IMG/VR virus record: IMGVR_UViG_3300034095_002552
Coordinates: 16,077 to 80,076 of that record
Strand: one strand, 5' to 3'
Source of the DNA: a virus
Length of the DNA stretch: 64,000 nucleotides
Shown here: piece by piece, positions 1 through 64,000 of the stretch
Layout: each line of letters opens with the position of its first letter
Numbering within the stretch: the first letter of the stretch is position 1
Translations under genes and position numbers: made by a program
Notes under the pieces: model-generated
Told to the model about the DNA's origin: nothing
Database searches by the model: none
Seen by the model: the letters and a program-made list of their open reading frames with translations, nothing else

Positions 1-1
1 T

Positions 2-400
2 AGAGATACAATTTTTGGATTTGCAAGAGGGATACCAGTAGATATATCTTACACCTTGAATGTTTGGACATTGTATCAAGAAGATATGAATCAAATTTTA
101 GAACAAATCTTGTTAAAATTTAGTCAAACTGCATATATAAAAGTGACAGGTGTGCCTTATGAGGTAATTGTAAAATTAGAATCTATTGCAAATAACTTGG
201 ACTACGAGCCAGGAGATCAAGCAATTAGAGTCATAAAATATCAGTTTAATATGACAACTGAGACATTTATACCTCAACCTATAAGCAGAAAGAAAGCAGT
301 CCTCAAAACCAAATTTGATTTTGTAGATGGGCTTAATGAAAATGAGATTAGTGAGGTTATGGCGAGATTGGAAGAGAATGTAAAGGAACTTAAATGTTAG
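2..400 (+). CDS. tail sheath stabilizer/terminator, T4 gp15-like (5'-truncated by the window)
   Basis: Frame is open from position 2 (RDTIFGFARGIPVDISYTLNVWTLYQEDMNQILEQILLKF), matching the gp15 pattern P-x-x-I-x-(Y/F)-x-L...D-M-x-Q-I-x-E-Q-I; lies just upstream of the sheath gene. Confidence 0.75.
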   Translation, partial: RDTIFGFARGIPVDISYTLNVWTLYQEDMNQILEQILLKFSQTAYIKVTGVPYEVIVKLESIANNLDYEPGDQAIRVIKYQFNMTTETFIPQPISRKKAVLKTKFDFVDGLNENEISEVMARLEENVKELKC

Positions 401-621
401 AGATAAAAAACACGCAAAGATTTCCAGTCCAACTTATCATACGATCAAGAAAGGCACCACGCTCTTTCACGGTTTTAAATATTCCCGGCATTGGAGGCGG
501 AAAAAATATTTTTTTGCTAGAAGATGAAAGGGCAACTGAGTATATAGACAGAGCAGTTAATGACGGATTGATTTCTGTCAGGCAAATATCAAACAATATT
601 ATGTTAACAAAGGGAGAATAA
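394..621 (+). CDS. hypothetical protein in tail operon
   Basis: 75-aa ORF with AAGGA RBS, packed between the gp15-like and sheath genes. Confidence 0.7.
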   Translation: MLEIKNTQRFPVQLIIRSRKAPRSFTVLNIPGIGGGKNIFLLEDERATEYIDRAVNDGLISVRQISNNIMLTKGE

Positions 622-625
622 GACT

Positions 626-3001
626 ATGGCAATATTAAGAGGGTTTCCTCCATCGAACACAATCAGTCCTAGCGTTAGAATTGCTGAAAAAGATTTAAGC
701 TATGTAGCACCAGAACAAACACTTCATCGTGCCGCACTTATTGGTTTTGCTAGCAAAGGCCCAGTAAATATTCCTACGATTATTTCTAATAGTCGTGCGT
801 TAAGAACCATATTTGGAAATCCTCATCCTCAAAGCGGAGATCCATATTTGATCTACGCAGCAGAACAATACCTCTTGGTAGCAAATGAACTTTATATTGT
901 TCGTGTTGCTGATACCGATCCAGTAAGTGATGAATGTGCAACAATAGCAGAAGTTGATGTTCCTGCTGCTGGTACAATCATTAATGTCATCTCTGATACC
1001 GCTGGACCTTATGTTTTCGATCAAGACTCCTTCTTCCGATGGAGATTAAATGGTGTTCTCAGCAATAAAACCTTAGTAGTGTTGGAAAATCACCCTGTCT
1101 ATGGTGTTAACTATTCTGTTGAAGAATTAGTGACTACCCTTAATGATCAACTTGATATTGACAATGATGGTATTGAATTTTACAAAAGTGCTACAGACAC
1201 AATTGCAGTGAGAACAGTTTGGGCATATGGCCCAGAAGCCGAATTTGAATTGGTCTCAGTACAAAATGCTATCTATGGTGGTGCAGTAATTGATGGCAAT
1301 CCAACTGGTCTTGGAACCGGAATGACTCAAGCAACCACAACTGGATCTATGGAAATGTATCCTGATGTTGCTTATCAAACCCCAGGCGATTATGATTTCA
1401 CTGGTCTTACTGGACTTAATATTCAGTTGGTTTTAGACGGAACAGACAATGTTTTAATTGATAATGTTGTTCAAGTAATTAGTTTGGAAGACTTTGAAGG
1501 TGGCGTAGCTGATATTGATAATATTATAACCAACATTAACAATCAACGAGTTTCTGGTGGCGGTACACTTCCGGGCGGTTGGATTGTAGAAAAAGTTGGA
1601 GATGGTAATTTAAAGATTTCTACATTACATCATGGTCGTGATGCTCGTTTTCGCATTAAGCCAGATAGCACAGCAGCAGGAATATTCGGACTATCTACCT
1701 TAACAAAATCTGGAGATAGCCCTAGTGGTGTAACTGGTAATACTGCTAGTGAAAGTTATGGCAGAATTAATGGTGGTGTTAACGATGGCACAATGACCTT
1801 TACCATTACCGCAGAAACTGTTGGTATAGATGGCGATTATACTCAAGTTGTAGTCAAGACTAATACTCGTGATTCTAATTGGATATTTGAAGTTTATAAT
1901 AATGGCGCACAAGTTGAATCTTGGGGTCAGCTTACAAAAAATGACACTAGCACATTCTATGTCGGAAGCTATCTCTCTCTTGTTTCTGACTATATTCGTG
2001 TAATTGATAATACTGCGACTACTGCTGGTCCTGCTGATGGTACTTATGACCTTACAGGTGGTTCAGATGGTATTCCTTCTGATCCAGATAAACAAGACTC
2101 TTTGTTGATCGGTAGTTCTGTTGGATATAATGGGATCTATGCAGTAAGTGAATCAGAACAAATTGATATCGATCTTATCGCAGTTCCGGGTCATAGTAGC
2201 ACAAGCGTTGTGACCGAACTTTTATATATGTGTCAAAACTTCCGTCAAGATTGTATGGCTATTATCGATAGTCCATTTGGTCTAACTGTAAGTGAAATCG
2301 TGTCATGGCAGAATGGAACTCATCCTTTGAACTCCACACGATTTGATAGTGATTTTGGTGCCTTGTACTGGCCTTGGGTTAAAATTCGTGACAATTACAA
2401 TCGTGTAGATGTATGGTGTCCACCTAGTGGATCTGTAATGGCAGTATATGCTAGAAGTGATAGTTTAGCTCGCCCTTGGTTTGCTCCAGCAGGTTTACTC
2501 AGAGGTTTGGTTCCAAACATTACTGATGTATACGCTAGACCAACTCAGGAAGAAAGAGACTTAATGTATGGTTATAGAAACTGTATTAATCCTATTATTA
2601 CATTTGCCGATACAGATGGTTTCGTTGTTTGGGGCCAAAAAACTATGCAACGAAGACCTACTGCTCTTGATAGGGTAAATGTTCGCAGAATGATGTTTTA
2701 TATTGAAAAGCAAATTAAAACTAGAAGCAAGGGATTGTTGTTTGATCCACATGATGATGTGTTCACAAGCAACTTTATCAGTCTTGCCACTAAAGTTCTT
2801 CAAGAAGTTCAAACGGCTAGAGGCATAACGGCATTTATCGTGAAAGCTGATGCTGAACTTAATACTTCTGATGTAATAGATAGAAATGAATTTAGGGCTA
2901 GAATTGGTGTTCAGCCTACAAGAGCAGTTGAATTTATGTTCCTTGAATTTAGTATTCATCGAACTGGTAGTAACTTTAGTGAAACTACTGACGCATTCTA
3001 A
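626..3001 (+). CDS. contractile tail sheath protein (gp18-like)
   Basis: N-terminal SPSVRIAEKDLS and GFASKGPVN; C-terminal YWPW, PPSG, WFAPAGLLRG, INPI, VWGQKT, DRVNVRR, QPTRAVEF. Confidence 0.97.
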   Translation: MAILRGFPPSNTISPSVRIAEKDLSYVAPEQTLHRAALIGFASKGPVNIPTIISNSRALRTIFGNPHPQSGDPYLIYAAEQYLLVANELYIVRVADTDPVSDECATIAEVDVPAAGTIINVISDTAGPYVFDQDSFFRWRLNGVLSNKTLVVLENHPVYGVNYSVEELVTTLNDQLDIDNDGIEFYKSATDTIAVRTVWAYGPEAEFELVSVQNAIYGGAVIDGNPTGLGTGMTQATTTGSMEMYPDVAYQTPGDYDFTGLTGLNIQLVLDGTDNVLIDNVVQVISLEDFEGGVADIDNIITNINNQRVSGGGTLPGGWIVEKVGDGNLKISTLHHGRDARFRIKPDSTAAGIFGLSTLTKSGDSPSGVTGNTASESYGRINGGVNDGTMTFTITAETVGIDGDYTQVVVKTNTRDSNWIFEVYNNGAQVESWGQLTKNDTSTFYVGSYLSLVSDYIRVIDNTATTAGPADGTYDLTGGSDGIPSDPDKQDSLLIGSSVGYNGIYAVSESEQIDIDLIAVPGHSSTSVVTELLYMCQNFRQDCMAIIDSPFGLTVSEIVSWQNGTHPLNSTRFDSDFGALYWPWVKIRDNYNRVDVWCPPSGSVMAVYARSDSLARPWFAPAGLLRGLVPNITDVYARPTQEERDLMYGYRNCINPIITFADTDGFVVWGQKTMQRRPTALDRVNVRRMMFYIEKQIKTRSKGLLFDPHDDVFTSNFISLATKVLQEVQTARGITAFIVKADAELNTSDVIDRNEFRARIGVQPTRAVEFMFLEFSIHRTGSNFSETTDAF

Positions 3002-3023
3002 TTTTTAAAAGGAGAATTTTAAA

Positions 3024-3662
3024 ATGGCAAATATGGATTTGGGAATTTTAGCTTCCGACCCACAACTAGTTTTTAAAAGAAAATATAGATGGACTTTTGC
3101 ACTAAGGTGGAACGGTCAAGACATCCCAGAAAACTTTGTTAAATTGGCAAGTCGTCCCAACTTGACAATCGAAGAAACGGAAATCAATTACCTTCATGGT
3201 AAAATGTGGATTCCTGGTAAAGCAACTTGGGAAAGCATTACTGTAACATTCTATGATGTTGCAAGTAATAGCACTAACAGCATTACCCCTCTTTATTCGT
3301 GGCTTGCATCAATCTACAATTTTCAATCTCAGAGTCCTTCCGATTCCATGAAACAGACTACCATTCAAGGTAGTTCTGAGACTGGTGGCTGGTCTGGTTC
3401 TGGTAAGTTGACAATGTATGATGGTTGTGGCAACCCTATGGAAACATGGCATTTAGATGGTGTATGGCCATCTGCTATCAACTTTGGTGATCTCGACTAT
3501 AGCTCTTCAGAAGAAGCAACTGTAGAATGCACCTTGCGTTACTATAAAGCTCGTTACGAAGCTAGAGGCTGTACTCGTCCTCCTCAACCAGTTTGTATTG
3601 GTTGCGGCCCTGGTGGTGCTGCTGGTAGTCCTTTTGCAAATGGTGCTGGCCCAATAATCTAA
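3024..3662 (+). CDS. tail tube protein (gp19-like)
   Basis: KRKYRW, RPNLTIEETEINYL, PGKATWESITVTFYD, WPSAINFGDLDYS; directly follows the sheath gene. Confidence 0.92.
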   Translation: MANMDLGILASDPQLVFKRKYRWTFALRWNGQDIPENFVKLASRPNLTIEETEINYLHGKMWIPGKATWESITVTFYDVASNSTNSITPLYSWLASIYNFQSQSPSDSMKQTTIQGSSETGGWSGSGKLTMYDGCGNPMETWHLDGVWPSAINFGDLDYSSSEEATVECTLRYYKARYEARGCTRPPQPVCIGCGPGGAAGSPFANGAGPII

Positions 3663-3703
3663 TCAAACTTTTTATAAATTTTATAAAATCCTTTTAAAAA
3701 TTT

Positions 3704-3742
3704 ATAAGCTCCATATCTTTTATAGATATGGAGCTTATTTTA
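3704..3742 (+). terminator. intrinsic terminator between the two tube genes
   Basis: Perfect 15-bp inverted repeat ATAAGCTCCATATCT (3704-3718) / AGATATGGAGCTTAT (3724-3738) followed by a T run. Confidence 0.75.
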
Positions 3743-3759
3743 CATAAGGCGGAATAATT

Positions 3760-4260
3760 ATGGCTCAAATCATGGGATTTGATTTTGGACTTGAAAAAAC
3801 AGACACATGCTTCAAAAGAAAAAATAGATGGTTATTAAAAATACCAGATGTTTCTGCTACTGGTGTCGATACATTGCCTCCGACTAAATCTGCAAGACCT
3901 AGTTTGACCTATAAAACTATAGAAGCACAGCACATGCAAGAAACAATTTACTTTCCAGCAAAGCCAGAATGGAAGCCAATAACTTTAACTCTATTTGATC
4001 TTAAGAAAAATGAAAATCCTATTATAACATGGATCAAACTTATTTATCCAGCAGAAGCAACCAAAGGTAGAGGAGAAGGTTATAAAAAAGATGCAACTCT
4101 TGAACTTTATGATGGGTGTGGAGAAGTAATTGAAAAATGGGTATTTGAAAATACATTTATTGAAAATGTAGAATTTGGAGAATTAGATCATAGCGATGCA
4201 GGTGTTATCTATATAGACCTTACGCTAAGATATGACAGAGCTTATTACGAGCCAGTCTAA
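3760..4260 (+). CDS. second tail-tube-like protein
   Basis: Paralogous to 3024..3662: FKRKNRW, RPSL, KPEWKPITLTLFD, LYDGCG, FGELD, LTLRYD. Confidence 0.85.
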   Translation: MAQIMGFDFGLEKTDTCFKRKNRWLLKIPDVSATGVDTLPPTKSARPSLTYKTIEAQHMQETIYFPAKPEWKPITLTLFDLKKNENPIITWIKLIYPAEATKGRGEGYKKDATLELYDGCGEVIEKWVFENTFIENVEFGELDHSDAGVIYIDLTLRYDRAYYEPV

Positions 4261-4514
4261 TCATCTTCTTCATCTTCGGAACTAGAAAAATAAAGATCAT
4301 TTTTTAGAATATCTTTACAAGCTTCTAAGGCCTGTTCTAATTCTTTAGGCTTCCAGCCAAGAACTCTACAAGCTCCACTTTTGTTAAGTCTTCCCTTTTT
4401 GGTATACACATCTTTTTCATTACTAAGCAAAGCATCTATTAAAGGTGCGTATCCTTTGCCTATAAGTTTGTCAATTAACTCTTGCTTTTCCAACTGTTCA
4501 ATTAAATTGCTCAT
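4257..4514 (-). CDS. hypothetical protein (possible HTH)
   Basis: 85-aa ORF; LNKSGACRVLGWKPKELEQAL is HTH-like; acidic tail. Confidence 0.6.
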   Translation of the reverse strand: MSNLIEQLEKQELIDKLIGKGYAPLIDALLSNEKDVYTKKGRLNKSGACRVLGWKPKELEQALEACKDILKNDLYFSSSEDEEDD

Positions 4515-4522
4515 TTAGTGAC

Positions 4523-4558
4523 CTATAAATAGTGGCGTACAATATCCACTATTTATAG
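4523..4558. promoter_or_regulatory. 13-bp perfect inverted repeat, each arm carrying TATAAATA (T4 late promoter consensus)
   Basis: CTATAAATAGTGG (4523-4535), 10-nt loop, CCACTATTTATAG (4546-4558). Confidence 0.6.
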
Positions 4559-4588
4559 TATATGTACTATAAAAATAATTTTCAATAT

Positions 4589-5176
4589 TTACCTATCAGA
4601 ATAATTGTTTTTATAATTTCCTTTGTTTTGCTTATTAGACACATGAACTTGTTCTACGCTAATGCTCAAATGCTCATGATACTTTCTTTTAAGCTCATTG
4701 TAATTCCTAGCTGTTCTATACAATTGTCTAAAATGATTTATTATACATGTTGTCATATAGTTAAATGCTTTTCCTTTACTTGGGTCAAAGCGATCAACTT
4801 TTTCAAAACATATCATAACACCTTCTTGGATAGCATCATCTGCATCAATAAGATTGAATTTTCTATATCTAACAATATTTTCAGATAGCAAGTAAAAAGC
4901 TATTGTTAGATCTACTTGCAAATCATTATATTTTTTTAAATATTCATTAAATCCTTTTTCAATAGAATCCCATGCTTCTGGTTTTTCGAATGTGGTTCTT
5001 TTTGAAGTTCTTTTTTCAGTTTCTTTTATTTCTTCAAGAAGTGTTTCAAATTTAACTTTATTTCTTTTAATTGTTATAAACTTTGATATTAAAGACTCAA
5101 AATTTTTATTGTTAAGATATTCATTGGCCATTAAGCTCCTTATATTTTTTTTATTTTTACATTCATTAATTTCCAC
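4589..5176 (-). CDS. late-transcription sigma factor, T4 gp55-like
   Basis: YLNNKNF near the N-terminus and DAIQEGVMICFEKVDRFDPSKGKAFNYMTTCIINHF (sigma region 2); no region 4. Confidence 0.8.
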   Translation of the reverse strand: MEINECKNKKNIRSLMANEYLNNKNFESLISKFITIKRNKVKFETLLEEIKETEKRTSKRTTFEKPEAWDSIEKGFNEYLKKYNDLQVDLTIAFYLLSENIVRYRKFNLIDADDAIQEGVMICFEKVDRFDPSKGKAFNYMTTCIINHFRQLYRTARNYNELKRKYHEHLSISVEQVHVSNKQNKGNYKNNYSDR

Positions 5177-6053
5177 TCTTCCATTCTTCTATTCTTTCTA
5201 ACGCCTCAGTTCTGGCTTTGTCATACCATTTGTTTGCTAAACTAAAATAGGAATCACTGTATAATTTTCCAGATGTAAAACTTCTAAAATGATCAATATT
5301 TTCGTCATTCGTTCTTTTAAAGTTTTTTTCACTACCAACTAAGTGTGGTTTTATATCGTTTTGCTTAAGTATATAATTGCCAAGTAATTCTGTATCTGGC
5401 CAACATGGACGATTTGGATTTGGCTTGCTATCTTTAATTCCAAATATGTTACAAAGCCTCCTTAAAGACCATCCGAATCCAATTTTATCCATAGTTGACA
5501 TATGATACATGGTTGCGGTATGAGAAACCATTCCCTTCCAATCATTGTGCGCACGAGGAGATATTTCATACCCAACAACTGGTGATTCTTTTTTGCAAAG
5601 TTCAATAAAATTTTCCAGTAAGTTTTTTCTTTTAATAAACACATCTGCATGTGTTGCAAACAAAAAATTATTTCTGCACATAGAAAATGCAAGGTCCATG
5701 GCAATGGCTGGGAAGTCGCTTGGGTGACATACTCCGTTGAATCTTAAGGAATGTACCTCCAAATCATCGCTACGAAGACTGGTGATTTTGTTAAGCTCTT
5801 GATCTGTACTTCCAGTATCGATTACTATTATAAATGGAGATACTGTTTGTCTCCTTAGTAATTCCACACATATGTTTAATTGTTCGTATGTGTCAAGGAC
5901 TGGTATTACAGCACACACTTGATAATCCCATGGTTTTTTCGGACAATTGCCTTCCCATGGAGCTTCAAAACTTGGTTTATTTCTTACAGGTGCATAATCA
6001 AAATTCATGAAATTACTCGATATATTTTTAGGAATTATTGAAAATCCACACAT
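5166..6053 (-). CDS. glycosyltransferase family 2
   Basis: AVIPVLD...IIVIDTGSTD...FATHADVF GT-A pattern. Confidence 0.8.
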   Translation of the reverse strand: MCGFSIIPKNISSNFMNFDYAPVRNKPSFEAPWEGNCPKKPWDYQVCAVIPVLDTYEQLNICVELLRRQTVSPFIIVIDTGSTDQELNKITSLRSDDLEVHSLRFNGVCHPSDFPAIAMDLAFSMCRNNFLFATHADVFIKRKNLLENFIELCKKESPVVGYEISPRAHNDWKGMVSHTATMYHMSTMDKIGFGWSLRRLCNIFGIKDSKPNPNRPCWPDTELLGNYILKQNDIKPHLVGSEKNFKRTNDENIDHFRSFTSGKLYSDSYFSLANKWYDKARTEALERIEEWKSGN

Positions 6054-6148
6054 TCCTAGATTTTACAATGAACTTCACATGCATTATAATAAAAATAACT
6101 TACAAAATGAAGCCGAAGCGTTAAGATTACTTTTAAAGACAAAATTTC

Positions 6149-7105
6149 ATGAAAAACTTGACAATAGTGGTAACAGTACATAATGATATTGAAAATCTCG
6201 AAGCATGTCTGAATTCTTGCAACAATATTGAATGTGACATATTGGTTGGGATAACATCAAATAACAGTAAAGCGTTTGATATTGCTGATAATTTCACTAA
6301 ATCCATAAGTTATATTGGATTTGATAATGATTTCAGCAAGGCTAAAAATGATCTTTTAAATATTGTAAAAAGTAATTGGGTTTTATTTTTAGAATCACAT
6401 GAAATAATAGTCAGAGGACATGAAGAGATATCAGATATTTGCAATGGAGAAGGATGTTACAGAATAAATTTAATACAAGATCAAATCATTACAAAACCAA
6501 TAAGACTTTGGAGTATAAATAAAAATTTACATTTTAAAAATCCAGTTTATGAAAATATAAAATATAATGCTAGTTTTTCAAATATTTATATAAAGTCAAG
6601 CCCTTACAATGATCTAGAATTAAATTTAAAAATTTTACAAAAGTGGCAGGAAAGATTGCCATTAGCATTAGAGCCAATTTATTACAAAAGTTGTATTTTT
6701 CTTTCTCAAAATAAATGGGATGATTATATCAATACTGCAAATCATTTTTTATTCAAAGAAACAAACCATTCAATTTCTCATGTAATGACAAAATATTATT
6801 TAGGCATAGTTTATTGTTATGTCAAAAAAGATTATCAAAATTCTATAAAATGTGCATTAGAATGCTTGATTGAAAAACCATTAATGGCAGAATTTTGGTG
6901 TTTATTGGGAGATATTTATTATTCGTTAGATAGATACGAAAAGGCATATCACTTTTATGAAAATGCAAAAATATTAGGATCTAGAAGATTAAAAAATGAC
7001 GAGTGGCCATTTCAATTAGATAAATATAAAGCAACACCAGAAAAAATGATGTTAAGTTGCCAAAAAATGATTAATGATTCTAAAAATTATATGATCAATA
7101 AATGA
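6149..7105 (+). CDS. GT2-like glycosyltransferase with C-terminal TPR repeats
   Basis: LTIVVTVHN..LEACLNS, DNDFSKAKNDLL..WVLFLESHE (degenerate DxD), AEFWCLLGDIYY TPR. Confidence 0.75.
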   Translation: MKNLTIVVTVHNDIENLEACLNSCNNIECDILVGITSNNSKAFDIADNFTKSISYIGFDNDFSKAKNDLLNIVKSNWVLFLESHEIIVRGHEEISDICNGEGCYRINLIQDQIITKPIRLWSINKNLHFKNPVYENIKYNASFSNIYIKSSPYNDLELNLKILQKWQERLPLALEPIYYKSCIFLSQNKWDDYINTANHFLFKETNHSISHVMTKYYLGIVYCYVKKDYQNSIKCALECLIEKPLMAEFWCLLGDIYYSLDRYEKAYHFYENAKILGSRRLKNDEWPFQLDKYKATPEKMMLSCQKMINDSKNYMINK

Positions 7106-7481
7106 TATCCAAATCATTAACAATTACAGTCACTTGATCTTCATATCTTGTTATAGCTATTTGTTTTCTACCAGTGCTTAATTTTTTTAATTTAGATTCC
7201 AATTCATCAATAGAACAATTTATTACAGACCAATTATTATCGGCAAGTTTATTTATTTCTTCTGTTATATTTGAAATTTCTTTATTAGGGAAATAGTTTT
7301 TTACTTGATCTCTACATTCTGTAATTATTTTTTTATACAAAGGAAGATTACAAGCACATCCAGGGTTCCTTGTGTATTTTTGCACATCTTCATTTAAAGA
7401 AGAAGGCAGGGATTCTCTAAATCTAGAATCTTTAAGGGCTTGCTTTATATCAATTAATGTCACTGTCTTGATTTGGCTCAT
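7095..7481 (-). CDS. hypothetical protein (CxC motif)
   Basis: 128-aa ORF containing NPGCACN. Confidence 0.65.
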   Translation of the reverse strand: MSQIKTVTLIDIKQALKDSRFRESLPSSLNEDVQKYTRNPGCACNLPLYKKIITECRDQVKNYFPNKEISNITEEINKLADNNWSVINCSIDELESKLKKLSTGRKQIAITRYEDQVTVIVNDLDIIY

Positions 7482-7704
7482 TGTATCTCGTTATAAAAAT
7501 TATTCTTCCGCATTTCGGGCATTTTATTTTACTTTTACCCTTTTTTTCAGGAGAAGGCTCAGTTTTTTTTGTTAATGGATTATACTTTGGAATGTTGGAT
7601 TGAAAATCAACACTTTTCATTATTGAAAGTTCATGAATGTTTTCGTCATTTATAAGTTTTTTATAATGACACATCTGACAATAAGCTTGATATTGATATT
7701 TCAT
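7450..7704 (-). CDS. zinc-ribbon protein
   Basis: CQMC...CPKCG. Confidence 0.65.
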   Translation of the reverse strand: MKYQYQAYCQMCHYKKLINDENIHELSIMKSVDFQSNIPKYNPLTKKTEPSPEKKGKSKIKCPKCGRIIFITRYNEPNQDSDIN

Positions 7705-7706
7705 TT

Positions 7707-8060
7707 TTAATTACTATCTGGCATGTTTACGATGGTTGCTGCTTCAATCCAATTCAAAATCATGGCTGCAAAATTAGAAATAAAACCACCAGCACAACCA
7801 CTTGCAAAAATTTTCAAAAAGAAATCCAAATCATAAGTCTTATCCATCCAGATAAAACCCATAAAAAAACCACACCAAGTGCCACAACACATATAGCACT
7901 CGACAATTTCGCCAATTTTAGGCAATTTCATCATATCGCAATATTTTTTAAAACTTTCTCTAAATCCAGAAAGTAAAGAACTATCAACAATAATGTGGCA
8001 CATGCCAATTGTTGAAATTAAAAACATAAAAAATTCTTGCATTTTCATCTCCAAAAACAA
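7707..8060 (-). CDS. DUF1360-like membrane protein
   Basis: Hydrophobic helices around CYMCCGTW (CxxCxxxW). Confidence 0.6.
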   Translation of the reverse strand: MFLEMKMQEFFMFLISTIGMCHIIVDSSLLSGFRESFKKYCDMMKLPKIGEIVECYMCCGTWCGFFMGFIWMDKTYDLDFFLKIFASGCAGGFISNFAAMILNWIEAATIVNMPDSN

Positions 8061-8407
8061 ATAGAAACTTGATTTTTGTTTCTTGTAATAAAGAAATCTT
8101 TGTAATTATCATACTTACAAAGAGTTTGTTCAATAGCACTTTTGTCTAATGATACACAAATTAAAATATTATGATCTATTTTATCAATTAATATTGTTTC
8201 TCCAAAATATTTTTCCAATTTGCTTATATGATTGTCATTTAATTGCTCCATGAAATTGATTACTGCTCTTTTTCCAATATCTCTCATGCCCAATGCCTTT
8301 TGAGACAAGCACCATTGATTGTAAAAATTTTTTAACTCTGGGATGTGTTCCCAAATCTTTTTGTCGTAAAAAATAATTTTTTCAATATTTTGAATATTTA
8401 TTTCCAT
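8045..8407 (-). CDS. hypothetical protein
   Basis: 120-aa ORF heading a packed minus-strand operon. Confidence 0.6.
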   Translation of the reverse strand: MEINIQNIEKIIFYDKKIWEHIPELKNFYNQWCLSQKALGMRDIGKRAVINFMEQLNDNHISKLEKYFGETILIDKIDHNILICVSLDKSAIEQTLCKYDNYKDFFITRNKNQVSICFWR

Positions 8408-8459
8408 GATACTATTTTAAGACAATAAGGTTATATTTAGCAATATTTAGGAGATTAAA

Positions 8460-9497
8460 ATGGCGGACGATACATTTAGACCACAACGAGCAGAAGGTGC
8501 TACACCACCACCAGTAAACATTACTGGCAATGTTCCCCAAGAGTTTATTCAAGCTATAAACCAACAAGCAGAAAAACAGCAAACCCCAGAATCTTCTTTG
8601 CAAAAGCCAAATCAAAATTTTAGTTCTATAAGAGATAGAGAAAATGCGAACGCAAATGCACCGCAACGACCTACACAAGTGTCACAAGGTCAATCTGGTC
8701 ATCTTAAAGAACTTCTTGAAGGATTGAAGGGTTCCACCTCTCAATACGAAGAAATCTTATTGCCGTCTAAGGGCAAATTTTATGACGGCACAAATGGTCC
8801 TTCCGATGGTATTATCAATTTGCGACCAATGACTGGAGAAGAGGAACAAATTTTAGCCACTCCAAGATTTGTCCGCAAAGGACAAGCCATTAATATGATT
8901 TTCCAAAAATGTATTAAAGAAAACTTTAAGGTAGAAAACTTTTTGACTGTTGATCGAACTTATATGCTTTTGTATCTTCGTGGTATTTCATATTCGACAA
9001 GTTACGACATTGAAGTTAAATGCCCTGAGTGTTCATCAAAATTTGGCACAAACATCGATTTAAGTTCTTTGTATGTGAATCATTGTCCTGTAGAGTATGG
9101 CCCAATTCTTGAAGATGTACTTCCAAACACCAAGTTGAAGTTCCATTATAAATTGTCAACTGGTAGAGATGAGCAGGAAATCAATGAGTATCGTGAACGC
9201 AGGATGAAGCAATTTGGAGATAGTGCATCAGATGATACTTTAACTCATCGAACCGCACAATTGCTAGAAGACATTGATGGAATCAATGACAAATCAGAAT
9301 TGCAAATACTTTTAAAGAATTTGCCAATTAGCGATGTATCCTATATTCGCAGTGTAATCAATGAGCCTCCTTTTGGCGTGGATACAAACATTGAAATCAA
9401 TTGCCCAAGTTGCACCGCTGAATTCTCTATTGATCTGCCACTTGAATCAAATTTTTTCTTCCCCCGGAGGAAGAGGGAAAAGAACACCCTAGCCTAA
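8460..9497 (+). CDS. baseplate hub / tail assembly chaperone, T4 gp26-like
   Basis: LPSKG..Y, LRPMTGEEEQIL, DRTYMLLYLRGISY, CPEC and CPSC, ending LPLESNFFFP; strong AGGAG RBS. Confidence 0.8.
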   Translation: MADDTFRPQRAEGATPPPVNITGNVPQEFIQAINQQAEKQQTPESSLQKPNQNFSSIRDRENANANAPQRPTQVSQGQSGHLKELLEGLKGSTSQYEEILLPSKGKFYDGTNGPSDGIINLRPMTGEEEQILATPRFVRKGQAINMIFQKCIKENFKVENFLTVDRTYMLLYLRGISYSTSYDIEVKCPECSSKFGTNIDLSSLYVNHCPVEYGPILEDVLPNTKLKFHYKLSTGRDEQEINEYRERRMKQFGDSASDDTLTHRTAQLLEDIDGINDKSELQILLKNLPISDVSYIRSVINEPPFGVDTNIEINCPSCTAEFSIDLPLESNFFFPRRKREKNTLA

Positions 9498-9685
9498 CTC
9501 TGGGGAAAAATTTACTAGAGGAAATTTTCTTCTTTATGTATCACATGCATATGGACATGCAAAAAACATTATCGATACCGATAAATGTAAGACAATGGCT
9601 TGTTACCAGATACATTGAGCAAAAAGAGAAAGAAAATGAATCTATGGAAGCAGAGAAGCGAAGATCATCATCTAAGAGAAGATAA
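9446..9685 (+). CDS. unannotated gp51-like frame, probably reached by -1 frameshift from the gp26-like gene
   Basis: The -1 frame is open 9446-9685: FFLPPEEEGKEHPSLTLGKNLLEEIFFFMYHMHMDMQKTLSIPINVRQWLVTRYIEQKEKENESMEAEKRRSSSKRR*; it fills the gap up to the ATG at 9689. Confidence 0.75.
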   Translation: MKFFLPPEEEGKEHPSLTLGKNLLEEIFFFMYHMHMDMQKTLSIPINVRQWLVTRYIEQKEKENESMEAEKRRSSSKRR

Positions 9686-9688
9686 AAA

Positions 9689-10432
9689 ATGGCAACAAAA
9701 GAAAGACTTCAAAATCCAAATTGTGGCGATACGATTAAATTAAGATTATTTTCTTACAATAGCAATAATCGAGCGAATTTAACATCAGTCAACAGTATTA
9801 ACATTTATTTATTAGATGCTAGTCAAATAACATCTTCCAATCTCGATGGAAGAATGTTAATTCAAACCATCAATTCAGAAGATGTAATATTAGAATCTAC
9901 TGGTTCGTATCTTGTTGAAGTCAATGCTGCCGAGCCTTTATACACAATTGGTAACTACATTGATGTTTGGTCAGTTACAGTCAAGGACAATGAGTGTGGA
10001 ACTACAGATATAACGAATAAGTTCAACATATATCCAGATCTTTGGTTTACATCCCCAGTTCCTCCAGTTTATGATTTTTCTTTTGGCTTTAGGCCAAACC
10101 GTCTTGTCATGGGATCTAAGCGTTATTTGGTCATACAAATAACGCCTAATGTTCCACGAGGTGCCGATTTATTATCATACTACGAAAATCTCGCCATAGT
10201 CTCAGATTTACGAGTATCCATCGAAAAATCTTGTGGTGATTGTGTCCCTCAAGAAAAAGATTTACGATTGGTAATAGATCGGCAACTTGTGGATTATCGT
10301 GAAAAAATGTATGCATATTATTTTATAGATACAACCCAATATGATGTTGGCATCTACAATATTTGGTTTGAATTGCAATACGCAGAAAACACATTTGTTT
10401 CTGAAAAAAATCAATTACAAATTTTCGAATAA
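9689..10432 (+). CDS. hypothetical protein, probably virion-associated
   Basis: 247-aa beta-rich ORF co-oriented with the hub genes. Confidence 0.6.
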   Translation: MATKERLQNPNCGDTIKLRLFSYNSNNRANLTSVNSINIYLLDASQITSSNLDGRMLIQTINSEDVILESTGSYLVEVNAAEPLYTIGNYIDVWSVTVKDNECGTTDITNKFNIYPDLWFTSPVPPVYDFSFGFRPNRLVMGSKRYLVIQITPNVPRGADLLSYYENLAIVSDLRVSIEKSCGDCVPQEKDLRLVIDRQLVDYREKMYAYYFIDTTQYDVGIYNIWFELQYAENTFVSEKNQLQIFE

Positions 10433-10491
10433 ATCGATTTATAAATTTAAAAAATCATGGTAACATACTCCAAAATCAACTGGAGTATATT

Positions 10492-11532
10492 ATGTCATTT
10501 GATGATAAATGCGATTTCTGGATAAAAACCAATCAAAATGTTTTATTGGTTGGAAAACATGGCGTTGGAAAAACCGCAATAATAAAAAATTCCTTCGAAA
10601 GAAATAACTTAAAGTGGAAATACTTTAGTGCTTCTACCATGGACCCATGGACTGACTTTGTTGGAATTCCCAAAGAAACATCATCAATAATAGATGGAAG
10701 GCAAGTAAGTCACTTGCAATTCATAAGGCCACTAGAATTTGCCACTGGGGAAATTGAAGCTTTATTTTTTGATGAATTTAATAGGAGTCCGAAAAAAGTA
10801 AGAAACGCTGTTATGGAGCTTTTACAATTCAAATCAATAAATGGAGAAAAATTTCCAAATTTAAAAATCATTTGGGCAGCGATAAATCCAGATGATGATG
10901 AAAATGCATATGATGTAGAAAAATTAGATAAGGCACAACTTGATAGATTTGAAGTTCAACGCAATATTGAATATAGGCCAGACGCTGAATTTTTTAGAAA
11001 CAAATTTGGGCAGTCATTAGCCGATAGCTCTATAAGCTGGTGGAATGAGTTAGATGAAGATTGTAAAAATTTAGTTTCTCCAAGAAGACTTGAATACGCT
11101 TTGAATTTCTTTTCTATGAGAGGCGACCTAAGAGATATATTGCCTAAAGAAACAAATGTATCTAAATTGTTGCAATTACTAAAAGAAGGTCCGACTAGTG
11201 ATAAACTTGCAAACTTTTTAAAAGATCAAAATAAGGAAGAAGCAAAATTATGGCTTCAAAATGAAAACAACTATTCGTCTGCCGTAAGATATATTGTTGG
11301 AAGTAAAACTCTTACAGATTGGTTTGTTCCGTTGATGAATAAAGAGAAGATAATTTCTCTTATGAGTCAAAATGAAAAAATAACAAAATATATTTTTAAC
11401 AATATAAATTGTCCAATATTTTCTGAGATATGCAAAGATATTTTAGATGCAAAAGCAGACACGAAAATGATAACAAAAATAAGAAAATATCTTACTCAAA
11501 ATCCAGAAATGTCTAAAATCCTATATAAATGA
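10492..11532 (+). CDS. MoxR-like AAA+ ATPase
   Basis: Walker A GKHGVGKT, Walker B LFFDEFNR, AAINP, LDKAQLDRF. Confidence 0.9.
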   Translation: MSFDDKCDFWIKTNQNVLLVGKHGVGKTAIIKNSFERNNLKWKYFSASTMDPWTDFVGIPKETSSIIDGRQVSHLQFIRPLEFATGEIEALFFDEFNRSPKKVRNAVMELLQFKSINGEKFPNLKIIWAAINPDDDENAYDVEKLDKAQLDRFEVQRNIEYRPDAEFFRNKFGQSLADSSISWWNELDEDCKNLVSPRRLEYALNFFSMRGDLRDILPKETNVSKLLQLLKEGPTSDKLANFLKDQNKEEAKLWLQNENNYSSAVRYIVGSKTLTDWFVPLMNKEKIISLMSQNEKITKYIFNNINCPIFSEICKDILDAKADTKMITKIRKYLTQNPEMSKILYK

Positions 11533-11538
11533 GTTGCG

Positions 11539-12870
11539 ATGAAAGTCGATCATAACGAATGGTTAGAAATAGCAAATAGACTTGAGTGTCATCATGCTAT
11601 ATTCTATAAACTTTGGTCTATAGGAAAACCAGTTCTAAACAATTCAATTGATACTGCTGCTGTATCTTTTGACAAACTTGGTAATTTTATTTTATTTCAG
11701 TTCAACGAAAACTTCTGGTCTAATTTAGACATGGATGGTAAACTATTTGTCATTTGTCATGAAATGCTTCACATAATATTAAATCATGGAAAAAGATCAA
11801 AAAACACATTGTCTGAAAATAAAATAGCTGCGAATATGGCATTGGATATAGTTGTAAATCACAGTTTAATAAATTCATTTGGATTTGACAGAAAAAACAT
11901 AAGTAAATCTTTAAACACTGCGTTTAATGAAATGGGCATTGATGGAACCAAAGAATCCGATTGCTTATGTTGGGTAGATAATATATTTCCAGATAAAAAA
12001 TTAGATGACAATCAATATTTTGAATTTTATTTCAATCAATTTAAAAAACAATATGGTGATGGTTTACCAAACATGGCATTAAAAGCAAACAATGGATGTC
12101 TAGATGATCATAGTAAAATTGAAGAGAATGAATGGAGAGAAGTGTTTGAAAAGCTTTCTTCAGACCTTTCAAATGGAGAAACAGAATCCATAAAAGATTT
12201 TGTAAACAAAAACTTTTTATCGGAAAATCAATCAAAAATATATCAGATGTTTGATAAAGGAAGTTCAAAAAGTGACAATTGGGTTTTCTGGAAAGATACC
12301 AAAATAAAAAAAAGAAAGAAGTGGGAGTCTGTAATAAAAAATTGGGAAATGAAGCTTTTGAATGAAGTTTATTCAGATCACGAACAATGGGCAAGAATAG
12401 CAAGAAGATACCAAGCTATCTCCAGTGATTTCTTTATTCCTAGCGAAATAGAAATGTATCATCATGGTTTAGAAGAAAAAAAAATAGAAGTATTTTTCTT
12501 CTTAGATACTTCTGGTAGTTGTTGGAATCTTAAAGATAGATTCTTTAATGCAGCATCTTCTTTATGTAAGAGAAAGTTTAAAATACGATTATTTTGCTTT
12601 GATACTGTTGTCAAAGAGACAACTCTTGAATCAAAAAAAATATATGGTGGTGGCGGAACAAGTTTCAATATATTAGAAGAATTTGTATACAATCAAATAA
12701 ACGAAAAAAGAATAAATCATCCAACTATATTTGTTTTAACCGATGGATTTGGAGATAATATATTCACAAAAAATCCAAACAAATGGCATTGGTTTTTGAC
12801 AGAAAATGGAACAATAAATTGGATTGATAAAAATTGTAAAAAAATATACAGTTTAAAGGATTACGATTAA
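11539..12870 (+). CDS. HExxH metallopeptidase-like + vWA domain protein (DUF2201-type)
   Basis: CHEMLH, NMALDIVVN, MIDAS motif FLDTSGS, GGGGTSF, VLTDG; adjacent to the MoxR ATPase. Confidence 0.85.
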   Translation: MKVDHNEWLEIANRLECHHAIFYKLWSIGKPVLNNSIDTAAVSFDKLGNFILFQFNENFWSNLDMDGKLFVICHEMLHIILNHGKRSKNTLSENKIAANMALDIVVNHSLINSFGFDRKNISKSLNTAFNEMGIDGTKESDCLCWVDNIFPDKKLDDNQYFEFYFNQFKKQYGDGLPNMALKANNGCLDDHSKIEENEWREVFEKLSSDLSNGETESIKDFVNKNFLSENQSKIYQMFDKGSSKSDNWVFWKDTKIKKRKKWESVIKNWEMKLLNEVYSDHEQWARIARRYQAISSDFFIPSEIEMYHHGLEEKKIEVFFFLDTSGSCWNLKDRFFNAASSLCKRKFKIRLFCFDTVVKETTLESKKIYGGGGTSFNILEEFVYNQINEKRINHPTIFVLTDGFGDNIFTKNPNKWHWFLTENGTINWIDKNCKKIYSLKDYD

Positions 12871-13184
12871 GATTCAAATTGAAAAAATTTGTCTAATCTT
12901 GTTATGTGAAAAATCTCCATGATGTCTGGCTTCACTTTACAAAGAATTAGCTTTGCCTTTTTTTCTTTTATTTTCTTATTTAGAGTTATAAGCTTTCCAA
13001 GCATAGAACTTGAAAAATATTTCACATTTGAAAAATCAATTTTATATTCAGAGTAATTATTGGTTTCGGCTAGATATAAAAGTTCTTCTCCAATTCTAAT
13101 AACAATTGAATCATCGTAAATTTTTTCATCTTTAAATGATATTATCAATTTTTTTTCGTTTATTATTGAATTTAAAAAGCTCAT
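12867..13184 (-). CDS. STAS-domain anti-sigma-factor antagonist
   Basis: IDFSNVKYFSSSMLGKLITLNKKIKE...LILCKVKPDIMEIFHITRLDKFF, SpoIIAA/RsbV-like. Confidence 0.9.
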   Translation of the reverse strand: MSFLNSIINEKKLIISFKDEKIYDDSIVIRIGEELLYLAETNNYSEYKIDFSNVKYFSSSMLGKLITLNKKIKEKKAKLILCKVKPDIMEIFHITRLDKFFQFES

Positions 13185-13191
13185 TTTTCAC

Positions 13192-13734
13192 CTAGATAAA
13201 AAAAGAATCATCAAGCTCCAATAAGTTATCTAGTGCTATGCCAATCCAATCTTGATAGTGTAAAGTATATTTAAAATTAAAATCTATAACATCTGTGGCT
13301 TTTACAAATACAAGCCATGGTTTTCTTGTCCTTTTCCAGCACAACATTGGCTTTCTATTGCATCTTTGTGCGTCTTTTGTAACTTGATCAAGAAATTCAT
13401 CAAGTTCGCTATTGCCACGAATAAAAACGGAATTAAGGTCAATTCCATCATATCCGCCTTTTGATTCTAAACAAAATTTGAAATTTTCTGGTACAATTAG
13501 ATCTCCAGAAAATACATCTCTGGCATGTTTTGGAAGGTGATTTACTTGGCCCCATCTATTTCCAGAACCAATAGATCTTGAGAAATCTTCACAATTAAAT
13601 CTCTTATTTAAGATCTTACTGAGTTCTCTCTCTACCCTACTTCCCTTCGTCTTTCCATTAACTTTTTTTTTAGGTTTATTTTTTTTATTTCCAATAATAT
13701 CATCAACAATAAAATCATCTTCAGAATCAGGCAT
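13192..13734 (-). CDS. Holliday junction resolvase-like PD-(D/E)xK nuclease
   Basis: KGSRVERELSKIL...SG...GDL...LESK. Confidence 0.8.
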   Translation of the reverse strand: MPDSEDDFIVDDIIGNKKNKPKKKVNGKTKGSRVERELSKILNKRFNCEDFSRSIGSGNRWGQVNHLPKHARDVFSGDLIVPENFKFCLESKGGYDGIDLNSVFIRGNSELDEFLDQVTKDAQRCNRKPMLCWKRTRKPWLVFVKATDVIDFNFKYTLHYQDWIGIALDNLLELDDSFFI

Positions 13735-13742
13735 ATTGCTCC

Positions 13743-14885
13743 TTAACTAAGTATATTATCAATCAATTTAATTGATTTGTTTTGCTCCTCTAATAGAGAA
13801 AGAATCTGTTCAGCTTCTGACAATGATAATGTATTATTTCTAATTAAATTTTGAGATGTAACACAAATAGAATTGCAAATATCTTGTATTTTTTTAGTTT
13901 CTTTTTCTATTTTATATAGATAATCTTCCTCGTAAGTATTCACTTCTTCATCTTCGTCTTCATCTTTTATGGTCGTTATGACATTCAATTTAATTTCTTC
14001 ATCATCGACAAATTCAGCAGATTCTTCAATTTTCCAAAGTTTTGGATTTGATTTCGCTATCATATATTTCACAGGAACATTTGCATGTTTATTGTTATTA
14101 TTTGTGTGAAAAAACCACAATTCTTCATGTGGAATTTCACAGATTTTAGCCGATTTTATAATGGTTTTAAAGTTTTTAACCTCTTCCATTGCTTCATGCC
14201 ATATACTTGGTTCAGAAACAAAAAATATCTGTCCTAGTTGAATTCTTAAATCTATAACCCATAAAGGTCTATGTTTGTTTCTAAATAACCACAAACACCT
14301 ATTATTACTTTCATCATATTCACCTATAGAAACAGCCATGTGTCCTGTGTTTATCACTGAAAAAATGTCTTTGATCCCAGCCATTCGATGAGCATATGGC
14401 AAATCACCAACATAGTTTTCTAAGTTATTTTTACTATATCTTGCTTTTGCGTATTCAAAAATTCGTAAAAGAATTTCAGAATCACAATCTGTTTTGACTT
14501 TATATTTTTCTATTAAAGAATTATATTCTAAGTCGTCTATTTTTCCATTATGAACTAATGCAATATTTTTGTTTTTGTTTACAAAAGGATGATTGTTACG
14601 ATTTAAATTTGGATCTCCGTAACCTCTACTGGCACCTCTTGCATGAACTATGGCCAAATTCAAATTATATTTTGAATTATTTTTCCACAATTCACTTCTC
14701 ACTAAATCACTGCTTTTCCCTGGCTGCTTGTGATAAAGAACGCTACCAGAATCTCCAGATTCCGCCATCCAATAACCAGCAGCATCTAGCCCTCTAGACT
14801 CTAATTTTTCAAATAACTTTGAAAGAAAAATAAAAGATGCTTCGACATTTTTTGATTCGCCAATATAACCAGAAATTCCGCACAA
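13743..14885 (-). CDS. class II (Ntn) glutamine amidotransferase domain protein
   Basis: MCGISG start, SRGLDAAG, HARGAS, NNHPF, HNGKI, TDCDSE. Confidence 0.9.
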   Translation of the reverse strand: MCGISGYIGESKNVEASFIFLSKLFEKLESRGLDAAGYWMAESGDSGSVLYHKQPGKSSDLVRSELWKNNSKYNLNLAIVHARGASRGYGDPNLNRNNHPFVNKNKNIALVHNGKIDDLEYNSLIEKYKVKTDCDSEILLRIFEYAKARYSKNNLENYVGDLPYAHRMAGIKDIFSVINTGHMAVSIGEYDESNNRCLWLFRNKHRPLWVIDLRIQLGQIFFVSEPSIWHEAMEEVKNFKTIIKSAKICEIPHEELWFFHTNNNNKHANVPVKYMIAKSNPKLWKIEESAEFVDDEEIKLNVITTIKDEDEDEEVNTYEEDYLYKIEKETKKIQDICNSICVTSQNLIRNNTLSLSEAEQILSLLEEQNKSIKLIDNILS

Positions 14886-14896
14886 ATTAATTACCC

Positions 14897-15415
14897 CTAA
14901 AGATTTGTCAAAGGCCCAGTACTTCCGCCTAATGGTATTTCTGGTTCTGGAGGTGGGCCACCAGGCGAAACTGGATTGGTTAATTTTACAGATTGCGGAA
15001 TTACCGCTTTTATATCTGCTTTTTGCGGAGAATCAATTCCTTTTTCTTCTGGCTGTTTAGATGGTGAAGTTCCAATATCTGTTATTGGAGTTCCTAATCC
15101 CTCTGCAATTTTCTTCAATCCATTTTGAAATACCTTAATTGCTTCTGGTAATGGCATTTTATTAGAACCATCTAATGATTTGCATATTACCAAGACGGCA
15201 TTTCTTATTTGGACTAAATATTGCTTTAGATCCCTTGGCCAGTCTGCTCGTATTATCGCTTGTATTCTTGCAACTATATCTTCTGCAAAGACAGTGAGGC
15301 TTTTTCCCTTTTTGTCAATCTCTTGAGATAAATCTTCTAAAGAATTAAGAATATCACCTATTCTAATTCCTAGATCGGTTTTGTTTTCTGTAAGTAAAAA
15401 TTGTTTGAAATTCAT
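14897..15415 (-). CDS. hypothetical protein, possible capsid-internal protein
   Basis: N-terminus MNFKQFLLTE; Pro-rich C-terminus. Confidence 0.65.
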   Translation of the reverse strand: MNFKQFLLTENKTDLGIRIGDILNSLEDLSQEIDKKGKSLTVFAEDIVARIQAIIRADWPRDLKQYLVQIRNAVLVICKSLDGSNKMPLPEAIKVFQNGLKKIAEGLGTPITDIGTSPSKQPEEKGIDSPQKADIKAVIPQSVKLTNPVSPGGPPPEPEIPLGGSTGPLTNL

Positions 15416-17052
15416 ACCTTATTTATGGCTTCACCAGTTGCTTTTTTATGTATTATTGCAGCAGCAATCAATCCTACGAACAAAGGTGCTGCGGCTGTTA
15501 GTTTGCTTTTAAATTCTGGGTGGGCTTGCGTTCCTACAAAATAAGGATGAATATCCCTATTTAATTCCATAATTTCTACAAGATTAGTTTGAGGGTTTCT
15601 GCCACTCACAATAAAACCTTTAGTTTCAAGCTGAGAAACATATTCCTCATTAACCTCATAGCGATGCCTATGTCTTTCTTGAATTATTTTTTGACCATAT
15701 AATTCATAAACAATTGAATCTTTTTTCAATTCACAATCATATGAACCAAGCCTCATACTTGCAGCTTTTTTAACAATAGCCTCTTGTCCTTGAACGAACT
15801 TAACAACAGGATATTTCGTTTCTTTGTCAAATTCCATACTATTTGCATCATCTAATTTACAAACATTTCTGGAATATTCGATGACGGCACACTGCAATCC
15901 TAAACATATTCCTAAAAATGGAACTTTCTTTTCACGAACATATTGAATGGCTTTTATTTTCCCCTCAATGCCACGATTGTCAAAACCTCCAGGGATAATA
16001 ATACCATCCAACTCATCAAAAATTTTGTGCAAACCTCTATTGTCTTTGTATTTTTCCAATTCTTCGCTTTTATACCATTTAATTAGAACTTTAGAATCAT
16101 TAGCAATTCCAGCATGCAATAACGCTTCTTTTAGAGACATGTACGCTTCATCGCAATTATCGTACTTTCCAAAAATTCCAATAGTCACAGGCTGAAGATT
16201 ATTGTTGATGTATTTTTCAACAACATCTCGATACTTGTGTATTCTGCATGAACTTCTGTTTAAATGTAACAAATCAACAAATAAATCATCTACATGACGA
16301 TCATAAAATGAAAGAGGAACTTGATAAATTGATTCAAAGTCGGGAGCATCAAAAACACATTCTCTAGTGACATTAGAAAGTTGAGAAACTTTTTTCATGA
16401 CTTTGTCTGGTACGGAGCTTTCTGTTCTGCAAAAAAGAACATCTGGCTGAAGTCCGTGTCTTTGCAATTCTTTTACAGCATTTTGCAAAGGCTTAGTCTT
16501 GAATTCTTTGATTGTTTTAACCCAAAGAATTGGAGCGACCATAACAATCAAAACATTAGCACGATGAATTTGTTTGAATAATCGAATAGATTCAAAAAAA
16601 GCAAAGCTTTCTGAATCTCCGACTGTACCACCAACTTCCGCAATAACAATATCGTGACTTTTCCCTAAATCAACTAATCTTTTTTCAATTTTATCGGTTA
16701 GATGGGGGTTAACCTGAATAGTTTCACCAAGATATTTACCATGCTCTTGTTCTTCGATTAATTCTTTTTGAAGAATTCCATGTGTGCAAATATTGTTTTT
16801 ACTAACTGTTATTCCAGCAATTCTTTCGTAATGACCAAGATCCAAATCTGTTTCAGTTCCATCATCACAAAGGAAACACTCGCCATGTTCTCCTGGCCCA
16901 AGAATACCAGCGTTGATATTGTAATATGGGTCAAATTTAACTAGCGTAATATTATGACCACGAAGCCTTAGTAGAAGGCCTATACTAGCAGCAGCCACAC
17001 CTTTTCCTGTTCCAGAAATAACACCACCAACTACAAAAATGTATTTAGCCAT
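15412..17052 (-). CDS. pyrG: CTP synthase
   Basis: KYIFVVGGVISGTGKG, ETDLDLGHYER, EVGGTVGD, KTKPLQ, PGGF, GICLGLQ, ERHRHRYE, QAHPEF. Confidence 0.98.
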   Translation of the reverse strand: MAKYIFVVGGVISGTGKGVAAASIGLLLRLRGHNITLVKFDPYYNINAGILGPGEHGECFLCDDGTETDLDLGHYERIAGITVSKNNICTHGILQKELIEEQEHGKYLGETIQVNPHLTDKIEKRLVDLGKSHDIVIAEVGGTVGDSESFAFFESIRLFKQIHRANVLIVMVAPILWVKTIKEFKTKPLQNAVKELQRHGLQPDVLFCRTESSVPDKVMKKVSQLSNVTRECVFDAPDFESIYQVPLSFYDRHVDDLFVDLLHLNRSSCRIHKYRDVVEKYINNNLQPVTIGIFGKYDNCDEAYMSLKEALLHAGIANDSKVLIKWYKSEELEKYKDNRGLHKIFDELDGIIIPGGFDNRGIEGKIKAIQYVREKKVPFLGICLGLQCAVIEYSRNVCKLDDANSMEFDKETKYPVVKFVQGQEAIVKKAASMRLGSYDCELKKDSIVYELYGQKIIQERHRHRYEVNEEYVSQLETKGFIVSGRNPQTNLVEIMELNRDIHPYFVGTQAHPEFKSKLTAAAPLFVGLIAAAIIHKKATGEAINKV

Positions 17053-17111
17053 TCTAAAGCCTCATTAATTCTATTATTTTCTATTAGAGTAAGCTTAAAA
17101 AAAATGCCAAA

Positions 17112-19355
17112 TTAAAATAATTGACACGCACCTCCAGCACAAGCAACATTTTCCATAAGCTTAGTGTTATCTTCTTCTTCGTACATGGCAGTATAATCTA
17201 CATCCTTGTAAACTCTACTCAAATCTTCCCATAATTTATTGTTGTTTATGTCTTTCAAAAGATAAGTAAGTTCTTTGACATTATTCTGTAAATGTCTTTC
17301 GGCAAATTGTTTGGCTCTTCGAACCCAATCTTTTTGCAAGTTGTAATGAACCCATTCGGACTGCAATTTTTGCATTATTTCATCATTTAATTTTTCTGGT
17401 ACTTTTGGCTCTTGTACCTCAAAAACGCCCAAAGCAGCATCACAAGCTCGCCACAAATTGTTGTGAAATGCATGAAGTGCATCAACAATTAATCCAGAGG
17501 CAAAAATACAACCTTTTCCATATTTATCAACTATTTCATCAACCGTAAGAACTTTAGTGAAAGGAGCTTGTGGATAATCCAAATCTCCAGTAGAACCAAG
17601 CAAAGATATACCAGCAAAACTTTCACGATTTTCATAAATAAAATTTTCTACATCTTTCCATTCACTATCTTTAACATTAATCGTATTGCTAACATTATGA
17701 GACATCCAAGGATGCACACATTTTTCTGGCCTTTTACCAGCTTCAACCCAATTTTCTTGAACCAATTTGACTGTTTCAAGAAGCCGAACGGCAGAAATAT
17801 TATCTTTTGTGATTACATGTTCTGGCATTTCAATTAAAAAACTTATTACTTCATCAGTACCATTTGCACTCCATACTGAATTTTCAATAGCAGTAGGATT
17901 GTGATTTTTAAAATTCTGGATTGGAGTTTCATTAGCATTACTTTGAACTCTACGAATATATCTTCGTGCATGTGCAGGATGAATGCCACTGGATGTTCCA
18001 AGCAAACAACTTGCTGTTCCTTCTGGCTTTACACAGGTAGCTCTTGCTGCGATATTGATTCCAATTTTATTTGCTACCTCTTCATTGGTTTGAAGAACTA
18101 TACCAGCCATTTCACGAAGATTATTTTTATCCAAAGTTACGCTTGGATAATCCATGATTCCAGTTATGCTAACACCAAGAAGTGCTTCTCTTTTTATAAT
18201 AGATTCACTAACCTTTCCAAGATAATCAAAATCGGTATAACCAGCTTGTAAAGTTCCGATGATAGAAGCAACTTTGGCAGCTAAAGCAAAGTTCTCTTTA
18301 GTTTGTAATTTTGCACCATTTATAGTGCAAAGATTACAAGCTTGCCATCCAGAATTGCCTTGCTCATCATAACCGTATAAATTAATTTCAACACAAGGAT
18401 TAAATAAAGATTCAGTACTATGACTCCAAATAATACCAGGCTCACCAAATTGCCTAGTAGATTCAAACAAACGATGATAATCTTCTCTTCCTGTACTGTT
18501 TTTCAACAATAAAGCACTATTGTTAGATCTTGCTCTTTGTGGGTTTTCGTAATACCAATTTCCAATTTTAGCATTAAGCATTAATTCATCATCGACACTA
18601 AACATGGCCAAAGTTGCGCTGCGCCTAACGCCACCGCTAAGTACAGCATCAGAAGCATGCATCACTATGTCATATGCATCAATCGTTCTTAGTTTTTTAT
18701 TACCAGAATCAACAGAATTATTTAGGACTCCACGAATTTTTTCTAATGCTTTTTTAAGTGGCTCATGTCCTGGTGCTTTGCCTACACCATACGACAAAGA
18801 AGATCCTTTTGGTCTAATAGCAGAATAATCAAAAGTTACTTTTTTACCACGAAAATCAGAAAATTCTGAATGTGGAATATAGCTTGCAGTTAATACTCCA
18901 AGGGCATCTGACCATCCTTCTATACTATCATCAATTTTATAAATTTTTTCTTCTGACAAATCAGTTGATTTGGTAATGTAAAACTCTGGTAATTTATCAA
19001 CATGATGTCGTTGAACAGAAAATCCTGTTCCACAACCATTAAGTAAAAGCCAAGTGCATTCCTGAAAAAATCTAGGTCTATCACAGTAAGAACTAATGCA
19101 ATTATAAATTTTTGCATTACGCTTTAAAATTGGATCTCCACCAAACTGTAATGCTCTTTGACTACCAAGTGCTATTTTATCATGAACATGTTCAAATGCC
19201 CAATTAATATCATCTGCTGCCATTGGATATTTTGTAAGATGCATATTCTTGACACGATCAATAGCTTCATGCCAAGTTTCTCTTCTTCCTAATTCTTTGT
19301 TGTAACGAGCATAACGAGAAACAAATGTATAATCCGACAATGCTTTAGTTGACAT
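17112..19355 (-). CDS. nrdJ: class II (adenosylcobalamin) ribonucleoside-triphosphate reductase, monomeric type
   Basis: RETWHE, YNC, GCGTGFSV, VLSGGVRRSA, NPCVEI, CNL, TCVKPEGTAS, C-terminal ACAGGAC. Confidence 0.93.
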   Translation of the reverse strand: MSTKALSDYTFVSRYARYNKELGRRETWHEAIDRVKNMHLTKYPMAADDINWAFEHVHDKIALGSQRALQFGGDPILKRNAKIYNCISSYCDRPRFFQECTWLLLNGCGTGFSVQRHHVDKLPEFYITKSTDLSEEKIYKIDDSIEGWSDALGVLTASYIPHSEFSDFRGKKVTFDYSAIRPKGSSLSYGVGKAPGHEPLKKALEKIRGVLNNSVDSGNKKLRTIDAYDIVMHASDAVLSGGVRRSATLAMFSVDDELMLNAKIGNWYYENPQRARSNNSALLLKNSTGREDYHRLFESTRQFGEPGIIWSHSTESLFNPCVEINLYGYDEQGNSGWQACNLCTINGAKLQTKENFALAAKVASIIGTLQAGYTDFDYLGKVSESIIKREALLGVSITGIMDYPSVTLDKNNLREMAGIVLQTNEEVANKIGINIAARATCVKPEGTASCLLGTSSGIHPAHARRYIRRVQSNANETPIQNFKNHNPTAIENSVWSANGTDEVISFLIEMPEHVITKDNISAVRLLETVKLVQENWVEAGKRPEKCVHPWMSHNVSNTINVKDSEWKDVENFIYENRESFAGISLLGSTGDLDYPQAPFTKVLTVDEIVDKYGKGCIFASGLIVDALHAFHNNLWRACDAALGVFEVQEPKVPEKLNDEIMQKLQSEWVHYNLQKDWVRRAKQFAERHLQNNVKELTYLLKDINNNKLWEDLSRVYKDVDYTAMYEEEDNTKLMENVACAGGACQLF

Positions 19356-19428
19356 TTAACGCCTCTTTAGTTTAATCATGTTGGGAATATATCTAAGATA
19401 CAAACATCATTTTTTTTATATAAAACTT

Positions 19429-21453
19429 TTATTTTTTTAATTTAGTGAAACCATTTTGATGAATAAGATTTATAGTTTGAACTGTTTCTAGCATTTTTAT
19501 AAGATCTTTGTCATGTGTGGTTATAAAAACTTGTTTATCAGAAGACAATTCTTGAATCATGTTATAAATTCCCTGAACACCAAGAGGGTCAATATTTGTT
19601 GTGACTTCATCTAAAAAAACTAACGATGGAATAGTTCCAGAACTAATCATCATGACATCAGCAAACGCCTGAGATACCGCTAAATTCAATCTTCTTCTTT
19701 GTCCAGCAGACATGGCATGATAAACATAAGGATCGCCATCAACAGGGCTTCTTTCAATTATTTCATTAAATTCATTATCAAATCTTAAAGAAATTTTATT
19801 ATCAATTAAAAATTGCAACCAATAAGCAATTCTATTGTTTAGTTCTGGGATAATTCCATCAACAACTGTTTTTCTAATACCTTTTTCGCCAAATCCAAAT
19901 TGCCAATATTGATAATACTTAAGATTATCTTCTGCATCTTTGATGCTATCTTGTTTTTCTTTACACGATACTTTAGATTTTTCACAACTATCTTCATAAC
20001 TCGAAATTAAATCTTCATATGGTGACTTGCTTTTGTATTCGTTTATTTTTTCTCGTAATGAAACTTCCAATTGTTCAATTTGTTGGTTTAAAAGCAATTC
20101 ATAGCTATCTGCTTTCGGCTCCTTGATTTTTAGTAAATCAGAAACTAAACTTCTTAAACTTCTTATTTGAGTATTATTTGCTTCTACAATTTTTTCTTTC
20201 ATCGAGATGAAATCTTTTATTTTAACTTGTTTTTCATAAACATCTTTGGCTTCATTTGTTATTTTTTCTGCTTCAGAAACACAAATTTGCAATTCTTGAT
20301 TGTAAGAAGAAATTTCTTTCTCTTCTGAATTTATAACATGAAGTATATTTTTTTCATCTATAACACCATAACAATGATCGCATGTTGTTCCATGTTCATG
20401 ATTTTGCAAAGATTGAATGTGATTTTTCTTATTTTTAATCTTTTGTTGTCTATTGGAAATTTCTAATTTAATTACATCGCTTTTATTTCTAACATCTTGT
20501 GCCAATTCTTTTACTTTATCTTCTTTTGATTTTGCAACAATTATTTTACTTTTTTCATCTTCTATAATTTTTTCTAATTCATTTATATTTTCATTATGAG
20601 AAATTATTTCATTTTGAGCCTCACGATAAGCAAGCAATTCATCTCCATGAGTTGAATTTCCCAACTTTTCTTTTTTTGCATCAATTTGAACTTTTAAATT
20701 TTTAATTTCATTTTCTTTTTCTAATTTCCAACTACTGTCTTTATTTTTTGTTTGCTCCAATCTTTGATTGGCATCTTGTTCGTTGTTTTTAAAAATGTCA
20801 TATTCTTTACACATCATTTTAATTGATGCAGATGTCTCAGATGTTAGTTTTTTGGCTTTTTCTTGCTTTTCTCTATAAGAACAAAGAGATAGAAGGTTTT
20901 CAACTATTTCTCTTTTTACAGGCGTACTTGCCTCTAAAAAAGATATGCTTTGATCATCGCTAAAAATACAAATATTTACAAAAGCTTCATAAGTCAAACC
21001 AATAGCATCTTCAATTATCTTTTGTGTCTCATCCATAGAACCAGTTGTTAGTTCAGAAGCTTCATCGAATGTTAGACTTTCGTTTTCCCAAAATCTAAGA
21101 CTATTTTTCTTTCTTGTTCTTACAAGCTTGTATTTATCCCATTGTAATTCGATTTTACAGTCTTTTCCAATTAGGTTGTTTATTACAGCATCTTTGCTAA
21201 TGGCACTTGGTTTTTTTACTGTTTTGCCATACAAACCATATGAAATAATTTCTTGAAGAGAACTTTTTCCACTTCCATTTGAAGATATTTTAACTTCATC
21301 AGAAGACAAGTCATCTTCTGTCTCTTTGACATCTCTGTTTTCACCTCTAATAAAAACAATTTGCCCATAGTCCTCGAATTTTATTTCGATTCCTTCTGGG
21401 CCGAAACAAAGAAAGTTATATGCAGAAATTTTGTTGAATTTAAGTTTTTTCAT
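19429..21453 (-). CDS. SbcC/Rad50/T4 gp46-like ATPase
   Basis: NGSGKSS, coiled coil with CDHC hook, MSAGQRRR, FLDEV, ITTH. Confidence 0.95.
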   Translation of the reverse strand: MKKLKFNKISAYNFLCFGPEGIEIKFEDYGQIVFIRGENRDVKETEDDLSSDEVKISSNGSGKSSLQEIISYGLYGKTVKKPSAISKDAVINNLIGKDCKIELQWDKYKLVRTRKKNSLRFWENESLTFDEASELTTGSMDETQKIIEDAIGLTYEAFVNICIFSDDQSISFLEASTPVKREIVENLLSLCSYREKQEKAKKLTSETSASIKMMCKEYDIFKNNEQDANQRLEQTKNKDSSWKLEKENEIKNLKVQIDAKKEKLGNSTHGDELLAYREAQNEIISHNENINELEKIIEDEKSKIIVAKSKEDKVKELAQDVRNKSDVIKLEISNRQQKIKNKKNHIQSLQNHEHGTTCDHCYGVIDEKNILHVINSEEKEISSYNQELQICVSEAEKITNEAKDVYEKQVKIKDFISMKEKIVEANNTQIRSLRSLVSDLLKIKEPKADSYELLLNQQIEQLEVSLREKINEYKSKSPYEDLISSYEDSCEKSKVSCKEKQDSIKDAEDNLKYYQYWQFGFGEKGIRKTVVDGIIPELNNRIAYWLQFLIDNKISLRFDNEFNEIIERSPVDGDPYVYHAMSAGQRRRLNLAVSQAFADVMMISSGTIPSLVFLDEVTTNIDPLGVQGIYNMIQELSSDKQVFITTHDKDLIKMLETVQTINLIHQNGFTKLKK

Positions 21454-21467
21454 TTTTGAAATGTAAT

Positions 21468-22259
21468 TTATTTTATAACCATTTGCAATATTGATTCAGC
21501 GAATTTTGTTCGATTCCATTGATGAAAAATACAAAACGGATAATTTTCATTTGACATTACTTTATTGTTTTCAATAGTAGGTTCAAAAATAAGAAATTTC
21601 TCTTTTAAAACCTCACCAGTTAAACAAAAAGAATCATGGTTTGGATTTGTAATGTGATACCTTGGATCTTCTTTAATCTTAGAAATTAAGAAATTTAACA
21701 CCGCTTGATCTGTACATTTATTATGAGAAAAACAATTGCTCCACATTAAAAAACAAAAATCAAAAATCAATGGATATTTACCACAACAAACTCCTGCATT
21801 AACAACTGGCCAATCTGTATAATTCTCAAGGGTTTCTCCAAAATCTACCTGCAAATTAAGTTGATCTTTCATGTTGAAAGGGGATTCTTTATGTAAAAAA
21901 CCCTCTTTGGTTAAGACCAACTGAATTTTTTCAGATTTTAAAATATCAAATGGATACTCTTGAATAAAAACATCTTTTGAATCAGAAATAAAAACCTTTT
22001 CATATGTTTTATTTTTTAAAAAATTCCAATAGGCCAACCATCGCTCGGTAAAAATCTTTTTTGTTTTTGTTTTGACAAATTCGATTCGACAATCATAATT
22101 TATAACAATTTTGTCTATGTATTTTTCTTCTAAAGAATCAGTTAAACAGACGAAATCATCACCTTTTTTGATTCGAGACACAGAATCAAAATAAACTTGA
22201 TAATACGGCCAAGTACTTTCATTTATTTTACTTGCCCATGTGAGAAATAAATTTTTCAT
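21468..22259 (-). CDS. putative GT-A glycosyltransferase
   Basis: RWLAY, VFISDSKDVFIQ, VNAGV, DQAVLN, HQWNR. Confidence 0.7.
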   Translation of the reverse strand: MKNLFLTWASKINESTWPYYQVYFDSVSRIKKGDDFVCLTDSLEEKYIDKIVINYDCRIEFVKTKTKKIFTERWLAYWNFLKNKTYEKVFISDSKDVFIQEYPFDILKSEKIQLVLTKEGFLHKESPFNMKDQLNLQVDFGETLENYTDWPVVNAGVCCGKYPLIFDFCFLMWSNCFSHNKCTDQAVLNFLISKIKEDPRYHITNPNHDSFCLTGEVLKEKFLIFEPTIENNKVMSNENYPFCIFHQWNRTKFAESILQMVIK

Positions 22260-22996
22260 AAACTATCAGTAATCTCATGTTTATCTTTAGTGATCATTTT
22301 TAGCGACATCGATTGATACTTTTTTTCAAATTCTTTTTGCCACTTGCAATTTATTTCATGATATTTTTTTTGAAATGAAAAATCATGATTCTGGACACTA
22401 CTCATTGAAGATTTGATGTCTCCATGATAATGTAAAAACCCAACATCACTATCCGAGTTAATCCTAGCTGGTTCGGTGTAATTCCATTTGTTGGGAATAA
22501 ATTTAATGTCGTTTTCAGCAAGTCTGAAATATTCGATTGATGGATCAAATCCACAAAATCTTTCTAAGCTTTGAAATTTAGCAAATTTATCCCAAGCTTT
22601 GTTATCACCACACACAAATCCATCATTATTATTTTCTGTCCTCAAAAAGATAGAATCTTCCATTAATTCAAAAATTGGATTTATGTCGCAATTAAAATAT
22701 CCATCAAAATCAAAATACGCATATTGCCCTAAATTTTGATTTTGTATTTCAGAAATTTTTTCATATACGAAAGATCTTTTCTTTAAGATATTTTGTGTAT
22801 GAATTATGTTTATGTTATTATTTTCTAATTTATCAATAATTACTTTATTTTTAAATCCGAAAGCAATAAGAATTACCGTTCCTTTGAAATTACTTATTTC
22901 AAGCATAGACGAAATCCAAGGTACTCCAAACATATCGAAATAAGTTTCATCACACGCAGTAACAAGATATTGCTTCATTTGATCTCCTGTTCGCAA
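22256..22996 (-). CDS. putative GT-A glycosyltransferase (GT8-like); probable start MKQYL
   Basis: VTACDETY, YFDFDGYF (DxD), NKWNY, LHYHG. Confidence 0.6.
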   Translation of the reverse strand: MRTGDQMKQYLVTACDETYFDMFGVPWISSMLEISNFKGTVILIAFGFKNKVIIDKLENNNINIIHTQNILKKRSFVYEKISEIQNQNLGQYAYFDFDGYFNCDINPIFELMEDSIFLRTENNNDGFVCGDNKAWDKFAKFQSLERFCGFDPSIEYFRLAENDIKFIPNKWNYTEPARINSDSDVGFLHYHGDIKSSMSSVQNHDFSFQKKYHEINCKWQKEFEKKYQSMSLKMITKDKHEITDSL

Positions 22997-24045
22997 ATTA
23001 ATTTCCCAATTTTCACAAGCTTTTCCTTATCCAAACCATTAGTACCAACTAAATCAACATATTGCTCAATCATTTCTTCTTCTTTGAACAAAATAGACTT
23101 AGCATCATCGATCAATTGTTTTTCTATGTTTCTTTTTTGCTGTCTAATTTCCAAAGATCCCAAATCTTTATCCTTAGATATTTCTTTCCTCATATCAATT
23201 AGATCGGCACCAGATAAGCTTTCTACAATAACTCTAACAAAATTTTTAGACAAATCATATTTATCAATTTCATCTGCTCTTAAAACAAGATGTTTTGGAG
23301 AAAAGTTATTTGTTATATATTTTATTTTAGCGTTATCACAATCAAACGCAATGATGTGTTTATCTTGAAATGCTTCTCCAAATGATAATTGTAACGGAGA
23401 TCCAATATATTCAATGTTTGGTTCTAAGATTTGCTGACAGTGATAATGCCCCAAGAAAACCTTTTGGTAATTAGAAAATATATTTGCTCCTATTTTCACC
23501 ATCTCTCCATCATGCTCTATCGCAACATCTGCCACTGAACTTCCATGCAAAATAGCACCATCAACAGCCAAATGACCAAGAGCGTATTGGAAACTTCCAT
23601 CTTCTTTTTTAAGACTTTCAATCGCTTTAATTGGATCATGAGTAAATGGAATCAAATCCCAATATGAATTTTCTATTTTCATTCTGGTTGGTTGATCTAT
23701 GATCGTAATATTTGGCAAAGAAGAAAATGGCATTACACTACTGATAGATGTCTGTTCGTTAAACCACAAATCATGATTTCCCAAAACAAGATACAAATGA
23801 AATTGATTGGTTGGCAACCATTTCATCAATATCTCAAAAGTTTTCTGATATGTGTATACATCTATTTTTTGACGATCATGAAAAAGATCGCCACCAAATA
23901 ATATTGTTTTTATTTTTTCATTTTTTGCTGTTTCGAAAACCCAGTCTAAAACTTGCAAACAATCCTTAAGTCTTTCTTGTGATCTTTTGTGCGGATTGAT
24001 ATGAATGTCTGTAAATATAAGAACTGTTGACATGATCTCCTCCAA
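22975..24045 (-). CDS. SbcD/Mre11/T4 gp47-like metallophosphoesterase
   Basis: TDIH, GGDLFH, GNHD, GH, LGHYH, YIGSPLQLSFGE. Confidence 0.95.
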   Translation of the reverse strand: MEEIMSTVLIFTDIHINPHKRSQERLKDCLQVLDWVFETAKNEKIKTILFGGDLFHDRQKIDVYTYQKTFEILMKWLPTNQFHLYLVLGNHDLWFNEQTSISSVMPFSSLPNITIIDQPTRMKIENSYWDLIPFTHDPIKAIESLKKEDGSFQYALGHLAVDGAILHGSSVADVAIEHDGEMVKIGANIFSNYQKVFLGHYHCQQILEPNIEYIGSPLQLSFGEAFQDKHIIAFDCDNAKIKYITNNFSPKHLVLRADEIDKYDLSKNFVRVIVESLSGADLIDMRKEISKDKDLGSLEIRQQKRNIEKQLIDDAKSILFKEEEMIEQYVDLVGTNGLDKEKLVKIGKLICEQEIK

Positions 24046-24095
24046 AAAATATAAATTAAACTATATTTGAAGAATTATCAAGCCTTATGACTGTA

Positions 24096-24383
24096 TTATT
24101 TTTTGCTTTCTTTAGGATTAAATAATTTTTTAAGTGCGTCCCAGACATTACTAGATTTAATTTTAGTTGCTGGTGGAGTTTGTGTTCCTCCAGCACCACC
24201 ACCCATCGGAGGCCCACCCATTGGAGGTCCGCCCATTGGAGGAGGCCCACCCATTGGAGGTCCGCCCATTGGAGGAGGCCCACCCATTGGAGGAGATCCG
24301 CCAGCAGGAGGCCCACCAGCAGGTGGAGGTGCTGGTGCATCTTCATTTAATTTGAATTTAACATAATTAACAAATGTTCTCAT
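24096..24383 (-). CDS. Gly/Pro/Met low-complexity protein
   Basis: MRTFVNYVKFKLNE followed by GGPP(P)M repeats; ATG start with upstream TATAAATA; the overlapping ORFs are repeat shadows. Confidence 0.7.
   Translation of the reverse strand: MRTFVNYVKFKLNEDAPAPPPAGGPPAGGSPPMGGPPPMGGPPMGGPPPMGGPPMGGPPMGGGAGGTQTPPATKIKSSNVWDALKKLFNPKESKK
24190..24335. repeat. coding tandem repeat (GGPPM / GGPPPM units)
   Basis: Repeated CCCATTGGAGG units of 15-18 nt. Confidence 0.85.
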
Positions 24384-24397
24384 GCTAATATGTATGA

Positions 24398-24664
24398 TTA
24401 AAGCTTACTATTTATAACCTCTAAATATTGCATCAATTTACTTTCTTCTTTTATTGGTTTTATGCCTCTTTCGTCACAAAATTCTAACAAATGAGAAAAA
24501 GACTTTCTATCGATTTTAGGACCACCTTCTATGATGCCTTTTCTTTTAAGTTTTTCGGCATAAAGAAAAGCGTTTACAACATTGGCAAATATTTGCAAAT
24601 CCTCATCTGAATAATTTTCATAATTATTTAAGTTTAAATTTGTTAACATAAATTTCCTTATCAA
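24398..24664 (-). CDS. hypothetical protein
   Basis: 88-aa ORF, probable start MLTNL. Confidence 0.55.
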   Translation of the reverse strand: MIRKFMLTNLNLNNYENYSDEDLQIFANVVNAFLYAEKLKRKGIIEGGPKIDRKSFSHLLEFCDERGIKPIKEESKLMQYLEVINSKL

Positions 24665-24724
24665 AAAATTAGTGTAATTAAAAATTAACAGAATTTTTTG
24701 AAAATGTAAACAACTAAATAACTT

Positions 24725-25393
24725 ATGATAAAAAACGAATCATTTGGATTTGCTCCATATATTGGCCCTTGCAAAGACACCGATAACTATCAAATTGTCG
24801 GTGCTTGTAGCGATCAGCTTTCATCAAAGCAAATTAAAAAAGCAAGAAATGGCGAGAGATCCATCAAAAAAACAAAATACAAAAAATCAGGCATTCCAAA
24901 TGAATCGTTTTTAAATTATTGCAAATTAAGAGATTTTCAAGAACAAGAACAACAGCAGCAACCGCAACCGCAACCGCAGCAAGTAACATCCCCAGAAGAA
25001 ATAAAACAAGGCCAAGAAGAAATTCCTACAGAAGAAAAACCAAAAATGTGGAGTGGTAAAAAAAAAGAAGTATTGAACTATTGGAAAAATCTATCAAAAG
25101 AAGTCGATAATAAAGAAAGTCCAATTTTGGCCAATCCAATACCATATAAATATAAAGGATCTACATATAACAAAGACGGAGTAAGATTAACTGGTAGTTC
25201 CACATTTATAAATTCAGTTCTTCCAAAATTAAAAGATATGATTTCCTACGAAGGTAAAAACTCCAAGCTTTCTTTAATTTACAAAGAAATAACACCAGAA
25301 GAAGATTTAAAAATCGGAAATCGTTCTTTCGCTTTATATATAAAAACAAAAGAACGAGGCCCAAAAGCAAAGGAAAGATATGGCAAAGCCTAA
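24725..25393 (+). CDS. hypothetical protein with Q/P-rich linker
   Basis: 222-aa ORF containing QEQEQQQQPQPQPQQ. Confidence 0.65.
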   Translation: MIKNESFGFAPYIGPCKDTDNYQIVGACSDQLSSKQIKKARNGERSIKKTKYKKSGIPNESFLNYCKLRDFQEQEQQQQPQPQPQQVTSPEEIKQGQEEIPTEEKPKMWSGKKKEVLNYWKNLSKEVDNKESPILANPIPYKYKGSTYNKDGVRLTGSSTFINSVLPKLKDMISYEGKNSKLSLIYKEITPEEDLKIGNRSFALYIKTKERGPKAKERYGKA

Positions 25394-25634
25394 AGAAACT
25401 AAGAAATCATCAAGTAAAGTTGACACTAACTTACAAAAAGCAATTATCGATATCGCTTCTGGCTTAGAAAAATCATTCAAGAAGTTTTCACGCAATACCA
25501 GAGAAAAGGCATGGAAGAGAATCACAAGTGCCGATGGAGAAAAAGAAGTTAAAAAAATATTACAAGATCCAGAAAGACAACTTAGCATTTTTGCAAAATT
25601 AACTTTCAAAGAGTGGATTTCCCTAAACGCCTAA
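25380..25634 (+). CDS. hypothetical protein
   Basis: 84 aa with AAGGA RBS; ends TFKEWISLNA. Confidence 0.6.
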   Translation: MAKPKETKKSSSKVDTNLQKAIIDIASGLEKSFKKFSRNTREKAWKRITSADGEKEVKKILQDPERQLSIFAKLTFKEWISLNA

Positions 25635-25753
25635 ATTGACCAATTTGTTAACTTTTAAATTATAATTCACATATTGTTTAGTATAATCCTTTATGCTATA
25701 TTGCTACTGTATTATCGCATTTGGCGATATTTTCTCGCATAAAGGATATTCTT

Positions 25754-26797
25754 ATGTTTTCGTTAATTGCAGGATGTATTTTGGCATTTTCACAACAAGA
25801 TTCATATAAATTATTGTCTCAAGAAAAACATGATATTCTTGCCTCTCATATTCCTGATAGCAAAGATCTTATTTTGAATAAGATAAAAAATAATTCAAAG
25901 TTATTGATATACACCGACAAAGAAATTCCATCTGCATATCAAGATTGGACCAGTCAATTGTCAGGAATTCATTCCCCAACATACAATATTTCCGCAGCAA
26001 AACCCCAAGAAAAATTCGGAAATCCAAATGTTGAATTTCCATGGGGAAAACCTGCTGGAACAGAAAATGTCTCAGAATCTAATTTCACTTCATTTAAATT
26101 CATTTTGCTTCCACCAGATCGACAAATTGAAATAACTAGAAAATATTTGTCTGGTGATAGGAGACCTTCTTATATTTGGTCGTTTCCAACTAATACAATT
26201 GTTGGAGAAGTTCTACAAATGTACTATAAAGAAAAGTATTATACATTTGAAGTTCGTCTAAGAACTAAAGAAAATAGTGATTGGAGAATTAGCGTTTATC
26301 GTCCATTCTCAACACTTAAAGAATTTGCGAATTTCTGTAGGGCTGATGGCATTCAAGTTTATTATCACGATCAAAGAATCGTGCAATCACATCAAATATT
26401 CCAAGGTGATGTTATGGCAACTTCTTTGGATTCAATACCAGAAGCCCTAGTCAAAAAGGCTTTACGAGAAAAATTTGTCAATGTTTTAGGACAAGAGTGG
26501 CACAATGATTCCCACGCTCCAACAACTGATAGTGAATTCCATATTATTCCAAAGAATTATCGTGCAGCAACCATTGCGATAAACAGCAAATCATGCATTC
26601 GATGCCATGAATCGATATTGAAACATGCCAATGATTTTGACTTTGCCCGTGATTGGTACGGAAGAGTAAGAGGAAGTGATGGAATATTTTCATTTCATCC
26701 ATTCGAACCAAGCTCCATATCATATGGTGGCTTTTATCAAGGCGAAAAAATACGAGAAGATTTTTTGAAAAATAAAATTGTAAAATTTTTAGATTAA
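25754..26797 (+). CDS. exported protein with a single CxxCH motif (possible c-type cytochrome)
   Basis: AAGGA RBS before ATG 25754; hydrophobic N-terminus MFSLIAGCILAFSQ; SCIRCHES. Confidence 0.55.
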   Translation: MFSLIAGCILAFSQQDSYKLLSQEKHDILASHIPDSKDLILNKIKNNSKLLIYTDKEIPSAYQDWTSQLSGIHSPTYNISAAKPQEKFGNPNVEFPWGKPAGTENVSESNFTSFKFILLPPDRQIEITRKYLSGDRRPSYIWSFPTNTIVGEVLQMYYKEKYYTFEVRLRTKENSDWRISVYRPFSTLKEFANFCRADGIQVYYHDQRIVQSHQIFQGDVMATSLDSIPEALVKKALREKFVNVLGQEWHNDSHAPTTDSEFHIIPKNYRAATIAINSKSCIRCHESILKHANDFDFARDWYGRVRGSDGIFSFHPFEPSSISYGGFYQGEKIREDFLKNKIVKFLD

Positions 26798-26808
26798 TGA
26801 TTAAATTT

Positions 26809-26843
26809 AAAACGCCTAACAAAAACATGTTGGGCGTTTTTTT
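26809..26843 (+). terminator. intrinsic terminator
   Basis: AAAACGCCTAAC / GTTGGGCGTTTT stem followed by T run. Confidence 0.8.
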
Positions 26844-26845
26844 GT

Positions 26846-26874
26846 TTGCGTAAATTGTATTTTTAAAATATAAT
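26846..26874 (+). promoter_or_regulatory. sigma70-type promoter
   Basis: TTGCGT-N17-TATAAT upstream of 26899. Confidence 0.7.
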
Positions 26875-26898
26875 CAATTTTTATTTTAAGGACTTCAA

Positions 26899-27174
26899 AT
26901 GACAAAAACTGATTTTAATTACATACATTGCCATTTGCTTAAAATTGTGAATAAAAAAGACGAAGACTTTTCTCCTTTTGGAAATAAAGAAAAAAATCAA
27001 TTTGGAGATTGCTCTCAAGAATGTAGTCATTTTTTAAAGTTGAGTGGAGAAATTGGCAATGATTGGGGTGTTTGTACAAATGAAAAAAGTCATCGTTGTG
27101 GCCTTTTAACAAATGAACATCAAGGTTGTGAATTCCACGCTACAAATGAAATAATTGGAAAAAGTGGCCAATGA
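26899..27174 (+). CDS. Cys-rich DUF3027-like protein
   Basis: CSQECSHFLKLSGEIGNDWGVCTNEKS...GC. Confidence 0.55.
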   Translation: MTKTDFNYIHCHLLKIVNKKDEDFSPFGNKEKNQFGDCSQECSHFLKLSGEIGNDWGVCTNEKSHRCGLLTNEHQGCEFHATNEIIGKSGQ

Positions 27175-27521
27175 TTGCAATCATTTATACAGACGGTGTG
27201 ATCAAATGTGATGATCTGAAAAATGAATGCCAACAACAAAAATGGATACCCATTACAGTTTACAAAGATAAAAATGATAACATCACTGTTATTTGTTTCG
27301 AAGATGCAAAAATTGCAAAACAATTTGCAAAAAGAAATTTCCCAAAGGAATGGATAAAAGGAGCAATATCACTTTCTGATGACGATATTGAATATATTAA
27401 AAATAAAAACTGGAAAATTGAAATTATGACCTATCCTCGATTGCTTAATTCCCATAATGAATATAAACTAGGTTTTGAAATAATTGATTTTGCAGATGAA
27501 CCCAAAATGCTGTACGCATAA
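27171..27521 (+). CDS. hypothetical protein
   Basis: ATGA overlap with the previous gene. Confidence 0.65.
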   Translation: MIAIIYTDGVIKCDDLKNECQQQKWIPITVYKDKNDNITVICFEDAKIAKQFAKRNFPKEWIKGAISLSDDDIEYIKNKNWKIEIMTYPRLLNSHNEYKLGFEIIDFADEPKMLYA

Positions 27522-27534
27522 AAAAGGAGACGAC

Positions 27535-27747
27535 ATGCCTGAAAACTTTTTAATTGGTGCTTTAGGATCTTTAATGTTTGGATTTATTGGAATGGTTCTA
27601 TTGTTTGTTTCTTATTTCTCTTTTGATTTTTTTCTTAAAAAAGTCGATATTTCAGAAGAATTAAACAAAGGAAATATTTCTGTGGCCATTGTAGTTGCAT
27701 CATTGTTGATATCCATAGCCTTGATAATATCGTCTGTCGTTCATTAG
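27535..27747 (+). CDS. DUF350-like small membrane protein
   Basis: AAGGAG RBS before ATG 27535; two hydrophobic helices with VDISEELNKGNISVAIV. Confidence 0.75.
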   Translation: MPENFLIGALGSLMFGFIGMVLLFVSYFSFDFFLKKVDISEELNKGNISVAIVVASLLISIALIISSVVH

Positions 27748-27756
27748 AAAGCCAAA

Positions 27757-28845
27757 ATGCAATTAACTGATGAGCAAAAAAATATCATAAGAAGCATTTT
27801 AAAAGAATTAGATGTAAATCCTTTTATAAGTATGGGTGGCTATGCTGGAACGGGCAAAACAACATGTGTCGCCACAATCCAAGAAGCTTTAAAAGCTAAA
27901 AAGAGAAAATTTTTAGTCTGTGCCTATACTGGAAAGGCTACTAATGTTCTTAGAAATAAGGGCATATCAGCCTCCACTATACACAGCACGATTTATAAAC
28001 CAATTAAAAATTCAAATGATGATACTATTGAATGGGTTTTAAAATCAAATTTTGAATTAGACGATTGTGAAGGATTTATCATAGACGAAGCATCTATGGT
28101 TAGTGAAGAAATACATAAAGATTTACTTACCTACAATCTTCCAATACTCTATGTTGGTGATCATGGCCAGCTTGAACCAATTGGTGGAAAATTTAACTTA
28201 ATGCTAGAGCCACATTTTAAGCTTGAAACTGTTCACAGAAATGCTGGTGAAATTGCTCATTTTGCGGAACATTTAAGAAGTGGACTACCAAGCACTTCGT
28301 TCAAAGGCAGTAATAAAGTTCAAATTGTAAAAGAATCTGCAATTAAAGAAAAGCATTTGGCCCAAGTTGACCAAATCATATGTGCTTTTAATAAAACTAG
28401 AATTTTCATAAATGAAAAAGTAAGAGAATTTAAAAAAATAAATTACACTTATGTTGCGATAGATGAAAAGATTATATGCTTGCGAAACAAAAAAAAAGAA
28501 GGACTATTCAATGGAATGCAAGGAGTTGTAACCAAACTCAATAAAAATGCAGAAAGATTCAATTTTGTCTCACAAGGAATACATTTCAAAAATATTCTTT
28601 ATGATCCAAATCAATGGGGAAAAGAAAAAAGTGATTTTAAATTTTATCAAGAAGAAAATCCTTTTGACTATGCTTATGCAATAACGGCACATAAGTCTCA
28701 AGGAGATGAATTTGACTCTGTAATTGTATATGAAGAAAAATGTAATGAGTGGGATCACAAAAAATGGTGCTATACAGCAGCAAGCAGAGCTAAACATAAC
28801 ATTATTTGGGTAGCAAGATCAAACTATGTTCCAACATATCTTTAA
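27757..28845 (+). CDS. SF1B helicase, Dda/RecD-like
   Basis: GYAGTGKT, AYTGKA, TIHS, IIDEASMV, GDHGQLEP, YAITAHKSQG, YTAASRA. Confidence 0.92.
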   Translation: MQLTDEQKNIIRSILKELDVNPFISMGGYAGTGKTTCVATIQEALKAKKRKFLVCAYTGKATNVLRNKGISASTIHSTIYKPIKNSNDDTIEWVLKSNFELDDCEGFIIDEASMVSEEIHKDLLTYNLPILYVGDHGQLEPIGGKFNLMLEPHFKLETVHRNAGEIAHFAEHLRSGLPSTSFKGSNKVQIVKESAIKEKHLAQVDQIICAFNKTRIFINEKVREFKKINYTYVAIDEKIICLRNKKKEGLFNGMQGVVTKLNKNAERFNFVSQGIHFKNILYDPNQWGKEKSDFKFYQEENPFDYAYAITAHKSQGDEFDSVIVYEEKCNEWDHKKWCYTAASRAKHNIIWVARSNYVPTYL

Positions 28846-28853
28846 TATTTTAT

Positions 28854-28882
28854 TTGAAATAAAATTGATATGGTGGTAAAGT
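28854..28882 (+). promoter_or_regulatory. sigma70-type promoter with extended -10
   Basis: TTGAAA-N17-TAAAGT preceded by TG. Confidence 0.55.
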
Positions 28883-28955
28883 TTAAAAATAATTTTATAA
28901 TTTTCCATACGAGATTAAGTTTCATCACCTCTATTTTTTAAAGAAAGTTAATTTC

Positions 28956-29540
28956 ATGAAATATGTATCAATAGACATAGAAACAACTGGGATAAACCCT
29001 TTGGTTAATGACATTATTGAATTTGCTGCTGTAATAGATGATACTAATGCAAAAGTTCCGATTGAAAATTTACCTAAGTTTCACAGGTATATTAAAAAAG
29101 AAGGAACATATAATTTTGACGCTCAAGCGGTTGTGATGCACAAAAGAATATTTGAAAAAATATTACAAAATGGAGATGATTGCATTTATATTGATGATTT
29201 AATGTATGCCTTTGGTAATTTTTTACAAGATAATGATATTCCTCCAAATCGTTATGGAAAAATAGCTTTAAATGTAGCTGGTAAAAATTTCGGCAGCTTT
29301 GATTACCAGTTCTTAAAAGAAAAAATAAAACAAGAAAATTGGAACAATATTATTTTTAGAAGTCGATTTATTGATCCTGCAATTTTATATTTTGAAAATG
29401 AAGACTATGCTTTACCAGATTTAGAAACTTGCGTCAAAAGATATCAGAGACAATCAGGGCAAAAATACAATTGGGATAGCCATACAGCTTTAGATGATGC
29501 AATGGAAATTATAAAGTTGGTAAGATACAAAATCATATAG
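28956..29540 (+). CDS. DEDDh 3'-5' exonuclease
   Basis: SIDIETTG, GKNFGSFD, HTALDDA. Confidence 0.9.
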   Translation: MKYVSIDIETTGINPLVNDIIEFAAVIDDTNAKVPIENLPKFHRYIKKEGTYNFDAQAVVMHKRIFEKILQNGDDCIYIDDLMYAFGNFLQDNDIPPNRYGKIALNVAGKNFGSFDYQFLKEKIKQENWNNIIFRSRFIDPAILYFENEDYALPDLETCVKRYQRQSGQKYNWDSHTALDDAMEIIKLVRYKII

Positions 29541-29874
29541 AATTTCCAATACAATTAGTAATTGATTTACCAAACATATCTTTTTGTTTATCAATATAAT
29601 CTTGTGCATAATTTCTAGCTTCTAATTCACTAATAAGTTCAGATTCATTATATAATGAATTTAATGAATCTTGATAAATTGGAATATATTTATTATTCTT
29701 GTTATTTAATATGACTTTTTTAACAGCTATCTTTTCTAATATTCCTTTTATTGCCTTTGGCTTTATGTAAACAACGGATCTTTCTCCCCATTTATAGAAA
29801 ATATAAATATTTTTTTCCATTCTTGAACAGCCACTAATATTTACTGTTCCACTACAATCGTAATAAAAAATCAT
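29533..29874 (-). CDS. hypothetical protein
   Basis: 113-aa ORF. Confidence 0.55.
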   Translation of the reverse strand: MIFYYDCSGTVNISGCSRMEKNIYIFYKWGERSVVYIKPKAIKGILEKIAVKKVILNNKNNKYIPIYQDSLNSLYNESELISELEARNYAQDYIDKQKDMFGKSITNCIGNSI

Positions 29875-29875
29875 T

Positions 29876-30265
29876 TTAAACCTTTATAATTTTTTTGCCT
29901 TGATATGTTGGTAAGTTTTCAATTGGTCTATCTAAGCATTTTTGCAAAGAACATAAACAATCTGCACAATCATTTTTAATTTCTTTTCTATTTACAAAAA
30001 TTTTGCTATTTTTAAAACTGCTGTTTATTTTTCCAGTTTTTGCAAAATAAGTAATCTCATCGTTAGAAGATACATGAACCCCAGTTATTGTCCAAGGATA
30101 TCCATTTAAGTCGTATCCAGTTGATCCTATATTAAATTTAACCAATTTGCTAAATTTATATTCAGTAAATGATTCGATTGAATCGCCATAAATAATTACA
30201 CCACCAGAACCTTGAATAATATATTTTTTACTCAAGTTCTGCATAATCCATTGAATCAACGGCAT
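29876..30265 (-). CDS. hypothetical protein
   Basis: 129-aa ORF with GAGGTG RBS. Confidence 0.6.
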   Translation of the reverse strand: MPLIQWIMQNLSKKYIIQGSGGVIIYGDSIESFTEYKFSKLVKFNIGSTGYDLNGYPWTITGVHVSSNDEITYFAKTGKINSSFKNSKIFVNRKEIKNDCADCLCSLQKCLDRPIENLPTYQGKKIIKV

Positions 30266-30363
30266 AATTTCACCTCAAAAATATATAATCTTTTCAAAAA
30301 AATAATTATTAGATAGTTGGAAACAAATTGACCAAAAATACTATAAAAATAAATATATAACAT

Positions 30364-30729
30364 ATGAATTTCAAAGAATGGTTAAAAAAAGAAATGGCAT
30401 CCTTTATGGTTCCTGATAGTTTACACCTAACAGTTCCAATTGGAGATAATTTAGAAAAAGTTATTGGCGTTGATATGTTTTTTGAAAAAAATCCAAAAAC
30501 AATCGATAAGTTTAGCAATACTGTAATGAATCAAGGTTCAAAGTTTATTGCAAAAGTTCCTCACGGAAATAAGTATTTTGTCTACAACGGACTTGATGGA
30601 ATATCAGATAGTTTAATATCAAAAGAAGAAGCAGAAGAATTGGAAGAAGGAGAATATAACCTTCTTGATGATAATTGGTGGAAAAAAGCCATGGTAATTG
30701 GGTCTGATATGCAACCATTAGATGTCTAA
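30364..30729 (+). CDS. hypothetical protein, possible capsid-internal protein
   Basis: N-terminus MNFKEWLKKE. Confidence 0.65.
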   Translation: MNFKEWLKKEMASFMVPDSLHLTVPIGDNLEKVIGVDMFFEKNPKTIDKFSNTVMNQGSKFIAKVPHGNKYFVYNGLDGISDSLISKEEAEELEEGEYNLLDDNWWKKAMVIGSDMQPLDV

Positions 30730-30777
30730 ATTCATAATCATAGCATATATATAAAAGAATCAATCAAGGAGAACAAC

Positions 30778-31362
30778 ATGGCAGACTCTATGTATCATCA
30801 AAGAATAGGACTTACCTTTAAAAACAGGTATCCAGAGATATTTGATTATTGTTCCAAAATGAAGAACGGTAATGTAAAAATAATGTCTTTTGGCTGCTCT
30901 ATCGGAACCGAATGCTCGGATCTCAGAAGTTATTTCCCAGATGCCACCATAGTTGGTGTTGACATCAACGAAAAACTATTGGAAATAGCAAAAAAAAGAA
31001 ACCCAAACGAAAAAACAATCTATGACACGAGTACTGAAGCCCATAGCGGTTTCGACTTCATATTCTGCATGACTGTCCTTTGCAGCTACCCAAAAACAAG
31101 AAACCTGAAAAACTGCGGAGAAGTATATCCTTTCTCGAAATTCGAGGAAACAGTTCTTTCTCTGGTTGGTAAGTTGAATGACGAAGGAAGTATCGTTATA
31201 TGCAATTCGAACTTTAGATTCGCAGATGTCAGTTGTGCCTCTTCATTCGAGGCGATATCTATTGAAAACAAGAAACCAATCATAAATGTTCCTAAATTCG
31301 ACAATCAAAACAACATATGTGAAGAAGACTATCCGTTCTGTATTTTCAAAAAAACTAAGTAG
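30778..31362 (+). CDS. class I SAM-dependent methyltransferase (CheR-like motif I)
   Basis: KIMSFGCSIGTE, IVGVDIN, FDFIFCMTVL. Confidence 0.8.
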   Translation: MADSMYHQRIGLTFKNRYPEIFDYCSKMKNGNVKIMSFGCSIGTECSDLRSYFPDATIVGVDINEKLLEIAKKRNPNEKTIYDTSTEAHSGFDFIFCMTVLCSYPKTRNLKNCGEVYPFSKFEETVLSLVGKLNDEGSIVICNSNFRFADVSCASSFEAISIENKKPIINVPKFDNQNNICEEDYPFCIFKKTK

Positions 31363-31370
31363 GAGTTAAA

Positions 31371-32861
31371 ATGGCAGATAATCAACTTTGGGCATGGGGA
31401 GAGGGAAGTGCAGGACAATTAGGAGATGGAACGGAAGTAAACAAATCGTCTCCTGTTCAAGTCTCTGGTTCCAACTCCAACTGGAGAAGCGTTTTTAGTG
31501 GTCTTTTTCATACTGTTGGCATCAAAAAAGACAACACCCTATGGACTTGGGGTGTCAATTATGCAGGACAATTAGGAAATGGAACCATCGACAATAGCTC
31601 GTTACCGATACAAATTGGAGAATCTAATTGGAGCCAGTCTTCATGTGGTGGTTTCCATACAATAGCAATAAAGACTGATGGAACGCTATGGTCTTGGGGC
31701 GAAGGTTCGTTTGGCGAACTCGGAGACGAAACAACAACAGGTAGATCTTCACCAGTACAAGTCGGCAACCAAACGACTTGGAAGCAAGTTTCGAGTGGTG
31801 TTTTTACCGTTTCAGCAATAAAGACCGATGGAACGCTTTGGTCTTGGGGCGAAGGTCTTTCTGGACAAGTAGGGAACGGAGAAACAGGAGTATGGAGTTC
31901 GCCAGTACAAGTCGGCAACCAAACGACTTGGAAGCAGGTTGCTAATGGCTATAATCACACCGCAGCAATAAAGACCGATGGCTCGTTATGGGCTTGGGGA
32001 GAGAATTACTTGGGTCGATTGGGAGATGGAACGACAGATGATAGATCATCTCCAGTACAGATTGGGAACGAAACAAACTGGAAGCAAGTAGATTGCGGAG
32101 GCACACATACGGCTGCGATAAAAACGAACGGAACACTTTGGGCTTGGGGCGAAGGTTCAGATGGACAATTAGGAAATGGACAGACAAATTCTTTTTCTTC
32201 CCCGATACAGGTAGGAAACGGAAGCAATTGGTCGAAGGTTTCCTGCGGATCAGACTTTACCTGTGCTGTTAAGACCGACAAGACCATGTGGACTTGGGGA
32301 GAGAATTATAATGGTAAATTGGGAGATGGAACGACAGAAGACAAATCATCACCAGTCCAGATAAGTGGCGAAAAATATTGGGGAGATGTGGATTGTGGCT
32401 CTTACCACGCCATGGCTATAACTAGTAATCCTCCAGCAAGGTTCAATTTTGTACATCCGACTTATAAATTCGAAGTGGTTACATATACACCAGAAAGCCT
32501 AATAGCTCTGGCTCCTTATCCAGACTCATTAGAGCATCTGATTTTGAACCTACAGGCTCAGGAAGTAGTAATCAACAACAAAAGTTACAGGCATGGAGAT
32601 CAGTTCACGGAATTTGGTTCAAGAGCCATACGACTCAAACAATTGTATGTTGATTCCAGCAATCCCGTACTGAAAATAGTTTGTGACGCTGGTTACAGAT
32701 TTGAGAATAACAGATGCGTTCTTGATTGCCTTGAAAGCGAAACGGCATGCAGTGGCGTTTGTTCCGATCTGCTTACTGATAATGACAATTGCGGAGAGTG
32801 TGGTAATGTTTGTCCAGATGGATTTGCATGCACAAATGGAGTTTGTGCAACACCATCATAA
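31371..32861 (+). CDS. RCC1/BLIP-II beta-propeller protein with Cys-rich (Stig1-like) C-terminus
   Basis: About seven 50-aa IKTDGTLWxWG...GQLG...SSPVQ repeats; CSDLLTDNDNCGECGNVC. Confidence 0.9.
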   Translation: MADNQLWAWGEGSAGQLGDGTEVNKSSPVQVSGSNSNWRSVFSGLFHTVGIKKDNTLWTWGVNYAGQLGNGTIDNSSLPIQIGESNWSQSSCGGFHTIAIKTDGTLWSWGEGSFGELGDETTTGRSSPVQVGNQTTWKQVSSGVFTVSAIKTDGTLWSWGEGLSGQVGNGETGVWSSPVQVGNQTTWKQVANGYNHTAAIKTDGSLWAWGENYLGRLGDGTTDDRSSPVQIGNETNWKQVDCGGTHTAAIKTNGTLWAWGEGSDGQLGNGQTNSFSSPIQVGNGSNWSKVSCGSDFTCAVKTDKTMWTWGENYNGKLGDGTTEDKSSPVQISGEKYWGDVDCGSYHAMAITSNPPARFNFVHPTYKFEVVTYTPESLIALAPYPDSLEHLILNLQAQEVVINNKSYRHGDQFTEFGSRAIRLKQLYVDSSNPVLKIVCDAGYRFENNRCVLDCLESETACSGVCSDLLTDNDNCGECGNVCPDGFACTNGVCATPS

Positions 32862-32865
32862 CATT

Positions 32866-33534
32866 ATGACATTACCATTTCAAAAAAATGATTTAAAAAG
32901 AAACTATCAATGTTTCGTATGCGGAAAAAGATTTGATATTTATGATGAATATTCAAATCACATAATTACATCTCATGAAGAGGGCAGAGAATTTGTAGTC
33001 TGCCCTCTCAGTCGTTGTAAAGCTCCTGTAAGGGATATCAGAACTCACTTTGCATCAAAACACAAAGATGAAAAAATTCCAAAAAATGGCCAAATGAAAG
33101 CTACTATTTGGAAAGACATTAACAATAAAACTGGTAAAGTTACGCAAAGAAAACCAAAATTTAGAGAGGGATATTTTATATCGGGAAAAAATCAAAAAGA
33201 AATGCATTATCGTAGTGGGTATGAATGTGAAGTGTATGAATGTCTTGAATCTATTTTAGAAGTTATAAAATATGATGTCGAACCATTCAAAGTTGATTAT
33301 ATTTTTGAAGGAGATAGACATGAATACAATCCAGATCTAAGTATTTTTTTTAGTGACGGAAGAGTTGAAATTTGGGAAATAAAACCAGCAAACCAAACAC
33401 AACTTCCAAAAAATCATGCCAAATGGGCAGCTTGCCAATCATATTGTGAAGCCAGAGGATGGTCATTTATGGTAATGACTGAAGTAGGGATAGGAAAATT
33501 AAAAAAAGCTGCGAGAGATTCTAATCGCCTTTAA
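32866..33534 (+). CDS. C2H2 zinc fingers + TnsA-like/T4 gp4 head-completion endonuclease
   Basis: Start re-called at ATG 32866; CFVC...H...H, CPLSRC...HF..KH; YRSGYE, YNPDL, WEIKP. Confidence 0.75.
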   Translation: MTLPFQKNDLKRNYQCFVCGKRFDIYDEYSNHIITSHEEGREFVVCPLSRCKAPVRDIRTHFASKHKDEKIPKNGQMKATIWKDINNKTGKVTQRKPKFREGYFISGKNQKEMHYRSGYECEVYECLESILEVIKYDVEPFKVDYIFEGDRHEYNPDLSIFFSDGRVEIWEIKPANQTQLPKNHAKWAACQSYCEARGWSFMVMTEVGIGKLKKAARDSNRL

Positions 33535-33889
33535 TTATTCTTATACTATCACTATCTTCATGATGCGTAGAAAATTCTATAATTTTAGCTCCATTTTTTC
33601 CAGCAATCATTTGATGTCTCAAGCCAGTAGGAACATGAAAAGACATTCCTTCTTTTAAAATAATTGACTTTAATTCTTCTCCGCCCCATCCATATAACAT
33701 TTCTATATCATTTTCCAAAATAAATAAAACCTCATCCTTTATAGCGTGATAATGGACAGAGCATTTCTTTTTTGGATTAAAAAAAAGAATTTTACCACAA
33801 TATTTTTCATTATTACATATCCATTGTTCATGCCCCCAACCCTTTGCCACAATAATATTTGGATGTAATGTGTAATTAGTTACTGACAT
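33521..33889 (-). CDS. cupin-fold protein (sugar isomerase-like)
   Basis: KGWGHEQW, SVHYHAIKDE, HVPTGLRH, EFSTHH. Confidence 0.8.
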   Translation of the reverse strand: MSVTNYTLHPNIIVAKGWGHEQWICNNEKYCGKILFFNPKKKCSVHYHAIKDEVLFILENDIEMLYGWGGEELKSIILKEGMSFHVPTGLRHQMIAGKNGAKIIEFSTHHEDSDSIRIIKGD

Positions 33890-34509
33890 TTGTATGTTGT
33901 CTCAATAAAAGGAATCAATTGATCTCTAATTTTATAATGAAGATCGACTATTTCTTTATCATTTATAAGAAAATAATCATAATATTTAATTTCTTCTGGT
34001 GCATTTGGGGCATTGCTGTTTATTGGGCCTTCTTTTTGTGTGGCCACACACCATTCAAGCAAAGGCCTTAATTGTGCTTCAGATGGATTTAGATCATTGT
34101 TTAAAAAGTTTGGGCGATACAAAAGAACATTAATTCCTTCTCTCTTCCTAATATTCTTAGCTTCATTGTAATACCTACAATCAGAAATTATCAACTGTTT
34201 AGATGAGTCTCTGAGTGCAATGTCGATCCAAATATCTTCTACTATTTGCCTAAATCCATCACCTACGAATTGTAATCCTTTTCTTATATTCATCAGCATA
34301 TTTGGTGGAGGAGCATCAATTCTTTTCCATTTCTCTAAAAAAGCTCGGTCAACATTAAACGCATTGCAAAAAGTATTTTTTACAGCGTCTGCAAAACCGC
34401 ATCTTTCCCATTGCCCAAGCGTATCCACCCTATTTAGCTCCATTGCCAAATAATCAGCAGCAGTATCCTTGCCCATGGCCAATTGTGAAGCAAATCCTAC
34501 AATTCTCAT
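33880..34509 (-). CDS. deoxynucleoside monophosphate kinase (T4 gp1-like)
   Basis: GKDTAA, FADAVK, RKGLQFVG, ISDCRYYNE. Confidence 0.85.
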   Translation of the reverse strand: MRIVGFASQLAMGKDTAADYLAMELNRVDTLGQWERCGFADAVKNTFCNAFNVDRAFLEKWKRIDAPPPNMLMNIRKGLQFVGDGFRQIVEDIWIDIALRDSSKQLIISDCRYYNEAKNIRKREGINVLLYRPNFLNNDLNPSEAQLRPLLEWCVATQKEGPINSNAPNAPEEIKYYDYFLINDKEIVDLHYKIRDQLIPFIETTYKCQ

Positions 34510-34620
34510 AATTGCTTACCTTTAAGGAAATTATTTATAAATCTATTTGTAACACAAATTGATCTTCCAATCAATCTGTTTTTCCATGATAATTAAACTT
34601 ATAATTTTATAAGAAATACC

Positions 34621-34881
34621 ATGAAGAAAAAAATAGAACCAATTTGTAAAAACTGTCTCCTTTATAATTCTGAAAAAAAGGAATGTAAAGTTGCAATATT
34701 AGCCTCTGGAAAAGAGTATCATATGCCAGTAGAGCTAAATGATCGTTGTCACATGGATGAACTTGGAATTGAAGTGCAACAAGTAAGATGGTGGACAGAA
34801 GACAAAGATGGGAAACCAGTAAATGGCAATGGTGTTGTAAAAATAGAATATCCAGAAAATTTTTTTGGCAAGAAGGATTAG
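34621..34881 (+). CDS. hypothetical Cys-containing protein
   Basis: CKNC...C...CH. Confidence 0.6.
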   Translation: MKKKIEPICKNCLLYNSEKKECKVAILASGKEYHMPVELNDRCHMDELGIEVQQVRWWTEDKDGKPVNGNGVVKIEYPENFFGKKD

Positions 34882-34886
34882 TCTAG

Positions 34887-35591
34887 ATGGCAAATCCATG
34901 CTGTGGATATTTTGTAAATGGTGTGCCAGGCGATGGGTGCGGATGCCCTTGTTCTAAAATATGTCCGCCTCCAAATTGTCCATCAATAAAATTTTCATTT
35001 GAAATAGGAACAAGTTATTCAGTTCCGGTTCCAGCAGGTTGCAAATGTGAGCCGCCACCATCAGCATTCAAAATTGATGATGCCAATTGGGAGACTGTGA
35101 AGCACGAAAACAATCTTGTTCCATTCCCTTCATTTGATTTCAAATTTAATACCAAAGAAGAAAAAGATAATAATGATGATGAAGAATATGTTTTTTCATT
35201 AGCAGAAAACTGCTCAATACCTTGTAGTAAAATTGATGTCATAATTACAACTACCGCTTGTGGTTTTGAACTCCTCGGTTCGTTTGCAGTTAGGGCGGTT
35301 GGAGGTGGTATAGTTTCAGCGACTTATAGCGGTGGTGGCGATTGTTCTTTTGTAGTTAAAGTAAATGGCGGTGGATCAAGTGCATTTGTGGAAGATGGTG
35401 GTGGAATATCAGTAGAATTAGTTTCAACCAACCCATGTTGCTCTATTTGCCTTATAGATGTCTCATGTCCATCAATACCAGCTTCTATGCGAAGTCTTCT
35501 CTATAGAGCAAATCACATTTTAAAGGGAACAAAAACATATTTAAATAAATTTAAACTTAAAGAAAAGATTCGAAGATTAAAGAGAAGATAA
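34887..35591 (+). CDS. Cys/Gly-rich hypothetical protein
   Basis: MANPCCG...CGCPCSKICPPPNCP, many cysteines, basic C-terminal tail. Confidence 0.65.
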   Translation: MANPCCGYFVNGVPGDGCGCPCSKICPPPNCPSIKFSFEIGTSYSVPVPAGCKCEPPPSAFKIDDANWETVKHENNLVPFPSFDFKFNTKEEKDNNDDEEYVFSLAENCSIPCSKIDVIITTTACGFELLGSFAVRAVGGGIVSATYSGGGDCSFVVKVNGGGSSAFVEDGGGISVELVSTNPCCSICLIDVSCPSIPASMRSLLYRANHILKGTKTYLNKFKLKEKIRRLKRR

Positions 35592-37601
35592 TTTCATTGC
35601 CTGTTTTTTTATTTCCGTAATATACTCTTCCTTCATATTCAAAATTCCCTTAAGCTTTTTGTCATCCATTTCCGCAATAGACTCAATATTTTTAAATCCC
35701 ATGTCAAAAAGTTTCTTAGCTCTCACCTTTCCAATATTTGGAAGCTGACATAATTCAACTAGGTACGCTGGCACCCCATAAGCTATTCTTTTTTGCAAAT
35801 CTTTAAAAAACGACTCTTGTTTCCACTTTCCACTCATTGAGTCTATTACCGACAATATTTGCCCAATCCTTTCGAAATTTAACTGTAGCCCTCTTTGGTA
35901 TCCAGCCAATGCTGTAGAATTGTACCCATTCAATAGATTGTGGTAACAATAAACAGATTTTTTAACACCCTCTGTCAAATACTTGTAATCATCCTTAAGT
36001 TCTCTTTGTAATTTCTGATCAAACATTTGCATTTCTTTTTTTTCAGAAGAATTAACAATGTTGATTCTATTTGAGTCGATCTTAGATAACGCACAAGCCA
36101 AATGAATGTCATTTTCTTGGTTTTTTTTCAGAAAAAGAAAATAAAAGTTTTTTCTTAAATCCGCAACATCAAATGGAGAAAAATAAAATATACTGGATAT
36201 TTTTCCAATGCTTGAGGCAACAAATTTACCATCTTCTTCATATATTATTTCTTTTTTTATAAGTTCTTCTAACAATTCATTTAAATATGTTGAATTTAAA
36301 TTTCTATTTTGAAAATAAGCCAAAGATCTTTCATACCAAATTTTAATTTCTTCGATATTTCCAATATATTCATGATGAATCTCGCTAACCAAGTGAAAGG
36401 CTAGATTTCTTGGATTTTCAATAAGCTTTGAAGTTATTTTTTGAGGAATCCCCAACCTATCTCTATATTTTTTGGCTTCTGAATTTGGCAACAACACATA
36501 GGCATCCCCTCTTGGATCAATTCCCAACCTTCCAGATCTACCAACCATTTGTGTGACATTATATGTTTCCACTTCGTCTTTTCCACGATGCACACCAAGA
36601 ATAATCACCCTTCTTGCTGGGAGATTACAGCCCCAAGCCAATGTTGGAGTTGCAACTATTACTCTTAAATCGTTTCCATTTTTAAATCTTTTTTCGAGAT
36701 CAATTCTACTTTCTTTATTCAGATCGGCATTGTGAAATTCAACACTAATTTTATTCGACTTTAAAACATTTTTCATTTGCTCACCTGTTCTTTTTGTGTG
36801 AGCAAATATAAGAAATTTATCTTCTGGATAATCATTCACAATATCCATGGCTTTTTCTATTTTGTTGTTTTCCACAGAATCGTATGTGTACGCCTCATCA
36901 TCATAATTTTCATAGTGTAGCCCCAAAGGAACAGGCCTATACTCTGAATTTAAAACATAAGTTTCTTTTTTGTTGAGTGAATATGATAGCCATTCTGCTA
37001 TCTGATTAACATTTGGCATAGTGGCAGATAAAAGAATAATTCTACAATTTGGATTTATTTCCGTAAATTTCATCAATCCAACTTCAAGATGCTCTCCCCT
37101 GCCTGGAACAGTCAAAAGATGACATTCGTCAATTACTAAAGTTCCGATATCTTTTAGATAATCACTTTTCTCAGAATTTATATTTCTTGCCCTATGATTG
37201 AGCATTTCTGAAGTCATTATTATCAAATTAGATTCATTTAATTCTTTCTGTCTAGCTGGTGTAATTCGGTAATCGCCTGTGCAAATAGATATGTTTATGT
37301 CGTGAAAATGGTAATTTGGGTCTGTCCATTGATCTATTTTTTCTTGTGCTAATGCTCTAAGAGGAGCAAGAAACATTCCTTTGCCACCTCGTTTTCTAAT
37401 TTCGTGAGCAAGAAACATTTCTGCGACAACGGTTTTTCCCGCACTTGTTTTGGCAGCAATTAAAACATTTATATCTTTATCGTAAATTTCAAATATCCTA
37501 CTTTGAACTGGGTTGAAATTCTCAAATTCCCAAGATGCCAATGAATATTTATTTGTATTTACCAAATCATTTTGATCTAATATTTCGATAATTGGTGGCA
37601 T
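35577..37601 (-). CDS. Ski2/Hel308-like SF2 helicase with C-terminal HhH
   Basis: AKTSAGKT, APLRALAQEK, DECH, LSATMPN, ATPTLAWGCNLPARRVII, QMVGRSGR, LPNIGKVRAKKL. Confidence 0.9.
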   Translation of the reverse strand: MPPIIEILDQNDLVNTNKYSLASWEFENFNPVQSRIFEIYDKDINVLIAAKTSAGKTVVAEMFLAHEIRKRGGKGMFLAPLRALAQEKIDQWTDPNYHFHDINISICTGDYRITPARQKELNESNLIIMTSEMLNHRARNINSEKSDYLKDIGTLVIDECHLLTVPGRGEHLEVGLMKFTEINPNCRIILLSATMPNVNQIAEWLSYSLNKKETYVLNSEYRPVPLGLHYENYDDEAYTYDSVENNKIEKAMDIVNDYPEDKFLIFAHTKRTGEQMKNVLKSNKISVEFHNADLNKESRIDLEKRFKNGNDLRVIVATPTLAWGCNLPARRVIILGVHRGKDEVETYNVTQMVGRSGRLGIDPRGDAYVLLPNSEAKKYRDRLGIPQKITSKLIENPRNLAFHLVSEIHHEYIGNIEEIKIWYERSLAYFQNRNLNSTYLNELLEELIKKEIIYEEDGKFVASSIGKISSIFYFSPFDVADLRKNFYFLFLKKNQENDIHLACALSKIDSNRINIVNSSEKKEMQMFDQKLQRELKDDYKYLTEGVKKSVYCYHNLLNGYNSTALAGYQRGLQLNFERIGQILSVIDSMSGKWKQESFFKDLQKRIAYGVPAYLVELCQLPNIGKVRAKKLFDMGFKNIESIAEMDDKKLKGILNMKEEYITEIKKQAMKLSSL

Positions 37602-38069
37602 TTATTCCTCTAGTCTTTTATTCCAAATGTGATTAATTTCAGTGCCTATAGACTTCATTTCATTTTCAGAAAAGAAATTGCTTTTTATCTTATTGCAAAT
37701 TAAGCAACAAAGAGCAATATTATCTAATGTATAGTCGCCATAATTGTCAATCCTGTCAATGCCTAATGACTCAACACCTAAGCCAATTTGAGATTTTATT
37801 TTGAACTTATGAATTTCTTTTTCTTTAAGTCCACAATAATGGCATTGTCTATCAGAGTTTCTCAACCATATTAAAAATTCTTCTTCTGAAATAAGAATTT
37901 CTGGGTTTCTTTTTCGTTTTCTTTTAAAATTAGAATTGTTTTTTAAATTTTTAAATTTTTGACAATCTTTGCAGACTAGCATTTTCCCAGAAGTGTACCG
38001 CAAATCAATATCTGTAGTATTACATTTTTTGCATGCCCATAAATCACCTTGACTCATTTTCCTCCACAA
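37602..38069 (-). CDS. HNH endonuclease
   Basis: CHYCG...GIDRIDN..DYTLDNIALCCLICNKIK; N-terminal CxxC pairs. Confidence 0.8.
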   Translation of the reverse strand: MWRKMSQGDLWACKKCNTTDIDLRYTSGKMLVCKDCQKFKNLKNNSNFKRKRKRNPEILISEEEFLIWLRNSDRQCHYCGLKEKEIHKFKIKSQIGLGVESLGIDRIDNYGDYTLDNIALCCLICNKIKSNFFSENEMKSIGTEINHIWNKRLEE

Positions 38070-38087
38070 AAAATTTAAAATAAATCA

Positions 38088-38131
38088 GTCACGACAATAG
38101 AGGCTATTTTTTCGTCCTCTATTATCGTGAC
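38088..38131 (-). terminator. 16-bp hairpin, probable minus-strand terminator
   Basis: GTCACGACAATAGAGG / CCTCTATTATCGTGAC; the single mismatch is a G-U pair on the minus strand. Confidence 0.6.
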
Positions 38132-38141
38132 AATAAAATTA

Positions 38142-38396
38142 CTATCTATTTATTTCAAATCTTTTTTTATACTCTTTATTTACATGCTCATGCATAAAAT
38201 CTAACATGTCATATAAATCTTTTGGAGAATTTGCTGTTCCTAGCCAACGATCCATTTCTTTATTATTACAAACATAATTAAGAACTTCTGAAAGATCGCC
38301 AGAATATCTAAAGTTAAGCCTACTATGCAAAACCTTTAAATTCTCATCAGAAAGCCTGTAAAAATACTCTTTTAAAAACTGTTCCTGCTTCTTCAT
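38142..38396 (-). CDS. hypothetical protein
   Basis: 84 aa with GAGG RBS. Confidence 0.6.
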   Translation of the reverse strand: MKKQEQFLKEYFYRLSDENLKVLHSRLNFRYSGDLSEVLNYVCNNKEMDRWLGTANSPKDLYDMLDFMHEHVNKEYKKRFEINR

Positions 38397-38754
38397 GGAT
38401 AAACCTCAAATGGAAATTAAAAATATATTTAACAAACAAAAATTTGAAGAACTACTTGTCACAAAATGGACACATTTTTTAGATGGTTCCAATTTAATAA
38501 AAGTAATAAATGATCTTGTGTTACAAAACAAACATAATTTTGAACTTATTCCAAACACAAGTTATAAAAAAAAAGGCACACAAATTATGATCTCAAGATT
38601 CCAAAATACAGAACATGGATTTATAATTTGGATCGACTTTTTAGTTCCTTTGCAAAACGAACAAGTTGCCATAGGAACAACCGAAATGTTCCTACTATCT
38701 AATGGTATTTTAAGTCATTCAAAAACTTTAGGCAATATATATAATTATAATTAA
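38395..38754 (+). CDS. hypothetical protein
   Basis: 119-aa ORF, probable start MEIK. Confidence 0.55.
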   Translation: MDKPQMEIKNIFNKQKFEELLVTKWTHFLDGSNLIKVINDLVLQNKHNFELIPNTSYKKKGTQIMISRFQNTEHGFIIWIDFLVPLQNEQVAIGTTEMFLLSNGILSHSKTLGNIYNYN

Positions 38755-39104
38755 ACTACATCTAATCGCCTAACTTGTTCGCCATCTTGATTTATAAAAC
38801 TATCATCTAAAATTAACGCATTTTTTTCATCTGCAAATCTAAGCCCAAGATTAAAAGAATCTAGACAAGCAGTTCTATCGTCACGAGATGCCATAACCCA
38901 ACAATAATTATCTTTTTTTATAAATTTTCCACTTTGGCTTTCTTGTGTTATCCCAATTTCTAAAGTGACATTATCTGGCAAAAAAATTTCTATTTGCCCA
39001 TGTTTCAATAAATGCTCTACAATTAAACACTGTATTTTGTTTTTACTCATAATAACCTCGCATAAAAATATTTTAAATAAAAAAAACTTTATTCGGAGGA
39101 ACAT
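38751..39104 (-). CDS. hypothetical protein
   Basis: Probable start MSKNK after GAGG. Confidence 0.6.
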   Translation of the reverse strand: MFLRIKFFLFKIFLCEVIMSKNKIQCLIVEHLLKHGQIEIFLPDNVTLEIGITQESQSGKFIKKDNYCWVMASRDDRTACLDSFNLGLRFADEKNALILDDSFINQDGEQVRRLDVV

Positions 39105-39543
39105 AGAAATATTTCATATCATCATAAAACCCATGCTTCCAATCACCTTGATCTTTATATGGATTAGAGATTACGCTTTCTTGTTTGTCTAAATACACAG
39201 TCCAACAGTAAATTTTTCGATTTTCTTTATAAGTCTCTACCAATGATAATTCTTTATTTCCAAGAAATCTTTTTGCAAATTTACAAATTACTGGCAATGG
39301 TAAATATGTACTATAATCACCATAAAGCTGTAATAAATCTAAATAGTATTTACCATAATCACACCTTTGATAATGTGCGATTAAAGAATAACCATCTACA
39401 ATAAAAATTCTTGTTTTAAAAATTAAAAGATCATCATTTTGTAAACTTAAAGTGCAAATCGGATAGTTGTATGGAACTAAAATTTTTGCTAAATTTTTTA
39501 GTTCTTTTATTGACTTATCGATATTTTTACTATGATCTGACAT
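39073..39543 (-). CDS. hypothetical protein
   Basis: 156-aa ORF. Confidence 0.6.
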   Translation of the reverse strand: MSDHSKNIDKSIKELKNLAKILVPYNYPICTLSLQNDDLLIFKTRIFIVDGYSLIAHYQRCDYGKYYLDLLQLYGDYSTYLPLPVICKFAKRFLGNKELSLVETYKENRKIYCWTVYLDKQESVISNPYKDQGDWKHGFYDDMKYFYVPPNKVFFI

Positions 39544-39579
39544 ATTATTCTACCTTTTCTATGTCTACTCTATGTATTG

Positions 39580-40593
39580 TTATTTTTTAAACTTCTCATG
39601 AAAAAAATCACAATTAAAAACATTATGATTTGATGATCTTAATTTATCTAAAGTGTTTTCCATATTGAACTTACATTCACTACCAAAAATTCCACGATCA
39701 GCATTGGAAATATTCTGTTGAAGCCTAATATATAGCCAAAATCTAAGCTCTTTCATGCCTTCAGATAAATTTTTATCATCGTCTAAATGCAAAAATTGTA
39801 AAAACTCCTCAATGGTTAACCAAGAATAACTAGAAAAAGAATCACCATCTTTATAATCACAAGGCAATTTTCTTTCTAGCGAACATTTTATAAAATGTAA
39901 AATCAATAAAATATAGTTTTTAGCATTAAAATAACTAATGCAACATGATGAATCCATAATTCTAAATTCAATTGTATTTCTTTTTCTGTTAACCATGTGG
40001 TAAGTGTTTAAAGTAAAATACTTATGCTTTCCAAGCTGATTAATTAAATATCCACTATCATGCATTTCATTTTTAACACTTTCAACAATCGATGTAAAAG
40101 ACAACATTTGGCAATATTTGCTTTTTCTTCTTTTAATTGGAACTATATCCATAAAAACATTTTCGCATTTAATCCACCACGAAATAATTGCACCTAAATC
40201 ATCTTTTTTCAAATCATTTACATCAACATGAATATGAAAAGAACATCTTGAATCGGCTTGCACAAAATTATCAGTTGAAAATGAATTAACGACAGAGCAA
40301 ACACTTTTGATTCCAGTCATACCTTTTAAAACTGGTGTGCATATTTCTATTCCACAACTACTATCTGGTTTTAATATCCAAGAGTCATTGTGGTGATTAT
40401 TTTGCCATCGATGAATATCAACTTTGTTTTTAACCGTTTTTTGTACTAAATTTGCTATGTATCCTATGCCTTCTGGTAGGTTTCCGAATTCATATCCAGA
40501 AGGTCTATTCCTAAGATCGAAAGCGTTCAATTCAATCTCAACGCCAAATCTTCTTGAACTATCACATGATATTAAATTTCTGTTATTGTCCAC
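39580..40593 (-). CDS. putative amidoligase (COOH-NH2 ligase fold)
   Basis: RFGVEIE, WILKPDSS, EICTPVL, CSFHIHV, KYFTLN, TIEFR. Confidence 0.85.
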   Translation of the reverse strand: MDNNRNLISCDSSRRFGVEIELNAFDLRNRPSGYEFGNLPEGIGYIANLVQKTVKNKVDIHRWQNNHHNDSWILKPDSSCGIEICTPVLKGMTGIKSVCSVVNSFSTDNFVQADSRCSFHIHVDVNDLKKDDLGAIISWWIKCENVFMDIVPIKRRKSKYCQMLSFTSIVESVKNEMHDSGYLINQLGKHKYFTLNTYHMVNRKRNTIEFRIMDSSCCISYFNAKNYILLILHFIKCSLERKLPCDYKDGDSFSSYSWLTIEEFLQFLHLDDDKNLSEGMKELRFWLYIRLQQNISNADRGIFGSECKFNMENTLDKLRSSNHNVFNCDFFHEKFKK

Positions 40594-40648
40594 GCTTGGT
40601 TCCCTCGTTTATAATTATAAATAATATTCTATCCAAAGGAGAATAACG

Positions 40649-41080
40649 ATGAATTGTTTATTAGTAAAATTAAAAGACAAAAGAAAATTCCTTACAAGCA
40701 AAAACAATTTAGATCAACTAATTGAGTTTGCAAATACATTTAAAGCAGAATTATCATTAGTTGAAACCAATTGCAAAAATATAAAATCATTAGAGGAACT
40801 TGCTAATGATATTTGTGATACCAATTGCAAACAAGAAGATTTTGATTATAAAGAAATTGAAAAAATTGCAAAAAAAAAATCAAACAAAATATTTGAACAA
40901 ATGATAAAAGATCTAAAAAGCAAAAAAACAATTGATATTAGCAAAATAAAATGTGAATTTAGCAAACAAGGATTGGAAGAAAAAGAAATATCTGCACAAA
41001 TACAAAAAGCCAAGAATTACATCAAAAAAATTGGGTTTACATTGAATAAAATCGATAAAAATAAGTATAAAATAAATTAA
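40649..41080 (+). CDS. hypothetical protein
   Basis: AAGGAG RBS; TATAAATA at 40616-40623. Confidence 0.65.
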   Translation: MNCLLVKLKDKRKFLTSKNNLDQLIEFANTFKAELSLVETNCKNIKSLEELANDICDTNCKQEDFDYKEIEKIAKKKSNKIFEQMIKDLKSKKTIDISKIKCEFSKQGLEEKEISAQIQKAKNYIKKIGFTLNKIDKNKYKIN

Positions 41081-41087
41081 ATAATTC

Positions 41088-42002
41088 TTATTTTAATAGA
41101 AAAACTTTATTTTCATCCATTAAATCTTTTAGCTTTATCAATATAGAAGCTACAATTTGTCTAACTCTTTCTCTTGTTATTCCTAATTTTTTCCCAATAT
41201 GTCTTAACGAATAATATTCTTTTTTACAATTGATTCCAAATTTCATGCAAATAATAAATCTTTGCCTTTTATTGCATCGCTTTAGCAAAGATTCCACACA
41301 ATGATTTATGTGTTCCTTTTCGCAAAAATTACTCAAAGGATCTTCTATTACAGGATTAAGTTGTTCTGTCAATTGAATGCTTCTAAGCATTATGATAATC
41401 ATTTGTAGATTTTTAGGATAAGTTCCAAAATCATTAATGTTTTCAATTTCTAATTCTTTTTCAATATTTTTCACATCATTAAAAGCAAGAGTTTGAAAAA
41501 TTACAGTTGATATTTTTTGCAATTTTGAATAAACATTTGTCGGAACTTTAACAAAATATCTATTGTGAGATATGTATTTATAAATTCTTTTATAAATATG
41601 AAAAAGTACATAATAACTAAATTTAACATTCTTGCTTGCATCATAACCATTTATTGCCTCATAAATACCCAAAACACCTTCTTGAATGCAATCAGGCATT
41701 AAATCAACAGGGATATTTATTTTTTTTCCCATCCAATAAATCAATTTATAACAAGAAAAAACAAGTTTATCACAAGCCTTTATATCGCCATTTTTGGCAC
41801 TTTTAACAAGATTCATTTGCTCTTGTGTTGTTAATTTTTTTTTAAAATTTTCTTGTTCTATTTTGTCGAATGTGAAGTCACGATAAAATTTAATACCATA
41901 ATTTTTTTTTAAACTAAATTCAAAAAGTCTGTCTAATTTAGTTATTTTAAATTTTTGCCAATTTTTAAACGACTTGGTATTTCCCAATTTAACAGAACTC
42001 AT
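41088..42002 (-). CDS. sigma-70 family RNA polymerase sigma factor
   Basis: AKNGDIKACDKLV, DCIQEGVLGIYEAINGYD...KFSYY (region 2); SLRHIGKKLGITRERVRQI (region 4.2). Confidence 0.9.
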   Translation of the reverse strand: MSSVKLGNTKSFKNWQKFKITKLDRLFEFSLKKNYGIKFYRDFTFDKIEQENFKKKLTTQEQMNLVKSAKNGDIKACDKLVFSCYKLIYWMGKKINIPVDLMPDCIQEGVLGIYEAINGYDASKNVKFSYYVLFHIYKRIYKYISHNRYFVKVPTNVYSKLQKISTVIFQTLAFNDVKNIEKELEIENINDFGTYPKNLQMIIIMLRSIQLTEQLNPVIEDPLSNFCEKEHINHCVESLLKRCNKRQRFIICMKFGINCKKEYYSLRHIGKKLGITRERVRQIVASILIKLKDLMDENKVFLLK

Positions 42003-42060
42003 CAGCTACTCCTTAACTTGTATGACAAATAATATTGATTAATTCATCAAAGTAAAGGCA

Positions 42061-42100
42061 AAAAAAAAGGAATTACCTAAATCAAAGGTAATTCCCTTTT
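42061..42100 (-). terminator. intrinsic terminator after recA
   Basis: GGAATTACCT / AGGTAATTCC flanked by an A run and a T run. Confidence 0.8.
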
Positions 42101-42116
42101 AAAGTTAAATTTAAAA

Positions 42117-43328
42117 TTATTCTAATTCTTCGTCTATCACATCGTCATCATCTGAACCCAATACATCAGTTTCGATGACATCAGCACCAAGCTTAAAGTT
42201 CATTGCATCCTTAAAAGGCTCAAAATAATCAACCAACTCCTGCTCAGATGTAGCATCCACCAAACTTGGATATTTAAGCAATATTTCAAGTGGCACTTCA
42301 TTTTTATCAAGCGAAGCCTTGAACTTTACTTCTTCTCCATTGGAAAATGCATCTGCGATGACAAAATTACCAGCACTTTTAGCCACAATTCTATTCGCAT
42401 CAAGCAAACAAGACAATAAGCCACTAACAGGATTTATTCCATGTTCAAAAAGCAATTGAATGTTTTCTGTTGAAATAAATGGCGTGTGAGTCTTATTCTT
42501 GACATTTTTAACACGAATGTTAATTCCAAGAATCTTGGTTTTTTTTGCACTGATTTTATATTCTATCTTCTTCATTGTAGATGTTTCTAATCTACATGAA
42601 GCATAGAATGGTAAAGCGTTACCACCGCCAGCAGTTGTGGTTGGATTGCCATAAAGAACACCTATCTTGGATCTTGTCTGATTCAAAATAACAACAGTGG
42701 CATCATTGGTTTCCATAACAGTATTAAGCTTACGGAATTCTCTAGAACAAATCTTAGCCCGTTCACCTGGCTGTTCATTGCCACCCACAATGCGTTTAAA
42801 ATCAGCTTTTGAGGCATTCTCTGGAAGCTTGACCTCTCTAAGCTCTCTAGCTGATGGACTCACGCCAATAGAATCGTAGACGATTGCAATAGGGCAGTCT
42901 TTTCTTTTCGAACGAACAAATTCGATAGATTTATACATCTTCAAAAAAACATCTTCCAAACTCTGAGGAGTATGCCTCACAATTTTAGTAAGATCACAAT
43001 GTGATGCCTTTTGAATAAATTCTTTATTAGCTGAATTTTCACAATCCTCAAGAATTGCAATTCCATCCTGTCTCTGACTTCCAAATAAAATATTTGTTCC
43101 TATCAATGATTTTGATGACGAAGAAGGACCATATATTTCAGTTAGCTTTCCGCCCGGAATACCACCACCCATAAACTTTCCACTACAAATATAATTTATC
43201 GCAAGATTCCCAGTATCAACAAAATACTTCACACTATCAATCTTGGCAACAATATCGCCACCAGTTTGATTTGCTAAATCTTGAAAAAATGAATCATCAT
43301 CGACCTTTCTTTTGGCCATGTTAAACAC
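42117..43328 (-). CDS. recA: RecA/UvsX recombinase
   Basis: DTGNLAIN, GGGIPGGKLTEIYGPSSSSKS, YDSI, ILNQTRSKIGVLYGNPTTTAGGGNALPFYASCRL. Confidence 0.93.
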   Translation of the reverse strand: MFNMAKRKVDDDSFFQDLANQTGGDIVAKIDSVKYFVDTGNLAINYICSGKFMGGGIPGGKLTEIYGPSSSSKSLIGTNILFGSQRQDGIAILEDCENSANKEFIQKASHCDLTKIVRHTPQSLEDVFLKMYKSIEFVRSKRKDCPIAIVYDSIGVSPSARELREVKLPENASKADFKRIVGGNEQPGERAKICSREFRKLNTVMETNDATVVILNQTRSKIGVLYGNPTTTAGGGNALPFYASCRLETSTMKKIEYKISAKKTKILGINIRVKNVKNKTHTPFISTENIQLLFEHGINPVSGLLSCLLDANRIVAKSAGNFVIADAFSNGEEVKFKASLDKNEVPLEILLKYPSLVDATSEQELVDYFEPFKDAMNFKLGADVIETDVLGSDDDDVIDEELE

Positions 43329-43354
43329 CTCGGTAAAAATGTAATTATTTTTTT

Positions 43355-43389
43355 AAAAAAATAGGTGGAATCACTGACTCCACCTATTT
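43355..43389 (-). terminator. intrinsic terminator after the SSB gene
   Basis: AAATAGGTGGA / TCCACCTATTT with an A run on plus (U tract on minus). Confidence 0.8.
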
Positions 43390-43401
43390 GAAGACAGGGA
43401 A

Positions 43402-44415
43402 TTAAATACCTTCTAATTCTTTCAAAAAGTCATCATCAGCAAGAGATGCAGAATCATCCGTTTTGGAAACTACCTTTGCAGTTTTCTTGACAGATAAAAT
43501 TTCTTCATCAATAGTATCTGAACCAGAAATTACATTTGAAGAACTTAAGTTAGATCTAGAAGAAGATCCCGATGAATTACGAAATTCATCTAAAGAATCA
43601 TCTTGTTGGCCTTCTACTATCATTCCGCAATGAACTCTCAAGGCATGCTTAATATCATCGCCAGATTTGATAATACGAAGAGACTGAAGGTCTTGTAAAC
43701 TTGTTAGCCATTTTTCAAGCTCTTCTGAGGTGCCTGAAGAAGAAACTTCTTCAAACTTTGAAAAGTCATAGTTTGGATATTCTCTATTGCCACTCTTAAC
43801 AACTTTTTTAACAAGTCTAAAATCACGACCAGTTGTTGGATGTGTAATATCCCCTAATTCCTTTTCTCCAGCAGCCTCATCACCAAGAATTGCTCTCAAA
43901 ATCTTAGCATGAACTTGTTTGCCACATGAATAAATTTTTGGCCCTACATTTGTTCCTACTATAGACTTATTTTTAGGATCTACTTCCGATCTAACGATAA
44001 CATTGTAATAATATCGTTCAACTGGCTTTAACTCCCTAGCACTGTTACGCATATCTTCTTGATCTTTGCCAGACAGTCCTTCAGATTTTTGCCATAAATC
44101 ACTATAGTACTTACAAATAATGCAATCTCCACGCCATTGTGGACCCCTATCAGTATCGGTAAGAGTTTTAGGACAATGGAATATTCTTTTCTGATTCGTA
44201 GTTGGATTATTTAAAGTGTGAATTCTTGTCGCACAATACAACTTTTGGCCTTTTCTCTTAGGCAAAAAACGCATCAAAACAAATCCATCACGGTCAGGAA
44301 GTCGTACATATTTTGCAAAGTACTCTTCGTTTTGACCCGTGTTGCTTTCTGAATTTACTCGTTTGGATTCTTTTTTTAACTCGTTAAGATCGAGTGGTTC
44401 GTAATCGATACCCAT
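43402..44415 (-). CDS. single-stranded DNA-binding protein, T4 gp32-like
   Basis: MRFLP, H...CP...CIIC zinc site, RYYYNVIVR, DITHPTTGRDF, YPNYDFSKF, acidic tail DDDFLKELEGI; start re-called at ATG 44415 (MGIDYE) after AGGTG. Confidence 0.9.
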   Translation of the reverse strand: MGIDYEPLDLNELKKESKRVNSESNTGQNEEYFAKYVRLPDRDGFVLMRFLPKRKGQKLYCATRIHTLNNPTTNQKRIFHCPKTLTDTDRGPQWRGDCIICKYYSDLWQKSEGLSGKDQEDMRNSARELKPVERYYYNVIVRSEVDPKNKSIVGTNVGPKIYSCGKQVHAKILRAILGDEAAGEKELGDITHPTTGRDFRLVKKVVKSGNREYPNYDFSKFEEVSSSGTSEELEKWLTSLQDLQSLRIIKSGDDIKHALRVHCGMIVEGQQDDSLDEFRNSSGSSSRSNLSSSNVISGSDTIDEEILSVKKTAKVVSKTDDSASLADDDFLKELEGI

Positions 44416-44434
44416 GATAGCACCTGCCTTTAAA

Positions 44435-44555
44435 TGATGGTTCGAGTAATGAATAATCACTACTCAATTAGTTAATGGTTCGAGCAATAAAACATTTATT
44501 GCCCAGTTAGTCAATGATTCGAGAAACAAACGATATGCTTCTCAGTTAGTCATTT
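44435..44555 (-). repeat. three tandem stem-loops joined by conserved 16-nt linkers in the SSB leader (candidate cis-regulatory RNA)
   Basis: Period 38-39 nt; stems at 44444-44465, 44482-44504, 44521-44543; linkers AATTAGTTAATGGTTC and AGTTAGTCAATGATTC. Confidence 0.8.
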
Positions 44556-44581
44556 ATAATCGTATCTATCATGTTGTGCAA
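44553..44581 (-). promoter_or_regulatory. sigma70-type promoter for the SSB leader
   Basis: Minus strand TTGCAC-N17-TATAAA. Confidence 0.55.
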
Positions 44582-44597
44582 GATTAATTTTATAAAT

Positions 44598-45029
44598 TTA
44601 TTTATTTTCGTAATCGATTACTATTTGTGCATCAGGATCTTGAAATTTTTCCTGTGAATCGATGACACTTTTGTGCATGGCAGATAATTTATCCTGCAAG
44701 CTCATATTGCCTTCAGATTCCAAATTCTCATTAATTTGTTTTCTTATGTCTTGCTCTTGATTGTATTGTTCTTCAAGAGCTTTTAAAATCTCTTGATTTT
44801 TCAATAATTGTTCTTTTATTTTTTCTGTTTTTTTTGCTTCTTGATCCAATTGCAACTCTCTATTGTTAACTATGGGTGTTTTTTTAGGACTAAGTGATTT
44901 TTCCAAAAGGTTTTGACGAACAATTTCCCTTCGTTCTTTTCTTATAGCTTCCCTTCTAAGCAAAACCTTTGTATGTGATTTTTTTTCTCGTTCTTTTCTT
45001 TTCTTTGCAATTTTTTCATTTTTTTTCAT
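44598..45029 (-). CDS. basic coiled-coil hypothetical protein
   Basis: 143 aa, K/R/E-rich. Confidence 0.65.
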   Translation of the reverse strand: MKKNEKIAKKRKEREKKSHTKVLLRREAIRKERREIVRQNLLEKSLSPKKTPIVNNRELQLDQEAKKTEKIKEQLLKNQEILKALEEQYNQEQDIRKQINENLESEGNMSLQDKLSAMHKSVIDSQEKFQDPDAQIVIDYENK

Positions 45030-45031
45030 AA

Positions 45032-45784
45032 CTATCTCCTAATGTTTGGCATGTTTTCTTGTGATGCGTTTCCCCAAAAAAGCTTTCCACCTTCTCTATC
45101 TTTTTGTGTCTCTGAAAAATTAACTTCATTGTCACCAATGAGGCCAACTGGGGCTTGAATAAAATATTTGTCGCTAATTTTTATTTCCTTAGACATATCA
45201 TCTATAATTGTATAAATCTCACCTTGAATAGAGCCAGATTTAGCATAAACTGGGTATTTTTTATCAACTGTTAGTTTATATCCTTTTGTCTTTACTTCAT
45301 GTAGCATTGGCAATTCTGGGGAAAAAACAACTGTTGTGATTGGCTTTTTTGACCTTACCACAGTTTGCTTTTGAATTGCCAATTGCTCATGAGGATAAAT
45401 TTCTCTTTTCTCTATTTGTTCATGAGGATAAAGTTCTATTTTCTCCACTTGTTCATGAGGATAAGTCGAATTTCCTACGCATGCTACAGACAAATCTTGA
45501 ACCGAAAAACCCACAGAGTGATCAAATGTGAACTTTTTGTTTTTTATCACAACGCCACCATCAGATTCTCTAAAGCTAATTGGTTTTTTGCTAAGTTCAA
45601 ATACTTCTACACTAGCGACAAATATATCTCTTCGAGCAAGTTGCCCCATTACAACGGATGCAAGCTTTTCCAAAGGTACATCCTCGAATGGATCTCCAAC
45701 CTTTTTTTTGATTGTTTTAACTTCATCTTTATTGTAATTCCCATCAACTTTTTCGTGATAAGAATAAATTACTTCGTAGCCCAT
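45032..45784 (-). CDS. hypothetical protein with three YPHEQ repeats
   Basis: 250 aa, GAGGA RBS. Confidence 0.7.
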   Translation of the reverse strand: MGYEVIYSYHEKVDGNYNKDEVKTIKKKVGDPFEDVPLEKLASVVMGQLARRDIFVASVEVFELSKKPISFRESDGGVVIKNKKFTFDHSVGFSVQDLSVACVGNSTYPHEQVEKIELYPHEQIEKREIYPHEQLAIQKQTVVRSKKPITTVVFSPELPMLHEVKTKGYKLTVDKKYPVYAKSGSIQGEIYTIIDDMSKEIKISDKYFIQAPVGLIGDNEVNFSETQKDREGGKLFWGNASQENMPNIRR

Positions 45785-45814
45785 AAATTCCTCATAATTT
45801 ATTCTAATATAGTA

Positions 45815-46459
45815 TTATTTTTGTAAAATACCTGTGCCATATCTAGTATTGTAAATAATTGGTTCTTTTTCTACACTTTCTGCAAAAGCATAAAAGGCAT
45901 TTTTCATTTTTTTCAAATCTTTTATATACTCAACAACAATGATCCCGCCATCAGCCATATTCTTCCAAGAAATATCTAAATAATAAAGCAAATCATCATA
46001 AGAATTTTCATCAGTAATAAAAAAACAATCCCACTTTTGGCTTGTTATCTTATCGTTTATTTCATCATCATGAATCGAACCATGATAAAAATCAAATTCT
46101 TTCTTGAAAGACTTTTTTACATTATAAGAACCCATCCTTGGAGAAAAATATAGATTTTCATCTTTTTTTCTAAATGAAAAAAATATTTCTGTTTCTTTGC
46201 ATGACATGAAAAAACATTTTTCCAAAAAACCAAGAGTAAAATTCCATGAAAAAACATTTTTTGGTTTTACAAATTTACCAAGATGATAATAAAACGGAGC
46301 ATACATATAATCTCCATATGCTGGCGTTTTTCTTGAGTTTTCATCTATAAATTTACAATTTTGTAATAAGACCTTACCGTTTATAATCTTTTTATTTAAA
46401 AGAATTGATAATTCTTTTTGTATTGTTTCTATTCTAACCATAAAATAATATAGAAACAA
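45815..46459 (-). CDS. degenerate class I methyltransferase-like protein
   Basis: WDCFFITDENSYDDLLYYLDISWKNMADGGIIVVE resembles the Methyltransf_24 C-terminal half. Confidence 0.45.
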   Translation of the reverse strand: MFLYYFMVRIETIQKELSILLNKKIINGKVLLQNCKFIDENSRKTPAYGDYMYAPFYYHLGKFVKPKNVFSWNFTLGFLEKCFFMSCKETEIFFSFRKKDENLYFSPRMGSYNVKKSFKKEFDFYHGSIHDDEINDKITSQKWDCFFITDENSYDDLLYYLDISWKNMADGGIIVVEYIKDLKKMKNAFYAFAESVEKEPIIYNTRYGTGILQK

Positions 46460-46470
46460 AGGGCAACAAT

Positions 46471-47589
46471 ATGTATGACTTTCTTATAGTTGGATCAGGT
46501 TTTTTTGGATCTACCTTCGCAAGAAGAGCTACCGATCATGGCAAAAAATGTTTAGTAATTGAAAAGAAAGATCATATCGCTGGTGCTGCCCATGATGTGC
46601 CATTTCAAGACTATTATGTTTCCTCTTATGGCGCACATATTTTTCACACTCATAGCTCTGAGATATGGAATTTTGTAAATCAATTTGAAGAATTTATTCC
46701 ATTTATCAATAGGCCAAAAGTATTATCTGGTGGAACAATATATTCATTTCCAATCAATCTAATGACCATGCATCAGTTGTGGGGCGTAAAAAAACCATCT
46801 GAAGCAATTGAGAAATTAGAAAATGTGAAAATTAAATTTGAAAATCCCAAAAACTTTGAAGAATGGGCTTTATCAATGGTCGGAGAAGAAATATACAAAA
46901 AGTTTTTTTATGGATATACAAAAAAACAATGGCTAAAAGAACCAAAAGAATTACCAACATCGATAATTCAAAGACTTCCAATCAGACTGACATATGATGA
47001 AAATTATTTCACCACAAAATATCAGGGTATTCCCAAAAATGGGTATACAAATTTTGTCAAAAAGTTACTTGATGGAATTGATGTGGATACGAATGTTGAT
47101 TTTATAAAAAATAAAGATAAATTATCATCTATGGCAAAAACCATAATCTATACTGGCCCAATAGATGAATACTACGATTATGAATTTGGTAACCTTGATT
47201 ACAACACATTAAGATTTACGAAAGAAGAATACAAAGGCGACTTTCAAGGTAATGCCGTTATAAATTATGCCGATGAAGATGTTCCATACATAAGATCAAT
47301 AGAACACAAACATTTTTATAAACATGGCGAATTAACAAAGCATTATACAAAAAAAAATGAATCAGAAATTAGCATAATAACTTATGATCATCCAGTTTCA
47401 TTTAAAGAAAACCCAGATCCTTTTTATCCTATTAGAAATGAAAAAAATTCAGATATTTATAAAAAATACAATTCAATAAAATCATCAAATATAGTATTTG
47501 GTGGAAGACTTGGTGAATATAAGTACCTAGATCTAGATGCGACTATGGCATCTGCAATAAGCAAATGTAATAAATTTTTGGAGATTTAA
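46471..47589 (+). CDS. glf: UDP-galactopyranose mutase
   Basis: YDFLIVGSGFFG, YGAHIFHT, GYTKKQW, RLPIR, YQGIP, YTGPIDEY, GRLGEYKYLD. Confidence 0.96.
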   Translation: MYDFLIVGSGFFGSTFARRATDHGKKCLVIEKKDHIAGAAHDVPFQDYYVSSYGAHIFHTHSSEIWNFVNQFEEFIPFINRPKVLSGGTIYSFPINLMTMHQLWGVKKPSEAIEKLENVKIKFENPKNFEEWALSMVGEEIYKKFFYGYTKKQWLKEPKELPTSIIQRLPIRLTYDENYFTTKYQGIPKNGYTNFVKKLLDGIDVDTNVDFIKNKDKLSSMAKTIIYTGPIDEYYDYEFGNLDYNTLRFTKEEYKGDFQGNAVINYADEDVPYIRSIEHKHFYKHGELTKHYTKKNESEISIITYDHPVSFKENPDPFYPIRNEKNSDIYKKYNSIKSSNIVFGGRLGEYKYLDLDATMASAISKCNKFLEI

Positions 47590-47590
47590 A

Positions 47591-48595
47591 ATGAATGATG
47601 CTAAATTTGTTGTCTTGGCAACAGAAAAAGGTAAAAAAAGATTAGAAAATTTTTTAGAATATTGCTTAGAAAATAAATCTAAAAAAATAGAATGTGTATT
47701 CTTACTTGGTCCAAAAAACGAAAATAGCTTTGCTGAAGATATCATAGAAAAATATCAAACTGAAAACACAAAAATATCTATAGTTCGTTATGAAAATGAT
47801 CAACCATCATTTAAAAGAAATGGTTATTTTAGAGATTTAGATCAAGATACTGTTGATAATTTCAAATGGTTAATATCAATTGATGAAGACTCAGTAACAA
47901 ATGTTGATGGTCTTATAGATTCATTGAATGATGACTTCAATGAAGAATTTCCAACATATGCTTGCGGGGAAATACAAGATCATTTTCAAAAAGAAGAATT
48001 TTTAGTTGCTGAATATATTGGAAAAAATTGTTGGTATAAAAGAGGTTTAGGACCATTACACGAATGGGAAATATCTTGTTTAAATAATAAAACAATGCAA
48101 ATGATGATAAATTCAAATATAGTTAAAAAAGTTTTTAATTATAGAACAAAATTACTTTCTGGTTGGGGTGATCATTGCCTTGGATTGGCCCTAAGATTAT
48201 TGAAAATACACCCAGTTAAAACATCTTACATGACTGGTGACAATAGAATTTATGATCATAGCCTATTAGGACAAAGATTTCATCACACTCATCACATTTA
48301 TTACAACATTGGAATAGAAAATATTTTAAATGTTTTTAAATTTCCAAATTTACCAACAACAAAAAAAGCTTGGCTAAAACTTAAGGAAGGAAATGCAATA
48401 AAAGATATAGGTGTTGTTTTTTTAAATCAAAACAAAACCATTACAGCATTCGGAGAAGAAAATTTTTTCTATGGTCTTTGGAATATTAAAAACGATCAAA
48501 TTTACATATATCAAAAAGAAATTGAAGAAGGTTTATTATTGGAAAAAGGAAAAGATAGTGAAAACAAAATAAGTGTTTGGGAGCTAATAGATTAA
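47591..48595 (+). CDS. putative glycosyltransferase
   Basis: KWLISIDEDS (DxD), WGDHCLG; directly after glf. Confidence 0.55.
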   Translation: MNDAKFVVLATEKGKKRLENFLEYCLENKSKKIECVFLLGPKNENSFAEDIIEKYQTENTKISIVRYENDQPSFKRNGYFRDLDQDTVDNFKWLISIDEDSVTNVDGLIDSLNDDFNEEFPTYACGEIQDHFQKEEFLVAEYIGKNCWYKRGLGPLHEWEISCLNNKTMQMMINSNIVKKVFNYRTKLLSGWGDHCLGLALRLLKIHPVKTSYMTGDNRIYDHSLLGQRFHHTHHIYYNIGIENILNVFKFPNLPTTKKAWLKLKEGNAIKDIGVVFLNQNKTITAFGEENFFYGLWNIKNDQIYIYQKEIEEGLLLEKGKDSENKISVWELID

Positions 48596-49062
48596 TCAAA
48601 ATCGTATAAAATCAAATCAACTCCAGCTTCACTAAACATATTAGATGCAAGCTCACATGATTCGCTCCATCTTTCTGCCAATTGGCCTTTAATTTTTGGA
48701 GCAATACAATTGCTAATTCCAGATTGAATTATCACACTTGCACAATTAGAACATGGCATAAAAGGGTAAGTTGCTATGGAACATCCAGACACATCTCTTT
48801 GTGCAAATAAAATTGCATTTATTTCAGCGTGTACAACCATTTTGTATTTTATATTTCTATCAGCGTATTTATTTGGATCATCGGCTACGCTCTTTGGAAA
48901 ACCATTATAACCAATTGATACTATTCTGTTTTTATCGTCAAAAATAACAGCACCAACTTGTGTGGATGGATCTTTGCTCCACTCAGAAACATGTTTTGCT
49001 AAATTTAAAAATCTTAAATTCCAATTCATAATCATCCTTTTTCGTTCTGTTCCAAAATGCAT
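48592..49062 (-). CDS. dCMP deaminase
   Basis: SKDPSTQVGAVI, GYNG, HAEINAI, PCSNCA. Confidence 0.93.
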   Translation of the reverse strand: MHFGTERKRMIMNWNLRFLNLAKHVSEWSKDPSTQVGAVIFDDKNRIVSIGYNGFPKSVADDPNKYADRNIKYKMVVHAEINAILFAQRDVSGCSIATYPFMPCSNCASVIIQSGISNCIAPKIKGQLAERWSESCELASNMFSEAGVDLILYDFD

Positions 49063-49532
49063 CTTTCTTTTTGAATTATTTCTTTTTTTGTTGTATAGTT
49101 AAAAAAATAAGCGTCATTTTTTTCGTTATTTTCTGAGAAGAAATCTTTTTCAATCCATAGGGCTTTAAATCCTAATTTTTTGAAAAACAAATGACCTTCT
49201 AAATATTTATCGCAAATTAAAACATCTATTTCTGTTCTATGTCCATTTTGCAATTTATCGGTTAATTGAGAAACCAGTACTTTTCCATAGCCTTTTTTTT
49301 GAAGTTCTGGCTTTATTCCGATATTTAAAATTTCGAATTTTTTGTTTTTTAATTCGTATACCATAAAACCAATAACTTTACTTTCTTCTTCTATAACTTT
49401 ACATATCCTATTTTTATCACTTAAACATTCTATAAAATCTTTTTCATTCCAAGGGTGAGAAAAACAATTTTTTTCTATCTCCGCAATTTCTTTAATATCA
49501 TCCTTAACAACCCATCTAATATTTTTTTTCAT
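49032..49532 (-). CDS. RimI-like GNAT acetyltransferase
   Basis: IEKNCFSHPW, VIGFMVYE, ILNIGIKPELQKKGYG, FFKKLGF, DAY. Confidence 0.88.
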   Translation of the reverse strand: MKKNIRWVVKDDIKEIAEIEKNCFSHPWNEKDFIECLSDKNRICKVIEEESKVIGFMVYELKNKKFEILNIGIKPELQKKGYGKVLVSQLTDKLQNGHRTEIDVLICDKYLEGHLFFKKLGFKALWIEKDFFSENNEKNDAYFFNYTTKKEIIQKERCILEQNEKG

Positions 49533-49546
49533 TTTTTCTCCGCTTT

Positions 49547-50041
49547 TTACTTTAATAAATCTTCGGCATTACAAAGACCATCATCTTTCTTTTCGTATAT
49601 ATCTCTATTCAATTTATCTAATTCTTTTCTAAGAGTATGGCCACGATTTTGAGCATTGTCATGATTTTTATCCCACGCCTTTAAATGCGATTTTATGAGA
49701 CCTACCGTGGTTTTTCTGTCGATAGTGTACTCGTAAAGCTTAACGCATTCAGAATTTGATTGAGCTTTAGCTTTGCAATAACCATCAGATCCGCCCTCGT
49801 CTTTAAATGATATGTAAAGCTCGTTAAATTTTGTTTCATAAGCAAGCTCTGCCATAGAAAGCTCTTTGTTAGATATTTCTAATTGCTTTCCATAATAGTC
49901 AATCCAAGCGTACTCTCTATCCATATAATTGCTTAAAGTAAATTCATTAAAAATCATATTGTCTGGATCTAGAACTAGATCTTTATTATTTACTTTTACA
50001 ACAATCTTTTCATTTGGTGCTTCTGCCATGTTATTCCTCAT
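49547..50041 (-). CDS. UvsY-like recombination mediator (tentative)
   Basis: Helical 164-aa protein next to the replicative helicase; probable start MAEAP. Confidence 0.5.
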   Translation of the reverse strand: MRNNMAEAPNEKIVVKVNNKDLVLDPDNMIFNEFTLSNYMDREYAWIDYYGKQLEISNKELSMAELAYETKFNELYISFKDEGGSDGYCKAKAQSNSECVKLYEYTIDRKTTVGLIKSHLKAWDKNHDNAQNRGHTLRKELDKLNRDIYEKKDDGLCNAEDLLK

Positions 50042-51557
50042 CTGCTTCTATTACACTATTGTTTTCATTTTTCTTAAAAGGTTTCTTTTTTTTATCTACT
50101 GAGTATGTGTCAAATTCAATGTCCTCAGATCTTTTTTGCTGCACAGAACTCAAAAGTTGTTTATATCTATCCTTCGATATTTCAAATATATCCAAAGTTC
50201 CCATGCTATAATCAAAACCCATTTTAAACGGGAATCTGGATCTTCCATCTCGATGCTTTATCACAAATCCACGACCAACCTCTGCATCTTTTTCTATCGT
50301 TTGCTGATTAATAGACCAAAATGCATCTAATGGCTTAAACTGATCAAAAGATGTTCCTATGTTTGATTCATCAATATACTGAGAAATTTCAAGCTTTGCG
50401 GCAGTCTGATTTGGTTGCACACAAGTCAAAGTACAATGCTGCTTTTCGACACCAAATCCTCTAAGATCTCTCAATATTTTGTACGCACTCTCGTATTTCT
50501 TAACATTAGGATCATCTTTCATTTCACCTACATAATCTATTATTATAAGCCCTGGCTTCCAACCCCTAACTTCAAGTTGTGAGCAAAATGCCCTAACACC
50601 ATTCACATCTATCGAGCCACCAGCAAATTGCTTAACAATTAATAGATTTTTCTCCTCTTTATCTTGAGAAAATTCAGCGAGTGTTCTTTTTACCTCTTCT
50701 TTGGATGTTCGCAAAAGATTTATATCTATTTTGGCGAATTGCGAAGTAAACCTTTGGGCAATTCCAACCTCATCCATTTCCATCGTTAAGTACAAAACTT
50801 TATGACCCAATAAAACATTTGCGACAGCAGCCTTTACCAATGCCAAGCTTTTGCCAGTTCCAGGCAAACCAATCCATGATCCAATCTGACCATGAAATAA
50901 ACCACCACCAGTTAAAGCATTGTCTATGGACTCAAAAGATGATGTATATCTTTCCTTTCCTTCAAACCGATTTTCCATTCTTTTAAACATCTCTTCGATA
51001 TTTAAAAAATATTCAAGACCAGGCTCATAGTTGCGATCTATACTCATCGCCTCACGCATTTTTTCGTAAACATAACTCCATGTCTTTTCGTCTTCTGGAG
51101 CTTCTGACATTTTTTGCAAACAATCATGAAATGCAACTTTGATTGCTTGAACTTTTGCAAAATAAGTAACTTTATCTAAGAGGTATTCTCTTGTTTCAAT
51201 CCCAGCAACATAATAGTCATATATCGCTTCCAATTCAGCTATATGATAGAGTTGAATCGATCTATCACGATCTTTTAGCTGATCACTTAAAGATTGTCTA
51301 ATAATATCTATGTCTGGACATTCTCTGTATTTCTCAAAGAAAGAAAAAAGCAATTTGCAAATTATAACATGTGCTTCATTACTGAAATAGGTAGGCTTTA
51401 ACTTGTCGATGCTTTGAACTAGCATGTGCTTATCCACAAGCAACATGCTAAGAAGCTTTCTTTGAAATGTATCATCCCATGAAAATTTTGACTTTATTAC
51501 ATCTGGGTCTGTGAGCGATTCTAACTTGTCTTGCTCTTCTGGTGTTAACTCTCGCAT
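50031..51557 (-). CDS. replicative DnaB/gp41-like helicase
   Basis: GLPGTGKS, YLTMEM, IIIDY, VQPN, IKHRDG. Confidence 0.92.
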   Translation of the reverse strand: MRELTPEEQDKLESLTDPDVIKSKFSWDDTFQRKLLSMLLVDKHMLVQSIDKLKPTYFSNEAHVIICKLLFSFFEKYRECPDIDIIRQSLSDQLKDRDRSIQLYHIAELEAIYDYYVAGIETREYLLDKVTYFAKVQAIKVAFHDCLQKMSEAPEDEKTWSYVYEKMREAMSIDRNYEPGLEYFLNIEEMFKRMENRFEGKERYTSSFESIDNALTGGGLFHGQIGSWIGLPGTGKSLALVKAAVANVLLGHKVLYLTMEMDEVGIAQRFTSQFAKIDINLLRTSKEEVKRTLAEFSQDKEEKNLLIVKQFAGGSIDVNGVRAFCSQLEVRGWKPGLIIIDYVGEMKDDPNVKKYESAYKILRDLRGFGVEKQHCTLTCVQPNQTAAKLEISQYIDESNIGTSFDQFKPLDAFWSINQQTIEKDAEVGRGFVIKHRDGRSRFPFKMGFDYSMGTLDIFEISKDRYKQLLSSVQQKRSEDIEFDTYSVDKKKKPFKKNENNSVIEADEE

Positions 51558-51714
51558 TTTGTTTATCTCCTGTTTAGGAAACTAACAAAAAACCCACACC
51601 GAGTAAATAGGGCTTTTAAAAATAAAGAGTGGAGGATTGTAATACTAGGATTTGAAATTATCTATAATGTATAAGTTCCCGACAATCTATTACCCCACTC
51701 TCCATTGACTGTAT

Positions 51715-52272
51715 TTATTCGCCATTAAGATAATCAAATTCAGATAGAGAAACTTGGCCAGATCGAATGGCCTTTTCTCTGGTTATTTTTTTGCCCATAC
51801 TTTTTTGACCATTCCAAACAATAGCCTTACAGTATGTGGCAAATTTCGTATCTATTTCAAGTTCAGCATTTCTATTTGGTCTTTTACTTTTTGAAATAAA
51901 TTTTTCAATAATTTTATCTAGAATGATTTCTTGCTTCATTCCAAACTTTTGTCTATTAGCACCATGGCGAGTTCTATTTTGCCACAAGTCTTTTAATTTG
52001 TTTATAATTTTTTCTATAAATAAATCGAATTTTTTATCAGAAACGCTATCAAAACACTTCTCAATATAAATTTGTCTTTTGTAATAAGATCCAGCCCTAA
52101 TAATTGAAAGTTGCAATTCTTGATTTATATCATCAAAATCATCAGTGTAATTATTTTTGCAATTCTTTTTTTGAAGTTGATGAGCAGCATAATAACAAAG
52201 CTTTCCAAAACTTTTATTTAATTCGTCAAATTCTTTAGATGTGATCGGAAATGACTGACAAATACTTTTCAT
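51715..52272 (-). CDS. sigma region-2-like protein with an insertion (tentative)
   Basis: FDDINQELQLSIIRA ... KFATYCKAIVWN, the two halves separated by about 75 aa. Confidence 0.45.
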   Translation of the reverse strand: MKSICQSFPITSKEFDELNKSFGKLCYYAAHQLQKKNCKNNYTDDFDDINQELQLSIIRAGSYYKRQIYIEKCFDSVSDKKFDLFIEKIINKLKDLWQNRTRHGANRQKFGMKQEIILDKIIEKFISKSKRPNRNAELEIDTKFATYCKAIVWNGQKSMGKKITREKAIRSGQVSLSEFDYLNGE

Positions 52273-52273
52273 T

Positions 52274-53647
52274 TTATTCTCTTTTGTTAATGTTAATTTT
52301 CTTTAGCTCTGATAATTTTCTTCCCGCATAACACGAAATATTTAAATTCATATCTGGGAACAAATGACTTTTAGAAAGCAAAACGGATTGTGATTCTAAA
52401 ATTACATCCTTTAAATTATCTCTTGTGCTATAAAGCATATAACCATCATGTACATTATAAGCGATTTTAGCTTTACCATTCAAGCTTTTGTATAATTGTA
52501 TAAGTTTTTCTAAACAAAATATTGCTGCTGGAGATTGAACTACGAAGTTTCTAGCCTTATATTCTTTTTCTAAAAATATTCTTTTTTTACCAAAAATATC
52601 ACAAACAGCATGTTCTTCTTTTGCCTTATTCTGAAATGATTCAATCCATGAGTATGCCACAGAAAATGTACTCTTTACCCTTTCTACTATTGATTCTGCT
52701 GCCTTTACTGGGAGTCCTAAATTTTCAGATATGGCATTTACGCCCATCCCATAAAAAATTGGTAAAAAGAATCGTTTACAAAGATTTCTTTTATCTTCCG
52801 AATCGCAAGATGTTTTTGTTATAAGTTCATATACAGAACTGTACACATCAGAACTTTCACAGACTTTTTGTAGTTCTGGATCTTTAGACAACCATTGAAG
52901 TACTTTTACTTCCATGCTCTTAAAATCAAAGTATAAAAATACTTGATCAAAATCTAATGGCTTAAATTCGAGCTTCTGATCTGGTGTTATGACATGAGGA
53001 ACATATCCCTTTGTGTATGCATTAAAACACAACAAACGACCATTTTCTTGACCATTTATCTCATAATACGCATGTAACCTATCTTGATCTAATATCCCAA
53101 CACATTCCAATGCTGGTATAACATCTAACATTAGCGGTAAATAAACACTTTTGTAAATGGATTGTAATTGTGGCCATTTCCCAGAATCCAAAACAAATTT
53201 AAGCCTTCTTAAACATTCGCTAAAATTTTCTGGCTTTTTTTGTCGTAAACCAAAAAATGATTCAATAATCTTCAAATCGATAATTGAACAAAAAAATTCA
53301 AATTTTATTTTGAATCTTCCAAAACAAAAAGAAACAAAATTTTTCCAATTCCAAGTCAATATCTTCTTGTTGCCTGAAAATATAGTTTTTGATGCAGCCC
53401 TGTTAAAAAGATTCATCATCCATGGATTGGACATAGGAATCTCATAAATGCCCTTTTTAGACGATATTACCAACCTATAGGCATCTTGCTTGCTTTTGTC
53501 GGTAAAGTCCAAAATATCATCATTGTAGGAGATGTATAATGTGCTTTCGGATTCTAGATCAGAAAACATTTCCATAAGCTGCATATAATTTGAAATAGTT
53601 TTAGACATAAGCTCAAATATACAAAATCCAATAGCAAATTGCAACAA
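52274..53647 (-). CDS. short family A DNA polymerase-like protein; probable start MSKTI at 53608
   Basis: Motif A FDFKSMEVKVL, motif B RNLCKRFFLPIFYGMG, NFVVQSPAA, motif C VHDG. Confidence 0.85.
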   Translation of the reverse strand: MLQFAIGFCIFELMSKTISNYMQLMEMFSDLESESTLYISYNDDILDFTDKSKQDAYRLVISSKKGIYEIPMSNPWMMNLFNRAASKTIFSGNKKILTWNWKNFVSFCFGRFKIKFEFFCSIIDLKIIESFFGLRQKKPENFSECLRRLKFVLDSGKWPQLQSIYKSVYLPLMLDVIPALECVGILDQDRLHAYYEINGQENGRLLCFNAYTKGYVPHVITPDQKLEFKPLDFDQVFLYFDFKSMEVKVLQWLSKDPELQKVCESSDVYSSVYELITKTSCDSEDKRNLCKRFFLPIFYGMGVNAISENLGLPVKAAESIVERVKSTFSVAYSWIESFQNKAKEEHAVCDIFGKKRIFLEKEYKARNFVVQSPAAIFCLEKLIQLYKSLNGKAKIAYNVHDGYMLYSTRDNLKDVILESQSVLLSKSHLFPDMNLNISCYAGRKLSELKKININKRE

Positions 53648-53679
53648 ATATAATTTGAGACAAATTTTATCTTAAATTA

Positions 53680-54140
53680 CATTAAACCGAGTGCCGACTT
53701 AGCTTTGTTTATTGTTATATATAAAGATTATTGTGTAATAAGCTTATTATATATAATTGAATAAGATATTCTGTGTTTAAACATAACTTCCCTCATTCAA
53801 TCCAATAAAAAAGTAAGTTAAACCCTTAAACTACAATGTTTAAAGATTCAATTTACAAAATCAATTAGTATCAATTTATGTTTTAAAACTCTTAGTTAGT
53901 CTATTCCCTTGTCTGCAAGAATAGAAGTCGGCTATTTATTTCTAATCTAAGGCTTACTTAACATTCGGGTGTAACAATGGTTCTCGTTGCACCATTCGTG
54001 ATTTTTCACTACAAAGACTTACCCGCTATGGGCCACCCAAGTTTTTTTTCCAATATCTCTTAGTTGGGATACTTTCATACTAAGATTTAGAGGGGAAGAG
54101 AAAGCTTCCATCTTCGTTTTTTATAGTTCTGTAACAAGTT
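53680..54140 (-). ncRNA. candidate structured non-coding RNA or long leader (alternatively a replication origin)
   Basis: Longest ORF-free gap in the window; long-range GCCGACTT/AAGTCGGC pair and several hairpins; promoter TTGTTT-N17-TATATT at 54175-54147. Confidence 0.4.
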
Positions 54141-54230
54141 GTAGATAATATAACATGAATTGATTAAAAAAACAAATATATTATGTTTAAATAACATGAT
54201 CTCTTGTGAATAAAAGGAAAATAAGCTAAA

Positions 54231-54932
54231 ATGATCAATCATGAGGATGTTGAAAAAATGATTGAAAAATACAAAATGGACAACTTAGAATCATTGGCAT
54301 TTAAGGTCTGTTTGATATGGATTGAAAAAAGTAGAAAAATATTTCCAAATTATAATCACATAAATCTTCGAAAAGGAGATCCTAGAAAATCTTTAATATT
54401 TAAGGTTTGTTATAAGCTTGTAAGAGAGACACAAGGACTTTTGGATGAATTTAATCATGGTTTGTATGTTCAGTCTCAATTAGATATTCTCAGACACATA
54501 AATATGGGAAAAGGACATCCTCTCGTAGATGTCAATTGTCTTGTTGGTGATAAAGCTTGGAAACGATGGAAATTATGGAAGAAAAAATATGACACCGTAT
54601 CTCAACTCAAAACAAAAATGCCTGAAGTTAAAATTTATAACGCCAAAATCTATGAAGCTATTAAAAAAACTAAAGAATTCATTGATAAGTCCATCGGAGT
54701 ATGCCCAACAATTGAGCAGTACAGAGCCTACGAATCAAGCAAACAGTTATACAGATGGATTAACTTTGGAAAAATATCACCCTATTATCTTATCTTGTCT
54801 CCATATATTGAAAAAATTATAAACAAAGATGATTTGAAAAAGTTAAACTTCGATCTGAACATTTACAAACAAGGTATTGATGAGGATGTGGTGGAATTTT
54901 TTAAAAAACAATTTGAATACGAATTCAAGTGA
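54231..54932 (+). CDS. hypothetical protein
   Basis: 233 aa with AAGGA RBS. Confidence 0.7.
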   Translation: MINHEDVEKMIEKYKMDNLESLAFKVCLIWIEKSRKIFPNYNHINLRKGDPRKSLIFKVCYKLVRETQGLLDEFNHGLYVQSQLDILRHINMGKGHPLVDVNCLVGDKAWKRWKLWKKKYDTVSQLKTKMPEVKIYNAKIYEAIKKTKEFIDKSIGVCPTIEQYRAYESSKQLYRWINFGKISPYYLILSPYIEKIINKDDLKKLNFDLNIYKQGIDEDVVEFFKKQFEYEFK

Positions 54933-54933
54933 A

Positions 54934-55623
54934 ATGCTACACTCAAAAAGTAAAAAACAATTAGTAGTTTCCAGATATGGAGAATCCATAGATTGGATTA
55001 AAAAAATTGAACATTTATTTCAAGATATAGTTATTTATGAAAAAAACAATTCGTCTAATTCGTATCATAAATACAAAACCATAGAATTAAAAAATGTTGG
55101 TAGAGAATCACACACTTATTTACATCATATTATTGCCAATTATGAAGAGATATCTACATATGACAATATACTTTTCTGTCAGGCAAATCCATTTGATCAC
55201 TGTAGTGAATTTTTAGACAAATTAAAGATATCGGATAATTATACGAATGATCCATTTTACTTTAAAAAAGTTGGCTCGCATGAAATTACTTTTTATTATG
55301 AGCCAATCGAAAAGGTCCACCCCATAGGATTACCAGTATTCAATTTTTATTATCATCTTTTTTTTGATTCATATATGAAGAATTTGGAACAAACAAGAAA
55401 TTCTTTAATGGTAATTCCAACAAATAATATAAAATTTAGATCAAAAGTTTTTTATGAATATCTTATAAAATATTTGAGCAATCGAAAAAATCCATTAGAA
55501 GGATACATCATAGAAAGACTTTGGGTTCCTATATTTGATGGAAAAACCAAAGATTGGATTAGTCATTATTTTTCTGGTAGAGATAAATTCTTAGGCATGT
55601 GGAATAATCAAAAAATCGAATGA
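54934..55623 (+). CDS. DUF3431-like protein
   Basis: LVVSRYGESIDW, IYEK, NVGRESHTYLHHII..Y, FCQANPFDH, IERLW; start re-called at ATG 54934. Confidence 0.75.
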   Translation: MLHSKSKKQLVVSRYGESIDWIKKIEHLFQDIVIYEKNNSSNSYHKYKTIELKNVGRESHTYLHHIIANYEEISTYDNILFCQANPFDHCSEFLDKLKISDNYTNDPFYFKKVGSHEITFYYEPIEKVHPIGLPVFNFYYHLFFDSYMKNLEQTRNSLMVIPTNNIKFRSKVFYEYLIKYLSNRKNPLEGYIIERLWVPIFDGKTKDWISHYFSGRDKFLGMWNNQKIE

Positions 55624-55625
55624 TT

Positions 55626-56456
55626 TTATTTTTTTTCGTTAATCAATATCATTCCATAATTATTTATTCCATCTGGTATTATCAAACCTTCTTTTTTTAT
55701 TAGTTTATTATTTTTAAAAGGCTTGTAATTAACTTGATGGTGCCATCTGCCAAATTTCCAAGTTACCTTTGCAACATCTGGATGCTGATCTACTAACGAT
55801 TGTGCAAATTCTTTTCTGTTATCTGTTTCTTTATAAATTTCATTTGTATTTCCTCCTTTCATTCTCATTGTTGTAACTTTTCCTGCGAGAAAAGCATTAA
55901 ACAATATCGTACAATAGCCATCTTTTAAAGCCCTTAAACTTAAATCTGTGTCCTCGTTATATCTACCTCTCCACCTATAAGGCAAATCATTTTTAAGCAG
56001 TATACAAGAGTAAATTCTTGTGTTTAGATAGTATGGTGGCACTTTGTCTGTGGTTTTACAAAATGAATAATAGTTAAATCCACTTATCGCCACATTCTCA
56101 TATCTGTCTGTAAAATCTTCCGCACATTTAAAAACTGTTCCCGATGAAACTACTGGCTTTGCATTTCTATTTAATCTGTGAAAACCTTCTATATTATCAT
56201 CTAAAATCCAATGTCTTTCATGTCCTTCCGCAATAGAATGTTCCCATACCCAATTTCTTGCAGGTATAGATCCTTGACCCAAATTACTAAATGGAAGTAA
56301 AAGGATGTTTTTTGTAATGTGTTTATAATCATTTATTTCTTGTGGCTCAATCACTAATTGAAAAGGAACATTAATCTTCAAAAGCTCTCTTGCCGTTAAA
56401 CAAGATTTACCTCTACCTTTTGATATAATGTAAAATGGATATTTGGGATTATTCAT
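55626..56456 (-). CDS. TET/JBP-associated (GREB1-like) glycosyltransferase
   Basis: YIISKGR, ARNWVWEHS, HWILDDNI, RIYSCIL, GRYNEDTDLSLRAL, MKGGN. Confidence 0.75.
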   Translation of the reverse strand: MNNPKYPFYIISKGRGKSCLTARELLKINVPFQLVIEPQEINDYKHITKNILLLPFSNLGQGSIPARNWVWEHSIAEGHERHWILDDNIEGFHRLNRNAKPVVSSGTVFKCAEDFTDRYENVAISGFNYYSFCKTTDKVPPYYLNTRIYSCILLKNDLPYRWRGRYNEDTDLSLRALKDGYCTILFNAFLAGKVTTMRMKGGNTNEIYKETDNRKEFAQSLVDQHPDVAKVTWKFGRWHHQVNYKPFKNNKLIKKEGLIIPDGINNYGMILINEKK

Positions 56457-57249
56457 TGTTTATTTTCTCCCAGTATGTTGGTCTTGCGTTCCATAATTTT
56501 GTATTTATTTTTTCATATCCATGAAGTCGCATTGCGGAACCAAAAACTCTACCTAACTTTTTATTCTCAATAAGTTCATCTGCAACAATATAGAATGGAA
56601 AGTGACCTATAGCTTTAGTATTGAACGAATTTGCAGCATATAAATTTTTCGGAGACATATGTTCAACCACATCGAATAAATGTTTTATTGGATTATTTAT
56701 ATGTTCAAAATATTCACTTGCAAAAACAATATCTACATTTTTTGGAATATCTAAAATAGATTCAACAATTTTAAAATCATTTTTTTCAGCTATGCTATTA
56801 CAAATAGAAAATTGCATAGTATTTTTTAAGTTTGTTCCAAATACTTCTGCATTAGGAAACAATTGTTTTAATGCTAAGGTTGAAAATCCTATTCCACATC
56901 CTAAGTCAACAATCACTTTTGGACTATCAGGGAACAATCCAAGCTTATTTATATTTCTAATATATTCTTTGGAATAGATCGACCAACACGCAACTAGTTC
57001 TGATAGATAATACGGATGGTCATAAACTCCATAGTCGGGATTACCATTTTCAACAGATTTATACCATCTTGATTCTAATTCTTGCCCTTCCCTTAATTCT
57101 TCTCTTAAATTTTTATCACCTTTTAAATATTTTATGGTTTGAATAATTATATCTTTGATTTTTAAATCGTTAATATTTAAAACATCATTAACAACTTTCA
57201 TGAAAACTTCTATTGTATCTTTCGTATTGTGCTGCAAAATATTATTCAT
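56449..57249 (-). CDS. class I SAM-dependent methyltransferase
   Basis: IVDLGCGIG, DIVFASEYFEHI; start re-called at MNNIL. Confidence 0.8.
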   Translation of the reverse strand: MNNILQHNTKDTIEVFMKVVNDVLNINDLKIKDIIIQTIKYLKGDKNLREELREGQELESRWYKSVENGNPDYGVYDHPYYLSELVACWSIYSKEYIRNINKLGLFPDSPKVIVDLGCGIGFSTLALKQLFPNAEVFGTNLKNTMQFSICNSIAEKNDFKIVESILDIPKNVDIVFASEYFEHINNPIKHLFDVVEHMSPKNLYAANSFNTKAIGHFPFYIVADELIENKKLGRVFGSAMRLHGYEKINTKLWNARPTYWEKINNE

Positions 57250-57553
57250 TTTCTTTACTTTCTTTTTCAATTTCTGGTTTGAAATCAAACTCAAGCTGAT
57301 TTGAGTCAACCCATTTCATTTTTGTTTTTTGAAAATGAGACTTGAATGGGAACCAAGCACTTTTAGTTTTGTTTGTTAGTTTCTGCCCTATAAGTTTTGC
57401 GAAATCTTGTAAAGATTCTTCGTTGTCAAAACGGAAGATAATTTTTGCATATGGTTCTTGTTTATTTTGAACAAATTCTGGCATGTCCTTCCATTCATCA
57501 CGCCAGTCATCTGTTTTGCCCACTTGATTTTCTTCAAAAATATTATCTTCCAT
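57242..57553 (-). CDS. small protein heading the methyltransferase/glycosyltransferase operon
   Basis: EWKDMPEFVQ...FRFDNEESLQDFAKLIGQKLTNKTKSAWFP; overlaps the next gene. Confidence 0.7.
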   Translation of the reverse strand: MEDNIFEENQVGKTDDWRDEWKDMPEFVQNKQEPYAKIIFRFDNEESLQDFAKLIGQKLTNKTKSAWFPFKSHFQKTKMKWVDSNQLEFDFKPEIEKESKENE

Positions 57554-57712
57554 TTTTCAATTCCTTTATTGGCAATTTTTCATTTTTTGCTTCTTAAATA
57601 TAACATGGTTTTGACTTAAAATTAAGTAATTTTAAACCATTTTTTTATATTTTTAAAAGTGTTTTACGACTGAATGTGTTTGTTGATCAAAAGATGAAAA
57701 ATTAATTTGAAT

Positions 57713-58165
57713 TTAATCCAGCCAATTATTGAATTCTCTAGAACTTTTAAATCCTTCATCTTTTTTTACAATATTTTCTTTTTTGTCTATGATTACATAA
57801 AAAGGTATTGCTTTAACATTGTATTTTGAAACTATTTCTTTGTTTTTATCAAGATCAATGTCTATGGTGAGATACAATAATTCTTTTTGTTTAATTTTAT
57901 TTTTAATTTTTGAAGTGCTGAATACTTCATGTTCCATTTTTTGACAAGGAATACACCATTTTGAAAAGAATACAAGTAATATTTTTTGATTAGAATTGTT
58001 AGCAGCAGAAATAATCTCTTTGTAATCATTTATTTGTTCTGCTGTATATAATTTTTCTTTATTGTAATTTTCTTTTGTGATCAATACATTTTCATTTTTT
58101 TTGTTTGTCAAAAAAATTAAAAGTAAACAAATTGAAGCCAAGGATATGTTTATAATGTTTTTCAT
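57713..58165 (-). CDS. membrane-anchored or exported thioredoxin-family protein
   Basis: N-terminal hydrophobic helix, FFSKWCIPCQKM, YNVKAIP (cis-Pro). Confidence 0.85.
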   Translation of the reverse strand: MKNIINISLASICLLLIFLTNKKNENVLITKENYNKEKLYTAEQINDYKEIISAANNSNQKILLVFFSKWCIPCQKMEHEVFSTSKIKNKIKQKELLYLTIDIDLDKNKEIVSKYNVKAIPFYVIIDKKENIVKKDEGFKSSREFNNWLD

Positions 58166-58170
58166 ATTTT

Positions 58171-58980
58171 TTAATAGGTCATAAATATTTTTACGACTGC
58201 GTCAATAATTTCCTTTGGTTCTTGAGTAGGGGCAAAATTTTCATCCCATTCTGAAGGTTGAACTTTCCAAGAATGCTGTCTAGTTGTTGAATCTATATTA
58301 TATCCCCAACATCTCAACAATCCTTTTTTAGCATCCCAATAAAGATCTATATTGAATTGTTCTGCTCTCCCAGAGGTTGGAGATTCGACTCCATGACCAC
58401 GAAATTCAAATATGTATTTGTGATAGTGTTCGTTTTTTTTCAGCATACCAATTGGAAACATACAATATGATGGATAAGTGTTTCTTACAGCCCCAAACAA
58501 TTTCAAAGACAATTTGTTGAATCCATTGAAATCTGTTTTTGCTTTATCAATCATGGTTTCATTGAGTGATGTTAAATAATCATGAATTTCAGAAGCATAT
58601 ACTTCTTCTCTGGTGTTATGATAGCCTTCTTCAAGTGGAAATATTCTTTTGCAAATCCAATCAATATGGCCAGTAGCATCTGCGATTTTTCTTCTGGTAA
58701 TTATTTTGTAAGATCCAAGTGGAGTTAATTGCAATTGCAATGCCCCAACCTCTGAACCCCATTCAATTAAGTTTTGAAATTTTTGATTTAATCTAAGATT
58801 ACCAATTGCAGGAGAATCTAAAATCTCAGATATAATCTTACTCGAATGAATTATATCAATCGGTCCATAACCAGTAATTTTTTTGGTTCCACCTTCTGGG
58901 TCATGCAATTTTTTTTCACCAAAACCAAATGATGCCCATTCTTTAAAATTCAAATGTTTGTTATAACTATAATTACTCAT
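58171..58980 (-). CDS. hypothetical protein
   Basis: 269 aa with LNFKEW near the N-terminus. Confidence 0.7.
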   Translation of the reverse strand: MSNYSYNKHLNFKEWASFGFGEKKLHDPEGGTKKITGYGPIDIIHSSKIISEILDSPAIGNLRLNQKFQNLIEWGSEVGALQLQLTPLGSYKIITRRKIADATGHIDWICKRIFPLEEGYHNTREEVYASEIHDYLTSLNETMIDKAKTDFNGFNKLSLKLFGAVRNTYPSYCMFPIGMLKKNEHYHKYIFEFRGHGVESPTSGRAEQFNIDLYWDAKKGLLRCWGYNIDSTTRQHSWKVQPSEWDENFAPTQEPKEIIDAVVKIFMTY

Positions 58981-59020
58981 GATAATATATAGAATAGAAA
59001 ATTAATATTAGGATAAAAAA

Positions 59021-59287
59021 ATGATATCGTATAAAATTTGGACTGAAACAAAACAAAGAAAATTTGAAGACTTCAAAAATGTTATTTTACCAGCATTGAA
59101 TCTTGATTCCGAAAAGGGAATTTCAACCACTATCGATTCGTTGAGTATAGACAATTTGAAAAGCAAATTGCAAAGTTTGGAGATTTTTAAATTGTTACCA
59201 ACTAAAAAGCAACAAGAAATAATGAAAAAAATAGAAGGTGAAAAAAGTGGAACTATACTTGATTTGATCAACAATATGATCAATTAG
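59021..59287 (+). CDS. hypothetical protein
   Basis: AGGA RBS; N-terminus MISYKIWTE. Confidence 0.65.
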   Translation: MISYKIWTETKQRKFEDFKNVILPALNLDSEKGISTTIDSLSIDNLKSKLQSLEIFKLLPTKKQQEIMKKIEGEKSGTILDLINNMIN

Positions 59288-60057
59288 GCGTAATTTTTAA
59301 ATAGAAATTCTAACATTTTTCTATTACATAAGGTTCTCTTTGCTAGACTAGCATTGCAAGGGGTTTCGGTTGTTAAATAGTTTATCCCCATGTTGTGAAA
59401 TTTGTTTTCAATCGAACACTTGTGCTTTGGATGCATAGAGATTTTATCTTCAGATGGATGAGAAATCAAACCATTGTCGCATTCATCTCCATGTATTTTT
59501 TTGTTTCTTATGGGAAAATAATTGCTTGCAAAATCAACAATTTTTTTCCATAAATGTATTTTTTCTTCATTTGAATAATATAAGTAAAAATCGTCACATG
59601 ATGCATCTTCGTGAAGAGTCCATAATAATTCTGGCTTATCATTCTTCAATAAATTCATAATCGCTGCGGTTTCTGGCTGAAGAGTCGGCTTGCAAAAATC
59701 CCGATTAATATCAGTGTCATTTGAATTGTTTCTTGTGTTTTTTATAAAACCAGATGTATTAAGAAGTGGAATTATTTCTAATCTTATGCTTTTTGGCATA
59801 TTTGATTTTTGCATAAAATTTAAAATACCAGTAGTTCCAGCGGTTTCATTTCCGTGAATACAACCTATGATGTAAATGCTTCTATCTATGTTTGGATTGA
59901 TTGTAGCACGATATATTGGGGTTTCTGAATCTCCAATATTTGAAATAATTGCTTTTTTGCAGTTTTTTAACTGTTTTTCAAATTCTGAATACCTTGACAA
60001 ACCAGAGTCTATAAAATTATGAAAATTCATATTTGTATCTATGAAATTTAACTCCAT
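59284..60057 (-). CDS. M14-family zinc carboxypeptidase / AstE-AspA-like hydrolase
   Basis: IHGNE, NTSGF...RNN...DINRDF, TLHED, TTETP. Confidence 0.85.
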   Translation of the reverse strand: MELNFIDTNMNFHNFIDSGLSRYSEFEKQLKNCKKAIISNIGDSETPIYRATINPNIDRSIYIIGCIHGNETAGTTGILNFMQKSNMPKSIRLEIIPLLNTSGFIKNTRNNSNDTDINRDFCKPTLQPETAAIMNLLKNDKPELLWTLHEDASCDDFYLYYSNEEKIHLWKKIVDFASNYFPIRNKKIHGDECDNGLISHPSEDKISMHPKHKCSIENKFHNMGINYLTTETPCNASLAKRTLCNRKMLEFLFKNYA

Positions 60058-60074
60058 AAAACTTACAATATTAT

Positions 60075-60350
60075 GTGAGCAAAAAATACAGTAAAAAACA
60101 GATTAAAAAATTAGTTGATAAAAAATGTTATTTTTGTCAACAGAATGACTATTCATTGCTTGATGTCCATAGAATAATTGAAGGAAAAGATGGTGGCGAA
60201 TACCACGAAATGAACACGATAACAGTTTGTGTTCTTTGTCACAGAAAGATTCACTCAGGAAGAATGAAAGTTTTTCGTAAATATACAACAACTTTGGGAA
60301 GAATTGTTTTACATTTTGTTGATGAAAATGGTGAGGAAAAATTCGAATAG
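60075..60350 (+). CDS. small HNH endonuclease
   Basis: CYFC...DVHRI..GG.Y..N...CVLCHRKIH. Confidence 0.8.
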   Translation: MSKKYSKKQIKKLVDKKCYFCQQNDYSLLDVHRIIEGKDGGEYHEMNTITVCVLCHRKIHSGRMKVFRKYTTTLGRIVLHFVDENGEEKFE

Positions 60351-60833
60351 TTACTCGAACGGATTTAAATCAGATATCTTAACATTATAACAATCAGACT
60401 TTACAATGAAATTGTTGTCTGGATCAAAATCACCCTGTTTTAAAAATTTAGCCTTTTTGAAATAATCTTCTTTCTCAAGCCAACCTAAAATATAAGCTTT
60501 TTTCCACTGGTCATTTCTTAATTCAAGTCTTACAAATGCGTAATTGGTACATTTTTGATGAATGTTAAATGCAGCCACAGAGCATTCGTAATGAGGTTTT
60601 GGTCTTGATGTACATCTTTTTGTCTTGACATCCCAAAGTATATTGTCTTGAATAATATCGTAATCATAAGTATTGCCAACAATCCCTTTGATTATTTCAT
60701 TTGCTGCTTGCTCTCCAATAAAACCAGCCATATTCCCTAATCCGCTAGTAATTGAATTTTTTATTCTTCCCATTTCAATTGATTTTCTATTTGCCCGAAC
60801 AATCATATCATTTGTTATGCCGACTTCTAACAT
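60351..60833 (-). CDS. putative PD-(D/E)xK nuclease
   Basis: GFIGE...YDYDI...DVKTK. Confidence 0.6.
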   Translation of the reverse strand: MLEVGITNDMIVRANRKSIEMGRIKNSITSGLGNMAGFIGEQAANEIIKGIVGNTYDYDIIQDNILWDVKTKRCTSRPKPHYECSVAAFNIHQKCTNYAFVRLELRNDQWKKAYILGWLEKEDYFKKAKFLKQGDFDPDNNFIVKSDCYNVKISDLNPFE

Positions 60834-60840
60834 GATACAC

Positions 60841-61152
60841 CTATATGTTTTTTAGAAAGAATTTTATCTTTTCATCATCCTTTATTATTTGATAAATTCT
60901 TTTTTTGGAATTTTCCTGTAAGAAATCCAATTTTTCTTTTTTGCTTGGTTTAAAATTACAACTTTTAATTATTGGTTCCAAACCAAACAGGAATATCCAT
61001 ATTCTATAAGTGCTATTGTTTAATTTGGAAGAAACAAAATTGTAAAATTTTATCCAATTCAATTTCCAAATCTTAAATATTTTTTCATATCTTGTACACA
61101 TTTGCTCGACTTGCGTTGTGTAAAATTCTTTGTCAAACTCAGGAATTATCAT
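60841..61152 (-). CDS. hypothetical protein
   Basis: ATGA overlap with the helicase gene. Confidence 0.55.
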   Translation of the reverse strand: MIIPEFDKEFYTTQVEQMCTRYEKIFKIWKLNWIKFYNFVSSKLNNSTYRIWIFLFGLEPIIKSCNFKPSKKEKLDFLQENSKKRIYQIIKDDEKIKFFLKNI

Positions 61153-62585
61153 ATATCCACCGTATCTTTGATTTCTATTTCGTGACCTTGATCTTTTAGT
61201 ATTTTTACTCTTCTTTTGCTATGAGTCAAAAGATATGGATTTATATTGAAAATAAAATCGTAATAATTTAATTCATTTTTATCTTTAGCCGTTCTTAGAC
61301 CACGACCCATCCTTTGAATTATTTGATGATCTGCCTGACCACCAGCAGCATTGATAAGATTATGTACCTTCACATTAATCCCTGTGTTGAAAATTTGCTG
61401 AGTAGCAATTGCAACCACAGTCTCTTTTGACTGCTGTAATTGCAATACAACTTCTTTTCTTGTTTCTGTATTATCTTTTCCTTGAACCCAAAGTGAATTT
61501 TTAAGCATTTGACTCAACTTGTCTCCATGAGCAACACGATCAACCAATATAAGTGTTCTTCCAGTACATCCTTTCGCTAATCTTGTCACAATATCATTGA
61601 AATATGTGTTTTCTGCAACTCCTCTTGTTACAGCATCAAGATAAATATCATAAGGAATGGCAGGTTCGTTAATTGGATAAAATGTACACTTGCTAGAAGA
61701 AAGAATGCCTCTTTCTTGAAGCTGTGCCGTTGTTAATACTCCACCATCTGAAGACTTTATTTTAAGAACAGGTCCAAAATATCCTTTTACTTGATGTTTT
61801 TGTACTTTATCTCTTTCTCCAAATTTGAATGGAGTTGCACTAATCGCAATTCTAATATCAGCACCTTTAAGCTTCTTGTAGACCGCCATTGGAGTTTTAC
61901 TCATCATGTCATGGATTTCATCAACGATAAGACATTTTATTTTTGGAAGAACCTTTTCCATTTTCATTACCGATTGAATGCTTGCCACAGTTATGATATT
62001 TGGCTCAACGCATTTTCCCCAAAGTCTACCAAGATTGCTAAAATTCCATTTTTTTAATTCAGAATAGTTTTGTTCTGCTAGACCAATACGATTCTGCAAA
62101 ACAAGTGTCGGTGTTCTTGGTGGAAGTGATTTCAAAATCCCTAAAAGAACATTGGTCTTTCCAGCACTTGTTGGGGCAAATATAATGCCTCTTTTTTGTT
62201 TGATTGATGTGTTTATCAAATCAACCTGATAATCATAAAGCGTTACTTTTTCGGAATTTTCAGGCAACCATTGATTTAAAAAATTTTCATTTATATTTTC
62301 AATTTCAAATTTCGTATTCGTTCTTTTGTCTTGAATTTCATATTCCATTCCAAAATGCTTCAAAGCAGCAGATATTTCAGGAATTAATCCTGTAAGAAAT
62401 CTCCCAGTCTCTTTTTTAAAAAATTCAGTGTAACCATCCCAAATCCTTTGTTTATACAATCTGCTTCTGAAATAATTTTTTTCACGAAATCTTAAGGCAT
62501 CCCAAAGAGTAGCTTTTATATTTTGGTCGGTTGTTATCAATTGCGAATAATCGTTTTCAATGACCAAAAGTGTGTTTTTTTCCAT
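61149..62585 (-). CDS. UvsW-like SF2 helicase
   Basis: WDGY, LYDYQ, APTSAGKT, VDEIH, SATP, TGIN, QRMGRGLR. Confidence 0.9.
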   Translation of the reverse strand: MEKNTLLVIENDYSQLITTDQNIKATLWDALRFREKNYFRSRLYKQRIWDGYTEFFKKETGRFLTGLIPEISAALKHFGMEYEIQDKRTNTKFEIENINENFLNQWLPENSEKVTLYDYQVDLINTSIKQKRGIIFAPTSAGKTNVLLGILKSLPPRTPTLVLQNRIGLAEQNYSELKKWNFSNLGRLWGKCVEPNIITVASIQSVMKMEKVLPKIKCLIVDEIHDMMSKTPMAVYKKLKGADIRIAISATPFKFGERDKVQKHQVKGYFGPVLKIKSSDGGVLTTAQLQERGILSSSKCTFYPINEPAIPYDIYLDAVTRGVAENTYFNDIVTRLAKGCTGRTLILVDRVAHGDKLSQMLKNSLWVQGKDNTETRKEVVLQLQQSKETVVAIATQQIFNTGINVKVHNLINAAGGQADHQIIQRMGRGLRTAKDKNELNYYDFIFNINPYLLTHSKRRVKILKDQGHEIEIKDTVDI

Positions 62586-62696
62586 ATTCTTTTCCTAAAA
62601 ATTCATTTTCATCTAGATAGATGAAAAGATCAATGTCTTATTTGAAAAATAATTTTTATTATGTGATTTATTTTTCTAAATACAACAGGAGGAATT

Positions 62697-64000
<1,304 letters not shown>

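Follow-up and report, generated by a model that had tools for sequence, protein, structure and literature searches.

The stretch of DNA analysed here, 64,000 nt long and referred to below as the window, raises the question of what three tandem hairpins are doing in the leader of a gene for a gp32-type single-strand DNA-binding protein (SSB). Phage replication depends critically on SSB dosage, and for feedback on translation at the protein level the gene 32 operator of phage T4 is the textbook example. Beyond the T-even phages, we know of essentially no RNA targets of such SSB feedback. Further study in diverse phages has been called for, and autoregulation is not universal among T4-like phages, with RB49 lacking the operator features (PMC3014915). 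The IMG/VR record from which the window is taken is 80 kb long and is estimated to be only 16% complete; it is therefore a fragment of a very large phage, and its virus is found across many lake-water metagenomes.

The SSB gene (43402-44415, minus strand) encodes 337 aa and matches Pfam PF08804 (E 2.8e-10), passing the threshold of this gp32 DNA-binding domain profile with 41 bits against a curated cut-off of 26.8. Its product matches annotated cyanomyovirus gp32 proteins at 25-29% identity in tblastn searches, and its translation contains an H-C...C-x2-C zinc-site-like motif and an acidic C-terminus. A mechanical ORF call extends the protein to 352 aa by starting at an in-frame GTG (44458-44460, minus strand) that sits within hairpin 3; we rejected this start, since relatives align from the ATG at 44415 (MG..., 337 aa), and we judge the GTG at 44460 to be coincidental. 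The translation initiation region, CAUUUAAAGGCAGGUG (44413-44436, minus strand), consists of an SD-like AGGUG (44425-44421), a 5-nt spacer and the ATG (44415-44413). Directly 3' of the stop codon lies an intrinsic terminator (43355-43389, minus strand) with a 14-bp stem and then a U run (-18.7 kcal/mol, z -5.9), making SSB a one-gene transcription unit. A consensus scan overlooked this terminator, apparently because it allowed loops of 3-8 nt only and the stem would need a longer one. On the 3' side of the terminator are a RecA/UvsX-like gene and then a sigma-70-like gene. On the other side, a 143-aa ORF upstream of the SSB leader ends at 44598, and between it and the SSB start are, in that order, the promoter, the three units, the SD and the ATG. 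The RecA/UvsX-like gene probably begins at the ATG at 43309 (minus strand) rather than at the GTG at 43328 given in the ORF list. This ATG is preceded by ACAUUUUUACCGAGG (43309-43340, minus strand), which resembles the U-rich tract and SD in the SSB leaders of relatives, and a U-rich word, ACAUUUUUAC-C-GAGG, is found ahead of the gene.

The array runs from 44552 to 44437 on the minus (mRNA) strand as three tandem units of 38-39 nt, each composed of a 9-nt spacer, a hairpin of 22-23 nt (23, 23 and 22 nt) and a 7-nt tail, GAAYCAU. In unit 1 (44514-44552), the spacer UGACUAACU is followed by the arms GAGAAGCA and UGUUUCUC around the loop UAUCGUU, and then by the tail GAAUCAU. Unit 2 (44475-44513) has the same spacer, UGACUAACU, with the arms GGGCAAUAAA and UUUAUUGCUC around the loop UGU and the tail GAACCAU, and unit 3 (44437-44474) has the spacer UAACUAAUU, the arms GAGUAGUGA and UCAUUACUC around the loop UUAU, and again the tail GAACCAU. 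A 16-nt word is directly repeated in the array linkers at a 39-bp period. Hairpin 1 (44543-44521) has 8 bp plus a closing U-G pair and a 7-nt loop (-10.1 kcal/mol, z -2.4), and its unit scores 45.7 bits with the unit covariance model, R1. Hairpin 2 (44504-44482) has 10 bp plus a closing U-G pair and a 3-nt loop (-10.2 kcal/mol, z -3.9), and hairpin 3 (44465-44444) has 9 bp plus two flanking pairs and a 4-nt loop (-13.1 kcal/mol, z -6.2). All three stems are fully paired, with one internal G-U pair each and a closing U-G pair contributed by the flanks, and the three-unit array that a sequence-only reading of this DNA had described can be read directly from the minus strand. We rejected two other readings of the array: a tRNA-like or cloverleaf fold, which needs read-through RNA for its closing helix (a weak AU helix, UAAAUGA/UCAUUUA) and is uninformative, and a mini-ORF in unit 2, which we judge to be coincidental.

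Because the stems hold G-U and U-G pairs on the mRNA strand, the plus strand has A-C mismatches at these positions, and the units fold more weakly there (-5.9, -6.4 and -7.7 kcal/mol). Folding of the whole leader gives z -3.6 for the minus strand and z -1.1 for the plus strand. Simple hairpins are frequent in the AT-rich window, where 196 of 8 bp or longer (G-U allowed) occur on the minus strand and three such hairpins fall within 90 nt at four places. The hairpin count alone therefore proves little, and the significance of the array rests on its repeated linkers, on in-register covariation and on conservation in relatives.

A promoter lies immediately ahead of the array (44553-44581, minus strand), with a -35 element TTGCAC (44581-44576), a 17-nt spacer and a -10 element TATAAA (44558-44553). 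It had been noted in the sequence-only reading, and the reading is borne out by conservation: none of its 29 positions differs from the window in either of two closely related JGI contigs, L076 and L077. The -35 block, AAUUAAUCUUGCA, is common to five more relatives (L004, L005, L007, L022 and L079). A consensus scan overlooked this promoter because TTGCAC matches TTGACA at only three of six positions. With the transcription start inferred from the promoter, the message would begin near the A at 44547/44546, and hairpin 1 would begin 3-4 nt after the 5' end. We also considered tandem promoters inside the array, and rejected them; the -10-like words that follow TTGACT/TTAACT are poor (TTTATT, TTTGTT and TCATTA), and the consensus promoter scan found no promoter within the array.

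The strongest indication that the structure is under selection comes from comparison of units. Alignment A2 brings together seven units: the three of the window, two from L026 and one each from L005 and L007. In the 8-bp core of this alignment, all 56 of 56 cells are standard pairs and six of the eight pairs are changed on both sides; one stem position is A-U, C-G, U-A, G-U or U-G depending on the unit. By contrast, only 32-54% of cells pair in control structures slid by 1-3 columns. The hairpins of the window's three paralogous units align without a register shift, and these units alone have double compensatory changes at three stem positions. Compensatory changes are also found within lineages, from A-U to G-C between L005 and L007 and from C-G to A-U between L025 and L029; covariation is under-counted on L025-type leaders, which were aligned with MAFFT and hence without regard to structure. 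The linker sequence is kept as well as the stems, and the loops and the sequences of the stems are the least conserved parts. Together with the strand difference in whole-leader folding and the weaker plus-strand units, this in-register covariation supports the earlier suggestion of selection on the mRNA strand. Units comparable to those of the window, and covarying with them, are indeed found upstream of homologous SSB genes, where the sequence-only reading had proposed to look for them.

Conservation between strains is consistent with this picture. The three-unit array is retained in L076 (99% SSB identity) and L077 (98%), which differ from the window at 4/116 and 3/116 array positions, respectively. 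The corresponding counts are 20/338 and 33/338 for third codon positions of SSB, and 9/139 and 18/139 for third codon positions of the upstream ORF. On these raw counts, the array is roughly 2-4 times better conserved than synonymous sites. Unit 2 of L077 has two stem changes, one from G-U to A-U and one from G-C to G-U, that keep the pairing on the mRNA strand only, and the same two changes are present in the RNA contigs described below. Of two neighbouring changes in hairpin 1 of L076, one makes a pair stronger (G-U to G-C) and the other breaks a pair (A-U to A.C); the hairpin still forms in the fold despite the A.C mismatch.

Our searches for SSB homologues returned 321 at E<1e-40, 64 loci in IMG/VR and 36 in JGI metagenomes. 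About 35 distinct leaders have a shared design, in which a promoter is followed by one or more hairpins, an unstructured U-rich tract, the SD and the start codon. In these relatives, the hairpin starts a few nt past the expected transcription start, its sequence varies from lineage to lineage, and the U-rich tract, often ACUUUUUAC or UUAACUUU, is followed by GAGG/GGAG and the start codon. The design recurs, with one and sometimes two hairpins, down to about 36-40% SSB identity. For example, L112 (LR756511.1, a 595-kb uncultured phage) has, at positions 290-402, TTGACA-N17-TATAAC, two unlike hairpins, a U-rich tract and GGAG; as its SSB is only 36% identical to that of the window, the leader design reaches far beyond the window's clade. 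Most relatives have the ACUUUUUAC/UUAACUUU tract between hairpin and SD, and the window leader lacks it.

How the window came to have three units can be approached through the same comparison. Among the leaders compared, which leave out the Logan relatives P0001 (96%), P0002 (75%) and P0003 (74%), the nearest relatives have a single hairpin (L004, 71% SSB identity; L005, 69%; L079, 65%), and the hairpin of L079 has the same base, GAGC...GCUC, as the window units. L026/L085 (59%) have two units in tandem, with CUCGAAU after each of them as is also the case in the window, and L040 has two unlike hairpins. Several relatives have, between hairpin and SD, a stretch similar to the window linker (UUGACUACUAAC in L022, CUGACUAUUGAAUAACUGGAG in L019 and AUGACUAAGGAG in L023), which would fit repeated duplication of a hairpin-plus-spacer segment. 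Judged from these comparisons, a module that is present once in relatives has been triplicated specifically in the lineage of the window. Pairwise SSB identities, from which relationships were judged, place L026 at about the same distance from each of the single- and two-hairpin relatives, and the two L026 units resemble each other far more closely than the three of the window do; the expansions in the L026 and window lineages are therefore probably independent. Many relatives have a differing promoter-like block, CUAAAG-N-UUGA...GCCGAUAUAA, ahead of the SSB leader, about 60-100 nt before the SSB start (L015-L018, L061, L019, L023, L024, L037, L053 and others). This block may represent a phage-specific promoter class; several of the phages that have it, like that of the window, encode sigma-like proteins.

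The structure appears at no other gene that we searched. Model R1 found no further copies of the unit in the window, in 35 loci or in five whole records of up to 136 kb, and the motif occurs nowhere else in the 80-kb record, such that among the records searched the structure is specific to the SSB gene. A blastn search of GenBank phages returned no match to the locus, and IMG/VR contained no match to the exact 19-nt linker pattern. Covariance-model searches with Rfam gave no match at the gathering score in the whole window and only noise at E<10 within 44350-44650, so the array is without a match to a described Rfam family, as the sequence-only reading had anticipated.

RNA libraries clearly contain the array: four freshwater metatranscriptome studies yielded contigs of an L077-like strain that span the SSB gene and the array, and run unbroken from the array into the coding region. 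Three of these contigs end within hairpin 1, at 44527-44539; these ends, which fall 7-19 nt before the predicted start is reached, give a weak hint at most of where the message begins. The 143-aa upstream ORF is essentially uncovered in the same three runs, which is a hint only, given that contigs and run selection are biased. A further RNA contig, X21, extends to 44619, across the promoter; either read-through or library DNA could account for this. RNA ends are not defined by contigs, and this stretch was itself used to select the runs; with that limit, the position of the array inside the RNA contigs speaks against a transcript that starts downstream of it.

Taken as a selected, strand-specific and gene-specific RNA structure in a one-gene SSB transcription unit, the array is very probably a cis-acting structured leader of the SSB mRNA. 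The closest parallel is the gene 32 operator of T4, which consists of a 5' structure and an unstructured AU-rich tract, more than 40 nt long and with UUAAA/UAAA repeats, that includes the ribosome-binding site (RBS) (PMC535899, PMC3014915); gp32 nucleates on the 5' pseudoknot and spreads over the unstructured tract to the RBS (PMC535899). The window leader and the gene 32 operators of T4, T2 and RB69 belong to the same gp32-type SSB gene family, and their layouts follow a similar logic, with a folded 5' element ahead of unstructured, G-poor RNA into the RBS of an mRNA for which high stability would be expected (PMC535899, PMC3014915). Nonetheless, the differences are substantial. The window SSB is only 25-29% identical to T4-type gp32. 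The window has three tandem modules rather than one structure, and these are plain hairpins; we looked in the folds for an H-type pseudoknot (about 28 nt in the T4 operator) and found three simple hairpins only, and inspection by eye revealed no complement to any hairpin loop among the linkers and flanks of the transcript. Instead of UUAAA/UAAA repeats, the relatives have ACUUUUUAC/UUAACUUU words; in the window leader a single UUUAAAGG precedes the SD and there are two unstructured linkers of 16 nt, with no UUAAA/UAAA repeat tract. Since pseudoknot, UUAAA repeats and sequence similarity are all absent, the array does not belong to the T4 gene 32 pseudoknot operator family.

On balance, we favour a leader that gives 5'-end protection, SSB feedback, or both. 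Hairpin 1, about 3-4 nt from the predicted 5' end and so placed much as in known 5'-terminal stabilisers (references in PMC3997798) and in the processed T4 gene 32 mRNA (PMC3014915), would shield the message from 5'-end-dependent decay, and hairpins 2 and 3 would likewise shield read-through transcripts that are processed in the linkers. By likeness to T4 gene 32, the leader may also be a candidate site of SSB autoregulation (PMC535899, PMC3014915). Structured elements that alternate with 16-nt G-poor single-stranded linkers up to the RBS would provide a nucleation site and a binding lattice for SSB; when in excess, SSB would then hold down translation of its own message in the manner of T4 gp32 acting on its pseudoknot and UUAAA tract. 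Three modules would raise stability, sharpen the response, or do both. Several observations count against the feedback component: not all T4-like phages have an operator (PMC3014915), the window leader lacks the U-rich tract of its relatives, and a U-rich word also precedes the RecA-like gene, which hints that the tract could serve translation in general rather than as an SSB operator. Further observations count against the favoured explanation as a whole: a pair is broken in hairpin 1 of L076, and contig X21 crosses the promoter, so that the transcript start is not fixed.

The array may instead act purely as an mRNA stabiliser and as processing punctuation, without SSB feedback, an explanation that we regard as a real possibility though an unlikely one. 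RNase E/RppH or RNase J attack that depends on the 5' end would be barred by the hairpins, and endonucleases may cut in the linkers, trimming read-through transcripts to stable, hairpin-capped species. The placement of hairpin 1 relative to the predicted 5' end, which is the same in relatives, fits this explanation, as does the one RNA contig that reads through from upstream. There is also precedent, in that RNase E cleaves the T4 gene 32 message immediately 5' of its structure and this message has an unusual stability (PMC3014915), and, as reported where PMC3997798 cites its references 93-95, 5'-terminal stem-loops stabilise mRNA. The ompA, papA and T4 gene 32 leaders resemble the window leader in having a hairpin a few unpaired nt from the (here predicted) 5' end of the mRNA of a highly expressed gene; they differ in that the window structure is triplicated with conserved single-stranded linkers and is gene-specific within the phage. 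The last of these features argues against stabilisation alone, since one would expect other highly expressed genes to have a generic stabiliser too, and the module is at no other gene in the 80-kb and 136-kb records. The conservation of linker sequence, in addition to the stems, argues in the same direction. If the array is a stabiliser only, it is an ordinary though neat example.

A more specific form of the feedback proposal is that each module is a unit of an SSB-titration operator, with copy numbers of one, two and three setting the threshold and steepness of repression. Each module would add one nucleation and melting step for cooperative SSB binding. We offer this only as a doubtful refinement; if it is true, phages tune SSB dosage by tandem duplication of RNA modules.

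It is improbable that the array serves chiefly as a translation enhancer or ribosome standby platform, on which G-poor linkers between stable hairpins would recruit the 30S subunit or protein S1 for very high SSB output. The linkers do resemble the stretch directly before the SD in L022, L019 and L023, a similar word precedes the RecA-like gene, and U-rich words are strongly enriched before SSB starts; 25 of 77 matches to ACUUU(U)AC and UUAACUUU words (453 kb, both strands, 35 loci) are concentrated in the 60 nt before SSB starts. We take UUAACUUU to be close to the 'epsilon' translational enhancer of T7 gene 10, UUAACUUUA. However, the window linkers are 30-110 nt from the start codon, which is far for a standby site, and the constant 22-23-nt stems would be left unexplained.

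A function at the level of DNA is less probable again. The 16-nt direct repeats at a 39-bp period, in a locus amid replication and recombination genes, could suggest iteron-like linkers to which a regulator or replication protein binds, or hairpin extrusion from DNA in its single-stranded state. Against this, covariation preserves pairing and not sequence, G-U pairs confine the structure to the mRNA sense, the position between the -10 element and the RBS is constant in all relatives, most of which have one unit and hence no repeats, and a reading as tandem promoters fails on the poor -10-like words.

The sequence-only reading had also raised the possibility of a precursor cut into three small RNAs of 38-39 nt, for which the regular unit length and conserved junctions could be cited. 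This proposal found no support and we consider it highly improbable: relatives have a single unit fused to the RBS, the records searched contain no further copies or arrays, the loops and stem sequences that would confer specificity are the least conserved parts, the RNA contigs continue from the array into the coding region, and there is no Rfam match. Least probable of all is a functionless remnant of tandem duplication, which would account for a copy number of one, two or three depending on lineage and is contradicted by the compensatory changes among the three paralogous units, by an array that changes less than synonymous sites and by expansions in two separate lineages.

With the structured-leader reading preferred, the novel part of the locus is the tandem, covarying triplication of a module behind a single promoter, together with the breadth of the single-module design in uncultured giant lake phages. 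A large clade of uncultured giant freshwater phages thus has a conserved, covarying and uncatalogued leader at one gene, in copy numbers of one to three. This is a candidate new cis-regulatory RNA family, and its natural copy-number series, from one module through two to three, is suited to asking how structured leaders set mRNA life and SSB feedback.

Hairpin 1 has one additional feature. Its loop and 3' arm (UUUGUUU) are complementary, via G-U pairs, to the SD region AGGCAGG (window 44421-44531), and an alternative, anti-SD pairing between them is possible, although this is not the minimum-energy fold of the full leader. In this variant of the regulatory scheme, the U-rich 3' arm, once released by the opening of hairpin 1, would pair with AGGCAGG at the SD. 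In L076 (leader at about 480-600), two U-to-C changes convert two such G-U pairs to G-C, which strengthens the alternative pairing, and weaken hairpin 1.
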